Assembly: GCF_006345805.1 (NCBI RefSeq)
Contig: NC_043013.1
Span: forward strand, 21,328,001-21,392,000
Direction of reading: 5' to 3'
DNA length: 64,000 nucleotides
Origin: Octopus sinensis
Taxonomy: Eukaryota
The notes beneath the pieces are model-generated. The model was given only the letters and a program-made list of their open reading frames with translations. It ran no database searches and was not told the DNA's origin. Position 1 is the stretch's first letter; the number at the start of each line of letters is the position of its first letter. Shown in pieces: positions 1-64,000 of this stretch. Both the position numbers and the translations under genes were made by a program.

Positions 1-905
1 TCTCATAGTGTCTCTTTGTGGACATTATTCGTAGCTGGAACTAATAGCAGTGCTGTGTAATTGATGCGGGATTCCTTAGTTTGCAGTCCCGGTTTCAATT
101 CCTGAAGTGGAATAGTCTAATTTTAAATATCATTCTCTTTTCCAAGGAAATATTTGTCTCCCTTCGACTTGTCCCTACATCGAATTCTGAAATCAACTTC
201 AGAATAAAAATGTCTTGCATCTGTGGAAGTGATGAATCTGCAGCGCTGAGTTCAACACCTCGTATGGTTACAATTAGTTGATGTGTACCCGATTGGTTGA
301 TGTCTTTTATCACCCAGGACCATCTCCTATAGGACTGACATAAGCTCAGAATCATTCAGGCGAGACTATCCAGACTTCTCTTCAACCGCAGAATATCCAG
401 AACTTCGTTATCCATTATTTCATTCCTATCTTAAAACTGTCGGCTTGTTTATTATTTGAGGAAGATTTGGCTGTTATTTCTTATACCTTGTCTTCATCCC
501 AAAGTTTATAGAATTGCCAATTTATGAAAAACAAAAGCAACTGTAATATTGTAAGTGCTGAATCTGCATTACTGAGTTCAACACGACGGATTCCTTAGTT
601 TGCAGTCCCGATTTCAATTCTTGATGCGGGAGAAACAATAGTTAAAATTATATGATGTGTATCCGATTGACTGTTGTCCTTTATCCCACTGGATCATCAC
701 CTATAGGACTGCCATAGCTCAGAATCATTCAGGCGAGACTATCCATTCTTCTCTTCAACCGCAGAATATCCAGAACTTCATTATCCATTCTTTCGTTCCT
801 ATCTTACAACTACTGGCTTGTTATTTGAAGAAAATTTGGTTGTTATTTCTTATACCTCATCTTCATCACAAGGTTGATAGAGCTAACTGCCAATTTATGA
901 AATCT
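1..905 (-). mobile_element. Degraded Penelope-like element (GIY-YIG region), internally duplicated
   Basis: Minus-strand peptides IRRVELSNADSA and RRETNISLEKRMIFKI resemble Penelope GIY-YIG C-terminal motifs. Blocks ~225-530 are repeated at ~555-905. Many stops. Confidence 0.45.
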
Positions 906-959
906 TATGAAAATTTAGATCTTTCCTTCTTACCAAAGAACAGAAGAAAAAGGGAGAAA

Positions 960-1250
960 GAAGAAACGCACTCAATACCAGAGCTGAAGACACCTCCGAA
1001 AGGGGAGGGGGCGCCAAGTCGAAAACGGTAGAGGCGTAGGAGCCAAAACCGGACGTGGTTCCTCCTGATGATGTCTTTAGCCACTGGATCCTATAAAGGA
1101 GCTGTTGAGGTAGCGAACCACGAAACGTGGTTGGAATTCCCCCGATAGACAACACAAATAAATTTATACAGTTGTTACTGAAGTGATTGATGTCTTCAGA
1201 GGTTGAAAAATCACTAAGCTGAAATCAGGCGCTACTCTGGTATTCGTTTC
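960..1250. mobile_element. Possible Penelope pseudo-LTR remnant
   Basis: CTGAAGA (~984), CTGATGA (~1065) and CGAAACGT (~1120) on +, adjacent to the Penelope-like fragment; partial inverted echo AATACCAGAG...CTGAAGACA at ~1190-1250. Confidence 0.3.
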
Positions 1251-1904
1251 AATATCATAACTGCAGCCACGGAGGGAGAGTCATTTCATTATTCAAGTAT
1301 CTTGTTTGAAAAGAGTATTGTTTCTCTTTTTTTTTTTTAGCGGTGTTCATAATATATTAATTTGCGGACTGACGATGGGTTATTCGTTCCCTCTATGTAA
1401 CTTTGCACATGTGATTGTATCCTGGAATCTTATTTTGTATATATTTCAAACACGTTATTTGCCTTTCCTTGTTAAATTTTCTAATCGGTGTTTATGTTTA
1501 ATTATCTGGAAGCAGACTTATGGCTATGAGTTTCCATCGGAACATTTGACAGTCACTTATTGGACGTAAACGATATCACAGCAGCCATCAACATACAATT
1601 CTTGATATATCGCTCATGTGTTCACAATGCAAATAAATTATTTAGGGTCAAGTTTCTAGCGAATATAAAACTAATCGAAAACCCTATTTCTATCGATTAG
1701 CATTGATATTCATACCGCTGCTCGGTCAGCGCTGAATGTCAGAATGCAGATTACAATAATGTTTGTGTATATGTGTGTGTATGTGTACATATGTGTACGC
1801 GTGTGTAGTCTGACTGTCTCGGCATCTCACGTTCTCCCAATATCTCTTTCACGCATACACTTCTTTATCAATCTCGTGTGTGTGTGTGTGTACGTATGTC
1901 TGTA

Positions 1905-2115
1905 GGTTCGTAGTTTAGTGTTAAGCATGTTAACCTCGCAATTGTAAGGTTGCGAGTCGAGTTCTGGACCGGGTGCTGCATCTTTGAGTAAGGCGCTCCA
2001 TTTATCATCGCTCCATTCTACTCAGCTGAAGACGAGTACCAGCAATTGCTGGTGCAGCCGTCTCTCCCTCCACTTGCTTTACCCTTGATGTCCAGCTGCA
2101 GGATGAGGAGACACG
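1905..2115 (+). mobile_element. Diverged tRNA-derived SINE, family D-related
   Basis: Head and CTTTGAGTAAGGCGC...CTCAGCTG core align by eye to the copies at 27103 and 41333; tail differs. Confidence 0.55.
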
Positions 2116-2171
2116 AAAAGGTGTCTATGTCTGCTAATGTCTTCATTAGTAACTAAAGAAAAGCATATATG

Positions 2172-3426
2172 CAGGGTGTGTCAGCTATTTGAGAAGACTA
2201 TTTAAGAATCATAAATGGCTCAAACGTTAAACATCAATTTTTTAACCCGTAAAATGAAGCTTCGAATCTAAAACAGATAATGAAAAGGCATGCAGTTCTC
2301 GACCCCTCAGCCACCAACCATAGTGAATCTGAAATTGCAACCTTCTTAAATGTCGCCAAGTCCTTTTTAAGATCAGAAAATAATTCCTGGTCTCTGGTGG
2401 GAATGTGCTTTCTGTGGCAAAAACAGTCTCAACTGTCCAGGGAATCATTAAAGAGAATCTCGACAGATCACTGAGGGCCATTACCAGTCATCTGTCACGT
2501 GATACAGTAAGACATAGGTTAAAAATCTTATGTTATGATTGTGGTACACGAAGACATCAGTTACAAATCCTCTGAAATGAGAAGAGGTCAGCTGTTGTCC
2601 GATAAAACTCGAGAAAACCGTATAATGCAGTCGATGCGCTTACTGAAAAAACTAAAGCACCCCGAGGAGCCTGACAAGCTTTGGTTTTTCTCAGATAAGA
2701 AGAACTTTGTTCAAGATCAAAAAGCGGAAAGGAGAAATGACGGATGTCTTTCCACCAGCTCCATCGATATCCCCATTGTTATGCACACCATGTTTCTATT
2801 GTCTGTAATGGTGTAGGGGTTCGTGAGAAATGCGAACCATGTCATGCCGCCACGCATTTTTCCACGGAGAATCTTAGGGTCAATGTGACAGCCTACATTG
2901 AAACATTGGATATGGTTATCAAACTCTGGTTCGAGAGAGCTGCTCGAGGAAAGCCGTATGTGTTTTTCTTCTCACACAACGTACATGACCCAGAAGTAAC
3001 CGAAAATTTTCAGAAAAAAGTAATAGCCTGGCGGGGTGATGAGTTCAATCAAGACAGCTTCCTAACTCTTGTGATTTAAACACACCATCACACACACAAC
3101 ACACACATACACACACACACACAACGGGCTACTACGTCCGGCCGTCGTTAAGAGGGAGATAAACAAGCACGTTCACAATACCAAGGTTTCGTTGGTGTCC
3201 GCAATTGGAGGCATTATAGCCAACATGAATGAAGATATCTGATCAAACATCTGATCATATTGAGGCAGTGGTTGAGGCTGATGGAAATTCTATAGAATAG
3301 ACTTTTGGTATGTATATGTATATGTAAGAATATATGTACTGAATCCTATGAAATAATATTTTTTTCAAGAAATATTTTTGTTTTCCACAAAATAGAAATT
3401 AGTTCTCAAATAGGTGACGCCCCTTG
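2172..3426 (+). mobile_element. Tc1/mariner element, maT (DD37D, Bmmar1-like), defective
   Basis: TIRs CAGGGTGTGTCAGCTATTTGAG (2172) and CTCAAATAGGTGACGCCCCTTG (3405-3426). Peptides LWFFSDKKNFVQDQK and YIETLDMVIKLWFERAARGKPYVF. Frameshifts, plus a (CA)n insertion at ~3080-3122 near the third catalytic motif. Confidence 0.85.
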
Positions 3427-3454
3427 TGTGTGCCTGTGTATGAATATGCCAGTA

Positions 3455-3458
3455 TATA

Positions 3459-3520
<62 letters not shown>

Positions 3521-3552
3521 TGCGCGCGCGCGCGTGTGTGTGTGTGTGTGTG
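3455..3552. repeat. Compound microsatellite (TA)n(TGTA)n(CG)n(TG)n
   Basis: Direct reading. Confidence 0.95.
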
Positions 3553-3750
3553 AACGCATATACATATGATGTTTGAATAGAATAAGTTTTATTTTTTAAC
3601 ATGGAGGTTAATATTTTTATCAAATATTATATATGAAAGCGAAAATATAAAAATGCTTTTGAAAAAATTTTTCGTATATCAGCTTTACTGTAAAAGTATT
3701 AATATATGTTTTCGCAAGGTGAGTTTTACACACACAACACGTGGGAGGAA

Positions 3751-3791
<41 letters not shown>

Positions 3792-5128
3792 AGTGAGTAA
3801 TGAAAATTTCTCGTATATAAAGGTCTTACTAAATAAATGTTAGAGCATATTGTATCCCAATGGGTGTTTGCAGCAGAAGGAATATCATTATACTGACCGC
3901 GGCGGGCTTGCGCTATCGTTTAAAGTGTGTCTTTTTAATACACCTAAGACCATGTTGCTAGTCAGGTCATGAGTGAACATTTTATATAGTCACTAACAGG
4001 ACCCGTGAACATTTCACGGAATTAATGATAAACCTATTGGGTTATTCCTGAAAAGTTTATCCAAAAAGCCTGAAAGCATAGCCTGTGCTGTACCTGCATG
4101 GAAAGATAGTCACTCATCTGCTACTCATTGAAAAGTGAAGGAAATTGGAATACGATGATTACTTAATGTACTTTATATACACACTTTATATACAATTTTA
4201 TAGACTTAATACACAGCGCTCATGAAATAAATATTCACTCTTATTTTTCCATTTTCCCCCATAAGCAAAAGAAATATCCCGTACATATGATATAACCTTT
4301 AGTTAAATTGCATAAATCTGCCACGCAATTAAGCGTGAATATTTCACGGAATTACACTTATGTACATGTGTTAAGTGACAGGTGATATAAAACAATTTAC
4401 ATCACTTTTCACTATCCAAGCACCACTTCCACCTCCACCACCACCATCTTCGTATCCCCCTTCTCTCTCTAACCCCTTTCTCTCTCTCTCTCTCTGCCTT
4501 TCTTTAACCTCACCATCAGAACATCACACCTCTGCTAAAAGTATGTCCCTAACTCTCCTCTTTATTTCCTTCAACCAACTTCTTTAACCACATAGTAAAC
4601 ATTACTATCCCCCTATCACACGTCATGGAGCTCTTTTTCTCTTGCAGTCTTTTCTCTCGCCCTCTTTCTTTCTCTATCTTCGCCTTATCCTCTTTTTTCT
4701 CTCTCCTCTCTTTCCCTTCAACTAATCCCTTGAAATCGTTACAATTACATTCTCTACCTCACGTCATAGACGCTTCTCTCTCTCTCTTTCTCACTACCTC
4801 TTTTCTTTCTCCCTCTTTCTCTAATCACGTGAAAGCGTTACCGACGGGCTAAGTAACATAATGACAAGCAGAATTATAAGATGCTGCTTATGTCATTTCA
4901 ACATCAAGAGACGAAACTTTTGCTTTGTGTGTCATTTCGCTTATGTTCGTTTAATACGAATATGCATTAATTAATTAATATTTTGAGAAAATACTATTTC
5001 TACTTATACAGAATAATGAAATTTTTTTTTAAGTGAAGGAAAGATGTTTGATTATGTTGTTATCGATGTTATTGTGGTTGGCGTTGATATAGATTCCCCT
5101 CTTTTATTATCAGTTCAGATCCAGTATA

Positions 5129-5513
5129 GGTAGGAGCGCTCCGTCGGTTACGACGACGAGGGTTCCGGTTGATCCGATCAACGGAACAGCCTGCTCGTGA
5201 AATTAACGTGTAAGTGACTGAGCACTCCACAGACACGTGTACCCTTAACATAGTTCTCGGGGATATTCAGCGTGATACAGAGAGTGACAAGGCCGGCCCT
5301 TTGAAATACAGGTACAACAGAAACAGGAAGTAAGCGTGAGAGAAAGTTGTGGTGAAAGAGTACAGCAGGGATCACCACCATCCCTGCCGGAGCCTCGTGG
5401 AGCTTTTAGGTGTTTTCGCTCAATAAACACTCACAACGCCCGGTCTGGGAATCGAAACCGCGATCCTACGACCGCGAGTCCGCTGCCCTAACCACTGGGC
5501 CATTGCGCCTCCA
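5129..5513 (-). mobile_element. tRNA-derived SINE family A1 (OR1-like), full length
   Basis: A box TGGCCCAGTGG and B box GTTTCGATTCC; 13-bp TSD CAGATCCAGTATA at 5116-5128 and 5514-5526; matches the copy at 54754. Confidence 0.92.
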
Positions 5514-6878
5514 CAGATCCAGTATAACGATGCAGTAAACCTTTCAGGATTATATAATTCTGCTTCAGTCCACATTCAGAAGTGTGTGTGTGTATGTGTG
5601 TGTGTGTGTGTGTGTGTCTGTGTGTGTGTGTGTGTACGTATGATTGGTATATCATGTGAGAAAGAGAGATAAAGGAATATATCTCTGCTATTTCATCCAA
5701 TTCGTTTTATCGATAAATATAGATAAAACTACTTGGAAGCTCGAAAAACCAGACAATGCTCCCATCGCTGCTCGTCACTCCCGACTCTAATATTGTAATG
5801 AACGTCAGGAAGTTGGTTTTATGTCAAGATGATGCATACAGGCTTAAAAGGGTGGGTGCCTTATTATTAATATTTTCCATGGAAAGCTGCTACAAAACGG
5901 AAATATCAGCACTCGGTGAACATTTAAAAAATATTGGATACCAAGATTATCCTAAGAACAGTTTAACTTAGACATTGGACTAAATCTAAACTCAGATAAA
6001 ACAACATCTCTAGTTGCAGATAAACTGTGAAATTCTACACACTCACAAGAATCTCGTAGATGATAGAGAGAAGGACCCCTAAACTGTGCTCCCATCACCT
6101 TCAACGGTGTTGCGCTTATTGTAACAACGCATTAACAAAAATAGCTTCAATGCGGAACTAGTTACAAGGAACATTTGCAAAGGGTATCAGAGCCAGAAGG
6201 AGAAAAATAAATTGATTGAACGAATGTTACCACCAATAACTAGGAATTTCTTTTGTGTAAATAACTTATTTTCCAACCCCACAAATAGCGCAAAATATTC
6301 ACCACCACTAACCTGAAAGAGAGCCTTTTTGGATGGGTAGCATAGATACCTTACTCTTACTCCACAAGAAAAGGCATCATTTCTTTGCTGATGCATTGAT
6401 ATAAGAAATAATTATTCGCTCAGTAAATATTCCGTTATCTGTGAAAAAATAGGGGCGACCTTTTAGTCGAGAATCGCAGAAAACCACAAAATAATGATTT
6501 CTTTTAGAGGATTCTGACTTAGAATATGTACGATGCGCAGCATACAACAACAACTAAACTGGACTGTTATAGAAATAGCGAGTAGAAAAACGAGGTGCCT
6601 TTTGACAAGTCACCTGAGGTGACACGTCAGCACCTTTGATACACCGCAACTGTTTGTACGGCATCAAACCTGCGATGTTCCGGTCCAGGATAGATCGAAA
6701 CGATATTATTGAATGATCTTGTGAATTCCATTGACTTTCTCTCGTTTTTATAAATTCTACGAATACAAAAGGAATCTCTGAAGTAAACCCAGTGACATGA
6801 ACCTTCATGATGTTGATGACATCAGGTAGCCGAATACTGTAAACGGGCTTTAAATGACATATCACAATGTTTATGTCC

Positions 6879-6916
<38 letters not shown>

Positions 6917-7247
6917 CACTTTTAAAAGAGGAAGAGTGACAGTGATTTCGAAGTTTCGGCCTTCAAGTCATTTTTTGGACAGTCCAAAGAAGATTAGCAG
7001 ACCGAAAGTTTGGAGTCACCGAAATCCCGCTTCTTTTAAAAGTATAAGTATATACTCTACAAAATATACAGTAATTCTTCAGTTTAATGTTAAATTATTC
7101 TTTCTATAACTCGACGGAACAAAGAAACGTGCATATAGATGTGTGTGTATGTGTGCGTGGGGTGTGTGTGTGTGTGCGCGCGTGCGTGCGTGTGTGTGTG
7201 AACATGTAAAAAAAACAGGAAGTATGAGAGGCAGATATATTATTTAA

Positions 7248-7318
7248 CCACTTACCATCCTTAGGATTACGGCCGTTTCACAGCCATAAACGATCGAAAT
7301 CATAAGGACGGCAAGTGG
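7248..7318. mobile_element. 71-bp hairpin/MITE with piggyBac-type ends
   Basis: TTAA|CCACTTACCATCCTTAGGATT ... AATCATAAGGACGGCAAGTGG|TTAT; ~21-bp imperfect TIRs. Confidence 0.55.
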
Positions 7319-7327
7319 TTATTTTTT

Positions 7328-7541
7328 TTACTCTTTCACTCTTCTACTTCTTTTAGTCATTTGACTGCAGCCATGCTGGAGCACCGCCTTTAGTCGAGCA
7401 AATCGACCCCAGGACTTATTCTTTGTAAGCCTAGTACTTATTCTATCGGTCTCTTTTGCCGAACCGCTAAGTTACGGGGACGTAAACACACCAACATCGG
7501 CTGTCAAGCGATGTTGGGGGGACAAACTCGCACACACACAA

Positions 7542-7582
<41 letters not shown>

Positions 7583-7597
7583 CACACACACAAAACA

Positions 7598-7638
<41 letters not shown>

Positions 7639-7824
7639 CATACATATACATATATATGACGGGCTTCTTTCATTTTCCGTCTACCAAATCCACTTTCAAG
7701 GCTTTGGTCGCCCCGAGGCTATAGTAGAAGACACTTGCCCGCGATTCCACGTAGTGGGACTGAACCCGGAACCATGTGGTTGGTAAGCAAGCTAATCAAT
7801 TACCACACAGCCACTCCTGCGCCT
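7328..7824 (-). mobile_element. tRNA-derived SINE family B (OK-like) with internal (TA)/(TG) microsatellite
   Basis: Head GGCGCAGGAGTGGCTGTGTGG, B box GGTTCAGTCCC, 3' module ...GGCGGTGCTCCAGCATGGC..AAATGAC; eight or more copies in the window. Confidence 0.92.
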
Positions 7825-8041
7825 ATATAAATATATTCACCCCTCAAACCACCTGACATTTTATGGTTTATATACTTCTCATAAAACATTTTCATTGATC
7901 GGATCTCTTGGATTTCGACTGCATAGAACTCTACATATAATTCCTCTCCATTCGTTTACTATGTACTTCTCTAGCCGGGGCCGCTGGAGGAGCTTCCTGC
8001 GATATAATAGGAATCCCTATATTACACTACAAACTTATACA

Positions 8042-8101
<60 letters not shown>

Positions 8102-8138
8102 CGCGCGTGTGTGTGTGTGTGTTAGATTATATTTATGT

Positions 8139-8352
8139 GCGAGCTGGCAGAATCGTTAGCGCTCCGGGCAAAATACTTTGCGACATAACGTCCGTCTTTA
8201 CGTTCTGAGTTCAAATGCCGCCTAGGTCGACTTTACCTTTCATCCTTTCGGTGTCGATAAAATAAGTACCGGTTAAGTACGGTGATCGATGTAATCGACA
8301 AGGTTGCTCCCTCGAACTTTCTGGCCTTGTGCCAAAATTTGAAACTAGTATT
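8139..8352 (+). mobile_element. tRNA-derived SINE family C (tail type C2)
   Basis: GCGAGCTGGCAGAATCGTTAGC head, GTTCAAATGCC B box, GTCGATAAAATAAGTACC core, GGCCTTGTGCC tail. Confidence 0.85.
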
Positions 8353-8834
8353 TATATGTACATATGCATATTCTTCTGAGCATGCATATTAAATCACACG
8401 CACAGAATAATTCGAATCTTTTGCCCTAATACCTGATAACCATATCAAGATGGCGCTAAGATAGACGGAAATAAATAATATGTCATGAAGACATATGTAT
8501 ATTAAATCCTATTAACCAAAGTTTGTTTATCTTAGAAAACTGATCTTCTGGGCATTTATTGCAAAACAACTTTTCCCAAAATATCATTGTAGAAAGTTGC
8601 CTACCTGAATACTAAATAATACTCTCTGGAAATACATTTACTTTTGTGGAGCCAGTTTGTCCGATAAATTTTAATTCAAATATTACCTGTCAACTAATTA
8701 TCTTTCCACTTGAAATATTTCGTCGATTCAAGTGTCCCACGCACCTTCTGGTAAAATCAACAATTTACGCAATATAATCTATTCTAGGAGACAATATACA
8801 TATATTTAACAAGTTCCTCGCCTCAGTACGTGTG

Positions 8835-8879
<45 letters not shown>

Positions 8880-9724
8880 ACACACATAAAATGTTAGAGG
8901 GCTGTTATAATCGTACAGATATGAAGTGCAGTATTTGTCTGTTTCAAACGCCGAGAATTTAATAATTAACGTGAGCGACTTTTTTTAAAAGAATTTTTCC
9001 TCTGTAAACCAGATAACCAGCTAATAGATAATCAACGAAGAAGGTGAGTTTCCATAACCCCCTGTCATAGTTGTATGGTACTTGACAATGACAAAGTGGC
9101 AGGGTGTTTAAATGACTTCTGTCTTCTTCATGTAACTCGATAATGAATATTGCTGTTTGACAGTAAGAATATAAATAAAAGATTTTTATCATATATTATC
9201 TGAAAACCTAGAAAATTGTGGAATAGTGAGTATTTAACGTTCCAGCTGCGGATTCGTAGTCTATGGAAAATTTCGAGAACTTTTTAAACGTAAGGGTTGC
9301 CAAGAGAACAGAAGCAATAAGAGTTCGGTATTTGGTTACGTTAAAGAAGATTTTATCATTCTTTACTCTTTCCTGTGAAGTCAGCAAAACGGTATTAGCT
9401 ATGTAGTTCAGTATCATTTAATCCATTTAATTATAACCCTCCTCGTAATTTTAGGCTTTTTTCTAATGAAATAAATCATATTTTTGATAATGGTTTATCG
9501 AGACTGATGGCATCACTCATTCGCAATATTTTTTTTCTTCAAATTCTAGAGAGAACAAAAACTGCTGTTCGTTAAACGCCTAAAATTCTTTTAAATGACT
9601 GTCTAGACCGAATTGTTCAACGAATGCAATTCTGTCGGATCTAAGACCTAATTTTCATTCATTTTGGTAATAAATTAATCTTAATTGTAATCTCAGACAG
9701 AGAGGATGCAGTTTTAATTATGAT

Positions 9725-9795
9725 TATGTGTGTATCCGTGTGTATATACATATGTGTATGTATATATGTGTGTGTATATATATATATATATATAT

Positions 9796-9835
<40 letters not shown>

Positions 9836-9930
9836 GTGTGTGTACATATATATACACACATATAATATATGTGCGTGTATACATGTGTGTATACATATAC
9901 ATACACATACACATACATGTATGTATATAT
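9725..9930. repeat. Compound TA/TG microsatellite
   Basis: Direct reading. Confidence 0.95.
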
Positions 9931-10039
9931 TTGTCTCTGTAAGTGAAGGTGAGTGGTTTAGTGATTAGGAGTACTCGGTTCGTGATCGTGTTTTAGTGCA
10001 GGTGTGCTTTAGCCACAGGCTTGTGTGTAGTTGTAGGGG

Positions 10040-10190
10040 GCAATTCTGTAGAGGCAACGTGGCTGTTAAGCAACAGATTCAAGCCCATTGCTTGGCATCG
10101 TAGGCAAGGGATTTTACTACAGCCTTAGATTGACCTAAGCTTTGTCGGTGACAGTGGATTGTAGGAAACTGTGCAGAAGCCCATCATATG
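10040..10190 (+). mobile_element. Highly diverged SINE B 5' module
   Basis: GGCAAGGGATTTTACTACAGCC...GTGGATTGTAGGAAACTGTGCAGAAGCCCATC echoes the B consensus. Confidence 0.5.
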
Positions 10191-10799
10191 AATTGTCCCA
10201 TTAATTCAACGTCCCAATTTTTCCACTGTCACGCTGATTCTATTTCATTACCCTAATAGGTACACCTGTCTGAAATACTCAGTCATTTACAAGCTAATTC
10301 ATCATCTAAATCGACTGCGTTCTATTCAGTTTTAGAACGTAAAAACTAACCAATCATAATGCATAATTGAGTGAGGGTATGGGTCAAACTTTAAATATGT
10401 CATTCGCTATGTCGCTTCCAATCACGTGATACAACTATATTCTGTAGCAAAGAAAAATAAGACAAACTGAATCATCACGATAATGATGATGATGATGATA
10501 ATGAGGTGGGGCGGGGGCAGACAGAGAACAGATAAAAGAGGAGAAAAATCGATTCATCAAATGAAAAAAAGGCCTTTGGAGATTTCTAGATTTTTATAAG
10601 TTCTTTTCATCTTTTGGGGATTATTTCTTCTACGTTTACAGATTTTTGAAGTGTATTTCTTTCGTATTTGTCCTTGTGCAGGCAACTACATGCATACACA
10701 CACACACCACACGGATAGATAATGTGTGTGAGGGGCTGTATATTTCTGAGAGAGAATATGTATGTGTGCGTATATATATAATACATATGTACATAGATA

Positions 10800-11200
10800 C
10801 TTACACACTGACACACACATTACATATATACATACATATATATATATATATAATATAATATAATATATATATATATATATACCTATTATATATATACCTA
10901 TATATATATACATATATATATATACCTATATATAGAAAAAATAATGTCATATATCGCTATCACATGTGTATATAAATACATAGATATATATACATGTTTA
11001 ACTATATATACACATATCCCCATATTATATTTACGTATCCACATGTGGAATATATATATACAAAAAAAAATATATATATTATATATAACACATACGATAT
11101 GTCTATACATACAAATATATATATATATATATATCTATATATATATATATATATATATAATATATTCTATATATATATATTATATATATATCCACGTGTG
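10800..11200. repeat. TA-rich low-complexity/microsatellite block
   Basis: Direct reading; source of spurious YI-rich ORFs. Confidence 0.9.
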
Positions 11201-12046
11201 TATATATCAGATATCGACGTCTGGTGGCGTATATGTGTGTGCCTTGCATTTACTCACACATACATGTACGCATTTATGTCGACAAACGCAAGATTGGCAT
11301 TCCAATAAAAATATATGTTGGCCCTTTTTTCACGTCATCTGGTTCCTTCTTTGACATTTTTTTGAAAAACAAGAAAGAGAAACAATACGATACAAACAAA
11401 CATTGAGAAACTGTTCTCGATTCATATTACTAAAATATTTCAGAATTTACATTTCGCATTCTAAATGAATTCTCTTAACCATTTTATAATTTCAGTCGAT
11501 TGCAGGCATCTCCCGCCTTTTAACAATAGCCCTACATGATATTCAGTCAGTTGGAAGTAACAGAAGATGGAACAGAAATACAATTTCTGGTTTTATTTGC
11601 TGTTTTCAATGAAACTTTTTTTGCATTTTGCTCTTCGACGAAAAAAAAAACATTTTGAAAAACTTGCCATTCTTTGAATTATTTATTCTATTTTCATTGG
11701 ATATTAATATTAATGTTGATGTTTTCGTTGGTAAGGAGGTGAGTTGGTAGAGGGGTGAGTTGGTGGAGAGGTGTGTTGGGGGAGAGGTGCGTTGGTGGGT
11801 GGTAGTGTTGCTGGTGGAGGCAGTGTGCTGGTGCTGGTGCTGGTGGTGTTGTAATCTGTATCCTTATTGTGCAGTTAGTCAAGTTGTTAACGCGTTTGTT
11901 TTCGTCAGTGTGTATTATGAGATATCTTTCAAGGTACTGCGCAGAGAACTTTTACACACACACTCACACACACACACACTCACTCACACACACACATACA
12001 CACATATATATATATTTAAAAAAGGAGATGTGGAACACGAGTTGTG

Positions 12047-12358
12047 ATATATAAAAAAGGAAATGAAGAAAATGCTGACAAAATAATTTAAGTAAGGGAG
12101 AGTGTATTTAATTAGGTGAAAGTTCTTTTTACCGGTTGCGCATTTGTTATGCTTATCAAAGATATTTTTTTAAGAGAGATAGAGTCCCTTTCTGATAGAT
12201 TTTTTTGAGAAAAAAATCTATCAGAAAGGAACTCTATCTCTCTTTAAAAAATATCTTTTGATAAGCATAACAAATGCGCAACCGGTAAAAAGAACTTTCA
12301 CCTAATTAAATACACTCTCCCTTACTTAAATTATTTTGTCAGCATTTTCTTCATTTTC

Positions 12359-12368
<10 letters not shown>
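12047..12368. repeat. ~320-bp near-perfect palindrome (arms ~160 bp, 3-nt loop GAG at 12207-12209)
   Basis: AAATGAAGAAAATGCTGAC...CTGATAGATTTTTTT-GAG-AAAAAAATCTATCAG...GTCAGCATTTTCTTCATTT; one clear substitution plus homopolymer-length differences. Confidence 0.95.
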
Positions 12369-12389
<21 letters not shown>

Positions 12390-12391
12390 GA

Positions 12392-12435
<44 letters not shown>

Positions 12436-12543
12436 TATGTGTTGTGTGTGTGTGTGTGTGTGGTGTGTGTGTATGTTTATATGTATGTATGTATGTGCGA
12501 GCGTGTATGAATGTTGTGTGGGATGTGTGTGTGCCTGTGTGTA

Positions 12544-12585
<42 letters not shown>

Positions 12586-12590
12586 CAATT
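12361..12590. repeat. (TA)n then (TG)n microsatellite
   Basis: Direct reading. Confidence 0.95.
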
Positions 12591-12599
12591 ATAGATATA

Positions 12600-13949
12600 C
12601 GAGGGGCGGCTCAAAAGTCCATAGAGTGATCGAGATATTTTCATGGAATGCGACCAAATGAGGTTTATTTTTTAACATAGACCTCCTTGCGGCTCACACA
12701 CTTCTTCCATCGGAGTTGCAGTGCTTGGATCTCATTAGTGAAAAAGCTTTCATCCTATTAGTTGAAGTCATCATCAGCAGATATAACGTCATCATCCCTC
12801 CCAAACATGTTCCCAGACAAGTGCATTTTCATGTTGAGAAACAGACGATAGGCAGATTGGACTAAATCAGGAGGGTGATCAGCCAGGTTTCATTCTGTTG
12901 GTCAATCAATGTCATCGATAGCAGATATGACATCATCATTACTGTGGTACTGGTTCCAGTTAAAGTGTTTTTTCATATTGAGGAACAGATGATAGTCAGC
13001 AGGGCCAAATCAAGAGAATAAGGGCGAGGAGGTTATCAGCTAGTTCAAAGCACAGTCACACACAGCAGCCATTGAAACCAGTGACTTGTGCGCGGGAGCA
13101 TTGACCTGGTGAAAAAGATCCCTTTCGTCAGTTTTTGTGGGAATTTGGTTTTGATAGCCTTTTGTAACTGCCTCAGTAAGTTGGCATACTACACTCCATT
13201 GATACCAAAAAAACTGAGGCCATCCCTACAGATGAAACGACTTTGGTTTTCTTTGGAGGGGGTGAGGAGGGATGTTTTCTCTCCATGGATTGCCTCTGTA
13301 TCTGACCGAATGTGATGAACCCATCACTCACCTTGGGTTCGGAAACGTTAAAGGAAACTAGCTGGATCTGCCTCAAACTATGTCAGATTTTCCCGTGCGC
13401 TTTTGAGCATGTATCAGAAGACGTGGCAGAAACCTTCAACATGCCAAATTGTGCAAAATATTCTTTCTCATGGGATATACTTATAACATTGGCTATTTTG
13501 TTCATAGTCAATCGTTTGTCATCCATCACCATGAGGTGAACATAACATGATCATTGTTATCTTTGTTGGTGAGAGTTGCAGGACGTCCAAACCTTTGGTG
13601 ATCTTTAAGACTTTCTGTTCCTCTTCTAAATCCAGCTGCCCGCTTTTGCACTGCTGATAAAGCTAGAGCGTCCTCCCCTAATGTAGCCACCGAGTCAGCA
13701 TGAAATCTTTGCGGGCTAAAACCATTTTGCTGCAGGTACTTGATAACAACACAATGCCAAATTGTCCATTTTGAAGAACAGTCGCTACTAGCTGCATTTG
13801 AAGTCTCCTTTGAAGAGTCAGAGGTCAGTTTACCGGGAGAGAAGCTATGCAGTTATTAATAAGTAGAGTTAAAATGAACGCATGCAAGATTTCGTAGCTC
13901 TAGCATCACTCCTTCATAATCAGCCAATGAACGTTTCAGCCCACCCTCG
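12600..13949 (-). mobile_element. Degraded mariner (DD34D, irritans-like)
   Basis: TA|CGAGGGGCGGCTCAAAAGT on the left, diverged right TIR ...TTTCAGCCCACCCTCG. Peptide SMERKHPSSPPPKKTKVVSSVG and an N-terminus near 13775; many stops and frameshifts. Confidence 0.85.
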
Positions 13950-13986
13950 TCCCATTCAAACACACACACCAGGTATTGAATGTGTG

Positions 13987-14022
<36 letters not shown>

Positions 14023-14485
14023 ACTCGAGGCGTACGTATTCATGTATCTACGAAGAGAACATTTAAAATGTGTTCCTTTTATTAATGTTTCTTGCTATGA
14101 GAGATGACGTATCACAGTGCCCCACTTTGGACGTTATTTTATTCCTGGTTGTCTTTTTACAAAGAGTTTCAGAATATTTGAAAAGTCTATTTCATAACTC
14201 AAGGCTTCAGTAAAAGGTTCGTACTTAAACACTTATTTTTTGATAAAGAAGGAAGCTGAATCAAGTATATGACATCAGGGACACCGTTTATTCCAACAGC
14301 TTCGTGTAGATTAATGTATCAAAATCCAGTTTTCATTCTTACAGTATGTTTAAACAACCAACAGGCCCTGTGAGCAGACCAGTGTAATAGGCTGAGTTAT
14401 ACGATCATTGAAGTTATACGGATCGATCTAGATAAACGAAGAAGCAGCGATGCATTTTCACAAATACATTGACATGCAGTTCGAT

Positions 14486-14517
<32 letters not shown>

Positions 14518-14535
14518 ATATATATATATATATAT

Positions 14536-14791
14536 TTCCCAGACCGGGCGTTGTGTGTGTTTATTAAGTGAAAACACCTAAAAGCTCCACGAGGCTCCGG
14601 CAGGGGTGGTGATCCCTGCTGTCTACTGTACTCTTTCACCATTCTTTCTCCCACTCTTTCTTCTGTTGGCCTGCTCGCTTAGCCAGCGGGATGGCGTCAT
14701 TCGAAGGCTAAAACAATGCGAACGCATTGTGACCAGCGATGTGTAACAACATCTGATGGTCTGGTCGGTCACATGATGATGATGATGATGA

Positions 14792-14792
<1 letters not shown>
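14536..14792 (+). mobile_element. SINE family A2 (OR2-like): family A body with a different tail ending in (TGA)n; 5' truncated
   Basis: 14536-~14640 matches family A (CAGACCGGGCGTTGTG...CTCCACGAGGCTCCGGCAGG); the sequence after that is unrelated to the A1 tail. Confidence 0.85.
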
Positions 14793-14835
<43 letters not shown>

Positions 14836-17129
14836 TATATATTATATATATATATATATATTATATAATATATATATATATATAACAAAATACTAATGGA
14901 GTATATTGGTTAAGATAAAGAAATTTGGAAATCTAACATTTATGACATTTATTTGCAATCCAAAGTGGGAAGAAATTACAAGAGAAAATTCAAACCGCCG
15001 AAAACATCGTTCACTTACAACGACACGAGTTTTCAAACTGAAGCGATAGCAACTTCGATAAGATTTCAAATCTGGCGTTTTGGGGAAAAACTTAATGGCA
15101 CATGCGAGCTCAACTGATTTCCAGAAATTAGATTATTTTCTTTACGTACTGGAAAACATTCACAGTACTTGGGAAGAAATTGACAAATTTGCTTCTTGTG
15201 AACTTTTCAATTTCAAATACATGCACTGTTGATCAAAAAAACATCGAATATGTGGACCGTGTGGAGAACAGAATGCAAGTTGACCTTGACTGTTAAATTA
15301 TTTTCTCGAGCCCGTTCATGAATATTAAATGTTAACGACTGACGATTGTTACTATTTATGCGGTCCAAGCACTACGGAAACTAATCTTTAAGAGCTAATG
15401 TCTCAACAATAACAACGTTTTCAACTCCGAGATCAACCACGAATAAGCTTCCCAGATATTTGATTGCACAGAGAGGCGTAGAGCCTATAAGAGAAGAAAA
15501 GGAAGTTGTTCCTCTCATGGACTTTTTTAATCAGTGACCCACCCTTTCACATCATCAACATCAAGATAGGTGCTTCAGTACCGCTTCTCTGAAATAGACC
15601 TCATGACAACCATTGCAATGGCGCTAGATACACGCTGCTAACAGTTTACTGATGGTCAGAAAATGTAGAGGCATTGACAATATATGGAATGTGTGATGGA
15701 AACAGTACACGAAATGTAGAGGAGGGGAAACAATGCTTAGAAGCAAATGTGAAATAATATTGCGTTTATGTTACAAAACGGGAACACCACGCTGGGACCT
15801 ATAAAGGGATCCGCCCATATCGCAGGTTACCCTAACTACATAGGCCCCCTTTCCTCATTCAGTTGTGATGTCCAACCTTCAGCCCACCGATTCAAAGCAA
15901 ACCCATTCAACTAACTCAATAGTCACCTATCTGCTACAATATTTACTGCAGTACAGCAATTTTCTCTCCACTGTCCGCCTTCCTCTTCAAGTGGAGCATG
16001 AAGAGGTTGGCTTGGTCAGAAATCAAAGTCGTTTCAAACTTCATTTCTTTACATTTCATTCATCTTCCTATCGCTTTCGCCATAACCACTTAGATGAAAC
16101 TGTCGGTGGCTGAGAAATCTTGTTTGACTCGGCCGATAACCGGATCCGTCCTATCCACTGTGGTAACATATCAACATTTCATTACACAAAACAATGCTCG
16201 GGGACTGAATAAGTTTGGAAGGAGACACTCTTTTTGCTCAGCAAGCATCACATACAAATCCGGCTGCCGGAAATTGCATGCCTGTAGATCTAATCCACAA
16301 CCTGTATTGCATCACACATAGGAAATACACTATACATTTTCCCGTAAAGTAACACAAAATAATATTATATATATATATGGAGGCGTAATATATATATATA
16401 TTGGTTAAGGGCATCTCTTGCTATTCTATAGTTTCATCAGTGTGTTCACACAGTTACATAATTCTACAAAAACTAATACAACTTCAGTAGGTATTCTACT
16501 ACAAAGAAGCGGAGATGATTTTGTAAAATCTCAACCATCAACCATCACTTCCAGTACAATAATAGAAAATATAAAAGACTAAAACAAAAGCCAAAGAACA
16601 AATTGTTTGTAAAACAAACAAAAGACAAAGTTGCAGGCACAGAAGTGAACCTGCCGCTACGGCGTCGGTAATCTCTCACCAAACTTTCGAAAACACAAAC
16701 AATAAATTGTAAATAACAACACTAATCATTATGACGATGGTGATAATGATAATTATGATGATAATACCACAAAATATGTTTATTTATTATTACTTTTATT
16801 AATAGATACCAAAATCTTTGGGAGATTATGGAAAAGGAAGATATTACTTCACTGCTTTTGATGCGTCTTCCGTGAAGCCTTTGTTGTAGCTGCTGTTGTT
16901 GTTGTTGATAGAGTTAAAGCTATTGTTGTTGCTGGTATTTATACTACAAATATATTGTTACAGCTTAATAAAAACCTTAAATCGTTTATCTCTTTCTTTG
17001 AAAGTACAGTGATTACAATAACAGTCAGATCAGTTACAAGTATCTTTAATATTATCATTACCACGACCACCACCACCACCACCACTATTATCAATATCAT
17101 TTTTTCCGACTCTCCACATTCTGAAGTCA

Positions 17130-17272
17130 AATTACGCCGGAGACTTACACTTTGTCTTTCATTCTTTCAGGGTCGATAAAATAAGTACCTGCTAAGCACT
17201 AGGACTGATATAATAGACTAGTCCCTCCACCCAAAATTTTAGGCCTTGTGCCTATAAAATAAATTATTGTTA
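17130..17272 (+). mobile_element. SINE C2, 5'-truncated
   Basis: TTTCAGGGTCGATAAAATAAGTACC core and GGCCTTGTGCCTATA tail. Confidence 0.7.
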
Positions 17273-17277
17273 TTAAT

Positions 17278-17488
17278 GCGCCGAGCTGGCAGAATCGTTA
17301 GCACGCCGGGAGAAATGCTTAGCAGTATTTCATTCGTCTTTACGTTCTGAGTTCAAATTGCGCCGAGGTCGACTTTGTCTTTCATCCTTTCGGGGTCGAT
17401 AAATTAAGTACCAGTCAAGTACTGGGGTCGATGTAATCGACTAGTCCCTTCCCCTAAATATCAGGCCTTGTGCCTATAGTAGAAAGGA

Positions 17489-17532
<44 letters not shown>

Positions 17533-17550
17533 GTTATTATTATTATTATT
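17278..17550 (+). mobile_element. SINE C2, full length with (ATT)n tail
   Basis: GCCGAGCTGGCAGAATCG head, B box GTTCAAATTGC, core, tail GTAGAAAGGATC(ATT)n. Confidence 0.9.
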
Positions 17551-18389
17551 GCCTACCCTTGTATATCAGTAATACTTCATAAGAAATGACAACAGTCAGA
17601 AGGGAAAGTTAATATTGCACGCAAACAAACCCGACGTCCTGTACAAGTCCTCCTATGATTCATTGGTGTGAAGCCATTGATCTTGTAACGTAATATTAGC
17701 TAATAACCTTGTCTGATGACAAATAAATTATATAATATATTTCGGGGTTTTGCCTTACCTTTAATTAACTCAGTTTCAAAGCATAAAGTCTGTGAGAGAT
17801 TTATATAAGAACTTTTGGCTAAGTTGTGTTTCTCTACTTGTGGGAGACATAATAAATTTCTTCTCTTTCCACTCAATAAAAGATTAGGGTGGTTTATTTT
17901 CCACACATGGCTGCCATTTAATTTTTTTTTTTTTTTCGTAATTCTGAATGCACTTCATTTACGCTAATTTTTATCGCTTCTGCTTCCTTATTTACAAAAC
18001 AATGCTAGTAGTTATATGCACTATGCTCTACTATATCCTTCCTATTCTTAAGAAAATAATAAATACAAATTATTTCAGATGCTATTAAATTTAAATTATA
18101 GCCTATTCTCATTGCAAAGAATGTGTTATAATTTTCTAAAAGAAAATTTAAACTGTTGTAGAAAGCTATTTCTTAATCTTATATATTTTACGAAATTACA
18201 TTTACTGAGAATTTTTAAAGGGAAAATTAGATTAAATGCAGGAAAACTTCGTGAACGATACTCGAATTTTGTGTTATGAAGTTGAAGAGTCCGACAGTTT
18301 TTTTTTTCTTTTCGACAGATCTTTTCGACATTATTGCATAAAACTGTTGATTGCGTTTGGTCAGCTGAAGGAAACTTGGCTAAGTTATT

Positions 18390-18700
18390 ACTGATCGTGG
18401 GATAGGTCTATTTGACCCAGGCTAGGATGAACGTCTTGGTCGGGGCAGTGAATTGTGTGTGGTGTGCTCAAAGTCAGTTCCATTCTAAGCAGTTCAAGAG
18501 AGATCAATAACAACCGTTCGTCTGTCGGTTCGTCTGCGTATTTGCCCATCGTAATTTCAAGGCGAGTATTTTCATTGATCCTCGTTTTGAAACTATTTCT
18601 ATCAGTTCCCTTCAAATGTTTCTTGTGAAGTCTTCCCTTACAGAAAATCATGATTTCTACAAGTCTTTTGTTTTTACTGACGTTTTTCAGCTCTTTAACT
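18390..18700 (-). mobile_element. Penelope-like GIY-YIG endonuclease fragment
   Basis: Peptide KGTDRNSFKTRINEN resembles the Penelope motif YIGxTxRxxKTRIxEH. Confidence 0.45.
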
Positions 18701-19431
18701 CAAATTTCTCTTACAAAAACATTTCATATGTAAATTACTATTTTTATAGCATTATAAACTATTTGAGAAATGTCTATGAAAAAGTTAACCATAATTTTCA
18801 CTTCAAAATAATATTGATCTGAACAATTTCTTTCGTCAATTAATTTAGCTTTAATGTATTTTAACCTTACATTATCATCTTTCTTTTTAATGTTTCATTA
18901 TATTTTTCGGTATAAAATATATTTCAGATCGATTTTCCCTCATAACTCAACTCTTCTTTATTGCCATTTATAAAGTATTTCTCTAGAAAATCATTTTAAA
19001 TTTGTTTGCTACTATAGTTCAATTTTAGTTCAGAGAAATTTACATATTACTGCTTCTATGACTTTATGCAAATACGTTAACATTTTTACTCTACTCTTTG
19101 AAGTAGCTTTATATAATCATAAACTAATGAACATGTTATTTATTTCCTACATGAAAAATTAGAGATAGACATTCAAATTTCTTATTTTATTCTCGAATAG
19201 TCAGGGATGTCGACCGAAATCAATAGATTATTCAGTTTCTTCCCTTCTAGGGAAGGAGAAAACAATAACTGGAACGTGCTAACCTTTACTAAAGGTGTTA
19301 AGGACATATAAAGAGGTGCCTCAATTACATCAGAGAATCAAAACAATTTAAAAGGATTTACTTGCAAGATTATTTATTCTACAGTCTTCCTCTGTTTTTA
19401 TTGCAGTTGTTTTTATTCTGGTCATTTATAT

Positions 19432-19662
19432 ATTTCTTTACTACCCACAAGGGGCTAAACACAGAGGGGACAAACAAGGACAGACAAACGGATTAAGTCG
19501 ATTACATCGACTCCAGTATACTCAACTGGTACTTAATTTATTGACCTCGAAAGGATGAAAGGCAAGTCGACCTCGGCGGAATTTGAACTCAGAACGTAAC
19601 GGCAGACGAAATACGGCTACGCATTTCGCCCGGCGTGCTAACGTCTCTGCCAGCTCGCCGCC
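19432..19662 (-). mobile_element. SINE C, tail type C1, full length
   Basis: Full head and core plus CCCCTTGTGGGTAGTAAAGAAATA tail; ~20-bp TSD TTTATTCT(G/T)GTCATTTATAT at 19412-19431 and 19663-19682. Confidence 0.92.
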
Positions 19663-19817
19663 TTTATTCTTGTCATTTATATTAAATCAGAAATCCTATG
19701 TGATTGCCATGGAAAAAAATTGCAGAACTGTATAATGACATCGGTCTTTCTTTTTGTATTGCTTTATCTATTATGTAGCATAAACTGCATCTTGGTGAAA
19801 TGTATCTTTGACATGTA

Positions 19818-21038
19818 CGAGGGCCGGTCAATAAGTAATGCCCCTGACCCACATCCCATAGCAGTAGAGCAACGAAACTTGGCACAGTTATTAGTCTTTT
19901 TCTACATAGGAACCACCCAGAGTTATACATTTCTCCCATCGTTTGATGCGGCTCTGGAGACCGTTTTTGTAGAAGAACCCAGCTTGGTCCTCCAACCTCA
20001 ACGTGACTTCAGAAATCAAGGCTGCATCATCTGGGAAACGCTTTCCTTTCAAAAACAACTTCATGATTGGAAGAGGTGAAAATCAGAGGTGCAAGGTCAG
20101 GAAAGTAGGGGGGATGGGGAGGAGTTCATAGCCATACGCCTGTGCTTCTGATCTGGCGACAAGCGAGTTGTGGACCGGAGCGTTGTCCTACAGGAGGAAG
20201 ATGCCTTTGCTGATCTTGCCCCGCCTCTTGATTTTGATAACTTCTCTTAATTTCCTCAAAAGTGAAGCATAATAGGCTCCTGCAATTGTGGTACCCTTTG
20301 CCAGGAAATCTGTCATCACTACTCCGTCCTGGTCCCAGAAGACTGTGAGCATGACCTTGCCAGCCGAGGGCTGCACCCTTGCCTTCTTTGGAGGGGGTGA
20401 GTCACGGTGCTTCCACTGCATTGACTGGGCTTTGGTCTCTGGATCATCGTGATGGACCCAGGTTTCATCCTGTGTAATCAGTCTTTTGAAAAATTTTGAC
20501 TCATCTTCTTGGCACATCTCCAAATTCACCCTCGAGCACTCGACACGTTCTTGCTTCTGGAAAGGCGTGAGCAACCTGGGAATCCATCTGGCAGACACCT
20601 TTTGCATATGCAAATGGTAATGAATGATAGTTTCCACAGACCCGGTACTAATCTTGACCTCATGGGCTATTTGGCGAATAATTATGCTTCGATCTTCCAA
20701 AATGGCAGCCTCAACTTGACGGACAGATGCCTCCTCAATAGCAGAAGGGGGCGACCAGATCTGGGAGCTGTTTCCACAGAGTTCCGACCATGTTTGAATT
20801 CACGATGCCAGCGTTTTACAAGGTCATATGATGGGGCATCATCACCATAAGTTACTTTCATTTCATCAAAAGTCTCCCGTGGTGTGCGTCCTTTCAAATA
20901 CAAAAACCGGATCACTGCTCGACACTCAACAGGCTCCATTTCACACTTGACTCGGTTCAAACACCTGTAAATCAGAAACCATAATTAGATCAAACAACTT
21001 CAAGTGGGTCAGAGGCATTACTTATTGAACTTCCCTCG
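19818..21038 (-). mobile_element. Full-length mariner element (DD34D)
   Basis: TA|CGAGGGCCGGTCAATAAGTAATGCC ... GGCATTACTTATTGAACTTCCCTCG|TA; 1221 bp, with transposase remnants between the TIRs. Confidence 0.95.
19891..20939 (-). pseudogene. Mariner transposase pseudogene
   Basis: MEPVECRAVIRFLYLKG...APRSGRP (HTH), WIPRLL, LITQDETWVHH, SAGKVMLTVFWDQDG, a stop replacing Q before DNAPVH, HPPYFPDLAPSDF; frameshift near 20730. Confidence 0.92.
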
Positions 21039-23867
21039 TACGTTTGGTAAAAGCCATCCCTCTCCTAATGATGCCACTGTCAGGATTTGAACGACGCACA
21101 CATATGGAACTATCTCTATTAACTACCTGAACAATGTACCCTTATCTTGGAAGATGTTTGTAAATGAGTGAAAGAGAAGGAATATAAAAGCGATGAATGA
21201 ATACAGACATTAGAGTGGTGACCGGTCTCAGTAGAGAGGAAATCGTTACTCTCGTAAAAGCATATCTATTTCCATGGCAACAGCCCAAACTATAAGCTTC
21301 AATAAAATCTAGTTTCAAATCCTCAATCGTATCGCTCTTTTGATAACATTATTCACATTTTACTTTGAGATTGTTTTGAGATTTAAAGATGAATTCTTCA
21401 AATTAGGTTCGTTACTAATATACAAATCTGTCTTTATAGATTAAATATGTCACAGTAGTTGTCCTAAGTCTGATCGACCGAGGAGCTGTGTGTAGAAATC
21501 TATAGCTAATGTGTGAGGCAACAGTTAGTTACGCTCCTTTAAATTTATATATAATTCGTTTTCTAGTACTGTTAGTACCACAACCGTCTCAGAAAAAGGA
21601 GTATTAGTTAAAAAAAATGCCTCCAAATCAATATAATAAATACCTATCTATCATTTTGTACATTTCTCTTGCAAATTTGCGGACTAATATCAGTCTTTAT
21701 TGAATCTCCTCAATCCATAACTGACCATCTTGTTCTAGCATTAAAAAACGGTCACAAAGCAAGTTATTTGTATCTGACGATGTCAACAAGAATATGTAGA
21801 ATGAGGCAGAAGAGATTTCTAAAAATATACAATTCACAATACAATAATCATTAATTCTTGAAGGAAACGAATTTGGAAACTGACTGAGTAATTCAATTTT
21901 GAATTTCCTTGTGAAACAAAAGATTTTCAATATTTGCCGATTGACGTCACAAATGATATTTAAAACAGTTGATTTTTGCCACTGTGTTTAGTTTACTTTC
22001 GTGTTCTTCACACACTCGTTCCTGCAAAGCACCATACATACACACCTACACGCTCCTACAAACGCATACATGTATGTATGGATATCTATGTTCGTATGCA
22101 TGTGCATACATATATGTATCTACGTAAATACCTCATATGTTTCAAGTGCTGTTAGACGGAGTAGCCTAGCGTTCTATTTTCGTTAAGAACCTTCTCGAAC
22201 GATGAAGAATGACATTTCAAATGGTTCATCTGAAGTGAGACAATCAAATAACGAAAAACTATTACCAGTACTCCAGTTTGCCTGTCAGATTTTTCGTGCT
22301 AAAAAGAGGAGTCCACTTTCTACTATTATATACCAGAGTTCAGACTATATTGACATGGAATTTTTTAAATATTCTGCTTTAATTTGATTATTATTCAACA
22401 TTATAGGAGGAAATTTAATTTCATTGATTAGAGGTGAAACATATTTAAACTATTAAAAGAAATCGTTTTTGTTTTGAGTTTTTTATTAAAATTAAAAACT
22501 ATTTTTAATTATTTTAGCAATAAATTGTTTTCATGTGAACATTGGTGACTAGCAGAAACTGTAGAGGAATGGTTAAAATTTCTAATGCATTTATTTCGCA
22601 ATCCTTTAGGCTCTAAGATCAAATCACACCAGGATAGGACTTGCTTTGATCTTTCTGAATCGAGATATATCAATAAAATATGGAGATCGATATTATCATT
22701 GAATGCAAAAATAGAATTTTTTGGTAATTCAGATGAGTCAGTAATAAATTTTTCTGAAGTCGGTGAAGTAATTGTTAGAAAAGGTGTGTCGATGGGCTGT
22801 ATTTTTTTAACATAAAGTTTACTCTCGTCTCTTTGCATGTAGTGAAATGCTACCGGAAAATGCGTTGTTTTTCCTCCAAAAATCATCGAATATCGGGCCC
22901 TAGTCAGAGAACAGATCACTTACAATCACCCTTTTTACCCAAATTGGCTTAAATTTTTATTAAAAGAATCTATGTTATTGTTACTGCCTTCAAGTTGGTT
23001 TGTGACATTTAATGAAAACAATATATTTGTAACATGTAACAACATGTCAATAACATGTAGCAATAATTATGTCTATAGCGTGTGTCAGTGGGTGTATCTG
23101 TAACATGTAAATTGCAGAGTCCAAGTAAACAGTTGGTGCAAGGAAACAGTGCATATACAAATGTCTGTGTGGTTTTATTCTCTCTTTTTTTTTTTTTGCT
23201 TTTGTAACAAGAATGTGAAATTGGAAAAACACATGAGTGTCACCTTAACAGTTACCATGAGGCAGAAAGCCATATAGAAATTGTTTTTGATAGCCTTTCC
23301 GGCCAACGTACCGACCTTCCCGAACGTGCTGAGGTTGTTGTGGAGTATTTTTGCAATTTGTTTGTTTTGTTGGGTTAGGTGCTTGTTGTGGTGATGTGCA
23401 TGAAAATGTCTGTGGAAAAATAGGTGTGTCCGTTTCGGTAAATGCTTTTTTTAAATTCTGTCGACAAAGACAGTTATATCTTTTCCGTTCATGACATTCT
23501 CCCAAATACAAGAATAAAAAGACGATAAGATTTTGCAAATATGGTCGTAAATCGTTTTAATCTTTATACTGTATGCAAATTACAGTTTTTGTATAGAGAG
23601 AGATAAAGGCAGTTTCTCTGCGTTCGTATTCATATACATAAGTCGTGGTTATGTTTGATCGTTGCACCGTCCAAAAGCTATAGATTTAATCCTCCCACAA
23701 TGCATCACCACGTCGTGCGCCATCCAGTGGCCAACAGATGCGACAACTGGTTTCAAGGGGGGTAACTGTCTACAGGATGTTCCTTAACTGATGCAACTGG
23801 ATATATTGCAGCACTTACAAATGATTGAATTCTAATTACATTTTACCATGTATATACATATATATAC

Positions 23868-23929
<62 letters not shown>

Positions 23930-23932
<3 letters not shown>

Positions 23933-24310
23933 GTGGTAAGTAGCTTGCTAACCAACCACATGGTTCTGGGTTCAGTCTCACTGCGTGGCATCTTGGGCAA
24001 GTGTCTTCTGCTACAGCCCCGGGCCGACCAATGCCTTGTGAGTGGATTTGGTAGACGGAAACTGAAAGAAGCCCGTCGTATATATGTATATGTGTGTTTG
24101 TGTGTCTGTGTTTGTCCCCCCCAAATCGCTTGACAACCGATGCTGGTGTGTTTACGTCCCCGTCACTTAGCGGTTCGGCAAAAGAGACCGATAGAATAAG
24201 TACTGGGCTTACAAAGAATAAGTCCCGGGGTCGATTTGCTCGATTAAAGGCGGTGCTCCAGCATGGCCGCAGTCAAATGACTGAAACAAGTAAAAGAGTA
24301 AAAGAGAGAA
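23930..24310 (+). mobile_element. SINE B, head truncated by the upstream (TA)n (23845-23929)
   Basis: Near-identical to the other B copies. Confidence 0.92.
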
Positions 24311-24322
24311 AGAGTATATATA

Positions 24323-24380
24323 GTTAATCCAAACAAGAAAGCACAAAAAACACAACAACGCGAGGACGTGGAACAAATAT
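24323..24380 (-). mobile_element. Truncated copy of the short hammerhead-bearing element at 55318-55520
   Basis: GTTAATCCAAACAAGAAAGCACAAA...GACGTGGAACAA aligns to 55320-55375; cut by (TA)n before the ribozyme. Confidence 0.6.
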
Positions 24381-24920
24381 ATATATATATATCGTTTCTA
24401 TTATGTTAAATTGTCGTATGTCCAAATTTGACCAAATGCGTTTTTTCTCATATTTATTTTTGCTTCCAATAGCCGGTTCTTTTGGTCAAACTGTCGTATC
24501 TCCAGCTGCTTCAGATACCAAGATACAAAAAATTGTTGGAGTGTAGTACAACGGTTTTGCTATGGGATGGTGGTGAAACTATTTTTTCATTTTCTGTATG
24601 CGAAGTAATCTACCGGGGGTGGAGTAATTAGGGGTCATTATAGCTCTGTTTTACCGCTACTTTTTGAACTTCGAATTTGTAATTCCATTGTGCCTTTCAG
24701 TAACACAAGTCCATCTTCAGACAAACCAGTGGATTCGCTCACACACAAAAGACAACTGATCAAATTATAAACGGTTTATTTTATCTATTGAATTCACATC
24801 CATTGTTCCTACACTTGACAATGAATGTAACTAAAAGCAAACAAAAAATACACGACTAAACCCTGGAGGCTTCTAAAATCTTGCCAGTGACTGATTTCCA
24901 ACAGATGCAGTGAAATTATA

Positions 24921-25342
24921 TCTTTATATATAAAAGTAAGGTTGTGTGCTGTATGTCTCCTACGATTTATATATAAAAGTAAGGTTGTGTGCTGTATGTC
25001 TCCTACTCCCACATTTTGCGGTGCAGTTTAACCAAAACCGGGTATCTTATAGTCGTGATTCATATCGAGCCCTTCTGGGTATTAGCGAGCGTCTACGATG
25101 AGTCTACGGTTTAAAAAAAAAATTTACCATCAATTTTTCCCATTTTTAATGCATTTTTGGCATATATAAGGGAAGTAACTCTCTAAAAATTTATTATTAA
25201 ATCTCAGAACGTAAAAAGCTACAGTAACACCCCCCCCTTTGTGGTTAGCCATATTGAGATGGCTATTATACTTTACATCTCTAAAAATGCTTATATAGTT
25301 ATTTCCCTTACAAACCCGAGCAACGCCGGGCGATACTGCTAG
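24921..25342 (+). mobile_element. Non-autonomous Helitron
   Basis: A|TC 5' end; 3' hairpin CCCGAGCAACGCCGGG followed by CTAG|T; ~41-bp duplication of its 5' end (24923 and ~24966). Confidence 0.85.
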
Positions 25343-25899
25343 TTAATAATATATCGAAGAAGTGCGACGAAATGGGTTGATTCTTCATGAAAGACGGTAC
25401 TATTAAGAAATGATAGAATAGATAATACTATTTTTTCGTATTAAATGGCTGAAAATTAAATTCGTCACATCGAATATTTCCCCCTCCTCCATCCTATAAC
25501 TTGCCCTAAATATGTTTACCTACAACACGCCTATTGACATTCATATCGAAAAATCAGTCCGGGTTTTTTTTTTCTTTTTTTAAATCCAATGTAACATGAT
25601 TCAGAAATTTTTTTTTAAATTCCTCGATTCTTTGAATGAAACAAAACCAAATATTTTAGAGAATAAACAATTTGCTTCAATATATTTTTCATGTAAGATA
25701 TAATTTTTTTTTTTTTTGGCAATATTGATGTTCTTTAGAAGATTTTATCTTTGATTATGACAAGACTTCCAAATGTAAATTCTAGGAATATTTGCATGAA
25801 TTGCGGTTTATTTTTATATTTTTAGATCATTGTATATCTTTTAATAACGAATGAATGTTTATTCCTTTTCGATACTATCTTCATACAACTGCACACAAG

Positions 25900-25975
25900 T
25901 ACATATATTACATATATAAATATAGATAGATAGACAGATAGATAGATAGATAGATATAGATATGTAGATATGTAG

Positions 25976-26038
<63 letters not shown>

Positions 26039-26071
26039 TACATATATATATACACATAAATATAGATATAG

Positions 26072-26102
<31 letters not shown>

Positions 26103-26190
26103 CATATATATGTATGTATATGTATGTATATATATATATATATATACATATATACACACACACGATCATATATACTAAAGTATGTGTGTA
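25900..26190. repeat. Compound (GATA)/(TA)/(TG) microsatellite
   Basis: Direct reading. Confidence 0.95.
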
Positions 26191-26508
26191 TGCGCGCGTG
26201 CGTGACGGGATGGCGTTGAGCGCTAAGAAATGCAATAAAACACTGAATTGTATTCCCTTGTTTATACGTGCATATAAGTATAAACAGAAAGAAGAGAAAA
26301 GAAGCAGAAGAAACGAAGACAATGTTATGTATGTGTGTATACGTGTATGTGCTAATATCATTATTACTTTTATTATTATCATTGCCTCTGCGCAGCTTCT
26401 AACGCTGGAGATGTACTACGGTGTTAGCTGTTCACTACCAGTAAACTAAGGTAACACCTCTTATTTTTCATGCACCTTCCGGAGTATATTATTATTATTA
26501 TTATTATG

Positions 26509-26567
<59 letters not shown>

Positions 26568-26568
26568 T

Positions 26569-27069
26569 ACCTTTTTTTTTCTTCTTTCAAATTTGCTTCC
26601 ATTTCTTGCCGAGTGTCTTCCCGACTCCTAGGGCAAAGAAGCTCATAGTATACATTGGTAGGCCATTAAACCAAACTCAATAGTTCGTTCATTTAAAAAA
26701 TTTTTTTTTTTTTTTAAGTTAAATTAAAATACATGAGCAGCAACAGTTCTCACATTGACAATGCTCTTCTCAATACGTGTGATGTACCAGTTAAGACAAT
26801 CTTTTGCACTTCCTGCAGGGATGGTAAGCCAGGGATCATTCTCATATAATTTTCGGTTCCCTTCTTGATCATTCCTGGTTCTCCTACGATCACTGGTATT
26901 GTAACCGCCTTGAGATGCCACATTTTCTCAATTTCAATAAGTAGGTCTTTATATTTTCTGAGCTTGTCAAGCTCTTTCGCCGAGATATTATGATCACAGG
27001 GGATGCTCATGTCGATCAATAAGCAAACTTTATTGTTTTGGTCTTTCACAACAATATCTTTCACAACAA

Positions 27070-27071
<2 letters not shown>
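26569..27071 (-). mobile_element. 5'-truncated RLE-type non-LTR retrotransposon (R4/Dong-like): endonuclease domain and 3' UTR
   Basis: KDIVVKDQNNKVCLLIDMSIPCDHNISAKELDKLRKYKDLLIEIEKMW...VQKIVLTGTSHVLRRAL is a PD-(D/E)xK RLE domain; both ends abut (TAA)n. Confidence 0.85.
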
Positions 27072-27102
<31 letters not shown>

Positions 27103-27103
<1 letters not shown>

Positions 27104-27416
27104 GGCGCATGGCTCAGTGGTTAGAGCGTCGAGCTTACGATCGTGAGGTTGTGAGCTCGAATCCCGGACCGGGCTGCGTGTTGTGTTCTTGAGCAAGGCA
27201 CTTTATTTCACGTTGCTCCAGTTCAATCAGCTGTAGAAATGAGTTGCGACGTCACTGGTGCCAAGCTGTATAACACTGGTGGCGTGGAGAGGGGAGGCTG
27301 GTATGCATGGGCGACTGCTGGTCTTCCATAAACAACCTTGCCCGGACTTGTGTCTAGGAGGGTAACTTTCTAGGTGCAATCCCATGGTCATTCATGACCG
27401 AAGGGGGTCTTTACCC

Positions 27417-27420
<4 letters not shown>
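27103..27420 (+). mobile_element. tRNA-derived SINE family D, with (TTA)n on both sides
   Basis: A box TGGCTCAGTGG, B box GCTCGAATCCC, CTTGAGCAAGGCACTT core; homologous to the copy at 41333. Confidence 0.9.
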
Positions 27421-27483
<63 letters not shown>

Positions 27484-28174
27484 GTGTTGTTGTTGTATCA
27501 AATTCACAGGCACTTCAGGTTTCAACTAACGGTTTATTCAGTCAGTGGCCGATGAAGCTGGTACCGTGTTTTCCGCCACTTCAGTCAACGTAACATAAAG
27601 TGTAAATATGTAGTTGCACATTTAAGCATCGTCACAATCTTTCCAAATTCTGCTGCTACATTTTACAAGGAACCTTTTGGTCCTTCAAACACATCGCAGT
27701 GTATTAGTTGACCTACCTTTTTGGCTGCAAACTTTGGTCTGCAAAATTCAACTCGTATACTGGAAATACGGTCAGCGTATTGAAGTCTTAGTCAATGCAA
27801 GCTTTACAGTAAAGAATGTCTACTCTTGGTATTGAGACACTACATTAGTAAATATTTCTTTTTTATTCTTAAGCTAGCGTTAATGTAATAACTTCAGTTC
27901 AACATATATTATATTATTATGTATTGGCATATGTATAAAGTATACATAATATGATATATTTCGTTAAAGACATTTTCTCGCTAAACTAAACTGTATATTC
28001 ATAACATATATGCAAAAGATTCTGGTATTTCATGCTGCGTTAGAAAATAGCATGAAGCTCACATTTTTACAAATAGATATTAGTAAGGATTTGTTATTTT
28101 CTCTCGATAGTTGAAGACAGGAATTTTTTTTTTCAAATATGTATTCAGTATTCGTGGAAATAGCTACAACAATA

Positions 28175-29073
28175 CGAGGTCTGATCAATAAGTATCTGGA
28201 CTGTCGCCATAGTAACGAAGCTTCTATGGCACGTAGAGCAAAGCTGCTTGGCACAGATTGACCTTGACCTCTGCTGTGCCTGTGTACTAAGTTTTAACGT
28301 TCTAACTTACTTCCGCTTCCTACAGCAGTGCTTCGAAGTAACGTATGTAACGTGTGATCGTCACATTGACCATGACAGAGAAAGGTGTCATGGCGATACC
28401 TGCTGAGAGGCCAACACAAAGTTGCAGAAAGTGTATGGAGAGGAGTGTATGAGCCGCACACAAGTGTACGAGTGGTTCAGACGTTTCCACGATGGCCGAG
28501 AAAATGTCGATATTGACGAACTTTCTAGGAAACCTGCAACCTACAGAACTCAGAAAAACATTTCGGATATGCTTGCAGCTGTGGGGGGAAATCGTAGAAT
28601 CACCATATGTGAGTAATCAAAGGTTGTGCAGATTAATTGCAGTTCAGTTCAGTCCACTATCACTGAAGATTTGGGTATGAGACGCGTCTCTGCCAAGCTT
28701 GTGCCAAAACTGCTTTCAGCTGACCAAAAAAGATACTCGGGTTTCAGATGCACAAGATCTCTTTGATTGAGTTGAGAACAATGAAATCTTTTTGAAAACT
28801 TTGCGTAGGCCTCTGAGCAGGTATCGCCAAGCTTTTGGCAAAATTTGATGCAGATTCTCTGCTGAACTTTCTCTGTCATGGTCAATGCGACGAACACACG
28901 CTACACACGTTACTTCTAAGCACTTCTGTAAAAAGAGGAAGTGAGCTAGAACTTTAAAATTTATTGCACAAGCAGAGCAGAGTTTAAGGTCAAGCTGTGC
29001 TAAGCGCTTTTAATCTGCGTGCTTTAGCTTCGTTACTATGGCTACAGCCTGGATACTTATTGATCAGACCATG
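28175..29073. mobile_element. Mariner-derived MITE formed from two inverted 5' ends
   Basis: TA|CGAGGTCTGATCAATAAGTATC ... GATACTTATTGATCAGACCATG|TA. The + arm encodes an N-terminal transposase (CMSRTQVYEWFRRFHDGRENV); the - arm encodes MTEKVQQRICIKFCQKLGDTCSEAY; junction at ~28797. Confidence 0.85.
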
Positions 29074-29159
29074 TATACATACATAGAGTGGGAGTAGCAT
29101 ATCGTTGTCTTCTCCGAGTTTTTGTGTCTAGAGTACAAAAGATTATTTTCCTATACTTG

Positions 29160-29400
29160 AATACATACATACATACATGCATGCATGCATACATACATAC
29201 ATACATACATACATACATACATACATACATACATCGTTACATACATACATACACACATACATATATACATACATACATACATACATACATACATTAAATA
29301 CATACATACATACATACATACATTAAATACATACATACATACATACATATATACATACATACATACATACATACATACATAAGATAGGCATTTTAGAAAA
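29160..29400. repeat. (ATAC)n microsatellite
   Basis: Direct reading. Confidence 0.95.
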
Positions 29401-30130
29401 AGTAATCAACCAACTAACCCGTACATTGCAAATACAATCTGTAAATGGAACAGTAAAACTCTGCAAGACTTTTCACAAATTTAAAATGTGTCATTATTTT
29501 TTTTTTTTTTGTTATCTACATTCTAGCGAAGGAACTTTGTATCTTTGTTGGAAATCAGTTCCTTCCTCAGAGGAGGAGTTTAAATAATTAAAAACGGAAG
29601 AGAGCACACGTAAATATATGCATGTGCTCTTATGTTTTCAGACTTCACTGTTACTCGATGGTAAACCGTGGTAACGTTGCGTTTGACTTCTAACGAAACC
29701 AGTCTCTAAGATAAAGCAAACAAAGTTATCGTCATAACAGTAATTTACTATTTATTATCTTTTAAAATATGGCTTTCTGAAAGTTCTATTTACACTGAAC
29801 AGTTTATCAGAAAATTAAGACCTTTTCCAGAGTCTTTTAACTAAAAGATTACCAGTTTAACGGCGGTTTCCTCAAAATTAATATTTCGCTCAAAATTGAT
29901 ATGAAAGCCAATGTGAAGTTGCGATCGATAAATGGTAAAATATGGAGACCATTCTAAAGCTCGCCGGATGTGACGGTCGTTAATATCTCTGAAATATTTC
30001 GATAGATTTTCAAAAGATCCATGGCTTCCAGTAGAGAAACTTAGTTTTGATATCAATAAAAGAAGACACGTGCCCCACAATTATCCCCTATTCTCCATTA
30101 TTTCATACAAGATTATATGAAACTCACACA

Positions 30131-30205
<75 letters not shown>

Positions 30206-31211
30206 TCTGAGAAACCAATGGGCATATTGAAGCCTACACAAACCCACTCAACGCACACATAAATGTTATTACGTATATTTTCTGTTGAATATCAAAGTTT
30301 ACTATTCTACTTCATCTTATCTTTTTGTGGTGAGAAATATCAGAAAGAAGCTTTGCTTTCAAGGAATCGAGATAGCTAGCCATATTCCTTAGGTGTACAT
30401 GAGTGAGCTTTCCGCCAAATAAAAAAAACCACTGTCTATCAAATCATCTCGAATTTAGAAGCAATAATATAATCCTGTCACTCTCGTCGATTGCTCAAAG
30501 ATACTGAACTTTGCTTCCAATAAAAGCCATAATCCTAGAAAAGCCAACATTCCTTGCCTAAAATAAAGAATATTCTAACAGTTTCTTCCACAACGTTGGT
30601 GTTGTTCTTTTTCCTTTCCAAGACTAGATTCAGTGAAAACGCCGTCTGTTTCTTCACTGTCTGTCCATTTTGATGAAGACTCGACTTAACTACTTACGTC
30701 ATTTCTTTTTGTGGTTGACATAAAATGAAACAGACGTTCTCTTATTGTCAACTGAAATTAAAAAGACTAATGCCACCTCCTTCGTCCTTATCACTGCAAA
30801 AAGAACATTCTTTCTGCTTTATTTCGTTTACTTTACCTTATAGAATTATTTATTTATGTTCGGTAATTTCGAGCAGCGGTAACGACACATGTCGGAATGC
30901 ATGTATTGCAGATACAGTCTGAAGCCATTTAATTAAGCAGAAGATCAATCACAGAGACATGCCAGTGGGTCTCGGGGAAATAATTACATTTGACATGCAC
31001 ACAGCTGCTTATGGGTAAAACTGTTTATACGTTTATATAAAAACATAAACATAAATATGTATATATGTAAGTATACATACATGTATACACACATATGTGT
31101 GTGTGCGTATGTGTATGTGTGTGAGAGTGTGTGTGTGTGTGTGCGTGTGTACGTATGTATGTGTGTGTGTATTCACTTACAAACCTATATGCACACAAAT
31201 ACATTTACTTT

Positions 31212-31350
31212 TGTAGTCTTTTGTTTCAGTCGATAGACAGCAGCTCAACCGGGGCACGGCATTAAAGGGTTTAGTCGATCAAATCGATCCCATTGCTTAT
31301 TTTATTACCCTAATCGAGCCAACACCAGTTGTCAACCGGTGTGGAAACAC
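31212..31350 (-). mobile_element. Diverged SINE B 3' module fragment
   Basis: TTGTTTCAGTC...TTTAGTCGATCAAATCGATCCC...GTTGTCAACCGG. Confidence 0.5.
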
Positions 31351-31519
31351 ATACAAACACACACACACAAACACAATATATATGTATGCGCGTGCGTGCG
31401 TGTGTGCATTATGTACGTCATATTATTAATTATTTGAAATCTTCTTGTAAGGAAGGGTGTGGTTTCTTACAAAGATACAAAGCTCCATCCATGCAACATA
31501 GAAAACAAAAACGAATCCA

Positions 31520-33005
31520 CAAGCAACATCGAATGTTATCCTTTTGCTGACGACGGCGAATTACAGACACATTACAAGTTGTCTCCTTTCTTTTACTCGG
31601 CCAAGGAACAACTTTAACTAAACCTAAATATTTTCTCAATATCATATTTACCTATTGTTTCCGGCACCATAGCTATAGATATTAACACAGAAGATTTTCA
31701 GTTTTGTCTTCATGATTTGCAAACTACTGCATTCTGAACATGATGAAAGTCTTGCACAAAGCTACTCTTCCGCTTGCAGACTGTATTTGTAAAGTGGGAA
31801 CAATTTGGATGATGTCTTCTTCTGAAAACCTCAGTTCATCCAGATTGTAAATATTTCTTCACAAAATCAAGTGCACCATTATTAATGGTTAAAACGTGAC
31901 TTTATAAACTGGATATAGAAGCTGAAGGGTTCGAAGCTGTTGTCCATATTTATCCTCTCTCTAATTTTCTAAAAAAACATTAATATCAACAGGGCAGCTG
32001 CCATCAATGACAATGCCTACTTTTTCTTGTCTGTCCAAACAACAATATCCTGCCTGTTATAATTGTGTTTGGTAAAAGTGTTTGTGGTAACGTTTAGCCA
32101 TTATTTCTTACGTTGGTGTTTATGTATGTGTTCAATAACAAGCATTCTCTGTAGCTATTTCAGAACAATCTTTTCCGGTTTGCCACTGTATATTGAATTT
32201 GCAACAACGTCATGTTGCATTAGGAGGTGGTAACTTGATGGTGTTTTTAAACATTATGTCGCCCACATAAATGTCATTTAATTTACACTTTCGATTTCAT
32301 CATGGAGCTCCAAGAATTTCACTGTCTCTTTTATTTATTATGCATTTTGTAGCAATCCCCTAGTTTTGGATAGCAAATACAGTCTTCGAAGTGTGAATCC
32401 AAAATAGTCTAAGCGTAGCTGCACTTCATGCAGATGTTATTGTCCTCGTCAATCTTCGGGAAAGATACCCAAGAATAGCCTTTTTTCTTTTTCTTTTTTA
32501 AGATGCTGAGCCTTTCACAACTTGGTCTTCTGTGAGGTATGTTGTTCCAGCTGTTTTGAGGTTGTATGGGAAGAGGATATTTTCTGAGGAGCTCACTGCT
32601 GACAGGTAGGACGCTGTTCTCTTTGCTTTTCAACTCGAGATTTATGTATATATTTTCGCAGATGCTGTTTAAGAGATACTATACGACATACAAAAACTCT
32701 CCTCACTGACTTCTAGCCTCTGTCTCCTTCATCATTTTTTAGGGAGAGTTTGTGGATGTCACTGTTTCTGTGGAAGTCTCCGGTTGATAACAAGATTTTG
32801 CAAGTTTTAGTGTCTAGGGAGCATTTCAAATTTTGGTATCGGCCTTGATACTGCAAAGCACTGTGGGATATTGTCTCGTTCTAACAGAAGAATTCCGACG
32901 GCTATATTTTTCTAAGTCTGATATAATATTTTCGGGTCACTCTAGTTTTATTCACAGCATCTTCATGTGAGATGTTTTCATCAATGCCTAAATATTCATA
33001 GCATT
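31520..33005 (-). mobile_element. Degraded RLE-type non-LTR retrotransposon (CRE/R4/NeSL-type): RT C-terminus, RLE and 3' UTR
   Basis: Manual translation gives YEYLGIDENIS, DTKTCKILLSTGDFHRNSDI, QHDVVANSIY, KHNYNRQDIVVW, IDGSCPVDIN and YGQQLRTLQLLYP. Confidence 0.85.
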
Positions 33006-33024
33006 CTTATTAATAGTATTACGC

Positions 33025-33160
33025 CCTGGGTTTAAATTCTGCCTTTCATCCTTTCGGGAACGATAAAATAAGTACCACTTGAGTACGGGGCCTATTGTAA
33101 TCGACTAACTCTCTCCCTCAAAATATTTCAGATTTTGTGTCTATTGTAGAAATAAATATT
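33025..33160 (+). mobile_element. SINE C2 partial
   Basis: GCCTTTCATCCTTTCGGGAACGATAAAATAAGTACC core. Confidence 0.65.
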
Positions 33161-33199
33161 TGTCGTAAGAAACGTTAAGATCACAACTTTATGAGGAGT

Positions 33200-33612
33200 G
33201 GCGCAGGAGTGGCTGTGTGGTAAGTAGCTTGTTTACCAACCACATGGTTCCGGGTTCAGTACCACTGCCTGGCACCTGGGGCAGGTGTCTTCTACTATAG
33301 CCTCGGGCCGACCAAAGCCTTGTGAGTGGATTTGGTAGACGGAAACTGAAAGAAGCCCGTCGTATATATGTATAAATATATATATATATATGTGTGTGTT
33401 TGTGTGAGTGTGTTTGTCCCCCTAGCATTGCTTGACAACCGATGCTGGTGTGTTTATGTCCCCGTTACTTAGCGGTTCGGCAAAAGGGACCGATAGAATA
33501 AGTACTGGGCTTACAAAAGAATAAGTCCCGGGGTCGAGTTGCTCGATTAAAGGCGGTGCTCCAGCATGGCCGCAGTCAAATGACTGAAACAAGTAAAAGA
33601 GTAAAGAGAGAG
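33200..33612 (+). mobile_element. SINE B, full length
   Basis: Complete head, internal microsatellite and 3' module. Confidence 0.93.
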
Positions 33613-33614
33613 TA

Positions 33615-34930
<1,316 letters not shown>

Positions 34931-35607
34931 CTTCACAATCATTCAATGTGTGCAAACAGCTTTTGGACTAACCAAAATATGTGTGTGTGTGTGTATGTAT
35001 TCATATGTGTGTATGCATACCAAGGCATCTTTTTGTTGCAAGATAATCATTACTTTCAATTAAGAAAAAATTATATCTTTATATGAGAGGATAGTATATT
35101 TCAACCGCCATCATGCCATATGCTCTTTGACTCTACGGAACATCTAATTAACTGTTTCTTTCATATGCTTCAGACTGTAAAATCGGAGACCAATTGGAAG
35201 AAAATTGGGTGCAAATCATTTTTCTACTTAATCTTCCATCTGGAAATCATATTAGTCTGAGAGAAAAACAATTTCTGAGATGAAAAAAAATAAATACGAA
35301 AATTTGGTGATAAAACCGTCAGTCTTAAAGAAATTCATGCAACTGTAATTATTGGTCTGGTCTCCATATTGCCGTTTAGAGCATTGCAATTATTCCAGGC
35401 ATTACTTTAAGTATGACATGAAAGACAGGGGTGGGTTGGAAATTCTTCGTTGAAAAAAAACAAAATTTTAAGCGGTGGTGTATGTTTTAAGGTAACTAAA
35501 TAAACACGTGGCTTCATAATCAATATTTAATCATCAATTTGATTTTTAAAATCAATACAATGAACTGTTTCTGAAATACTTGAATGATTTATTGTTTTCT
35601 AGTTATA

Positions 35608-35995
35608 GGTGCAATCGAGGCTGTGTGGTAAGAAGCTTGCTTTCTAATCACATGGTTCTGGGTTCAGTCCCACTGCGTGGCCATCATTTGCAAGTCTTTT
35701 CTACTATAGCATCGGGTCGATTAAAGCCTTGTGAATGGATTTGATAGACGGAAACTGGAAGGAGCCCGTTGTGTGCGTGTGTGTGTGTTTGTCCCCCACT
35801 ATCGCTTGACAACCGGTGTTAGTGTGTTTACGGCCCAGTAACTTAGCAGTTCTGAAAAAGGGATCCGATAAAATAAGTACCAGGCTTAGCAAAAATACCG
35901 TTAAATACTAGGGTCGATGCATTCGACTAAAATTCTTCAACGCAATGTCCCAGCATGTTTGCAGTCTTATAACTGGAACAAGTACAATATAAGAT
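35608..35995 (+). mobile_element. SINE B, diverged
   Basis: Head, GGATTTGATAGACGGAAACT and the 3' module are recognisable. Confidence 0.8.
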
Positions 35996-36287
35996 ATAAA
36001 GGGAATACCTGTTCTTTTTCCATTGCAATTTCTGCAATCCTGAACACTATGAATCGTCTTTTTTTTATTTTCTGTTTTTCGGTAATGCCGTTTCTACTTG
36101 ATCCTGCCGAGTCTTCAATAACGAGATTATTTCTGAAACTTTGGGTTCAAAATGGCGTATTACTTGGTTTACACTTCTATATTAACTACTCTAATTTGAT
36201 ACGAGAACCTGACACAAAGGTTGTTTTTTTTTCTATTGTTCATGTATATGCATATGTATTTATATATGTGCGTATGTGCGTGCATGA

Positions 36288-36490
36288 GTAAGCTAGTGTC
36301 AGCAAGCGATATCGAATGGTATACTTCCACTGACGATGTCTACTAACAGAAACCTTAGGAGATGTCTCCTCTCTTTGCTCGGCCAAAGAATAACTTTAAC
36401 TAAACCTTAATATTTTCTTAATCACCACGTTTACCTAATTGTGCTTGTTTCTGGCACCATAGCTATAGAAATGATCACAGAAGATTTTCA
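36288..36490 (-). mobile_element. 3' UTR-only fragment of the RLE-LINE family at 31520-33005
   Basis: GTCTCCT...CTCGGCCAA...TTTAACTAAACC...CACCATAGCTATAGA...CAGAAGATTTTCA is shared with 31545-31700. Confidence 0.65.
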
Positions 36491-37354
36491 CTTTTTCTTC
36501 TTGGAGCATGATTCGTAAATTACTACTCTGTCTGTTACGGTATTTCCCATGAAGTAATCACATGCATAGGTATAGTTATCGTTGAAATACCTGGCTGTAA
36601 TCTGTTTGTTGTTGCGTGAAATGAAACAGAATACAGAGGACATTTTATATTTTTTTCTTGTTTTGTTTGAACATCTGTATACTGTCAAAGGATTTTGCTG
36701 TTTTGTGTTTGAAAATAATATCTACACAGGTGAATTTTATCTCCTACATGATTGTTGTATTGTAAAAAAAAATAATAAATAAGCTAAAAACCAAGCAATC
36801 TGCAAAAAATGGTCGACCACAAATGTAAACGTATTTGTCTTTTATGACTCAATTAGCGCTGTCTGTGCACCACATAAATGAAAGCAGTCTTTAATTGCTT
36901 TTACTGGCGCATGCGCATGACAAACGCTAAGACGAGTTATAGAGTATACAAAGATGGAAAAAAATTAAGATGAACAAAACTGAAACCTTGCTTTTAATCG
37001 TAGCCAGTCAGAAATTTGGTTTCTGTCAGTTTAGCAAATGATTGGAGACAGCTCATACGTTTTGTAATTCTTTTAACTATTCTCCCTGTCATACATTATT
37101 ACAGCAGAGAATACAACGTTTACACACAGACAATATGATGTATATACAGAGGGAGAATACATAATATATACACACAATATATGACGTATAAATACAGACT
37201 ATATAATATATACGCACGTGCCGATAAGATTGTAGGGGGCATATGCATGCATATACGTACATTCAGATATATGCACACATATACACGCGCACTCACATAG
37301 ACACATGCACTTATATGCATGTCCATATACTGTTATACTCACACACACACAAAC

Positions 37355-37408
<54 letters not shown>

Positions 37409-37566
37409 TAGTATATTCACATAAATACACACATACGCACACATATATACATAAGTATATCCATGCATTGGCAATATATATACACACGCATATATATATG
37501 TAAATCTATAGTTCGGGCCGACTAAGCCTTGAGAGCGATTTGATAGACTAAAATGAAAGAAGCGCG

Positions 37567-37610
<44 letters not shown>

Positions 37611-37994
37611 ATAGTATATAATAATATAAATATATATATAAGATAAATTTTTTCGAAATAAAAATTTTATCAATGGCCAGCATATTAAAAAACTACCCTT
37701 AAGCTTAAATTTATAAACAAAGGCAAAAGAAAATATTTCTAATGCCAAATATGCCGAAATAGACTTAATCGTCAATAACCATATAATTTATCACTAGGTG
37801 ACTCCGCAGTGTGAATGTATGCTATTGGACGTATTTCATGGTCGTTTCATCAGCCGTCCACTTCCGTGCTGGCTTAGGACATTTTGGAAGGGAGTATTAA
37901 GTTTGGAGCTTACTTTCTCTTAGATTGATTGCTTTCTTTGCAGATAAGGAGCTCAGTCTACCCTTACAAAAATATACTTGATCCTATAGACGGG

Positions 37995-38112
37995 AGCATG
38001 AAAGAGACTACCGTTTCGGGTCAGATGGAACCTGGGGTAATGATAATGAAGATAACTCCACGATCCCCACAACTCCCAAGCACCGCAACACTGGATGCAA
38101 TTTAATGCCATA
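37995..38112 (+). mobile_element. Dispersed repeat family E fragment
   Basis: ACTACCGTTTCGGGTCAGATGGAACCTGGGG...AATGA is homologous to 62535-62680 (-). Confidence 0.5.
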
Positions 38113-38144
38113 TGTGAGTGTGTATGTGTGTGTTGTGTGTGTGT

Positions 38145-38310
38145 GTGTACATGTACACGGGTATGTGGATGAAATTTGAACTAGCAGCCGAGTGAACTGG
38201 AGCACCGTGAAATAAAATGTGTCGTCAAGCATAAAGCACCGCCAGGTGTCGAACTCAAAAGTTGACGATCTTGAACCGAATACCCTGACCACTTATACAT
38301 GCGCCCTCAC
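38145..38310 (-). mobile_element. Diverged SINE D-related copy
   Basis: Reverse complement carries GAGTTCGACACC (B box) and TTTCACGGTGCTCCAGTTCACTCGGCTG. Confidence 0.6.
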
Positions 38311-38701
38311 AAGGTTTGTGGATGAAGACAGAAAGACAATGCGCGCGTGTACATACAAACGCTCGAATATGCATTCATGACCAATATCCATCTCAGAATA
38401 TCGGTTTTTCTCTCATTCTGTTATTCTAAATTCAATTCGTAATATTTGTTTTGGTTTCAGTTGATATTTCCCTCGCGAAATGTCAATTGTTTCTTAAATC
38501 AGAGTCAAGTACATGTTTAATCACTGCTGCGATTGGCCCTAGGAACGATTAGATCCCGTAAAGAATTTATTGAATGTTTTGTTTAAACCCTAAGTCACAA
38601 CAGTCACCTGGGAACCCGTGTTGAAAAGAAAGAAACGATAGCGATTGAAATAAATAGAAAAAATTCTTGGCTTCAGAAAGTAAACGACCATAAATATACT
38701 T

Positions 38702-38735
<34 letters not shown>

Positions 38736-38800
38736 GTTTCGGTTCTTTTGCCAACAACCACACACACACACAGACACACACACACACACACACACACACA

Positions 38801-39000
38801 TCTATTATATAAAATCCGTTCTGTCTGTCTGTGTGTGTGTCTTCTAGGATCTCGGGCATCCTCCATCCGATTGTGCTCAAATTTGATATGTAGATACCGA
38901 CGGTATCAGTGGGTGTATAAGTCTTGACAAAAATTACAAAAATTGATTCCAGGTGAGAATACGATTGATAAAGCCGTGGGAGATCGTTTTTCTTTGGAAT
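38801..39000 (+). mobile_element. Probable non-autonomous Helitron 5' portion
   Basis: A|TCTATTATATAAAA followed by (TCTG)n, as at 63183; no 3' hairpin/CTAG found, right boundary uncertain. Confidence 0.5.
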
Positions 39001-39164
39001 AGAAAAAAGCCTTTGCTGGTGTCTCAAATTTAGGTTAAATCAGTGTTTCTCAAAGGTGGGCCTATGGGATGCGGACAGTTGTTTTGAGAAAATATGGTTT
39101 AAATGTCTGACAACTCAGCACCGTTCATTGGACAGGGGCGTTTGCTTGTATGTATATATATAAT

Positions 39165-39210
<46 letters not shown>

Positions 39211-39228
39211 ATATAATATATATATATT

Positions 39229-39328
39229 NNNNNNNNNNNNNNNNNNNNNNNNNNNNNNNNNNNNNNNNNNNNNNNNNNNNNNNNNNNNNNNNNNNNNNNN
39301 NNNNNNNNNNNNNNNNNNNNNNNNNNNN
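39229..39328. other. Assembly gap (100 N)
   Basis: Exactly 100 N between (TA)n and (GAA)n; the flanks may not be contiguous. Confidence 0.99.
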
Positions 39329-39427
39329 GAAGAAGAGAAGAGGAAGAAGAAGAAGAGAAGAAGAAGAAGAGAAGAAGAAGAAGAAGAAGAAGAAGAAGAA
39401 GAAGAAGAAGAAGAAGAAGAAGAAGAA
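39329..39427. repeat. (GAA)n microsatellite
   Basis: Direct reading. Confidence 0.95.
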
Positions 39428-39801
39428 AACTACTACTATGAAATAAGATGACAGTGACAATTTCGATCGTTCATAATGGTAGAAGTGACGATGATGATGA
39501 CGACGACGTGGAGGAGGATATAACCTGCTGCTTCTACAAATCTGTTTTCCTTGATAAATTGCTATAAGGTGTTTAAGATGTTAGTGTTGAGTAAGATGTC
39601 TTCGGAATACATTTTTTTCTACTTCTTAGTCGGAAGCGGAAGGTCAGCACCCATGAGCTTCTTTAGTCCTGCCCCACCCTTGTATGATTGCAATAGACTG
39701 GAAACGATTAAAACCACTCAGGTGCTAGGTGAGGGTGCTAAACTGGACGCCATTTACTTATCAGCCGATGATATAGAACGATCCATTAACTAATCGATCT
39801 G

Positions 39802-39886
<85 letters not shown>

Positions 39887-41332
39887 ATTTTTGGAGGTAC
39901 AACAAGAGAAATAGAACTCAAAACGTGAAATGATAGCATGTATATTGTTTTCTATTATTTAGCTGTAAAGTCTTTCAAAGGAGAAGAATTTCGTGTTTAG
40001 ACTACTCAGACTTACGTTCCAAGAAAACTGCCGGTTCGTAATAAAATCTACATACATTGTAATACGGTCAACCGCGCCTGCCCGAGGTCTGTGCAAAGCG
40101 AAGAAGCTGTGCTACACGCGCTTCTACAGAGTTATGTTGAACAGCTACTACCACGTGTAGGACGCATCCGGTTATCAACCATCCCCACCGTGAAAATCGC
40201 CTGTCGTCTTCCTTTCTTTGTCTGGTGGCTATGACGAAAGAAGTTATATGCTGGACGCGACTGAACGGATTAAAGATAGATTCTTTCTTTTTCTTTTAAA
40301 GTTTCACTTGGAAAGGAAAGTAAGGTTGGAAAGTGAATTTGTCAAAAGGGGTAAATGTAGTGATAATGTCAGAGTGGCTGGATCTACTCTAAGCACGAAC
40401 CTGTCGACCGAAAAGGAGAGAGAAACACTTACCATAGTGTGCAGGGTAATTCGGATTCTGTGGAGTTGTTTTATCACTCCTGGGTGGAGTTTCCTTCTAT
40501 TGGGGAATTTTCTTGTTATAGATCTATTGTTACTTGTTATCTTGTATTGTTTATGCAAGTCTCTGAGTCCTTTGCCTTAGAATTTTCCTAAATGTTTTTT
40601 GCGACCCTTGTCAATAAAAAAGGATTACTACATCTACTACTACTACTACTACTACTACTACTATCATTATCACTACATTGTCTATAAAGCTAATTAAAAA
40701 TATAGTGATACTGTATGTCTACGACTCTAGAAAATATGATAAAATATTGGTAGTAAAACTTATTAATTTCTCACACTGGTAAAATTTGTTTTAGCATTCA
40801 ACTTTGCTGACCCATGCTTCACTAGAATATTCTGAAAAATAGCTTGAAATTTGATAGACGTGCTCAGAATAAATTTCCTGGGTGTTTATTGGTGTGAGAT
40901 ATCTTGGTGTATTCTATAATGTAGTCGAATATATTGCAAAGTATAGAATCATCCACTTGGCTTTTAACTCATCCGATCGTCGTTTCATATCCCACAATAT
41001 CTAATACTCTTCAGAGTGTCACAATGACCGCATATTCAAGATGTTATTCTAAAGTTATGTTTACGTACAGTTGAAGTTGGGACATAGCATCAATCTTTGC
41101 TCGAAGGCACCCTCTTTATTGTCACTATAGCAATGGTATTAATTTTTTAGCTACCTTCACTTAAAAATATAACATTTTTCTGTCAAGTAAGAACAATATT
41201 TTTTTAACGATAATCATAATGGAAAGACCGAGACTGAATAACTATCTTTCTGAATAATTTTCTATATCTGACCTAATATTTCTTTAGCATGGGTTCACCA
41301 TAAATTAATGAAATATAATTGCAGAGTGTTAC

Positions 41333-41625
41333 ATGTCTCGGTGGCTAGAGCGTCTAGTTCACAATCATGAGGTAGTGTGTTCGATTCTTGAGCAAGACAC
41401 TTTATTTCACGTTGTTCCAGTTCACTCAGCTGCAGAAATGAGTTGCTTCGTCACTGGTTCCAAGCTGTATCGGCTTTTGCCTTTCACAACGGTGGCAAGG
41501 AGAGGAGAGGCTGGTATGCATGTACGACTGCTGGTCTTCCATTGCCCGGACTTGTGCCTTGGAAGAGAACTTTCTAGGTGCAATCCCATGGTCATTCATG
41601 ACCGAAAGGGGTCTATATTATTACC
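41333..41625 (+). mobile_element. SINE family D
   Basis: Homologous to 27103-27420, including the CCCATGGTCATTCATGACCGAA tail. Confidence 0.85.
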
Positions 41626-41950
41626 TTTATAATTGCATCAACGCAGATTTATTTTCTTTTTTTTTTAAATATTAAGACTTATCCAGTCATAAATGACTCT
41701 CCACTCTTTCAAATATTTTTCTGCGGATGGTGACAACATCGAAAGGTAACAATACAATCACCAGCTGTAGCATTGTTCTTACTGGTTAAAACCTAAATAA
41801 ATAGAAACCAGGGAGGGTAAGGTTGCTTTACTAAGGACATGTGGCGTTGTCAAGTAACAGAGTTCGAACTCTTTGGTCGGCAATCCATCTTATTTATCAT
41901 CGGTTATCACCAGTAATATACTGGGGTCGGATGACTGTCCACTTTAGATG

Positions 41951-42111
41951 CCTAATCAATCAAGAATAAATTAAATAAGTACCAGTAATACACTAGGCTG
42001 AAACATTCCATTAGACTGACTCCCACACATACCTAATCAATCAAGAATAAATTAAATAAGTACCAGTAATACACTAGGCTGAAACATTCCATTAGACTGA
42101 CTCCCACACAT
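41951..42111 (+). repeat. Tandem duplication, period 81 bp (80 bp identical)
   Basis: CCTAATCAATCAAGAATAAATTAAATAAGTACCAG...CTCCCACACAT at 41951 and 42032. Confidence 0.95.
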
Positions 42112-43514
42112 TCTCATTGTGCATTATCAAATAAATATGTCAGCTATGGAGGAGAAATGAACACGATAATATTAAATGTATTATTATCCAGTTAAACAAA
42201 CAAATCATCTCGTGATAGTATTATTATTGTAGCTTTATTTTCATTTCATATTTTTTTACAAATTTGTACTTTAATCGTTCCTATACAGCGTTTTAGCACC
42301 AAATAAATACAGCGGCCATATTTTGAATGACTTCACCAAAATAACATGTTTCAAATAACATCTATAAATAGAAACTGTTAAATTTTAATATTTTGTTTCT
42401 GCTACTGTCTACTGTAGCACATTGATGGAGTCGAAGTCTTCAAGGAATACAAAAACCATTGAAAGCAAAAATGTCCGTTTTTCTTTTTTCGGTTCGCGGA
42501 AAAGAAAAAGAAAATGGAAAAGTTCTTCTGAAAATATTTCCATTTCTTTGTTGTTATTCTCTCTTTTTTTTTTCCTTTGTATCATTTACCATTTTAGTGC
42601 GGAGAGAACAAGAATGAGGAAAAGTGGTTTATTATCTTCTGGGAGAGAAACTATAGACACCCAATAAATCACAGGATGGTTGTCAGATCGATAAAATATT
42701 AATAACCTGAGATAAAAATTTATCTCACACCTCATAACATTCAATTAATTGATGGAAATAAATTCACTATAAATTTTCCAAATCTAAAATATCATTTTAT
42801 CCACAATTCAGGTTTTATACAGAATTTTTCTTTTTTTTATTTTGTATTTTACTTGTTTATTTTGTGCTTATTTACTTGTTTCTAAATTTATTTCTATTTT
42901 TATTATCTTTTTGCATTTTTGTCTAATCTTCTGATAAAGTTTCCGCAGTTAATATCTGTTGATCTTGTTTTGATAACTGGATTCTTTTTAGTTAATATCT
43001 CTTGTTCATCAATTATCATTTTTAATATTTATGCAGTCGCAGAAATATTTTCCCCAAATTTTCTCGAGCGTTTACATTTCTCTCTTTCTCTCACTCTCTC
43101 TCGCTCTCTCTTCTCCTCCTCCTCCTCCTCCTCTCTCACATATGTCTTCAATAGAACAGACAAAATGAATGAACTAACACATTTTTCTAATTGTTTATAT
43201 TTATTCTTTCCAACATGCATTTGATCGTTGAAAATATCTTGATGGTTTACACGACGAAAATATTTGATGTTCTAGATTTAAAACATGACTGCTTTTAGAT
43301 CCACATTTGTTAATAGATAGTACTGCAAGTTGGCAATATGTATTTTTAATGATATTATACAGACAAGTGAACGAGTTAAGGTGGGTGTCTCTCAGGGTGT
43401 GAACAACTATTATTGTTGCGTTCTAGGAATAAAGTTTGACACATTTATCTTCCTGTCATACACTGCTAGCCTAAAATATTTCCCAGAACTATTATAACCA
43501 TTAATTGATCAGTG

Positions 43515-43730
43515 AGGTAGCGAACTGGCAGAATCTTTAGCGTGCCGAACAAAATGCTTAGCGGCATTTCGTCCGTCTTTACGTTCTGAGTTCAAATTCC
43601 GCTGAGATCGACTTGGCCTTTCGTTCTTTCGGGGTCGATAAGATTTGTACCTGTTGAGCACTGGAGCAGATGTAATCGTCTAGCTCCGAATCCAAGTTTC
43701 AGGCCTTGTGCCTTTAGTAGAAAGGATTAT
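43515..43730 (+). mobile_element. SINE C2
   Basis: Head, B box GTTCAAATTCC, core and tail. Confidence 0.85.
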
Positions 43731-43744
43731 AAATTGATCAGTAA

Positions 43745-43955
43745 GGGCTACGATAGTTACTGCGCCCGACAAAATTCTAAGCGACATTTCTTCTGGCTTT
43801 CTATTCTGAGTTCAAATGTCGCCAAGGTCAAGTTTGCCTTTCAAACTTCTGGTTCGATAAAATAAGTATCAGTTGAGCATTGGAGATCGATGTAATCAAC
43901 TAGGCCCCTCCCCTTAAGATTTTAGGCCTTGTAGCTATAATACAAAGGATTATTA
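43745..43955 (+). mobile_element. SINE C2, diverged tandem neighbour
   Basis: Same layout; the flank AATTGATCAGT is repeated at ~43503 and ~43732. Confidence 0.75.
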
Positions 43956-44165
43956 ATCTATCAGTTATTTTCATTGTTCTCCAGCTTCGATTCAAACTTG
44001 ACAGTACGAGTCCATGATCAAAGATGGTCCAGCTGTTACTTGCTCCTATTTTAAAACAAAGCAATGTGTAACCAGGTCTACATTATGAAATATTTGCTTC
44101 GTTTCTAAGACGGTTGGGTTTGATTTAAGGGAGATTTAGCAGGGGTTTTGAAAGAAAGTTCTATA

Positions 44166-44571
44166 GGCGCAGGAGTGGCTGTGTGGTAAGTAGCTTGCTT
44201 ACCAGCCACATGGTTCCGGGTTCATTCCCACTTCATGGCACCTTGGGCAAGTGTCTTCTGCTATAGCCTCCAGCCGACCAAAACCTTGTGAGTGGATTTG
44301 GTAGACGGAAACTGAAAGAAGCCTGTCGTATATATGTATATATATGTGTGTGTGTGCGTGTGTTTATGTTTGTGTTTGATCCCCAATATCGCTTGATAAC
44401 CTATGCTGGTGTGTTTACGTCCCCGTAACTTAACGGTTCGGCAAAAGAGACCGATAGAATAAGTACTGGGCTTACAAAGAATAAGTCCTGGGGTCGATTT
44501 GCTCGACTAAAGGCGGTGCTCCAGCATGGCCACAGTCAAATGACTGAAACAAGTAAAAGAGTAAAAGAGAG
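44166..44571 (+). mobile_element. SINE B, full length
   Basis: Complete consensus. Confidence 0.93.
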
Positions 44572-45538
44572 TGTGCTTCAACATTCCAGTGGAGGCCTCC
44601 TTGCTGGACTCCTTGTCTTGTAAACCTATCGGTAATTGTAAAGTGTGGTAGTTTCTCCTTGTTGTCTTCGACATTTTTTTCTGAATATACGATGCATAAT
44701 GATATATAAGCCTAATACACTTATTGATGAACTATACAATGCATATCAATAAAATCATCTTGACACGTAGAAGCATAAAATTCCATTACAGAAACCGAAT
44801 GGGTAGAAACGTAAGCTGGGGGGTTAGGGCGGAGAATTAAGTTGTATCAGAAATGACAATAATTGAACGCATAATAGAAATGAGCAGCAATGAAAAGCTA
44901 TAAGTCTATCAGCTTCTGTTAACTCCTGGAGCTGATATCACACCGGGACTGTGGCTGCATAATATTATTATATAATCATTCTGTAATTACACTATATGAT
45001 TATTGTAATTTCATTATATCATAACATAATTATCTAACCGGAAGCACGTCGCTGTTGTTACTTCATGGAGATAACCTATCAATTTTAATTGTTCTATGCT
45101 GTTTCATTACTTGGTTAAATACTTGTTTTATTTCATAATTTATGTGAATGCATATTAATACCGCGTGTTGCGTTCATAACTTGTGTGTGGTGTGGGTGTG
45201 TCTGTATGTGTACCTGTGGGCGTGGGTGTGTCCGTATGTGCACTTTTGTGCATCTTTACCTGCATCAATATGCACCTGCCTGAACCCGCTGAAGTTTTGT
45301 AAGTATAATATCAACTTAAATTCGAAACTGAAACAACTTTACATAATCAATTCAAAGCCTACACACAAACTAACACACACGCGCGCGCGCGCGCACACGC
45401 GCGCGCGCACACACACGCACGCACACACACACATACACACACATACACTCAAACACACAAACAAACATACATACCCATGCATATATATATACATTCATAA
45501 ACTTTTATATATATATATATAATATATATATATATATA

Positions 45539-45902
45539 TGATGGCTGTCCCCTCGTTATCGAGTATGGCCATTGCACGAAGCTTAACTGTTATTGGTGCT
45601 GTGATCGAATGTGACTTTTTAGCCCAGCTAAAGTTCTACAATATCTTGTACAGAAGTGGCAGCTAAAACCTTTACCAGTAATAGCCGGCTGTAGTTGTAA
45701 CTGGGCTTCATGTACCTTTGCATGTCGTTTAAGTCCTCCTGCCGAATTACACTCTCTTCCACAAGCCTGACAGATATGATTAGTATGGTATGTTACACCA
45801 CCACCAGAGGCCAGGTAGTCACTCATCTGTCTCGCTTTATGACTACGAAGATGACTCTTGAGTCCAGCTTTACTGAGGCAGGATCTTGCACAGACCCTGC
45901 AC
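45539..45902 (-). mobile_element. Triple C2H2 zinc-finger segment with LINE-like 3' tail (probably RTE 3' end), copy 1
   Basis: CRVCARSCLSKAGLKSHLRSH, CQACGRECNSAGGLKRHAKVH, CHFCTRYCRTLAGLKSHIRSQH, then a stop, a short UTR with hairpin CTCG-ATAA-CGAG, and (TA)n. Confidence 0.7.
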
Positions 45903-45991
45903 ATACATACATACATACATACATACATACATACATACACACCCATGCATATATATATATGCATGCATAAACTTTTATATATATATATATA

Positions 45992-46355
45992 TGATGGCTG
46001 TCCCCTCGTTATCGAGTATGGCCATTGCACGAAGCTTAACTGTTATTGGTGCTGTAATCGAATGTGACTTTTTAGCCCAGCCAAAGATCTACAATGTCTT
46101 GTACAGAATTGGCAGCTAAAACATTTACCGGTAATAGCCGGCTGTAGTTGTAAATGGGCTTCATGTAACTTTGCATGTCGTTTAAGTCCTCCTGCCAAAT
46201 TACACTCTCTTCCACAAGCCTGACAGATATGATTAGTATGGTATGTTACACCACCACCAGTGGCCAGGTTGTCACTCATATGTCTCGCTTTATGACTACG
46301 AAGATGACTCTTGAGTCCAGCTTTACTGAGGCAGGGTCTTGCACAGACACTGCAC
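45992..46355 (-). mobile_element. Triple C2H2 zinc-finger segment with LINE-like 3' tail, copy 2 (tandem duplicate)
   Basis: Same layout, about 13 amino-acid differences, all Zn ligands kept. Confidence 0.7.
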
Positions 46356-46640
46356 ATACATACATACATACATACATACATACATACATACATACATACA
46401 TACATACATACATACATACATGCATACATACATACATACATACATACATACATACATACATACATACATACATACATACATACATACATACATACATACA
46501 TACATACATACATACATACATACATACATACATACATACATACATACATACATACATACATACATGCATGCATGCATACATACATACATACATACATACA
46601 TACATACATACATACATACATACATACATACATACATACG
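46356..46640. repeat. (ATAC)n microsatellite
   Basis: Direct reading. Confidence 0.97.
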
Positions 46641-46663
46641 TATAAGTACATCTATACACACAT

Positions 46664-46830
46664 TTGAGGGGTGCTGAAAAGTTCTTGGTTTCAAGGATAT
46701 CGCGAAACTGAAGAACTTCTAGAATAAGTGTGTGAATCTGAGAGGGAAATATGCTACATAAAATCATAATTAATTGAACCTCCTGTATTTTCTTTTACCC
46801 AAGGCTAAGAAGTTTTTGGTACCCTTCATA
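46664..46830. mobile_element. Short mariner-derived MITE remnant
   Basis: TGAGGGGTGCTGAAAAGTTC ... GAAGTTTTTGGTACCCTTCATA diverged TIRs. Confidence 0.55.
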
Positions 46831-47051
46831 TGCATTTCTATATACATAATGCTTTTTGCGAACTGGAGCTCGAATTAGATATGGATAGCAAGTAAATATT
46901 GGATGCAAAAACCCTTTGGGATAGAAAAGGTAGAAAGCAACGAATATATACATGCTATTATCTATAGTTTTATGTACGCTTCGAGATCCAGTTCCAAATA
47001 ATAATTATTTCACGTACTCTCAAAAGTCTATAAATTCTTAGGTTGTCAACA

Positions 47052-47096
<45 letters not shown>

Positions 47097-47097
47097 A

Positions 47098-47490
47098 TGT
47101 GGATGAGTGGTAAGAAGCTTGCTTCCCAGCAACATGGTTCCAGGTTCAGTCCTACTGTGTGGCACCTTGGACAAGTGTCTTCTACTTTAGCTTCGGGCTG
47201 ATCAAAGCCCTGTGAGTGGATTTAGTAGACGGAAACTGAAAGAAGCCTGTCATATATATGTATGTGTGTGTCATTGTGTCTGTATTTGTTTCACCATCAT
47301 CGTTTGACAACCGATGCTGGTATGTTTACGTCCCCGTGACTTAGCCGTTCGGCAAGGGAGACAATAGAATAAGTACTAGGCTCACAAAGAATAAGTCCTG
47401 GGGTCGATTTCTTCGACTAAAACCCTTCATGGCGGTGCTCCAGCATGGCCGCAGTCAAATGGCTGAAACAAGTAAAATAACAAAAGAATA
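47098..47490 (+). mobile_element. SINE B
   Basis: Both modules recognisable. Confidence 0.88.
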
Positions 47491-47949
47491 CAAGAATATA
47501 CACAAGAGAGAGGGAGAGACAGGAAACACATTTTGTGCATTTGAACAGCAAGTTCGCGCACCACACTAACTATACCAACGCAGTTATACACATACATATC
47601 TGAATGCCTGAACGGGATAGCTTTCGATAGTACGCATGCGCGAGATGTTTTTAAATCAATACCTGTATATGCTTCCGAGGTAACTCGGGACATATATAGT
47701 GAAATGCGTACATAATTCAATATATATACTACTCTGAAGGGGCAATGTATATTTACGCATCTATATAATGCAGGAGCAAAGCTCATGGCTTTCCTAAACA
47801 CCGCCAAATATTCGCCGAGTGATTGGCTGAATAACAATCTTATCGAAATCAAGACAGTAAACTGTAAAACAGTTTTACATCTTAATAATATATTTGTCGA
47901 GAACAGTTTGCTTTGCTCACTTCTAAGAAGCAATATAAGAACAAAGCTA

Positions 47950-48330
47950 ATATAAGAAAACCTAGTGATTACACAAGAGTAACATTAAATAAGAGCGGAT
48001 CTCAGACACAGAAGAATGCCGACATCCAATGTATCTCAGTCAAATTCAATAAGACCTGGATCTAATATTAAGCTCTAGAGAATGAACAGGTAAAGATGGG
48101 AAGTATAGAAATGCATTCCGAAAAGATTACACCGTGAAGTGTTAGAAGAGGAAGCTGAAGGTAAATAACGGCTATGATTCTAATAGGTTTTTTTTTATGA
48201 TCAGATTGGGGATCTGGCTGTACTTGAATTGAGGAGACAAGCGCCATGTTAGATATGGAATGCTAGCGTATTCAATGGCGGTATAACATCTTTTACTTGA
48301 AGTCCTATATCAATCTCGTTTTAAAGTTAA
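47950..48330 (-). mobile_element. Degraded CR1/L2-type LINE RT C-terminal fragment
   Basis: Peptides AIEYAS and KKKPIRII echo the LEY.S..W...LDRIQKKAIRII motif; heavily frameshifted. Confidence 0.4.
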
Positions 48331-48664
48331 CCCAACGACTTTACATTGCATTTGTAAGACACTTCACATTTCTATGTTCGCCATCAGATTAAGGAACGGA
48401 AATTGTTAGCATTGCATCACGTGATATCTGAGATGCATTGCTATACACGCCAACGCATTGAAATGTGGTTTGTAAAGTTCAGGTAGGTTGAGATGCCGTC
48501 CGGATTGGTAATTGATAGTTGATTTAACAATAGAACGATACACGTATGACCATTCGTGTGTGTGTGTGTGTGTGTGATTTCTTATTCTCTGTCATAGCAT
48601 TATTAGATCTTTAATCGACAAAACTTGCCCCAACGTAACTCATTTTATAGTTATATAGTACAAG

Positions 48665-48890
48665 AAGCAGTTAAAGTAACAAGGAATATACAGTTCTATA
48701 TTTAAGAGATGAGGAATTATGTACATTATTTACATTATTTACATTCGACGGATATTTGTCCTCTTCTTGTTTGTTGTTAACACAACGTTTCGGCTGATAT
48801 ACCTTCCAGCCTTCTTCAGGTGTCTTGGGGAAATTTCGAACCTGGGTTCCCATTCCTAAGGTATTTTTCGATGTTATTATTATTATTTTC
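48665..48890 (-). mobile_element. Penelope-type pseudo-LTR / short non-autonomous element carrying a hammerhead
   Basis: Contains an intact minimal hammerhead; boundaries approximate. Confidence 0.55.
48780..48823 (-). ncRNA. Minimal type I hammerhead ribozyme
   Basis: ACAC-CUGAAGA-A-GGCUG(gaagguauau)CAGCC-GAAA-CG-UU-GUGU: full core, paired helices I and II, palindromic ACGU helix III. Confidence 0.75.
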
Positions 48891-49377
48891 AACTCCGAAA
48901 TGCGTTTCTGCAGACCTCCTATACGGTTTTATTCAAACGTAACCTTCATACGTTCAAACCAAACTTTAACCAGCGTCACTCAGTTGTCCTATCTTCTTTC
49001 TAAGGGCACAGCTTCCTCTCTAAGATTCAAGTAAGATTTAATCTTACTCTATAAGCACTGCGTAGGCCCCTTCTTCTCTCATTGAAAAATCACGTTAACA
49101 TAAATTTTCCTCCAATAATTTAATATCCCTTTAAACATTCTTTCATATTTCTACTGACATCTTTCAAATATTTTAATTGTTTATATTTTTGCTTCCATCA
49201 AAGGTTAATCCTTCTTATTTGAAAAATAAAATAACAACTCCTCTCACTACTCCCATTATCCTTATATCCGGACAATAATAAAATCTTGAATAATAAACTT
49301 AATTGAATACTTTATATTGAATTAAATTATCGGAAGATTTCCATTAATGCAGGAAAGGTGACGATGATGACGACAAC

Positions 49378-49500
49378 GACGAAGAAGAAGAAGAAGAAGA
49401 AGAAGAAGAAGAAGAAGAAGAAGAAGAAGAAGAAGAAGAAGAAGAAGAAGAAGAAGAAGAAGAAGAAGAAGAAGAAGAAGAAGAAGAAGAAGAAGAAGAA
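49378..49500. repeat. (GAA)n microsatellite
   Basis: Direct reading. Confidence 0.97.
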
Positions 49501-49816
49501 TTAAAAACAACATCAATATTACCACGATTAATCAAAGCAACTATAACAAGAACCTCAAAACTTAAAGACTGAATCTTAAATATTCATTATTCTCCACCAG
49601 ATTATCTTTTTTGCTTTCATATAAGATTGTACGAAGATTAAATGGAATTATTAACTTCTGAATCATTCTTGAATATTTTTTTAATATTTCTCAGTATGAA
49701 CGAAGATGTCATTTGCTGTCTTCACTGATTTCCCTCTTAAACAATCTATGTATCCTTGCCTAGCATTTTTAATTTCATGTGTATGACCCAACAAAGGAAA
49801 GATGCCTGTACATGAG

Positions 49817-49933
49817 CCAACAGGAGTCTTCTATATATCCAGCAGGAGTCATCTACATATCCAACAGAAGTCTTCTACATATTCTGCAGGAGTCTTCTAC
49901 ATACCCAATAGGAGTTTTCTACATAACCAACAG
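49817..49933 (+). repeat. 22-bp minisatellite, ~5.3 units (CCARCAGGAGTCTTCTACATAT)
   Basis: Units start at 49817 with period 22. Confidence 0.9.
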
Positions 49934-50479
49934 AGGGCTGAAGTACTTCTATATTACTATATTACTCAGTAAGAAGACTTCCATATATTTCAGCAGACGG
50001 GTGCTTACATATGATGTATAAAAGAATTTTCACGATCCAGCAATGGATTATCTAAACGGTTAGATAAGGTAAGAGTCTTCCCAACCAAGGAGAGAGATGC
50101 TACCCGGACGATTGACTTGCAAGAAACTGAGGCCAAATTTTCTCTCAAATCAAACTTTTCAACCAAAAAGGAAGGACACGTAATTTTCGACATTTTATGT
50201 TTCAAAGGGTAAAAAACGTAAAATTACAGCTGGAAAATATTTGATCAAAGGCGTGTTGAGCCAAACTTTACCTAGATTACAGATGACTCTATGTGAAGAA
50301 TCCAGTTCCAAACCTAAGGAATCACTAATAATCGAAAATGTCGATCTTTACACTTAGATATCTATGGATTTTTCATTCAGCCACCGCAGTGCTGCACCCA
50401 AAGCCTAAACATTTGATACATCCAATCTCACTCATATGACCACCCCTTATAACTTTTGTAGTTTATCTGTAATTTAAAT

Positions 50480-51040
50480 AACAGAAAGAGGTCATATATT
50501 TATCTCCACTTAAACGTGGATGTTGTGTTAGAACAGACTATACTGCAGTTGTTAATATGAGAGACACTCCCATATTACCTTTTGATACACTCTAGTTTAT
50601 ATCGTTAGTGGAGACATAAATACTTATCTCCAGCGCCGAGACCACCTGATCACGTGATTTCGACTTTCCTTGGTCTCGACACCGATGGACGCTCGACTGT
50701 TAGGGGTAGCAGTGACTCATCTTCCCTCTAGCGATATATAGACAAACTATGCCAGAATAGGCGCTGATGTCGCAATTAACCAATGAGTTTGTTAAAAAAT
50801 ACGTATTAGCGACAGAGGCAGTATTAATAGCGAGAGGTCATATTCATCTCCACTTAAACATGGTTGCTCTATTAGAACAAACTATACTGTGGTAGTTACC
50901 ATGAGGGAAACTTTCATATTGGTTTTTCATATTGGCAAAATGCACAATGTACTCTTGGTCGAAATCACTGGATTTGGTGGTCTCAGCGCTATAGGTGGTG
51001 GGGATTCATTTCCTCGCTAGCGATATAAACAAAAGTGTAT
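50480..51040. repeat. Diverged ~350-bp direct duplication with an internally inverted segment
   Basis: GAGGTCATAT..ATCTCCACTTAAAC at ~50486 and ~50833; CTAGCGATATA at ~50727 and ~51017; the middle block is reversed in copy 2. Confidence 0.7.
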
Positions 51041-52254
51041 TAATACTAACTTTTTCGCTAATTTATAAATAATGCAAAGTTAAAGCAATGAATTCCTTAG
51101 AATTGTTTTAATATTTCTAGTCAGTGATGTCAATGAAGGAAAGATTAATTTCTCACTATTAGATTGAGGAAAAAAATAAACATGACTGGACGTGAAAATA
51201 ACAAAGAATTCCTCCAAATTTTTTAAAGGAAAATTCTTCTCCAATTTTATAGAAATAGCCAACGTGCACCATCTCCACTGAGAATTAAATCAAAATTTGA
51301 ACTACTCACTTCCAGGCTTCTTTCAGATTGCAAGGAAGAGAATAAAAAACACTAAAAATTACCAGTTTCAGATTATAACAAATTTTACCCTTCGTAAGAT
51401 AGTAAAAGATGGAATTAAATTCTTTGAGTATCAGATCTTTCCATATATTTTTCTCATTCATATTTGGCTTCATTCTTATATTTTTGCCACTACCGGAAAC
51501 AAGTGGAATATTTATGTAATTATTCCCCTTGGGCGTGGACTCTCTTTTTTTTTTTCCTACTATGTTTCTAATTAAAGCGATTGCAAGTTATAATGTTTTT
51601 ACTTGTGTAATGTAGGAACTACAGAAAATTACAGTCGGTGAAAGAAACTAAATAACTGTTGTTTTGCCTGCCGTATTCAACGCACCAAATGTCCCCGCAA
51701 GACGCCCCTAACTACTTGTTGTTTTATCTTTATTTGTCTAAGTTCTTGGAAGCGTTGCGTTCTTCTATTAACTCACTTCATTCGCCATTTTTCACTTCAC
51801 AGAATGAAAGGGAAAAACAACTTGTTACTGACAAGCATCGAAACATCAACTATCGAGCCTCTACTCCGGTGGTTTTTTGTAGATATTCTCTGTGTATTCG
51901 TTGTAAGTGACGATTGAGTTATTAGTAATGGTAATGTTGTGAATGGATACGTTAATGGCGATGGTGGTAGCAGTGCTAGTACTGGTGGTGGTGATGGTGG
52001 TGGTGGTGGGGTGATATTAGTTAATTGCGAGGTGATGGTAGTGATGGTGGAGTTGTTGCTGGTGGGGTGGAGAATGGTCGGTAAAAGTGGTGGTAGAGAA
52101 AATTCTGCAGTTTCTCTGATTTTGTTTGCTCATTGTGTATATATTTGTGCACATGTGTGCACACTGTGAGTATACACATATTCGTGTATGTATACACACA
52201 CTTGTATGGATGTTTCTGTCAGGGTGCTTCCTCTACATGTCCTTTCCTTGCATT

Positions 52255-52640
<386 letters not shown>

Positions 52641-52699
52641 CATGTGTGTTTTTCTTTATGTTCTGAAGTTAAGTTTTTAACAAATATGAATGGCAAGTT

Positions 52700-52787
52700 C
52701 CACACTCGAAAATAAATTCTGGGGTTGATATAATCGACTTCAACGCAGTGCCCCAGCATGGCCGTCATCCAGTGACTGAAACAAGAA
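52700..52787 (+). mobile_element. SINE B 3' end fragment
   Basis: GCAGTGCCCCAGCATGGCCG...TGACTGAAACAAG. Confidence 0.7.
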
Positions 52788-52788
52788 T

Positions 52789-52821
<33 letters not shown>

Positions 52822-53734
52822 TATATATGTTTATATCCATATATATATATACGTGTATATGCATATATATATATATGTGTGTGTGTGGGGTATATATATA
52901 TATACATATATATACACATATATATATACATATACATATATATATACATATATATATGCATATATGTCTGTATGTATATAAATAAATAGATATGAGTCAC
53001 TGTGTATGTTTGCGTATGTGTGTGTGTTTTTGTGCGTGTGTGTGTGTGTGTGCGTTCGTGTGTTGTGTGTGTACATAAAATCACACACAATCAACCACAC
53101 CAATATAACGAAAAACTACAAACAAAACAATCAACCGAAAAGCATGAAGAAAGAAATCTCAACAAAACAAAGTGAATATTCCATATTGAAGTTAGGATAA
53201 AAGAAAAGCTTTCCCTATATTTATAAGCTTATCATCTGTCACTGCTGCTGCTGCCGCCGCTGCTCCAAGATGGCTGTAGCTCTATTGCAGAGTGGGTCGG
53301 TGATTTAAGAACATTTTTTTTTTACTTATATTCATTGCTTAAAAGAATACAGGACTAGAAATTAACTATAACATTCAATGCACATCACCATACCACGGCT
53401 ACTACTGCCACCACCACCACCACCACCACAAACAACAACGATACCAACAACATTATATTTAATGCTAAAAGAAATATCAACAAAAACAACGCCTACGAAT
53501 AATGCGTTGGCTTTGTCCGCCATCTTTGCATATGATGTGTGTGTGTATATGCGTGTATCTTTATGTATGTATATGCTTGTGCGTGCGTCTGTGTTCTCAT
53601 AGTGCAAGAGTCCTTACGTGTGTAAGTTCACTGATTTCACGTGCCTTTGTGCATTTACATATATTTTTATATCTCACTAAATATACGGAAAATTACGTAT
53701 ACTTACGGAAGTCTTCTTGTATAACATCGGTGGA

Positions 53735-53735
53735 T

Positions 53736-53805
<70 letters not shown>

Positions 53806-53838
53806 GGATGGATGGATGGATGGATGGATGGATGGATG

Positions 53839-53925
<87 letters not shown>
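53735..53925. repeat. (GATA)n(GATG)n(GATA)n tetranucleotide array
   Basis: Direct reading. Confidence 0.97.
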
Positions 53926-54039
53926 GTGTTGACTAAGCAAGTGTGTGTGAGTTGGTGTTAAAAACAGAATCAAATATAGCCTCATGAGGCAGGCTTCCCA
54001 AATTCTTTCGTGTATATATTTCCTCCCTAAACGGAACGC

Positions 54040-54170
54040 CGGCCCGTCGCAGAGTTACTCATTTTGTTATCTGAGTGGACAGAAGCAACGTGAAATGAGG
54101 TGCTTTTGTCAAGAATATAACGCATTGCCTGATCCAAGAAACCGCAACCTTACGATCATGAGTACAACAT
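54040..54170 (-). mobile_element. Diverged SINE D-related head
   Basis: Reverse complement ...CATGATCGTAAGGTTGCGGTTTC...CTTGACAAAAGCACCTCATTTCACGTTGCTTCTGTCCACTCAG. Confidence 0.5.
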
Positions 54171-54285
54171 GCTCCCTCACTTATGTGTATAAATACATAT
54201 ATATACATACATATATATATATATAGACACACAAATGCATACATATACATATATATATACATACATATATTTATAGATACATATA

Positions 54286-54697
54286 GGCGCAGGAGTGGAT
54301 GTGTGGTAAGTAGCTTGCTAACCAACCACATGGTTCCGGGTTCAGTCCCACTGCGTGACATCTTGGGCAAGTGTCTTCTGCTATAGCGTCGGGCCGACCA
54401 AAGCCTTGTGAGTGGATTTGGTAGACGGAAACTGAAAGATGCCTGTCGTATATATGTATATATATGTATGTGTGTGTATATGTTTGTGTGTCTGTGTTTG
54501 TCCCTCTAGCATTGCTTGACAAACATGCTGGTGTGTTTACGTCCCCGTTACTTAGCGGTTCGGCAAAAGAGACCTATAGAATAAGTACTGGGCTTACAAA
54601 TAATAAGTCCCAGGGTCGATTTGCTCGACTAAAGGCGGTGCTCCAGCATGGCCGCAGTCAAATGATTGAAACAAGTAAAAGAGTAAAAGAGAGAGAG
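54286..54697 (+). mobile_element. SINE B, full length
   Basis: Complete consensus. Confidence 0.93.
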
Positions 54698-54753
54698 TAT
54701 ATAAATATATGCATATATATAAATTCATGTGTGTGTGTGTGTGTGTGTGTGCG

Positions 54754-55124
54754 TGGAGGCGCAATGGCTCAGTGGTTAGGGCAGCGGCCTCGCGGTCGTA
54801 GGATCGCGGTTTCGATTCCCAGACCGGGCGTTGTGAAGGTTTATTGAGCAAAAAGCTCCACGAGGCTCCGGAAGTGGGTGGTGGCGAATCCTGCTGTACT
54901 CTTTCACCACAAATTTTCTCACTTGTTCTTCCTGTTTCTGTTGTACCTGTATTTCAAAGGGCCAGCCTTGACACACTTTCTGTGACGCTGAATCTCCCCT
55001 GAGAACTACGTTAAGGGTACACGTGTCTGTGGGGTGCTCAGCCACTTGCACGTTAATTTCACCAGCAGGCTGTTCCGTTGAACGGATCAACTGGAACCCT
55101 CGTCGTCGTAACCGAGGGAGCGCC
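54754..55124 (+). mobile_element. SINE A1, full length
   Basis: Matches 5129-5513 end to end. Confidence 0.92.
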
Positions 55125-55317
55125 ACAAATATATATTTATGTAAATGCATATATATATAAAGATATAAAGATGCATCCATATCTATATAGAGACGTCTAT
55201 GTGTGTGTATATATACACGCACACACACATATACAAACATAGAAATATACATGCATAGAAAAACGAGTATGTATGTAAGTATGTATGTAAGTATGTATGT
55301 ATTTATGTATTTATGTA

Positions 55318-55520
55318 AAGTTAATCCAAGCATGAAGACACAAAGAGAAAACACAATAATGACGTGGAACAAGTATAGTGTTATTGGACGCTCAGGAAAG
55401 AAGGGAAGAAGAAGGGTTTAACGTTTCGAGTGGAGCTCTTCATCAGAAACATAGGAAAAGGAAAGATCCGAGGAAGGGAAGACGGAGGAAAAAAATCGCA
55501 ACGGTACACACGCGGTCACA
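55318..55520 (-). mobile_element. ~200-bp short element carrying a hammerhead ribozyme
   Basis: Second partial copy at 24323-24380; embedded between (ATGT)n tracts. Confidence 0.6.
55416..55450 (-). ncRNA. Minimal type I hammerhead ribozyme
   Basis: GUUU-CUGAUGA-A-GAG(cucca)CUC-GAAA-CG-UU-AAAC. Confidence 0.78.
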
Positions 55521-55524
55521 TTTA

Positions 55525-55773
55525 TGCATGTATGTATGTATGTATGTATGTATGTATGTATGTATGTATGTATATATTTATGTAGGTATGTATGTATGCA
55601 TGTATGTATGTATTTATGTATATATGTATGTATTTATGTATGTATTTATGTATGTATGTATGCATGTATGTATGTATGTATGTATGTATGTATGTAGGTA
55701 TGTATGTATGTATGTATGTAGAAGATTATATATATATAGACGTATTCATACTGATACATATATATATATATAG

Positions 55774-55856
<83 letters not shown>

Positions 55857-55860
55857 TAGA
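55525..55860. repeat. (ATGT)n/(TA)n/(GA)n compound microsatellite
   Basis: Direct reading. Confidence 0.95.
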
Positions 55861-56357
55861 CAATGACTTCCATGCACAGAAATATTCTTATTGTGATGAA
55901 GCATTGACATCATGAATGCTGTCAGCCGCTCCATAAATGCCGTTCTAATGATAAAGAAATCAGGAAAGACTAAAATATTTCTGAATAGATGTCGGTAAAG
56001 AAGTTAGAAGCTCTTCTGTTCTGATTAACATTTCGTTATTGATATAACAGAAGTGGATTTAGAAAACTTTCAGATAAAGGAGAAATAACGAAGGTATATG
56101 TTACTGCTGACAAGGTGTCAGACACAGACAAAAGGTGTGTCTTTTTAAAAAGATACTTTACAGCGGAATTGTCATTAAAAGTAATATTTTAAAAGTTTAA
56201 AATGAGTAAAATTATTTTTTACTTATTTCTTATTTGTACTATTTTTCTTTGGAAATTTTTGTTGTATTATTTTGTTGTTTTTGTTGTTGTTGTTTTATTA
56301 TTGGGGCTCACTTGAATCAAATAATGATTCACAATTTTAATAATTTGTATTGTAAGA

Positions 56358-56394
<37 letters not shown>

Positions 56395-56415
56395 GTTATT
56401 ATTATTATTATTATT

Positions 56416-56455
<40 letters not shown>

Positions 56456-56472
56456 TAATAATAATAGTAGTA

Positions 56473-56530
<58 letters not shown>

Positions 56531-56790
56531 TAATAATAATAATGATAATTTTATTATTACGTTATTGCTGTTGCTATTGTTCTTGTTATTGGTAATATCT
56601 TTATTGTTAATTATTTCTATTATTATTATTGATAATAATACAGATAATAATAATATTATTATTGTTGTTGTTGTTATTAATTTTATTATTGTTGTTATAT
56701 TGTTGCTGATGTTGTTATTGTTCTTGTTACTGTAGTCATTATCTTTAGTAGTAGTAGTAGTAGTATTAGTAGTAGTGGTAGTAGTAAAGA
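56358..56790. repeat. Trinucleotide block (TTA)n-(TAA)n-(TTG)/(TAG)
   Basis: Direct reading; strand switch at 56418/56419. Confidence 0.93.
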
Positions 56791-57254
56791 ATAGATAAGG
56801 ACACTCATATAAAGCGACTGGAAACGATAGCATGTCGACGTTGAAACAATTACATTGTGTAAGAGACCCTTTTGTCATTTGAAAAACACTCAACAACTGT
56901 TGGGTTCGGTTTTTTTGGGTTTTTTTCCGAATAATGCGGTCTCACATGAAATGTTGACGACGCGTTTCGTCGCACTTCTGGAGCCTGGGCAAGATCGTAA
57001 TTCCACCATATCTGCTGCAGATCAGGTACTGGCAGGATTTTATAAGCCTCGACGGATTATTTTCGTTTGTGTTCTTGAATTTTCTCCCTCACAGAATGAT
57101 TCAGATGATGATAATGATGATGATTAAGTTAAAGCAGCGAAGATTTTTATACTTTCGTAACTTCTGAAATTATGTCACTCCATATTACGACCAACATACG
57201 TAATATATAAACTTCCGTTATTTTACAACATGGCGGTAAAACATACCCTCTATG

Positions 57255-57790
57255 GGCTGGCTGGCCGGCTGGCTGGCCGGCTGGATGGATGGATGGATGG
57301 ATGGATGGATGATGGATGGATGGATGGATGGATGGATAGGTAGGTATGTAGGTAGGTAGGTTGGTAGATAGGTAGGTAGATAGGTAGGTTGGTAGGTAGG
57401 TAGGTAGGTAGGTTGGTAGGTTGGTAGGTTGGTAGGTTGGTTGGTAGGTAGGTAGGTAGGTAGGTAGGTAGGTAGGTAGGTAGGTAGGTAGGTAGGTAGG
57501 TAGGTAGGTAGGTAGGTAGGTTGGTAGGTAGGTAGGTAGGTAGGTAGGTAGGTAGGTTGGTAGGCATGTAGGTAAGTTGGTAGGCTGGTAGGTTGGTTGG
57601 TAGGTAGGTAGGTAGTAGGTAGGTAGGTAGGTAGGTAAGTAGGTAGGTAGGCTGGTAAGTAGGTAGGTAGGTAGGGAGGTAGGTGGTAGGTAGGTAGGTA
57701 GGTAGGTAGGTAGGTAGGTAGGTAGGTAGGTAGGTAGGAAGTAGAAAGGTAGGTAGTTAGAGAGAGAAAGAGAGAAAGAAAGAGAAAGAA
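57255..57790. repeat. (GGCT)(GGAT)(AGGT)n tetranucleotide array
   Basis: Direct reading. Confidence 0.97.
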
Positions 57791-58008
57791 ATTGATTAAA
57801 TAGTAGGAGGCCGAAACTTCGAAGTCTCTGTCAACACTCTCCTTGTGAAAGTAAAATAAATATGTACTCTATAAATGTATTGAACAACCCTTTAATTTAA
57901 TGTAAAATTGTTTTTATTATAAATCGATATAAAAACAACCACTTACATTTGCGCGCACTCACACACACACACACACACACATACACACACACATACACAC
58001 ATACACAC

Positions 58009-58040
<32 letters not shown>

Positions 58041-58229
58041 ACCACACATGGTTAAACAGACTCACAGAGAGATTATCGTACTATACATCAATATACTACG
58101 ATATGATATACTGGGAGTGTAGTTGTATGATCAAAAATAAGGAACCAATCCTTGAAAATTTCTAACATCTAAACTTAAGTCTTAGATTTTTTAAAACAAC
58201 GTTCAACCATAATCAACATACGGCATGCT

Positions 58230-58727
58230 TTGGTGTTTGGTTGGTACTAAGTATAGTGTTAGGTAGCTGTTTTGTATGCTTTTTGTTGGATGTCTAGTAC
58301 TATGTTCGTTTCACGTTTACCATGTCGTTTGCTTGCTGTTTACTAGGCAGTTTGTTTGGTGTTTATTATCGTGTTTGGTTGATGTTTAGTATGATATTTG
58401 GTTGGTGTTTAGTATGGTGTTTTGGTTGGTGTTTAGCATGAAATTTCGTTCGTTTAGTATGCTGTTTGCGTGATGTTTACTGCAGTTTGGTTGGTGTTCA
58501 GGATGTTGTTAGGTCGATGTTTAGTAAGGTATCTGGCTAACATTTACTATGGCGTTAAGTTTAGGTTCAGTCTGGCGTGTGGTTGTTGGTGGTTTCATCT
58601 GTGTTTAGTATGGTCTTCTGTTAGTGTTTTGTATGATGCTTGGTTGGCGTTTAGTTGACCTTTAGTAGGGTGCTTGGCTGGTATTTAGTATGGTGTTTAG
58701 AATGGCATTTGATTTGTGTTTAGTATC
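58230..58727 (+). repeat. Degenerate ~23-bp minisatellite (TGTTTAGTATGGTGTTTGGTTGG), resuming at 59129-~59185
   Basis: Recurring TGTTTAGTAT and TTTGGTTGG at ~23-bp spacing. Confidence 0.75.
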
Positions 58728-59128
58728 TATTTCTTTACTACCCACAAGGGGCTAAACACAGAGGGAACAAACAAGGACAGACAAAGGTATTAAGTCGATT
58801 ACATCGACCCCAGTGCGTAACTGGTACTTATTTCATCGACCCCGAAAGGATGAAAGGCAAAGTCGACCTCGGCAGAATCTGAACTCAGAACGTAACGGCA
58901 GACGAAATACCTATTTCTTTACTACCCAACAAGGGACTAAACACAGAGGGAACAAACAAGGACAGACAAACGGATTAAGTCGATTACATCGACCCCAGTG
59001 CGTAACTGGTACTTAATTTATCGACCCCGAAAGGATGAAAGGCAAAGTCGACCTCGGCGGAATCTGAACTCAGAACGTAACGGCAGACGAAATACGGCTA
59101 CGCATTTCGCCCGGCGTGCTAACGTTTC
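58728..59128 (-). mobile_element. Head-to-tail SINE C1 dimer, both units 5'-truncated, one shared TSD
   Basis: 11-bp TSD TGTTTAGTATC at 58717-58727 and 59129-59139; unit junction near 58911. Confidence 0.9.
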
Positions 59129-59583
59129 TGTTTAGTATCGTGTCTATTTGGAGTTTACTATGGTATTATTTCGATGTCTACTGTGACTGCCGCTAGAGAT
59201 TTCATCTTCATATATATTCATAACCAATATTTATTACTGAACAAGAAACAGTCGTAAATTTCAGTTACACTCGCAACACACTGTTTGTTAGATATTTATA
59301 GCGAAATCACAAGTGTTCAGTACGTTAGTCACAGACAAGCAGCAAAGATCACAGAACCCAGAAACGTTTTTCTTGGGTAGGATCGGTATCATAGCTACTT
59401 GACCACACTCCTATATGTACGTGTGTGTGTATGTGTGTGTGTGTGTGTGTGAGAGTTCTTGGATGCAAGCTTGAGTGTATGTTTGAGTGCAACTTATGTG
59501 TGAGTCTCTATTAAAAGAGATACGTGATTGTATCACTGCTTCCGATTGAATAATGTGTGCATTCCTGGTCTTCTAATCTTGAT

Positions 59584-59711
<128 letters not shown>

Positions 59712-59850
59712 ACATATGCACGCTCACAGACGACCCGTGTTAGATTCCTCACTCATGTTATTATCGAACCGGGAGTCTAAAAGCGGTTCTTCCGTAGCAC
59801 TTACATAGCCTCACCTGCCTTTCCAGACTTCTGTATATCAAAAAACTCTC

Positions 59851-59912
<62 letters not shown>

Positions 59913-59964
59913 ATATATATATATATAATATACTGTTCCGTGATTGTAAGATCAACAAAAACGT

Positions 59965-60036
59965 CTGTATGTTTATTTCGTGTGTGTTTACATAGGTATG
60001 CTTATATGTATATATATATGTTTGCATATCTCTCTT

Positions 60037-60101
<65 letters not shown>

Positions 60102-60173
60102 GAGAGAGAGATGCAAACATATATATATACATATAAGCATACCTATGTAAAGACACACGAAATAAACATACAG
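59965..60173. repeat. ~210-bp palindrome centred on (TA)n
   Basis: CTGTATGTTTATTTCGTGTG..TTTACATAGGTATGCTTATATG...(CT)n(TA)n(GA)n...CATATAAGCATACCTATGTAAA..CACACGAAATAAACATACAG. Confidence 0.93.
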
Positions 60174-60319
60174 GGATCACCACCACCCACTGCCGGAGCA
60201 TCGTGGAGCTTTAGGTGTTTTTCGCTCAATAAACACTCACAACGCCCGGTCTGGGAATCGAAACCGCGATCCTACAACCGCGAGTCCACGCCCTAACCAC
60301 TGGTCCATTGCACCTCCAC
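60171..60319 (-). mobile_element. SINE family A, 5' half only (3' truncated)
   Basis: CAGGGATCACC...GGAATCGAAACCGCG...CCTAACCACTGGTCCATTGCACCTCC; no tail. Confidence 0.9.
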
Positions 60320-61431
60320 ACACACACATATATATATATAGCTCAACAGTATATATGTATGTATATATGAATCTATGTATGTACGTATTTATGTAAAGCT
60401 AACACGAACTTTACAATAAATTTGACGTTACTGTTTCTATTGAGTCCTCTCATCAGCAAATGTACGGCTGTTATTCTGCAACTTCCTTTAAAATTATAAG
60501 CCAAAATTAAATGTTAATGTGTGTGGGGGGTTGTGTGTGTGTGTGGATTCGTGTGTTTATTTTCTAATTATTCCATTTGTCAATATCTACTCACATATAT
60601 ATATATTTACTTGAATAACCGTGCGTAAGCATATTGACGTACGTTCATGTCTTTCATTGTGCGTGTAGATAACCACGACCTCTTTACATGTACGTTTGTA
60701 CAATTCTGTGTTTTGATTCGTTTTGTAAACGTAGTTATTAAAACTGAACACAGTATTGACACAAATGACACGAAGGAGGGGAAACATCTCTAAAATTACA
60801 CAAACGATGCTATAAAATGTTGATTTTTAAGAATGTGATCCTTTCTCTGGATACGACAAGATTCCTTTCTTATTTTTTTCCTTTTTTCTCATTCTACAAT
60901 TGCAGTAATTAGTTCTCGTGCGATCAATGCGTTCAATGGATTGAGGAAACGTGTATTTAAATGGAAGCGATTCCTCTACACAGCACGAGCCTTTGTCTGG
61001 TTGAGGTTTTGGCAGCACATCATTCAACTTTACAGCTTGCAGAGCGCTTTAAAACGGAACTTCATCGAAATTGGAATTAGCAACGATTCATCAATACCAA
61101 TGATTTCGCTGAACACTGATCGTAAAATTCTCATCACCATGTTTATAGGAAATAGTTGTTTAGATAGGCCGCTTAAATAATTGCACTTCGACCGTTTATT
61201 GATTTTGTCGTTGTTGTTGTTGTTATTTTGATTTGTTAGCATTTTTCTTTCACTTTTAAACACCTTCAATAGTCGTTTGTCTTGTGCTGCTTCACAATTA
61301 TATCCAGTACATGACTAGGAACAAAGAATCCATGCAATGATTTCCATTCGGAAATAAAGTGCATTGTGGGAAGCTGTTTATGCTTTTTTTTTTTTTTTAC
61401 AAATAACTGTCTTCAAATCCATACAATATAT

Positions 61432-61939
61432 CCTTTTATCTTATTATTTCACGTTAATAATACACAGATTAATATTAATTAATATCCAGGTGAGATCCAT
61501 TTCCCAGTGGATGCAGTGGGACCAATGTAGAATTGAGAGATATTTTGTTAGACTGCTTTACAGATTAGATTTCAATTGTTGTGGATCTAGCACAGGCGGT
61601 AACAGGTTCCAGCAAACAAACATGTCGTGTTCTTATTATATACATTCTCTTACAATATTATTTTCAAATTTTGGTACAAGTCCAGCAATTTTGGGGGATG
61701 GGGTAAGTCGATTTCATCGACCCCAGTGCTCAACTGGTACTTATTTTATTAACTTCTTTTGAAGTTTGTTACCGTCTGTGCTAGATCCACAACAATTAAA
61801 ATCTAAAATGTATAGCAGTCGAACAAAATATCTCTCAATTCCACATTGGTCCCACTGCATCCACTGGGAAATGGATCTCACATAGATATTAATTAATATT
61901 AATCTGTGTATTACTAATGTGAAATAATAAGATGAAAGG
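61432..61939. repeat. Inverted repeat, arms 61432-61604 and 61767-61939 (~173 bp, roughly 90% identical by eye)
   Basis: GATCCATTTCCCAGTGGATGCAGTGGGACCAATG versus CATTGGTCCCACTGCATCCACTGGGAAATGGATC, etc. Confidence 0.93.
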
Positions 61940-62042
61940 CGAAGTCGACCTCGGTGGAATTTGAACTCAGAACGTGAAGATGGATTAAATGCCGCTAAGC
62001 ATTTTGACCGGCGTGCTAACGATACTGCCAGCCCGCCGCCTT
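61652..62042 (-). mobile_element. SINE C2 split by the right arm of the inverted repeat
   Basis: 3' part 61652-61750 (tail and core), 5' part 61931-62042 (core start and head). Confidence 0.85.
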
Positions 62043-62478
62043 ACATTCTCTTAAAATATTAAAGCTAAACTGCAATGACAATGATTCAAAACAATCCCTA
62101 CGACTATTTAAATATAAGCCAGGTTTTAATCAGATAAATCAGATTTTTATGACGTGAGTAATCATGTGTTGCTTTGTCAACTGTTACGTAGTCACGTGCT
62201 TTAAACCGTAACCATAGACACAACACTACAATGTATTTATACCATCTGTAAATTAGGTTCAGTCGTATAAACTTATATAAGTTGACATTCATAATCTTTG
62301 GTAAGTACTTTATAAGCTCTTTTAAATGTATAATCTCTTAAATATAACTTTAGACTGTCAAAAATTTTGTAGAAAACGGGTTAAAAGATTTACGTATAAA
62401 TTATTGAGTTAGATAAAGTAATAAATGGTATTGTTCATGGTGAATAAAACATTATTTTGCATATACATACTTGCAAAT

Positions 62479-62521
<43 letters not shown>

Positions 62522-62534
62522 TGTGTGTGCACGC

Positions 62535-62680
62535 ACATGTGTGTACATATGTCATGGGTATGACTTTAAACGGACTTGGTATGGAAATTCCAGTCTTTTC
62601 AGGAGTATGGAACCATCTCATTGCCACTATTGTTCCTAGTTCCAGTCTAACCCGAAGTAGTAGCACCTGTAATATCCCCT
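62535..62680 (-). mobile_element. Dispersed repeat family E fragment
   Basis: Homologous to 37995-38112. Confidence 0.5.
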
Positions 62681-63130
62681 TCTATGGGTTAATTAGCATA
62701 AGAACCACTGGCAGCGAGGAACCTCTAGTTCTCGCTAGAACTTCCTCCCAGGAGAAAGTAAACTTGTATAAAATAAATAAAAAATTAAATAAACTCGAAT
62801 GCAGATGGTTTCTGGTCGTTTGACAATCTCTTGATCCACTGGCTGATTGCCCTGAAAACAAATTCATGCACTGGAATTTCTTAGCCTCTCAAGAGTTTTG
62901 TACGGACTTACTGAGTTTAGAAAGTTGTCTCATTCGGTCACGAGTTGACTGCCACCACACCGCATATTTATACATGCGATATATATATATATATTATTTT
63001 ATGTAGAAAAATACAAACTGGGACAAGAACGTAAAACATTAAGAAGACGATACAAAAAACACGGACGGGACATTCGAAGCCTTCAATCTTCAGTCAAGAA
63101 CCGGATCATCGTAGCAATTTCGGCTGATTA

Positions 63131-63165
<35 letters not shown>

Positions 63166-63182
63166 ATTGATATTGATATTAA

Positions 63183-63567
63183 TCTCTCTCTATATAAACG
63201 GCAGTTTGTCTGTCTGCGTGTCTGTGTGTCTGTTAGGTTGTACCCTCACCCTGACCACGGCTTTCAACTGATTCTGATGAAACTTGACACACACATAGCC
63301 CAATGTCATAATTCAAAACTAATGCAGCGAAAATTTTGAAAAGTTCCCCCAGTTCTGAGAAAAATCGATAAATTCGACATGGGGTCGAGAATCAGAAACA
63401 CAAACCACAGACTGTCTAGGGGACGCAACTCGACCTTTTTAACTCTCGAAAAAAATTTTACCATCATTTTTTTCCCATTTTTTTGCTATTTTTTGGCTAT
63501 AACTCACTAAAAATGCTTTATAGTTATTTCCCTTACAAACCCGAGCAACGCCGGGCGATACTGCTAG
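63183..63567 (+). mobile_element. Non-autonomous Helitron
   Basis: A|TC start; 3' end ATAGTTATTTCCCTTACAAACCCGAGCAACGCCGGGCGATACTGCTAG|T identical to the 24921-25342 copy. Confidence 0.85.
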
Positions 63568-63801
63568 TAACAATAATAAGTATGGGTACTATTATCAATA
63601 GCAATATATACTCCAGGCAGTTTTTACCGTTCAGGGAAGAGCGAACGTAATTACTCATCAGAAGAATTCACGGAGCGACTGATAATTAATTGTAGTCACA
63701 GATGTTAGATACTGATTGTTGTGGTTAACCATTAACTGGGACTTAATTGAGAGCTAATACGGTACGCGCATGGATAATATATCCTTCCAAACTCATATAT
63801 A

Positions 63802-64000
63802 TTAGGTTGTCCGGAAAGTTTGTGCCGATTTTTAAAGGAAAGAAAAAGGTCAATAAATACTGGCCATAACGTTTATGAAACATTTTGTTGTACAATACGT
63901 CTCCGTCTTTCCTTTAACTTGAAAATACCCTCTTCCCAGAACTGAGGTGGTTTCATGGCAAAGAATTCATCACGGTATCTTTTTAAGTCGTCCAAGGAAT
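63802..64000 (-). mobile_element. Mariner 3' end and TIR, runs off the window
   Basis: TA|TTAGGTTGTCCGGAAAGTT; peptide SLDDLKRYRDEFFAMKPPQFWEEGIFKLKER (cecropia-like C-terminus). Confidence 0.8.

What the first reader, a model, noticed from the sequence alone, without database searches (positions are those of the whole stretch)
61432..62042. SINE interrupted by an inverted copy of its own flanking DNA
Seen: a SINE C2 (-) is split into 61652-61750 and 61931-62042 by ~175 bp that is the reverse complement of unique DNA at 61432-61604, just upstream of the insertion site. The distal junction has ~9-nt microhomology (genomic CCTTTTATC versus SINE CCTTTCATC), and ~10 SINE bases are skipped. Inference: the nascent cDNA left the RNA, folded back to copy flanking DNA, then returned to the SINE RNA (RNA to DNA to RNA switching); a later FoSTeS/MMBIR event is the alternative. 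With 59965-60319 and the dimer at 58728, this points to a recurrent, possibly undescribed mechanism that builds long dsRNA-forming inverted repeats next to SINEs.
Basis: partly seen in the sequence, partly recalled or inferred. Interest (0 to 1): 0.72.

Follow-up and report, generated by a model that had tools for sequence, protein, structure and literature searches.

The report
Octopus SINE holding inverted flank copy
A short mobile element (SINE) in an octopus genome really is interrupted by a backwards copy of 173 bases of the DNA just beside it, most likely because a DNA-copying enzyme briefly switched templates; this kind of error is known, and one locus cannot show whether it happened while the SINE was inserting or later.

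Summary
Arms 61432-61604 and 61767-61939 are 173 nt, have 12 mismatches and no indels, and score 259 bits; shuffled sequence scores at most 39. The right arm lies inside a minus-strand tRNA-type SINE bounded by a 20-nt target-site duplication (19/20). The SINE lacks 12 consensus bases at the break. A 17-nt hairpin-forming filler sits at one junction and an 8/9 microhomology (CCTTTTATC/CCTTTCATC) at the other.

The structure shows that a growing plus-strand 3' end left the SINE, copied the upstream flank backwards, and returned. Timing is unresolved. The arms differ by about 3.5% per lineage, against about 6% private divergence for the SINE (p=0.16).

I favour a post-insertion replication or repair template switch (about 0.55). 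The layout is the known four-point "3-2-1-4" type, and SINE-free inverted duplications occur in the same 98 kb of octopus DNA. Snap-back during insertion followed by return to the SINE RNA remains possible (about 0.28).

The "recurrent, undescribed" claim is weak. Locus 59965-60320 is a microsatellite-centred palindrome abutting a 3'-truncated SINE. The dimer is an RNA-to-RNA jump. cDNA snap-back and LINE-associated inverted duplications are already published. No orthologue or genome-wide copy number could be obtained.

The parts
61432..61604 (+). Left arm: unique flanking DNA that served as template (source copy).
   Evidence: It is 173 nt and 93.1% complementary to 61767-61939. No other copy exists in the window or in the 34-kb O. 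vulgaris locus L001. Homology ends exactly at the two junctions of the insert inside the SINE, so copying ran from left arm to right arm.
61432..61440 (+). Flank half of the return microhomology, CCTTTTATC.
   Evidence: It matches SINE CCTTTCATC at 8/9. P is about 1e-4 for a fixed position.
61605..61640 (+). Unique flank between the source arm and the target-site duplication; part of the 162-nt loop.
   Evidence: No homology to the insert beyond 61604.
61641..61660 (+). Left target-site duplication, TACATTCTCTTACAATATTA.
   Evidence: Family D1 in the repeat finder; 19/20 identical to 62042-62061.
61661..61749 (-). SINE 3' part (body and tail); consensus resumes at ATAAAATAAGTACC.
   Evidence: Alignment to seven other copies in the window.
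61750..61766 (+). 17-nt filler TAACTTCTTTTGAAGTT at the departure junction; self-complementary (AACTTC-TTTT-GAAGTT).
   Evidence: No other source in the window at up to 3 mismatches. It folds as its own small hairpin in the predicted structure. Its SINE-proximal bases may be decayed SINE sequence (GTTAAT versus GTCGAT).
61767..61939 (-). Right arm: inverted copy of 61432-61604, inside the SINE.
   Evidence: Twelve mismatches are spread evenly along the arm, with no indels.
61931..62041 (-). SINE 5' part (tRNA-like head), complete to its 5' end; its last 9 nt (CCTTTCATC) overlap the arm.
   Evidence: Alignment to other copies.
62042..62061 (+). Right target-site duplication, TACATTCTCTTAAAATATTA.

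Best explanation
**What it is.** This is a local template-switch (fold-back) inverted duplication inside an already inserted SINE.

**How it most likely formed.**
1. A plus-strand 3' end was being extended rightwards through the SINE. It could have been a leading strand at a replication fork or the resected 3' tail of a break.
2. It disengaged near 61749.
3. It added about 17 nt that include a small snap-back hairpin.
4. It re-annealed about 150 nt behind itself, on single-stranded plus-strand DNA (the lagging-strand template or its own resected strand).
5. It copied 61604 down to 61432.
6. It returned to its original template when its new end (complement of CC TTT[T/C] ATC) paired with the identical SINE 9-mer lying 12 nt beyond the departure point.

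**Net result.** Twelve SINE bases were replaced by 181 bases, and a 173-bp inverted repeat with a 162-nt loop was created.

**Shown and inferred.** The templated inverted copy, its direction, the junctions and the intact target-site duplication are shown. The enzyme and the timing (after insertion) are inferred.

**Function.** Probably none. If transcribed, the locus would fold into a very stable 173-bp double-stranded RNA.
For: - The geometry is confirmed. It equals the four-point template-switch type '3-2-1-4' (mirror '1-4-3-2'), which creates an inverted repeat and made up 31% of high-confidence human-chimp events.
- A long return microhomology of 9 nt at 8/9 (P about 1e-4), together with an untemplated or hairpin filler at the other junction, is typical of replicative or microhomology-mediated repair switches.
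- Comparable local inverted duplications without any SINE occur in the same small sample of octopus DNA.
  - Window 11953-12473: unique arms about 98% identical.
  - L001 5766-5813/5948-5995: 48 nt, 100% identical, 135-nt spacer.
- With interspersed and local repeats covering about 21% of the window, one such event landing in a SINE is not surprising.
- The arms look somewhat younger than the SINE. They differ by 12/173 pairwise, about 3.5% per lineage. The SINE differs from a 14-copy consensus at 15/157 sites, about 10 of them private.
- The 93% identity and the 162-nt spacer argue against an assembly fold-back artefact. The only N gap is at 39229-39328.
Against: - The age difference is not significant (p=0.16; non-CpG sites p=0.27). 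The consensus is crude, and gene conversion between the arms could make them look younger.
- The target-site duplication (1/20) is as diverged as the arms (p=1).
- The copied flank is the one next to the SINE's 3' end, and the polarity is exactly that of a first-strand cDNA. A post-insertion event would match this only half the time.
- The copy starts only 37 nt from the target-site duplication.
- At 173 nt it is longer than the short template-switch events the cited papers describe.
- The same SINE family shows a reverse-transcriptase template jump in this window, the dimer at 58728-59129.
Confidence: 0.55

Rival explanations
1. **Retrotransposition-coupled snap-back.**
1. During target-primed reverse transcription, the cDNA (plus strand, primed at 61660) copied the 3' 89 nt of the SINE RNA.
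2. It then left the RNA and folded back onto plus-strand flank that had been exposed by second-strand nicking and 5' resection.
3. It was extended 173 nt on DNA by the LINE reverse transcriptase or a host polymerase.
4. It re-annealed to the still-tethered SINE RNA at CCUUUCAUC.
5. It finished the RNA to its 5' end, and normal joining produced the 20-nt target-site duplication.
For: - The target-site duplication is intact and the SINE is otherwise complete.
- The source is the flank on the primer side, and the polarity is that of the cDNA strand.
- The source begins 37 nt from the second-strand nick position.
- cDNA snap-back onto the cDNA itself, or 'less frequently nearby rDNA', is a recognised 5'-junction class for R2-type proteins in human cells.
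- LINE-1 insertions with inverted duplication of nearby genomic DNA, formed by resection and self-annealing with the target-site duplication preserved, have been reported.
- A template jump in the same SINE family lies 2.5 kb away.
- Divergence of the arms and of the target-site duplication is compatible with one event.
Against: - It needs a long chain of steps while the RNA and the reciprocal end stay intact.
- The published snap-back and inverted-duplication cases I read sit at the junction of the insertion. None resumes on the RNA.
- A 9-nt microhomology plus a 17-nt filler is more typical of DNA repair or replication switching than of reverse-transcriptase jumps (my own knowledge).
- The arms are, if anything, younger than the SINE.
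- SINE-free inverted duplications show that a generic process exists.
- Among roughly 30 SINE copies of the several families in about 98 kb (an approximate count), only this one has the structure.
Confidence: 0.28
2. The 173-nt arm is a dispersed repeat. One copy lies in the flank, and a second inserted independently, in the opposite orientation, into the SINE.
For: - Copy number in the whole genome could not be measured.
- A T15 run at 61384-61398, just left of the left arm, could be the tail of a minus-strand retroposon.
- Only about 98 kb of octopus DNA was available, so a family with fewer than about 10^4 copies cannot be excluded.
Against: - No third copy exists in the window or in L001.
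- The insert has no target-site duplication of its own. The SINE lost 12 nt at the site instead.
- One boundary coincides with a 9-nt match to the SINE.
- No target-site duplication was found for a retroposon ending in the T15 run.
- Two copies 93% identical lying 162 nt apart would be a coincidence.
Confidence: 0.05
3. Assembly or sequencing artefact, such as a chimeric fold-back read.
For: The window holds two other zero-spacer palindromes, at 12207 and 60066, that look like typical fold-back artefacts.
Against: The arms are 7% diverged, are separated by a 162-nt spacer, and are embedded precisely in a SINE with microhomology. The nearest gap is 22 kb away.
Confidence: 0.03

Closest known systems
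Short-range template-switch mutations: Ripley quasi-palindrome model and the Loytynoja & Goldman four-point model, type 3-2-1-4 / 1-4-3-2 (PMC5453318)
   Same: [quoted passage not shown] The polymerase returns close to where it left. A new hairpin-forming inverted repeat results.
   Different: The copied fragment is 173 nt, whereas the paper is about short events. There is an extra 17-nt filler, so more than two switches occurred. The event lies inside a SINE.
FoSTeS / MMBIR and fold-back templated insertions at double-strand breaks (e.g. PMC11724301, seen as an abstract only)
   Same: Microhomology-guided switching, several successive switches, filler sequence, and inverted templated insertion from nearby DNA.
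   Different: Those classes are described either at kilobase-to-megabase scale or as very short insertions (mostly about 5-34 bp in yeast). This event is intermediate in size.
cDNA snap-back synthesis during target-primed reverse transcription (R2-protein 'PRINT' insertions, PMC11371274)
   Same: The cDNA 3' end primes DNA-templated synthesis on the cDNA or on nearby target DNA and produces antisense sequence.
   Different: There the snap-back ends the insertion at its 5' junction. Here 111 nt of further SINE follow, up to its 5' end, with a normal target-site duplication. That would require a return to the RNA.
LINE-1 insertions with inversion or inverted duplication of flanking DNA (Mendez-Dorantes et al., bioRxiv 10.1101/2024.12.14.628481)
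   Same: Inverted duplication of genomic DNA next to the integration site, explained by 5' resection, self-annealing and priming. The target-site duplication is preserved.
   Different: Those are mostly at the reciprocal end and lie outside the retro-copied sequence. They involve human LINE-1 rather than an octopus SINE.
LINE-1 twin priming (5' inversion)
   Same: An inverted segment inside a retrotransposed insertion flanked by a target-site duplication.
   Different: In twin priming the inverted segment is the element's own 5' part. Here both SINE parts keep the same orientation and the inverted segment is flanking DNA.

Membership tests
Template-switch mutation (four-point model, type 3-2-1-4) | The inserted fragment is the reverse complement of nearby sequence on the same chromosome. 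| tested here: met
   173 nt at 93.1%, with the source 162 nt upstream.
Template-switch mutation (four-point model, type 3-2-1-4) | Switch points ordered 3-2-1-4: the source lies upstream of the departure point, and the return point lies just beyond departure. | tested here: met
   Source 61604->61432, departure about 61749, return 12 consensus nt further along the SINE.
Template-switch mutation (four-point model, type 3-2-1-4) | The ancestral state (here an uninterrupted SINE) is seen in an outgroup or another allele. | not testable with these tools
   No orthologous or allelic sequence could be retrieved.
FoSTeS/MMBIR-type event | Microhomology at the junctions. | tested here: inconclusive
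   The return junction has 8/9 nt (P about 1e-4). The departure junction has a 17-nt filler and no clear microhomology.
Retrotransposition-coupled snap-back / inverted duplication | Hallmarks of target-primed reverse transcription around the whole composite. | tested here: met
   A 20-nt target-site duplication (19/20) flanks 61661-62041. A post-insertion event inside the SINE would leave the same hallmark.
Retrotransposition-coupled snap-back / inverted duplication | The inverted copy has the polarity of an extension of the first-strand cDNA and derives from DNA at the integration site. | tested here: met
   The SINE is on the minus strand, so the cDNA is the plus strand. The right arm, read on the plus strand, is the complement of the plus-strand flank upstream of the priming site.
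Retrotransposition-coupled snap-back / inverted duplication | The snap-back product lies at the 5' junction of the insertion, as in the published cases. | tested here: not met
   It is internal, and 111 nt of SINE head follow it.
Retrotransposition-coupled snap-back / inverted duplication | The inverted copy is the same age as the insertion. | tested here: inconclusive
   Arms 3.5% per lineage; SINE about 6.4% private or 9.6% total from consensus; target-site duplication 1/20. Fisher p = 0.16, 0.009 and 1.0.
Twin-priming 5' inversion | The 5' part of the element is inverted relative to its 3' part. | tested here: not met
   Both SINE parts are on the minus strand and colinear with intact copies.
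Nested insertion of a dispersed repeat | Further copies elsewhere, and insertion hallmarks of its own (target-site duplication, or terminal repeats or a tail). | tested here: not met
   No third copy in 64 kb plus 34 kb. No target-site duplication of its own, and 12 nt of SINE are deleted. Genome-wide copy number was not testable.
tRNA-derived SINE | Dispersed copies with individual target-site duplications and a tRNA-like 5' region. | tested here: inconclusive
   There are 8 copies in the window and 7 or more in O. vulgaris L001, and target-site duplications were seen. ARAGORN and Rfam do not call a tRNA in the heads. The B-box-like GAGTTCAAATTCC was read by eye only.

The most novel reading that the evidence does not exclude
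In octopods, the LINE machinery that mobilises this SINE family may, at a measurable rate, let the nascent cDNA snap back onto resected flanking DNA and then resume on the same RNA. That would write long, perfect inverted repeats of unique host sequence into new SINE insertions. It would be a retrotransposition-coupled source of long double-stranded RNA substrates in a lineage known for heavy A-to-I editing.
Probability: 0.12. Interest if true: 0.7.

Novelty: new member of a known kind. Interest (0 to 1): 0.33.

Why it matters
**If post-insertion.** The locus is a clean and unusually long example of a template-switch mutation creating a 173-bp hairpin from scratch. It illustrates how long double-stranded RNA structures arise in a cephalopod genome, but it is not new in kind.

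**If retrotransposition-coupled.** It would be natural, germline evidence that a non-LTR reverse-transcription complex can go from RNA to DNA and back to RNA within one insertion. That extends the snap-back and inverted-duplication outcomes so far seen in engineered human-cell systems and in cancers.

**Limits.** One locus cannot decide between these readings. The value of the finding is as a seed for a genome-wide, orientation-aware scan.

Tried and rejected
**Routes to outside sequence that failed.**
- The exact-protein look-up of the 132-aa ORF spanning the left arm and SINE tail (61364-61762) found nothing on record.
- A homology search with the same ORF gave no hit, not even to the SINE part, so the protein collection is blind to this DNA and the result says nothing about copy number.
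- A scan of metagenome contigs for a 27-mer conserved in both arms gave 0 hits. The positive control with the SINE core also gave 0 hits, so the negative is uninformative.
- I tried to collect more octopus DNA through transposable-element proteins.
  - A zinc-finger ORF led to Octopus vulgaris locus L001. This was useful for SINE copies and as a second sample, but it is not orthologous.
  - Mariner hits on long ENA contigs (L002, L003) carry no SINE1 and are another organism. This route was abandoned.
- A search for host-gene exons, to reach an orthologous intron and to learn the direction of transcription, found no convincing coding ORF. The only GC-rich ORFs are the mariner. I did not submit a six-frame pseudo-protein query, because its size would swamp the word index.

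**Negative sequence tests.**
- No source for the 17-nt filler exists in the window at up to 3 mismatches.
- No target-site duplication was found for a hypothetical retroposon ending in the T15 run at 61384-61398.
- ARAGORN and Rfam found nothing at the locus. The sub-threshold microRNA-like hits on the 59988-60149 palindrome are low-complexity hairpin matches.

**Ideas considered and rejected.**
- The left arm is the copy and the right arm the original. Rejected because homology ends exactly at both junctions of the insert inside the SINE.
- A SINE inserted into a pre-existing inverted repeat. Rejected because SINE sequence flanks the right arm on both sides.
- Twin priming. Rejected because the two SINE parts have the same orientation.

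Full report
**1. Is it there?**

Yes. The region 61000-62600 was read directly. The repeat finder reports one strong inverted pair, 61432-61604 against 61767-61939. It is 173 nt and 93% complementary, with 162 nt between the arms. blastn gives the same pair at 259 bits and finds no third copy of the arm in the window. A base-by-base alignment shows 12 mismatches, no gaps, and an abrupt end of homology on both sides. In 100 composition-preserving shuffles of 60800-62800, the best inverted match reached 26 +/- 4 bits, with a maximum of 39. The only assembly gap in the window is at 39229-39328. Arms 7% diverged with a 162-nt spacer do not look like a fold-back read artefact.

**2. The SINE and its junctions**

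The sequence around the right arm belongs to a family with seven other copies in the window: 8139, 17278, 19663, 43525, 43763, 58893 and 59130. They are 82-86% identical to this copy.
- The element lies on the minus strand.
- Its 3' part is 61661-61749 and its 5' head is 61931-62041.
- A 20-nt direct repeat, TACATTCTCTTA[C/A]AATATTA (61641-61660 and 62042-62061, 19/20), brackets the whole 381-bp composite.

Intact copies read ...GCCTTTCATC|CTTTCGGGGTCG|ATAAAATAAGTACC.... In the composite the 12 middle bases are absent, or 8 if GTTAAT is a decayed GTCGAT. They are replaced by 181 bp (61750-61930).
- The first 17 nt are a filler, TAACTTCTTTTGAAGTT. It is self-complementary (AACTTC-TTTT-GAAGTT), has no other source in the window at up to 3 mismatches, and forms its own small hairpin in the predicted fold.
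- The remaining 164 nt are arm.
- The arm runs 9 nt further into the SINE. The flank reads CCTTTTATC and the SINE reads CCTTTCATC, which is the return microhomology. The chance of 8/9 or better at a fixed position is about 1e-4.
- With 7% arm divergence, the single mismatch may well be a later substitution in an originally perfect 9-mer.

**3. Direction of copying**

Homology between the two arms stops exactly at the two junctions of the insert within the SINE. The flank is therefore the source and the SINE-internal arm is the copy. The reverse would need a coincidence at both ends.

The SINE is on the minus strand, so the plus strand is the strand a first-strand cDNA would occupy. It is also simply a nascent plus strand growing rightwards. 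Read on that strand, the order is as follows.
1. The SINE 3' part.
2. The filler.
3. The complement of plus-strand 61604 down to 61432.
4. The SINE 5' part.

A growing plus-strand 3' end therefore left its template, copied plus-strand DNA 150-320 nt behind itself in the backward direction, and came back 12 nt beyond where it had left. This much follows from the sequence alone.

**4. Organism and outside data**

A zinc-finger ORF in the window has its best database hit in Octopus vulgaris at 72% identity. The 34-kb O. vulgaris locus obtained through that hit (L001) carries the same SINE family at 80-93% identity but is not orthologous. The window is therefore octopod DNA.

Every route to the rest of this genome failed.
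- Exact-protein look-up of the ORF across the arm.
- A homology search with that ORF, which did not even find the SINE part.
- Metagenome scans for the arm and for the SINE core as a positive control. Both gave 0 hits, so the negative is uninformative.
- Mariner-based retrieval, which returned contigs of another organism lacking the SINE.

No exon could be recognised, so the direction of any host transcript is unknown. Orthologues, allele states and genome-wide copy number of the arm, which are the decisive tests, could not be run.

**5.

| Sequence | Differences | Rate |
|---|---|---|
| Arms, pairwise | 12/173 | about 3.5% per lineage |
| Arms, outside CpG | 10/165 | about 3.0% per lineage |
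| SINE against a 14-copy consensus (window plus L001) | 15/157 | 9.6% |
| SINE, private differences only | about 10/157 | 6.4% |
| SINE, private non-CpG | about 7/131 | 5.3% |
| Target-site duplication | 1/20 | 5% pairwise |

Five of the 15 SINE differences lie at columns that are polymorphic among copies and so probably mark subfamilies.

Fisher tests give the following.
- Arms per lineage against private SINE differences: p=0.16.
- Non-CpG sites: p=0.27.
- Arms against all SINE differences: p=0.009.
- Target-site duplication against arms: p=1.0.

Equal age is therefore not rejected, and "arms much younger than the SINE" is not shown. The point estimate puts the arms at roughly half to two-thirds of the SINE's age. 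Three caveats apply: the consensus is crude, the SINE may mutate faster than the flank, and gene conversion between the arms could make them look younger.

**6. Is it recurrent and tied to SINEs?**

I scanned the window and L001, about 98 kb in total, for local inverted matches. Removing microsatellites, pairs of dispersed repeats and a mariner-type element with 213-bp terminal repeats (28172-29076) leaves four local inverted duplications.
- **(a) The present locus.**
- **(b) 59965-60173.** A zero-spacer palindrome centred on (CT)n(AT)n(AG)n. Its unique arms differ at 2 of about 63 nt. Its right arm joins a SINE of a different family through the 3-nt overlap CAG. That SINE copy (60171-60320, minus strand) stops at about position 155 of about 380 when compared with full-length copies at 5136-5515 and 54753-55123. 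A 3'-truncated SINE is not a product of ordinary target-primed reverse transcription. The simplest reading is a break with (AT)n hairpin-primed fold-back synthesis and microhomology joining. Capture of an internal stretch of SINE RNA at a break is an alternative.
- **(c) 11953-12473.** A palindrome with about 145-nt unique arms, about 98% identical, centred on T7GAGA7. It has no SINE.
- **(d) L001 5766-5813/5948-5995.** A perfect 48-nt inverted repeat with a 135-nt spacer next to (AT)n. It has no SINE.

Two of the four touch a SINE. Repeats cover about 21% of the window. I did not measure the share covered by SINE families alone and estimate it at about 10%. On those figures the enrichment is not significant (my rough binomial estimate is p about 0.05-0.18).

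The dimer at 58728-59129 is a different kind of event. Unit 1 is 5'-truncated, and unit 2 begins at the SINE's 3' terminus. A single target-site duplication, GTTTAGTATC, surrounds both units. This is a classic jump of the reverse transcriptase from one RNA to the 3' end of another. It shows that this family's enzyme switches templates, but it builds no inverted repeat.

**7. What is already known**
- Type "3-2-1-4" of the four-point template-switch model copies an upstream fragment in reverse complement, returns close to the departure point and creates an inverted repeat. With its mirror type it made up 31% of high-confidence human-chimp events.
- On the retrotransposition side, R2-protein-mediated insertions in human cells show a "snap-back" class. 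In it the cDNA 3' end primes DNA synthesis on the cDNA or, less often, on nearby target DNA.
[quoted passage not shown] These are explained by 5' resection and self-annealing, with the target-site duplication preserved.

Neither reading is therefore a new kind of mechanism. What would be new under the coupled reading is the return to the RNA and completion of the element. I found no description of that in these papers.

**8. Weighing the two readings**

For a post-insertion switch:
- It is an exact match to a known and common class of event.
- It has a long microhomology plus a filler.
- SINE-free analogues lie nearby.
- It needs fewer steps.
- The arms are, if anything, younger than the SINE.

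For the coupled model:
- The copied flank is the one at the SINE's 3' end, with cDNA polarity. This has even odds by chance.
- The source lies 37 nt from the second-strand nick.
- Apart from the 12 nt missing at the break, the SINE is complete and its target-site duplication is intact.
- Snap-back is a documented behaviour.
- A template jump in the same family lies 2.5 kb away.

I also made a rough base-rate argument.
- This sample has about one or two spacer-type inverted duplications per 98 kb and roughly 30 SINE copies.
- On those figures the coupled route becomes the likelier one only if more than about 1 in 400 SINE insertions carries such a structure.
- The published systems suggest flank inverted duplications are around that frequency or rarer. 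This is my impression; neither passage gave a rate.
- Cases with return to the RNA are unreported.

My estimates are about 0.55 for the post-insertion switch, 0.28 for retrotransposition-coupled snap-back, 0.05 for a dispersed repeat, 0.03 for an artefact, and the remainder for other explanations.

**9. Consequence**

As RNA, 61420-61950 folds into one long hairpin. The minimum free energy is -295 kcal/mol, against -109 +/- 6 for shuffled sequence (z = -29). If the locus is transcribed it is a 173-bp double-stranded RNA and a plausible editing or small-RNA substrate. Transcription was not tested, and I infer no selected function.

**10. Verdict**

The mechanistic core, a fold-back templated copy with microhomology return, is supported. 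Its assignment to reverse transcription is possible but not favoured. The claim of a recurrent, undescribed, SINE-linked mechanism is not supported by the other loci cited. The finding is of modest interest, mainly as a seed for an orientation-aware, genome-wide scan.

Noticed in passing
window 58718-59139: Head-to-tail dimer of the same SINE family on the minus strand. Unit 1 is 5'-truncated at ...GAAATAC, and unit 2 begins at the SINE 3' terminus (CTATTTCTTTACTACCC). One target-site duplication, GTTTAGTATC (58718-27 / 59130-39), surrounds both units, which are 95.7% identical. It looks like a reverse-transcriptase jump from one RNA to the 3' end of a second.
   Followed up: partly
window 59965-60320: Zero-spacer palindrome centred on (CT)n(AT)n(AG)n, with unique arms about 97% identical. 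A 3-nt overlap (CAG) joins it to a SINE of another family that is cut off at about position 155 of about 380. Full-length copies lie at 5136-5515, with target-site duplication TATACTGGATCTG, and at 54753-55123.
   Followed up: partly
window 11953-12473: Large palindrome with about 145-nt unique arms (12062-12206 / 12207-12352), about 98% identical and centred on TTTTTTTGAGAAAAAAA. The outer parts are mirror-image microsatellites. No SINE is involved. It is either a very recent fold-back duplication or an assembly artefact.
   Followed up: partly
L001 5766-5995 (Octopus vulgaris OX597815.1): Perfect 48-nt inverted repeat with a 135-nt spacer directly next to an (AT)n tract. No SINE is involved. 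It is a second example of a spacer-type local inverted duplication in octopus DNA.
   Followed up: partly
window 19816-20992 and L002 9615-10794: A mariner-type transposon copy is 92.4% identical over 1181 nt to an ENA contig (ERZ25067889). That contig has 40% GC and none of the octopus SINEs. A mantis-shrimp protein is 86% identical to the transposase. This may reflect horizontal spread of the mariner lineage.
   Followed up: no
window 28172-29076: A mariner-like non-autonomous element with terminal inverted repeats about 213 bp long and 82% identical, and remnants of a helix-turn-helix coding region.
   Followed up: no
window 45430-46651: Tandem duplication (about 89% identity) carrying two ORFs with three C2H2 zinc-finger motifs, fused to a long (TGTA/CATA)-type microsatellite. 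The best hit is an unnamed Octopus vulgaris protein at 72% identity.
   Followed up: no
window 61750-62041: Strand-biased changes in the split SINE. All four decayed CpGs of the head are CG->CA on the sense strand. The filler bases next to the SINE tail (GAAGTTAAT against consensus GGGGTCGAT) differ only by three G->A and one C->T. This could hint at deamination of a single-stranded minus-sense DNA, but the numbers are too small to test.
   Followed up: partly
window 61384-61398: A run of 15 T lies just left of the source arm. No target-site duplication was found for a minus-strand retroposon ending there, so its origin is unexplained.
   Followed up: partly
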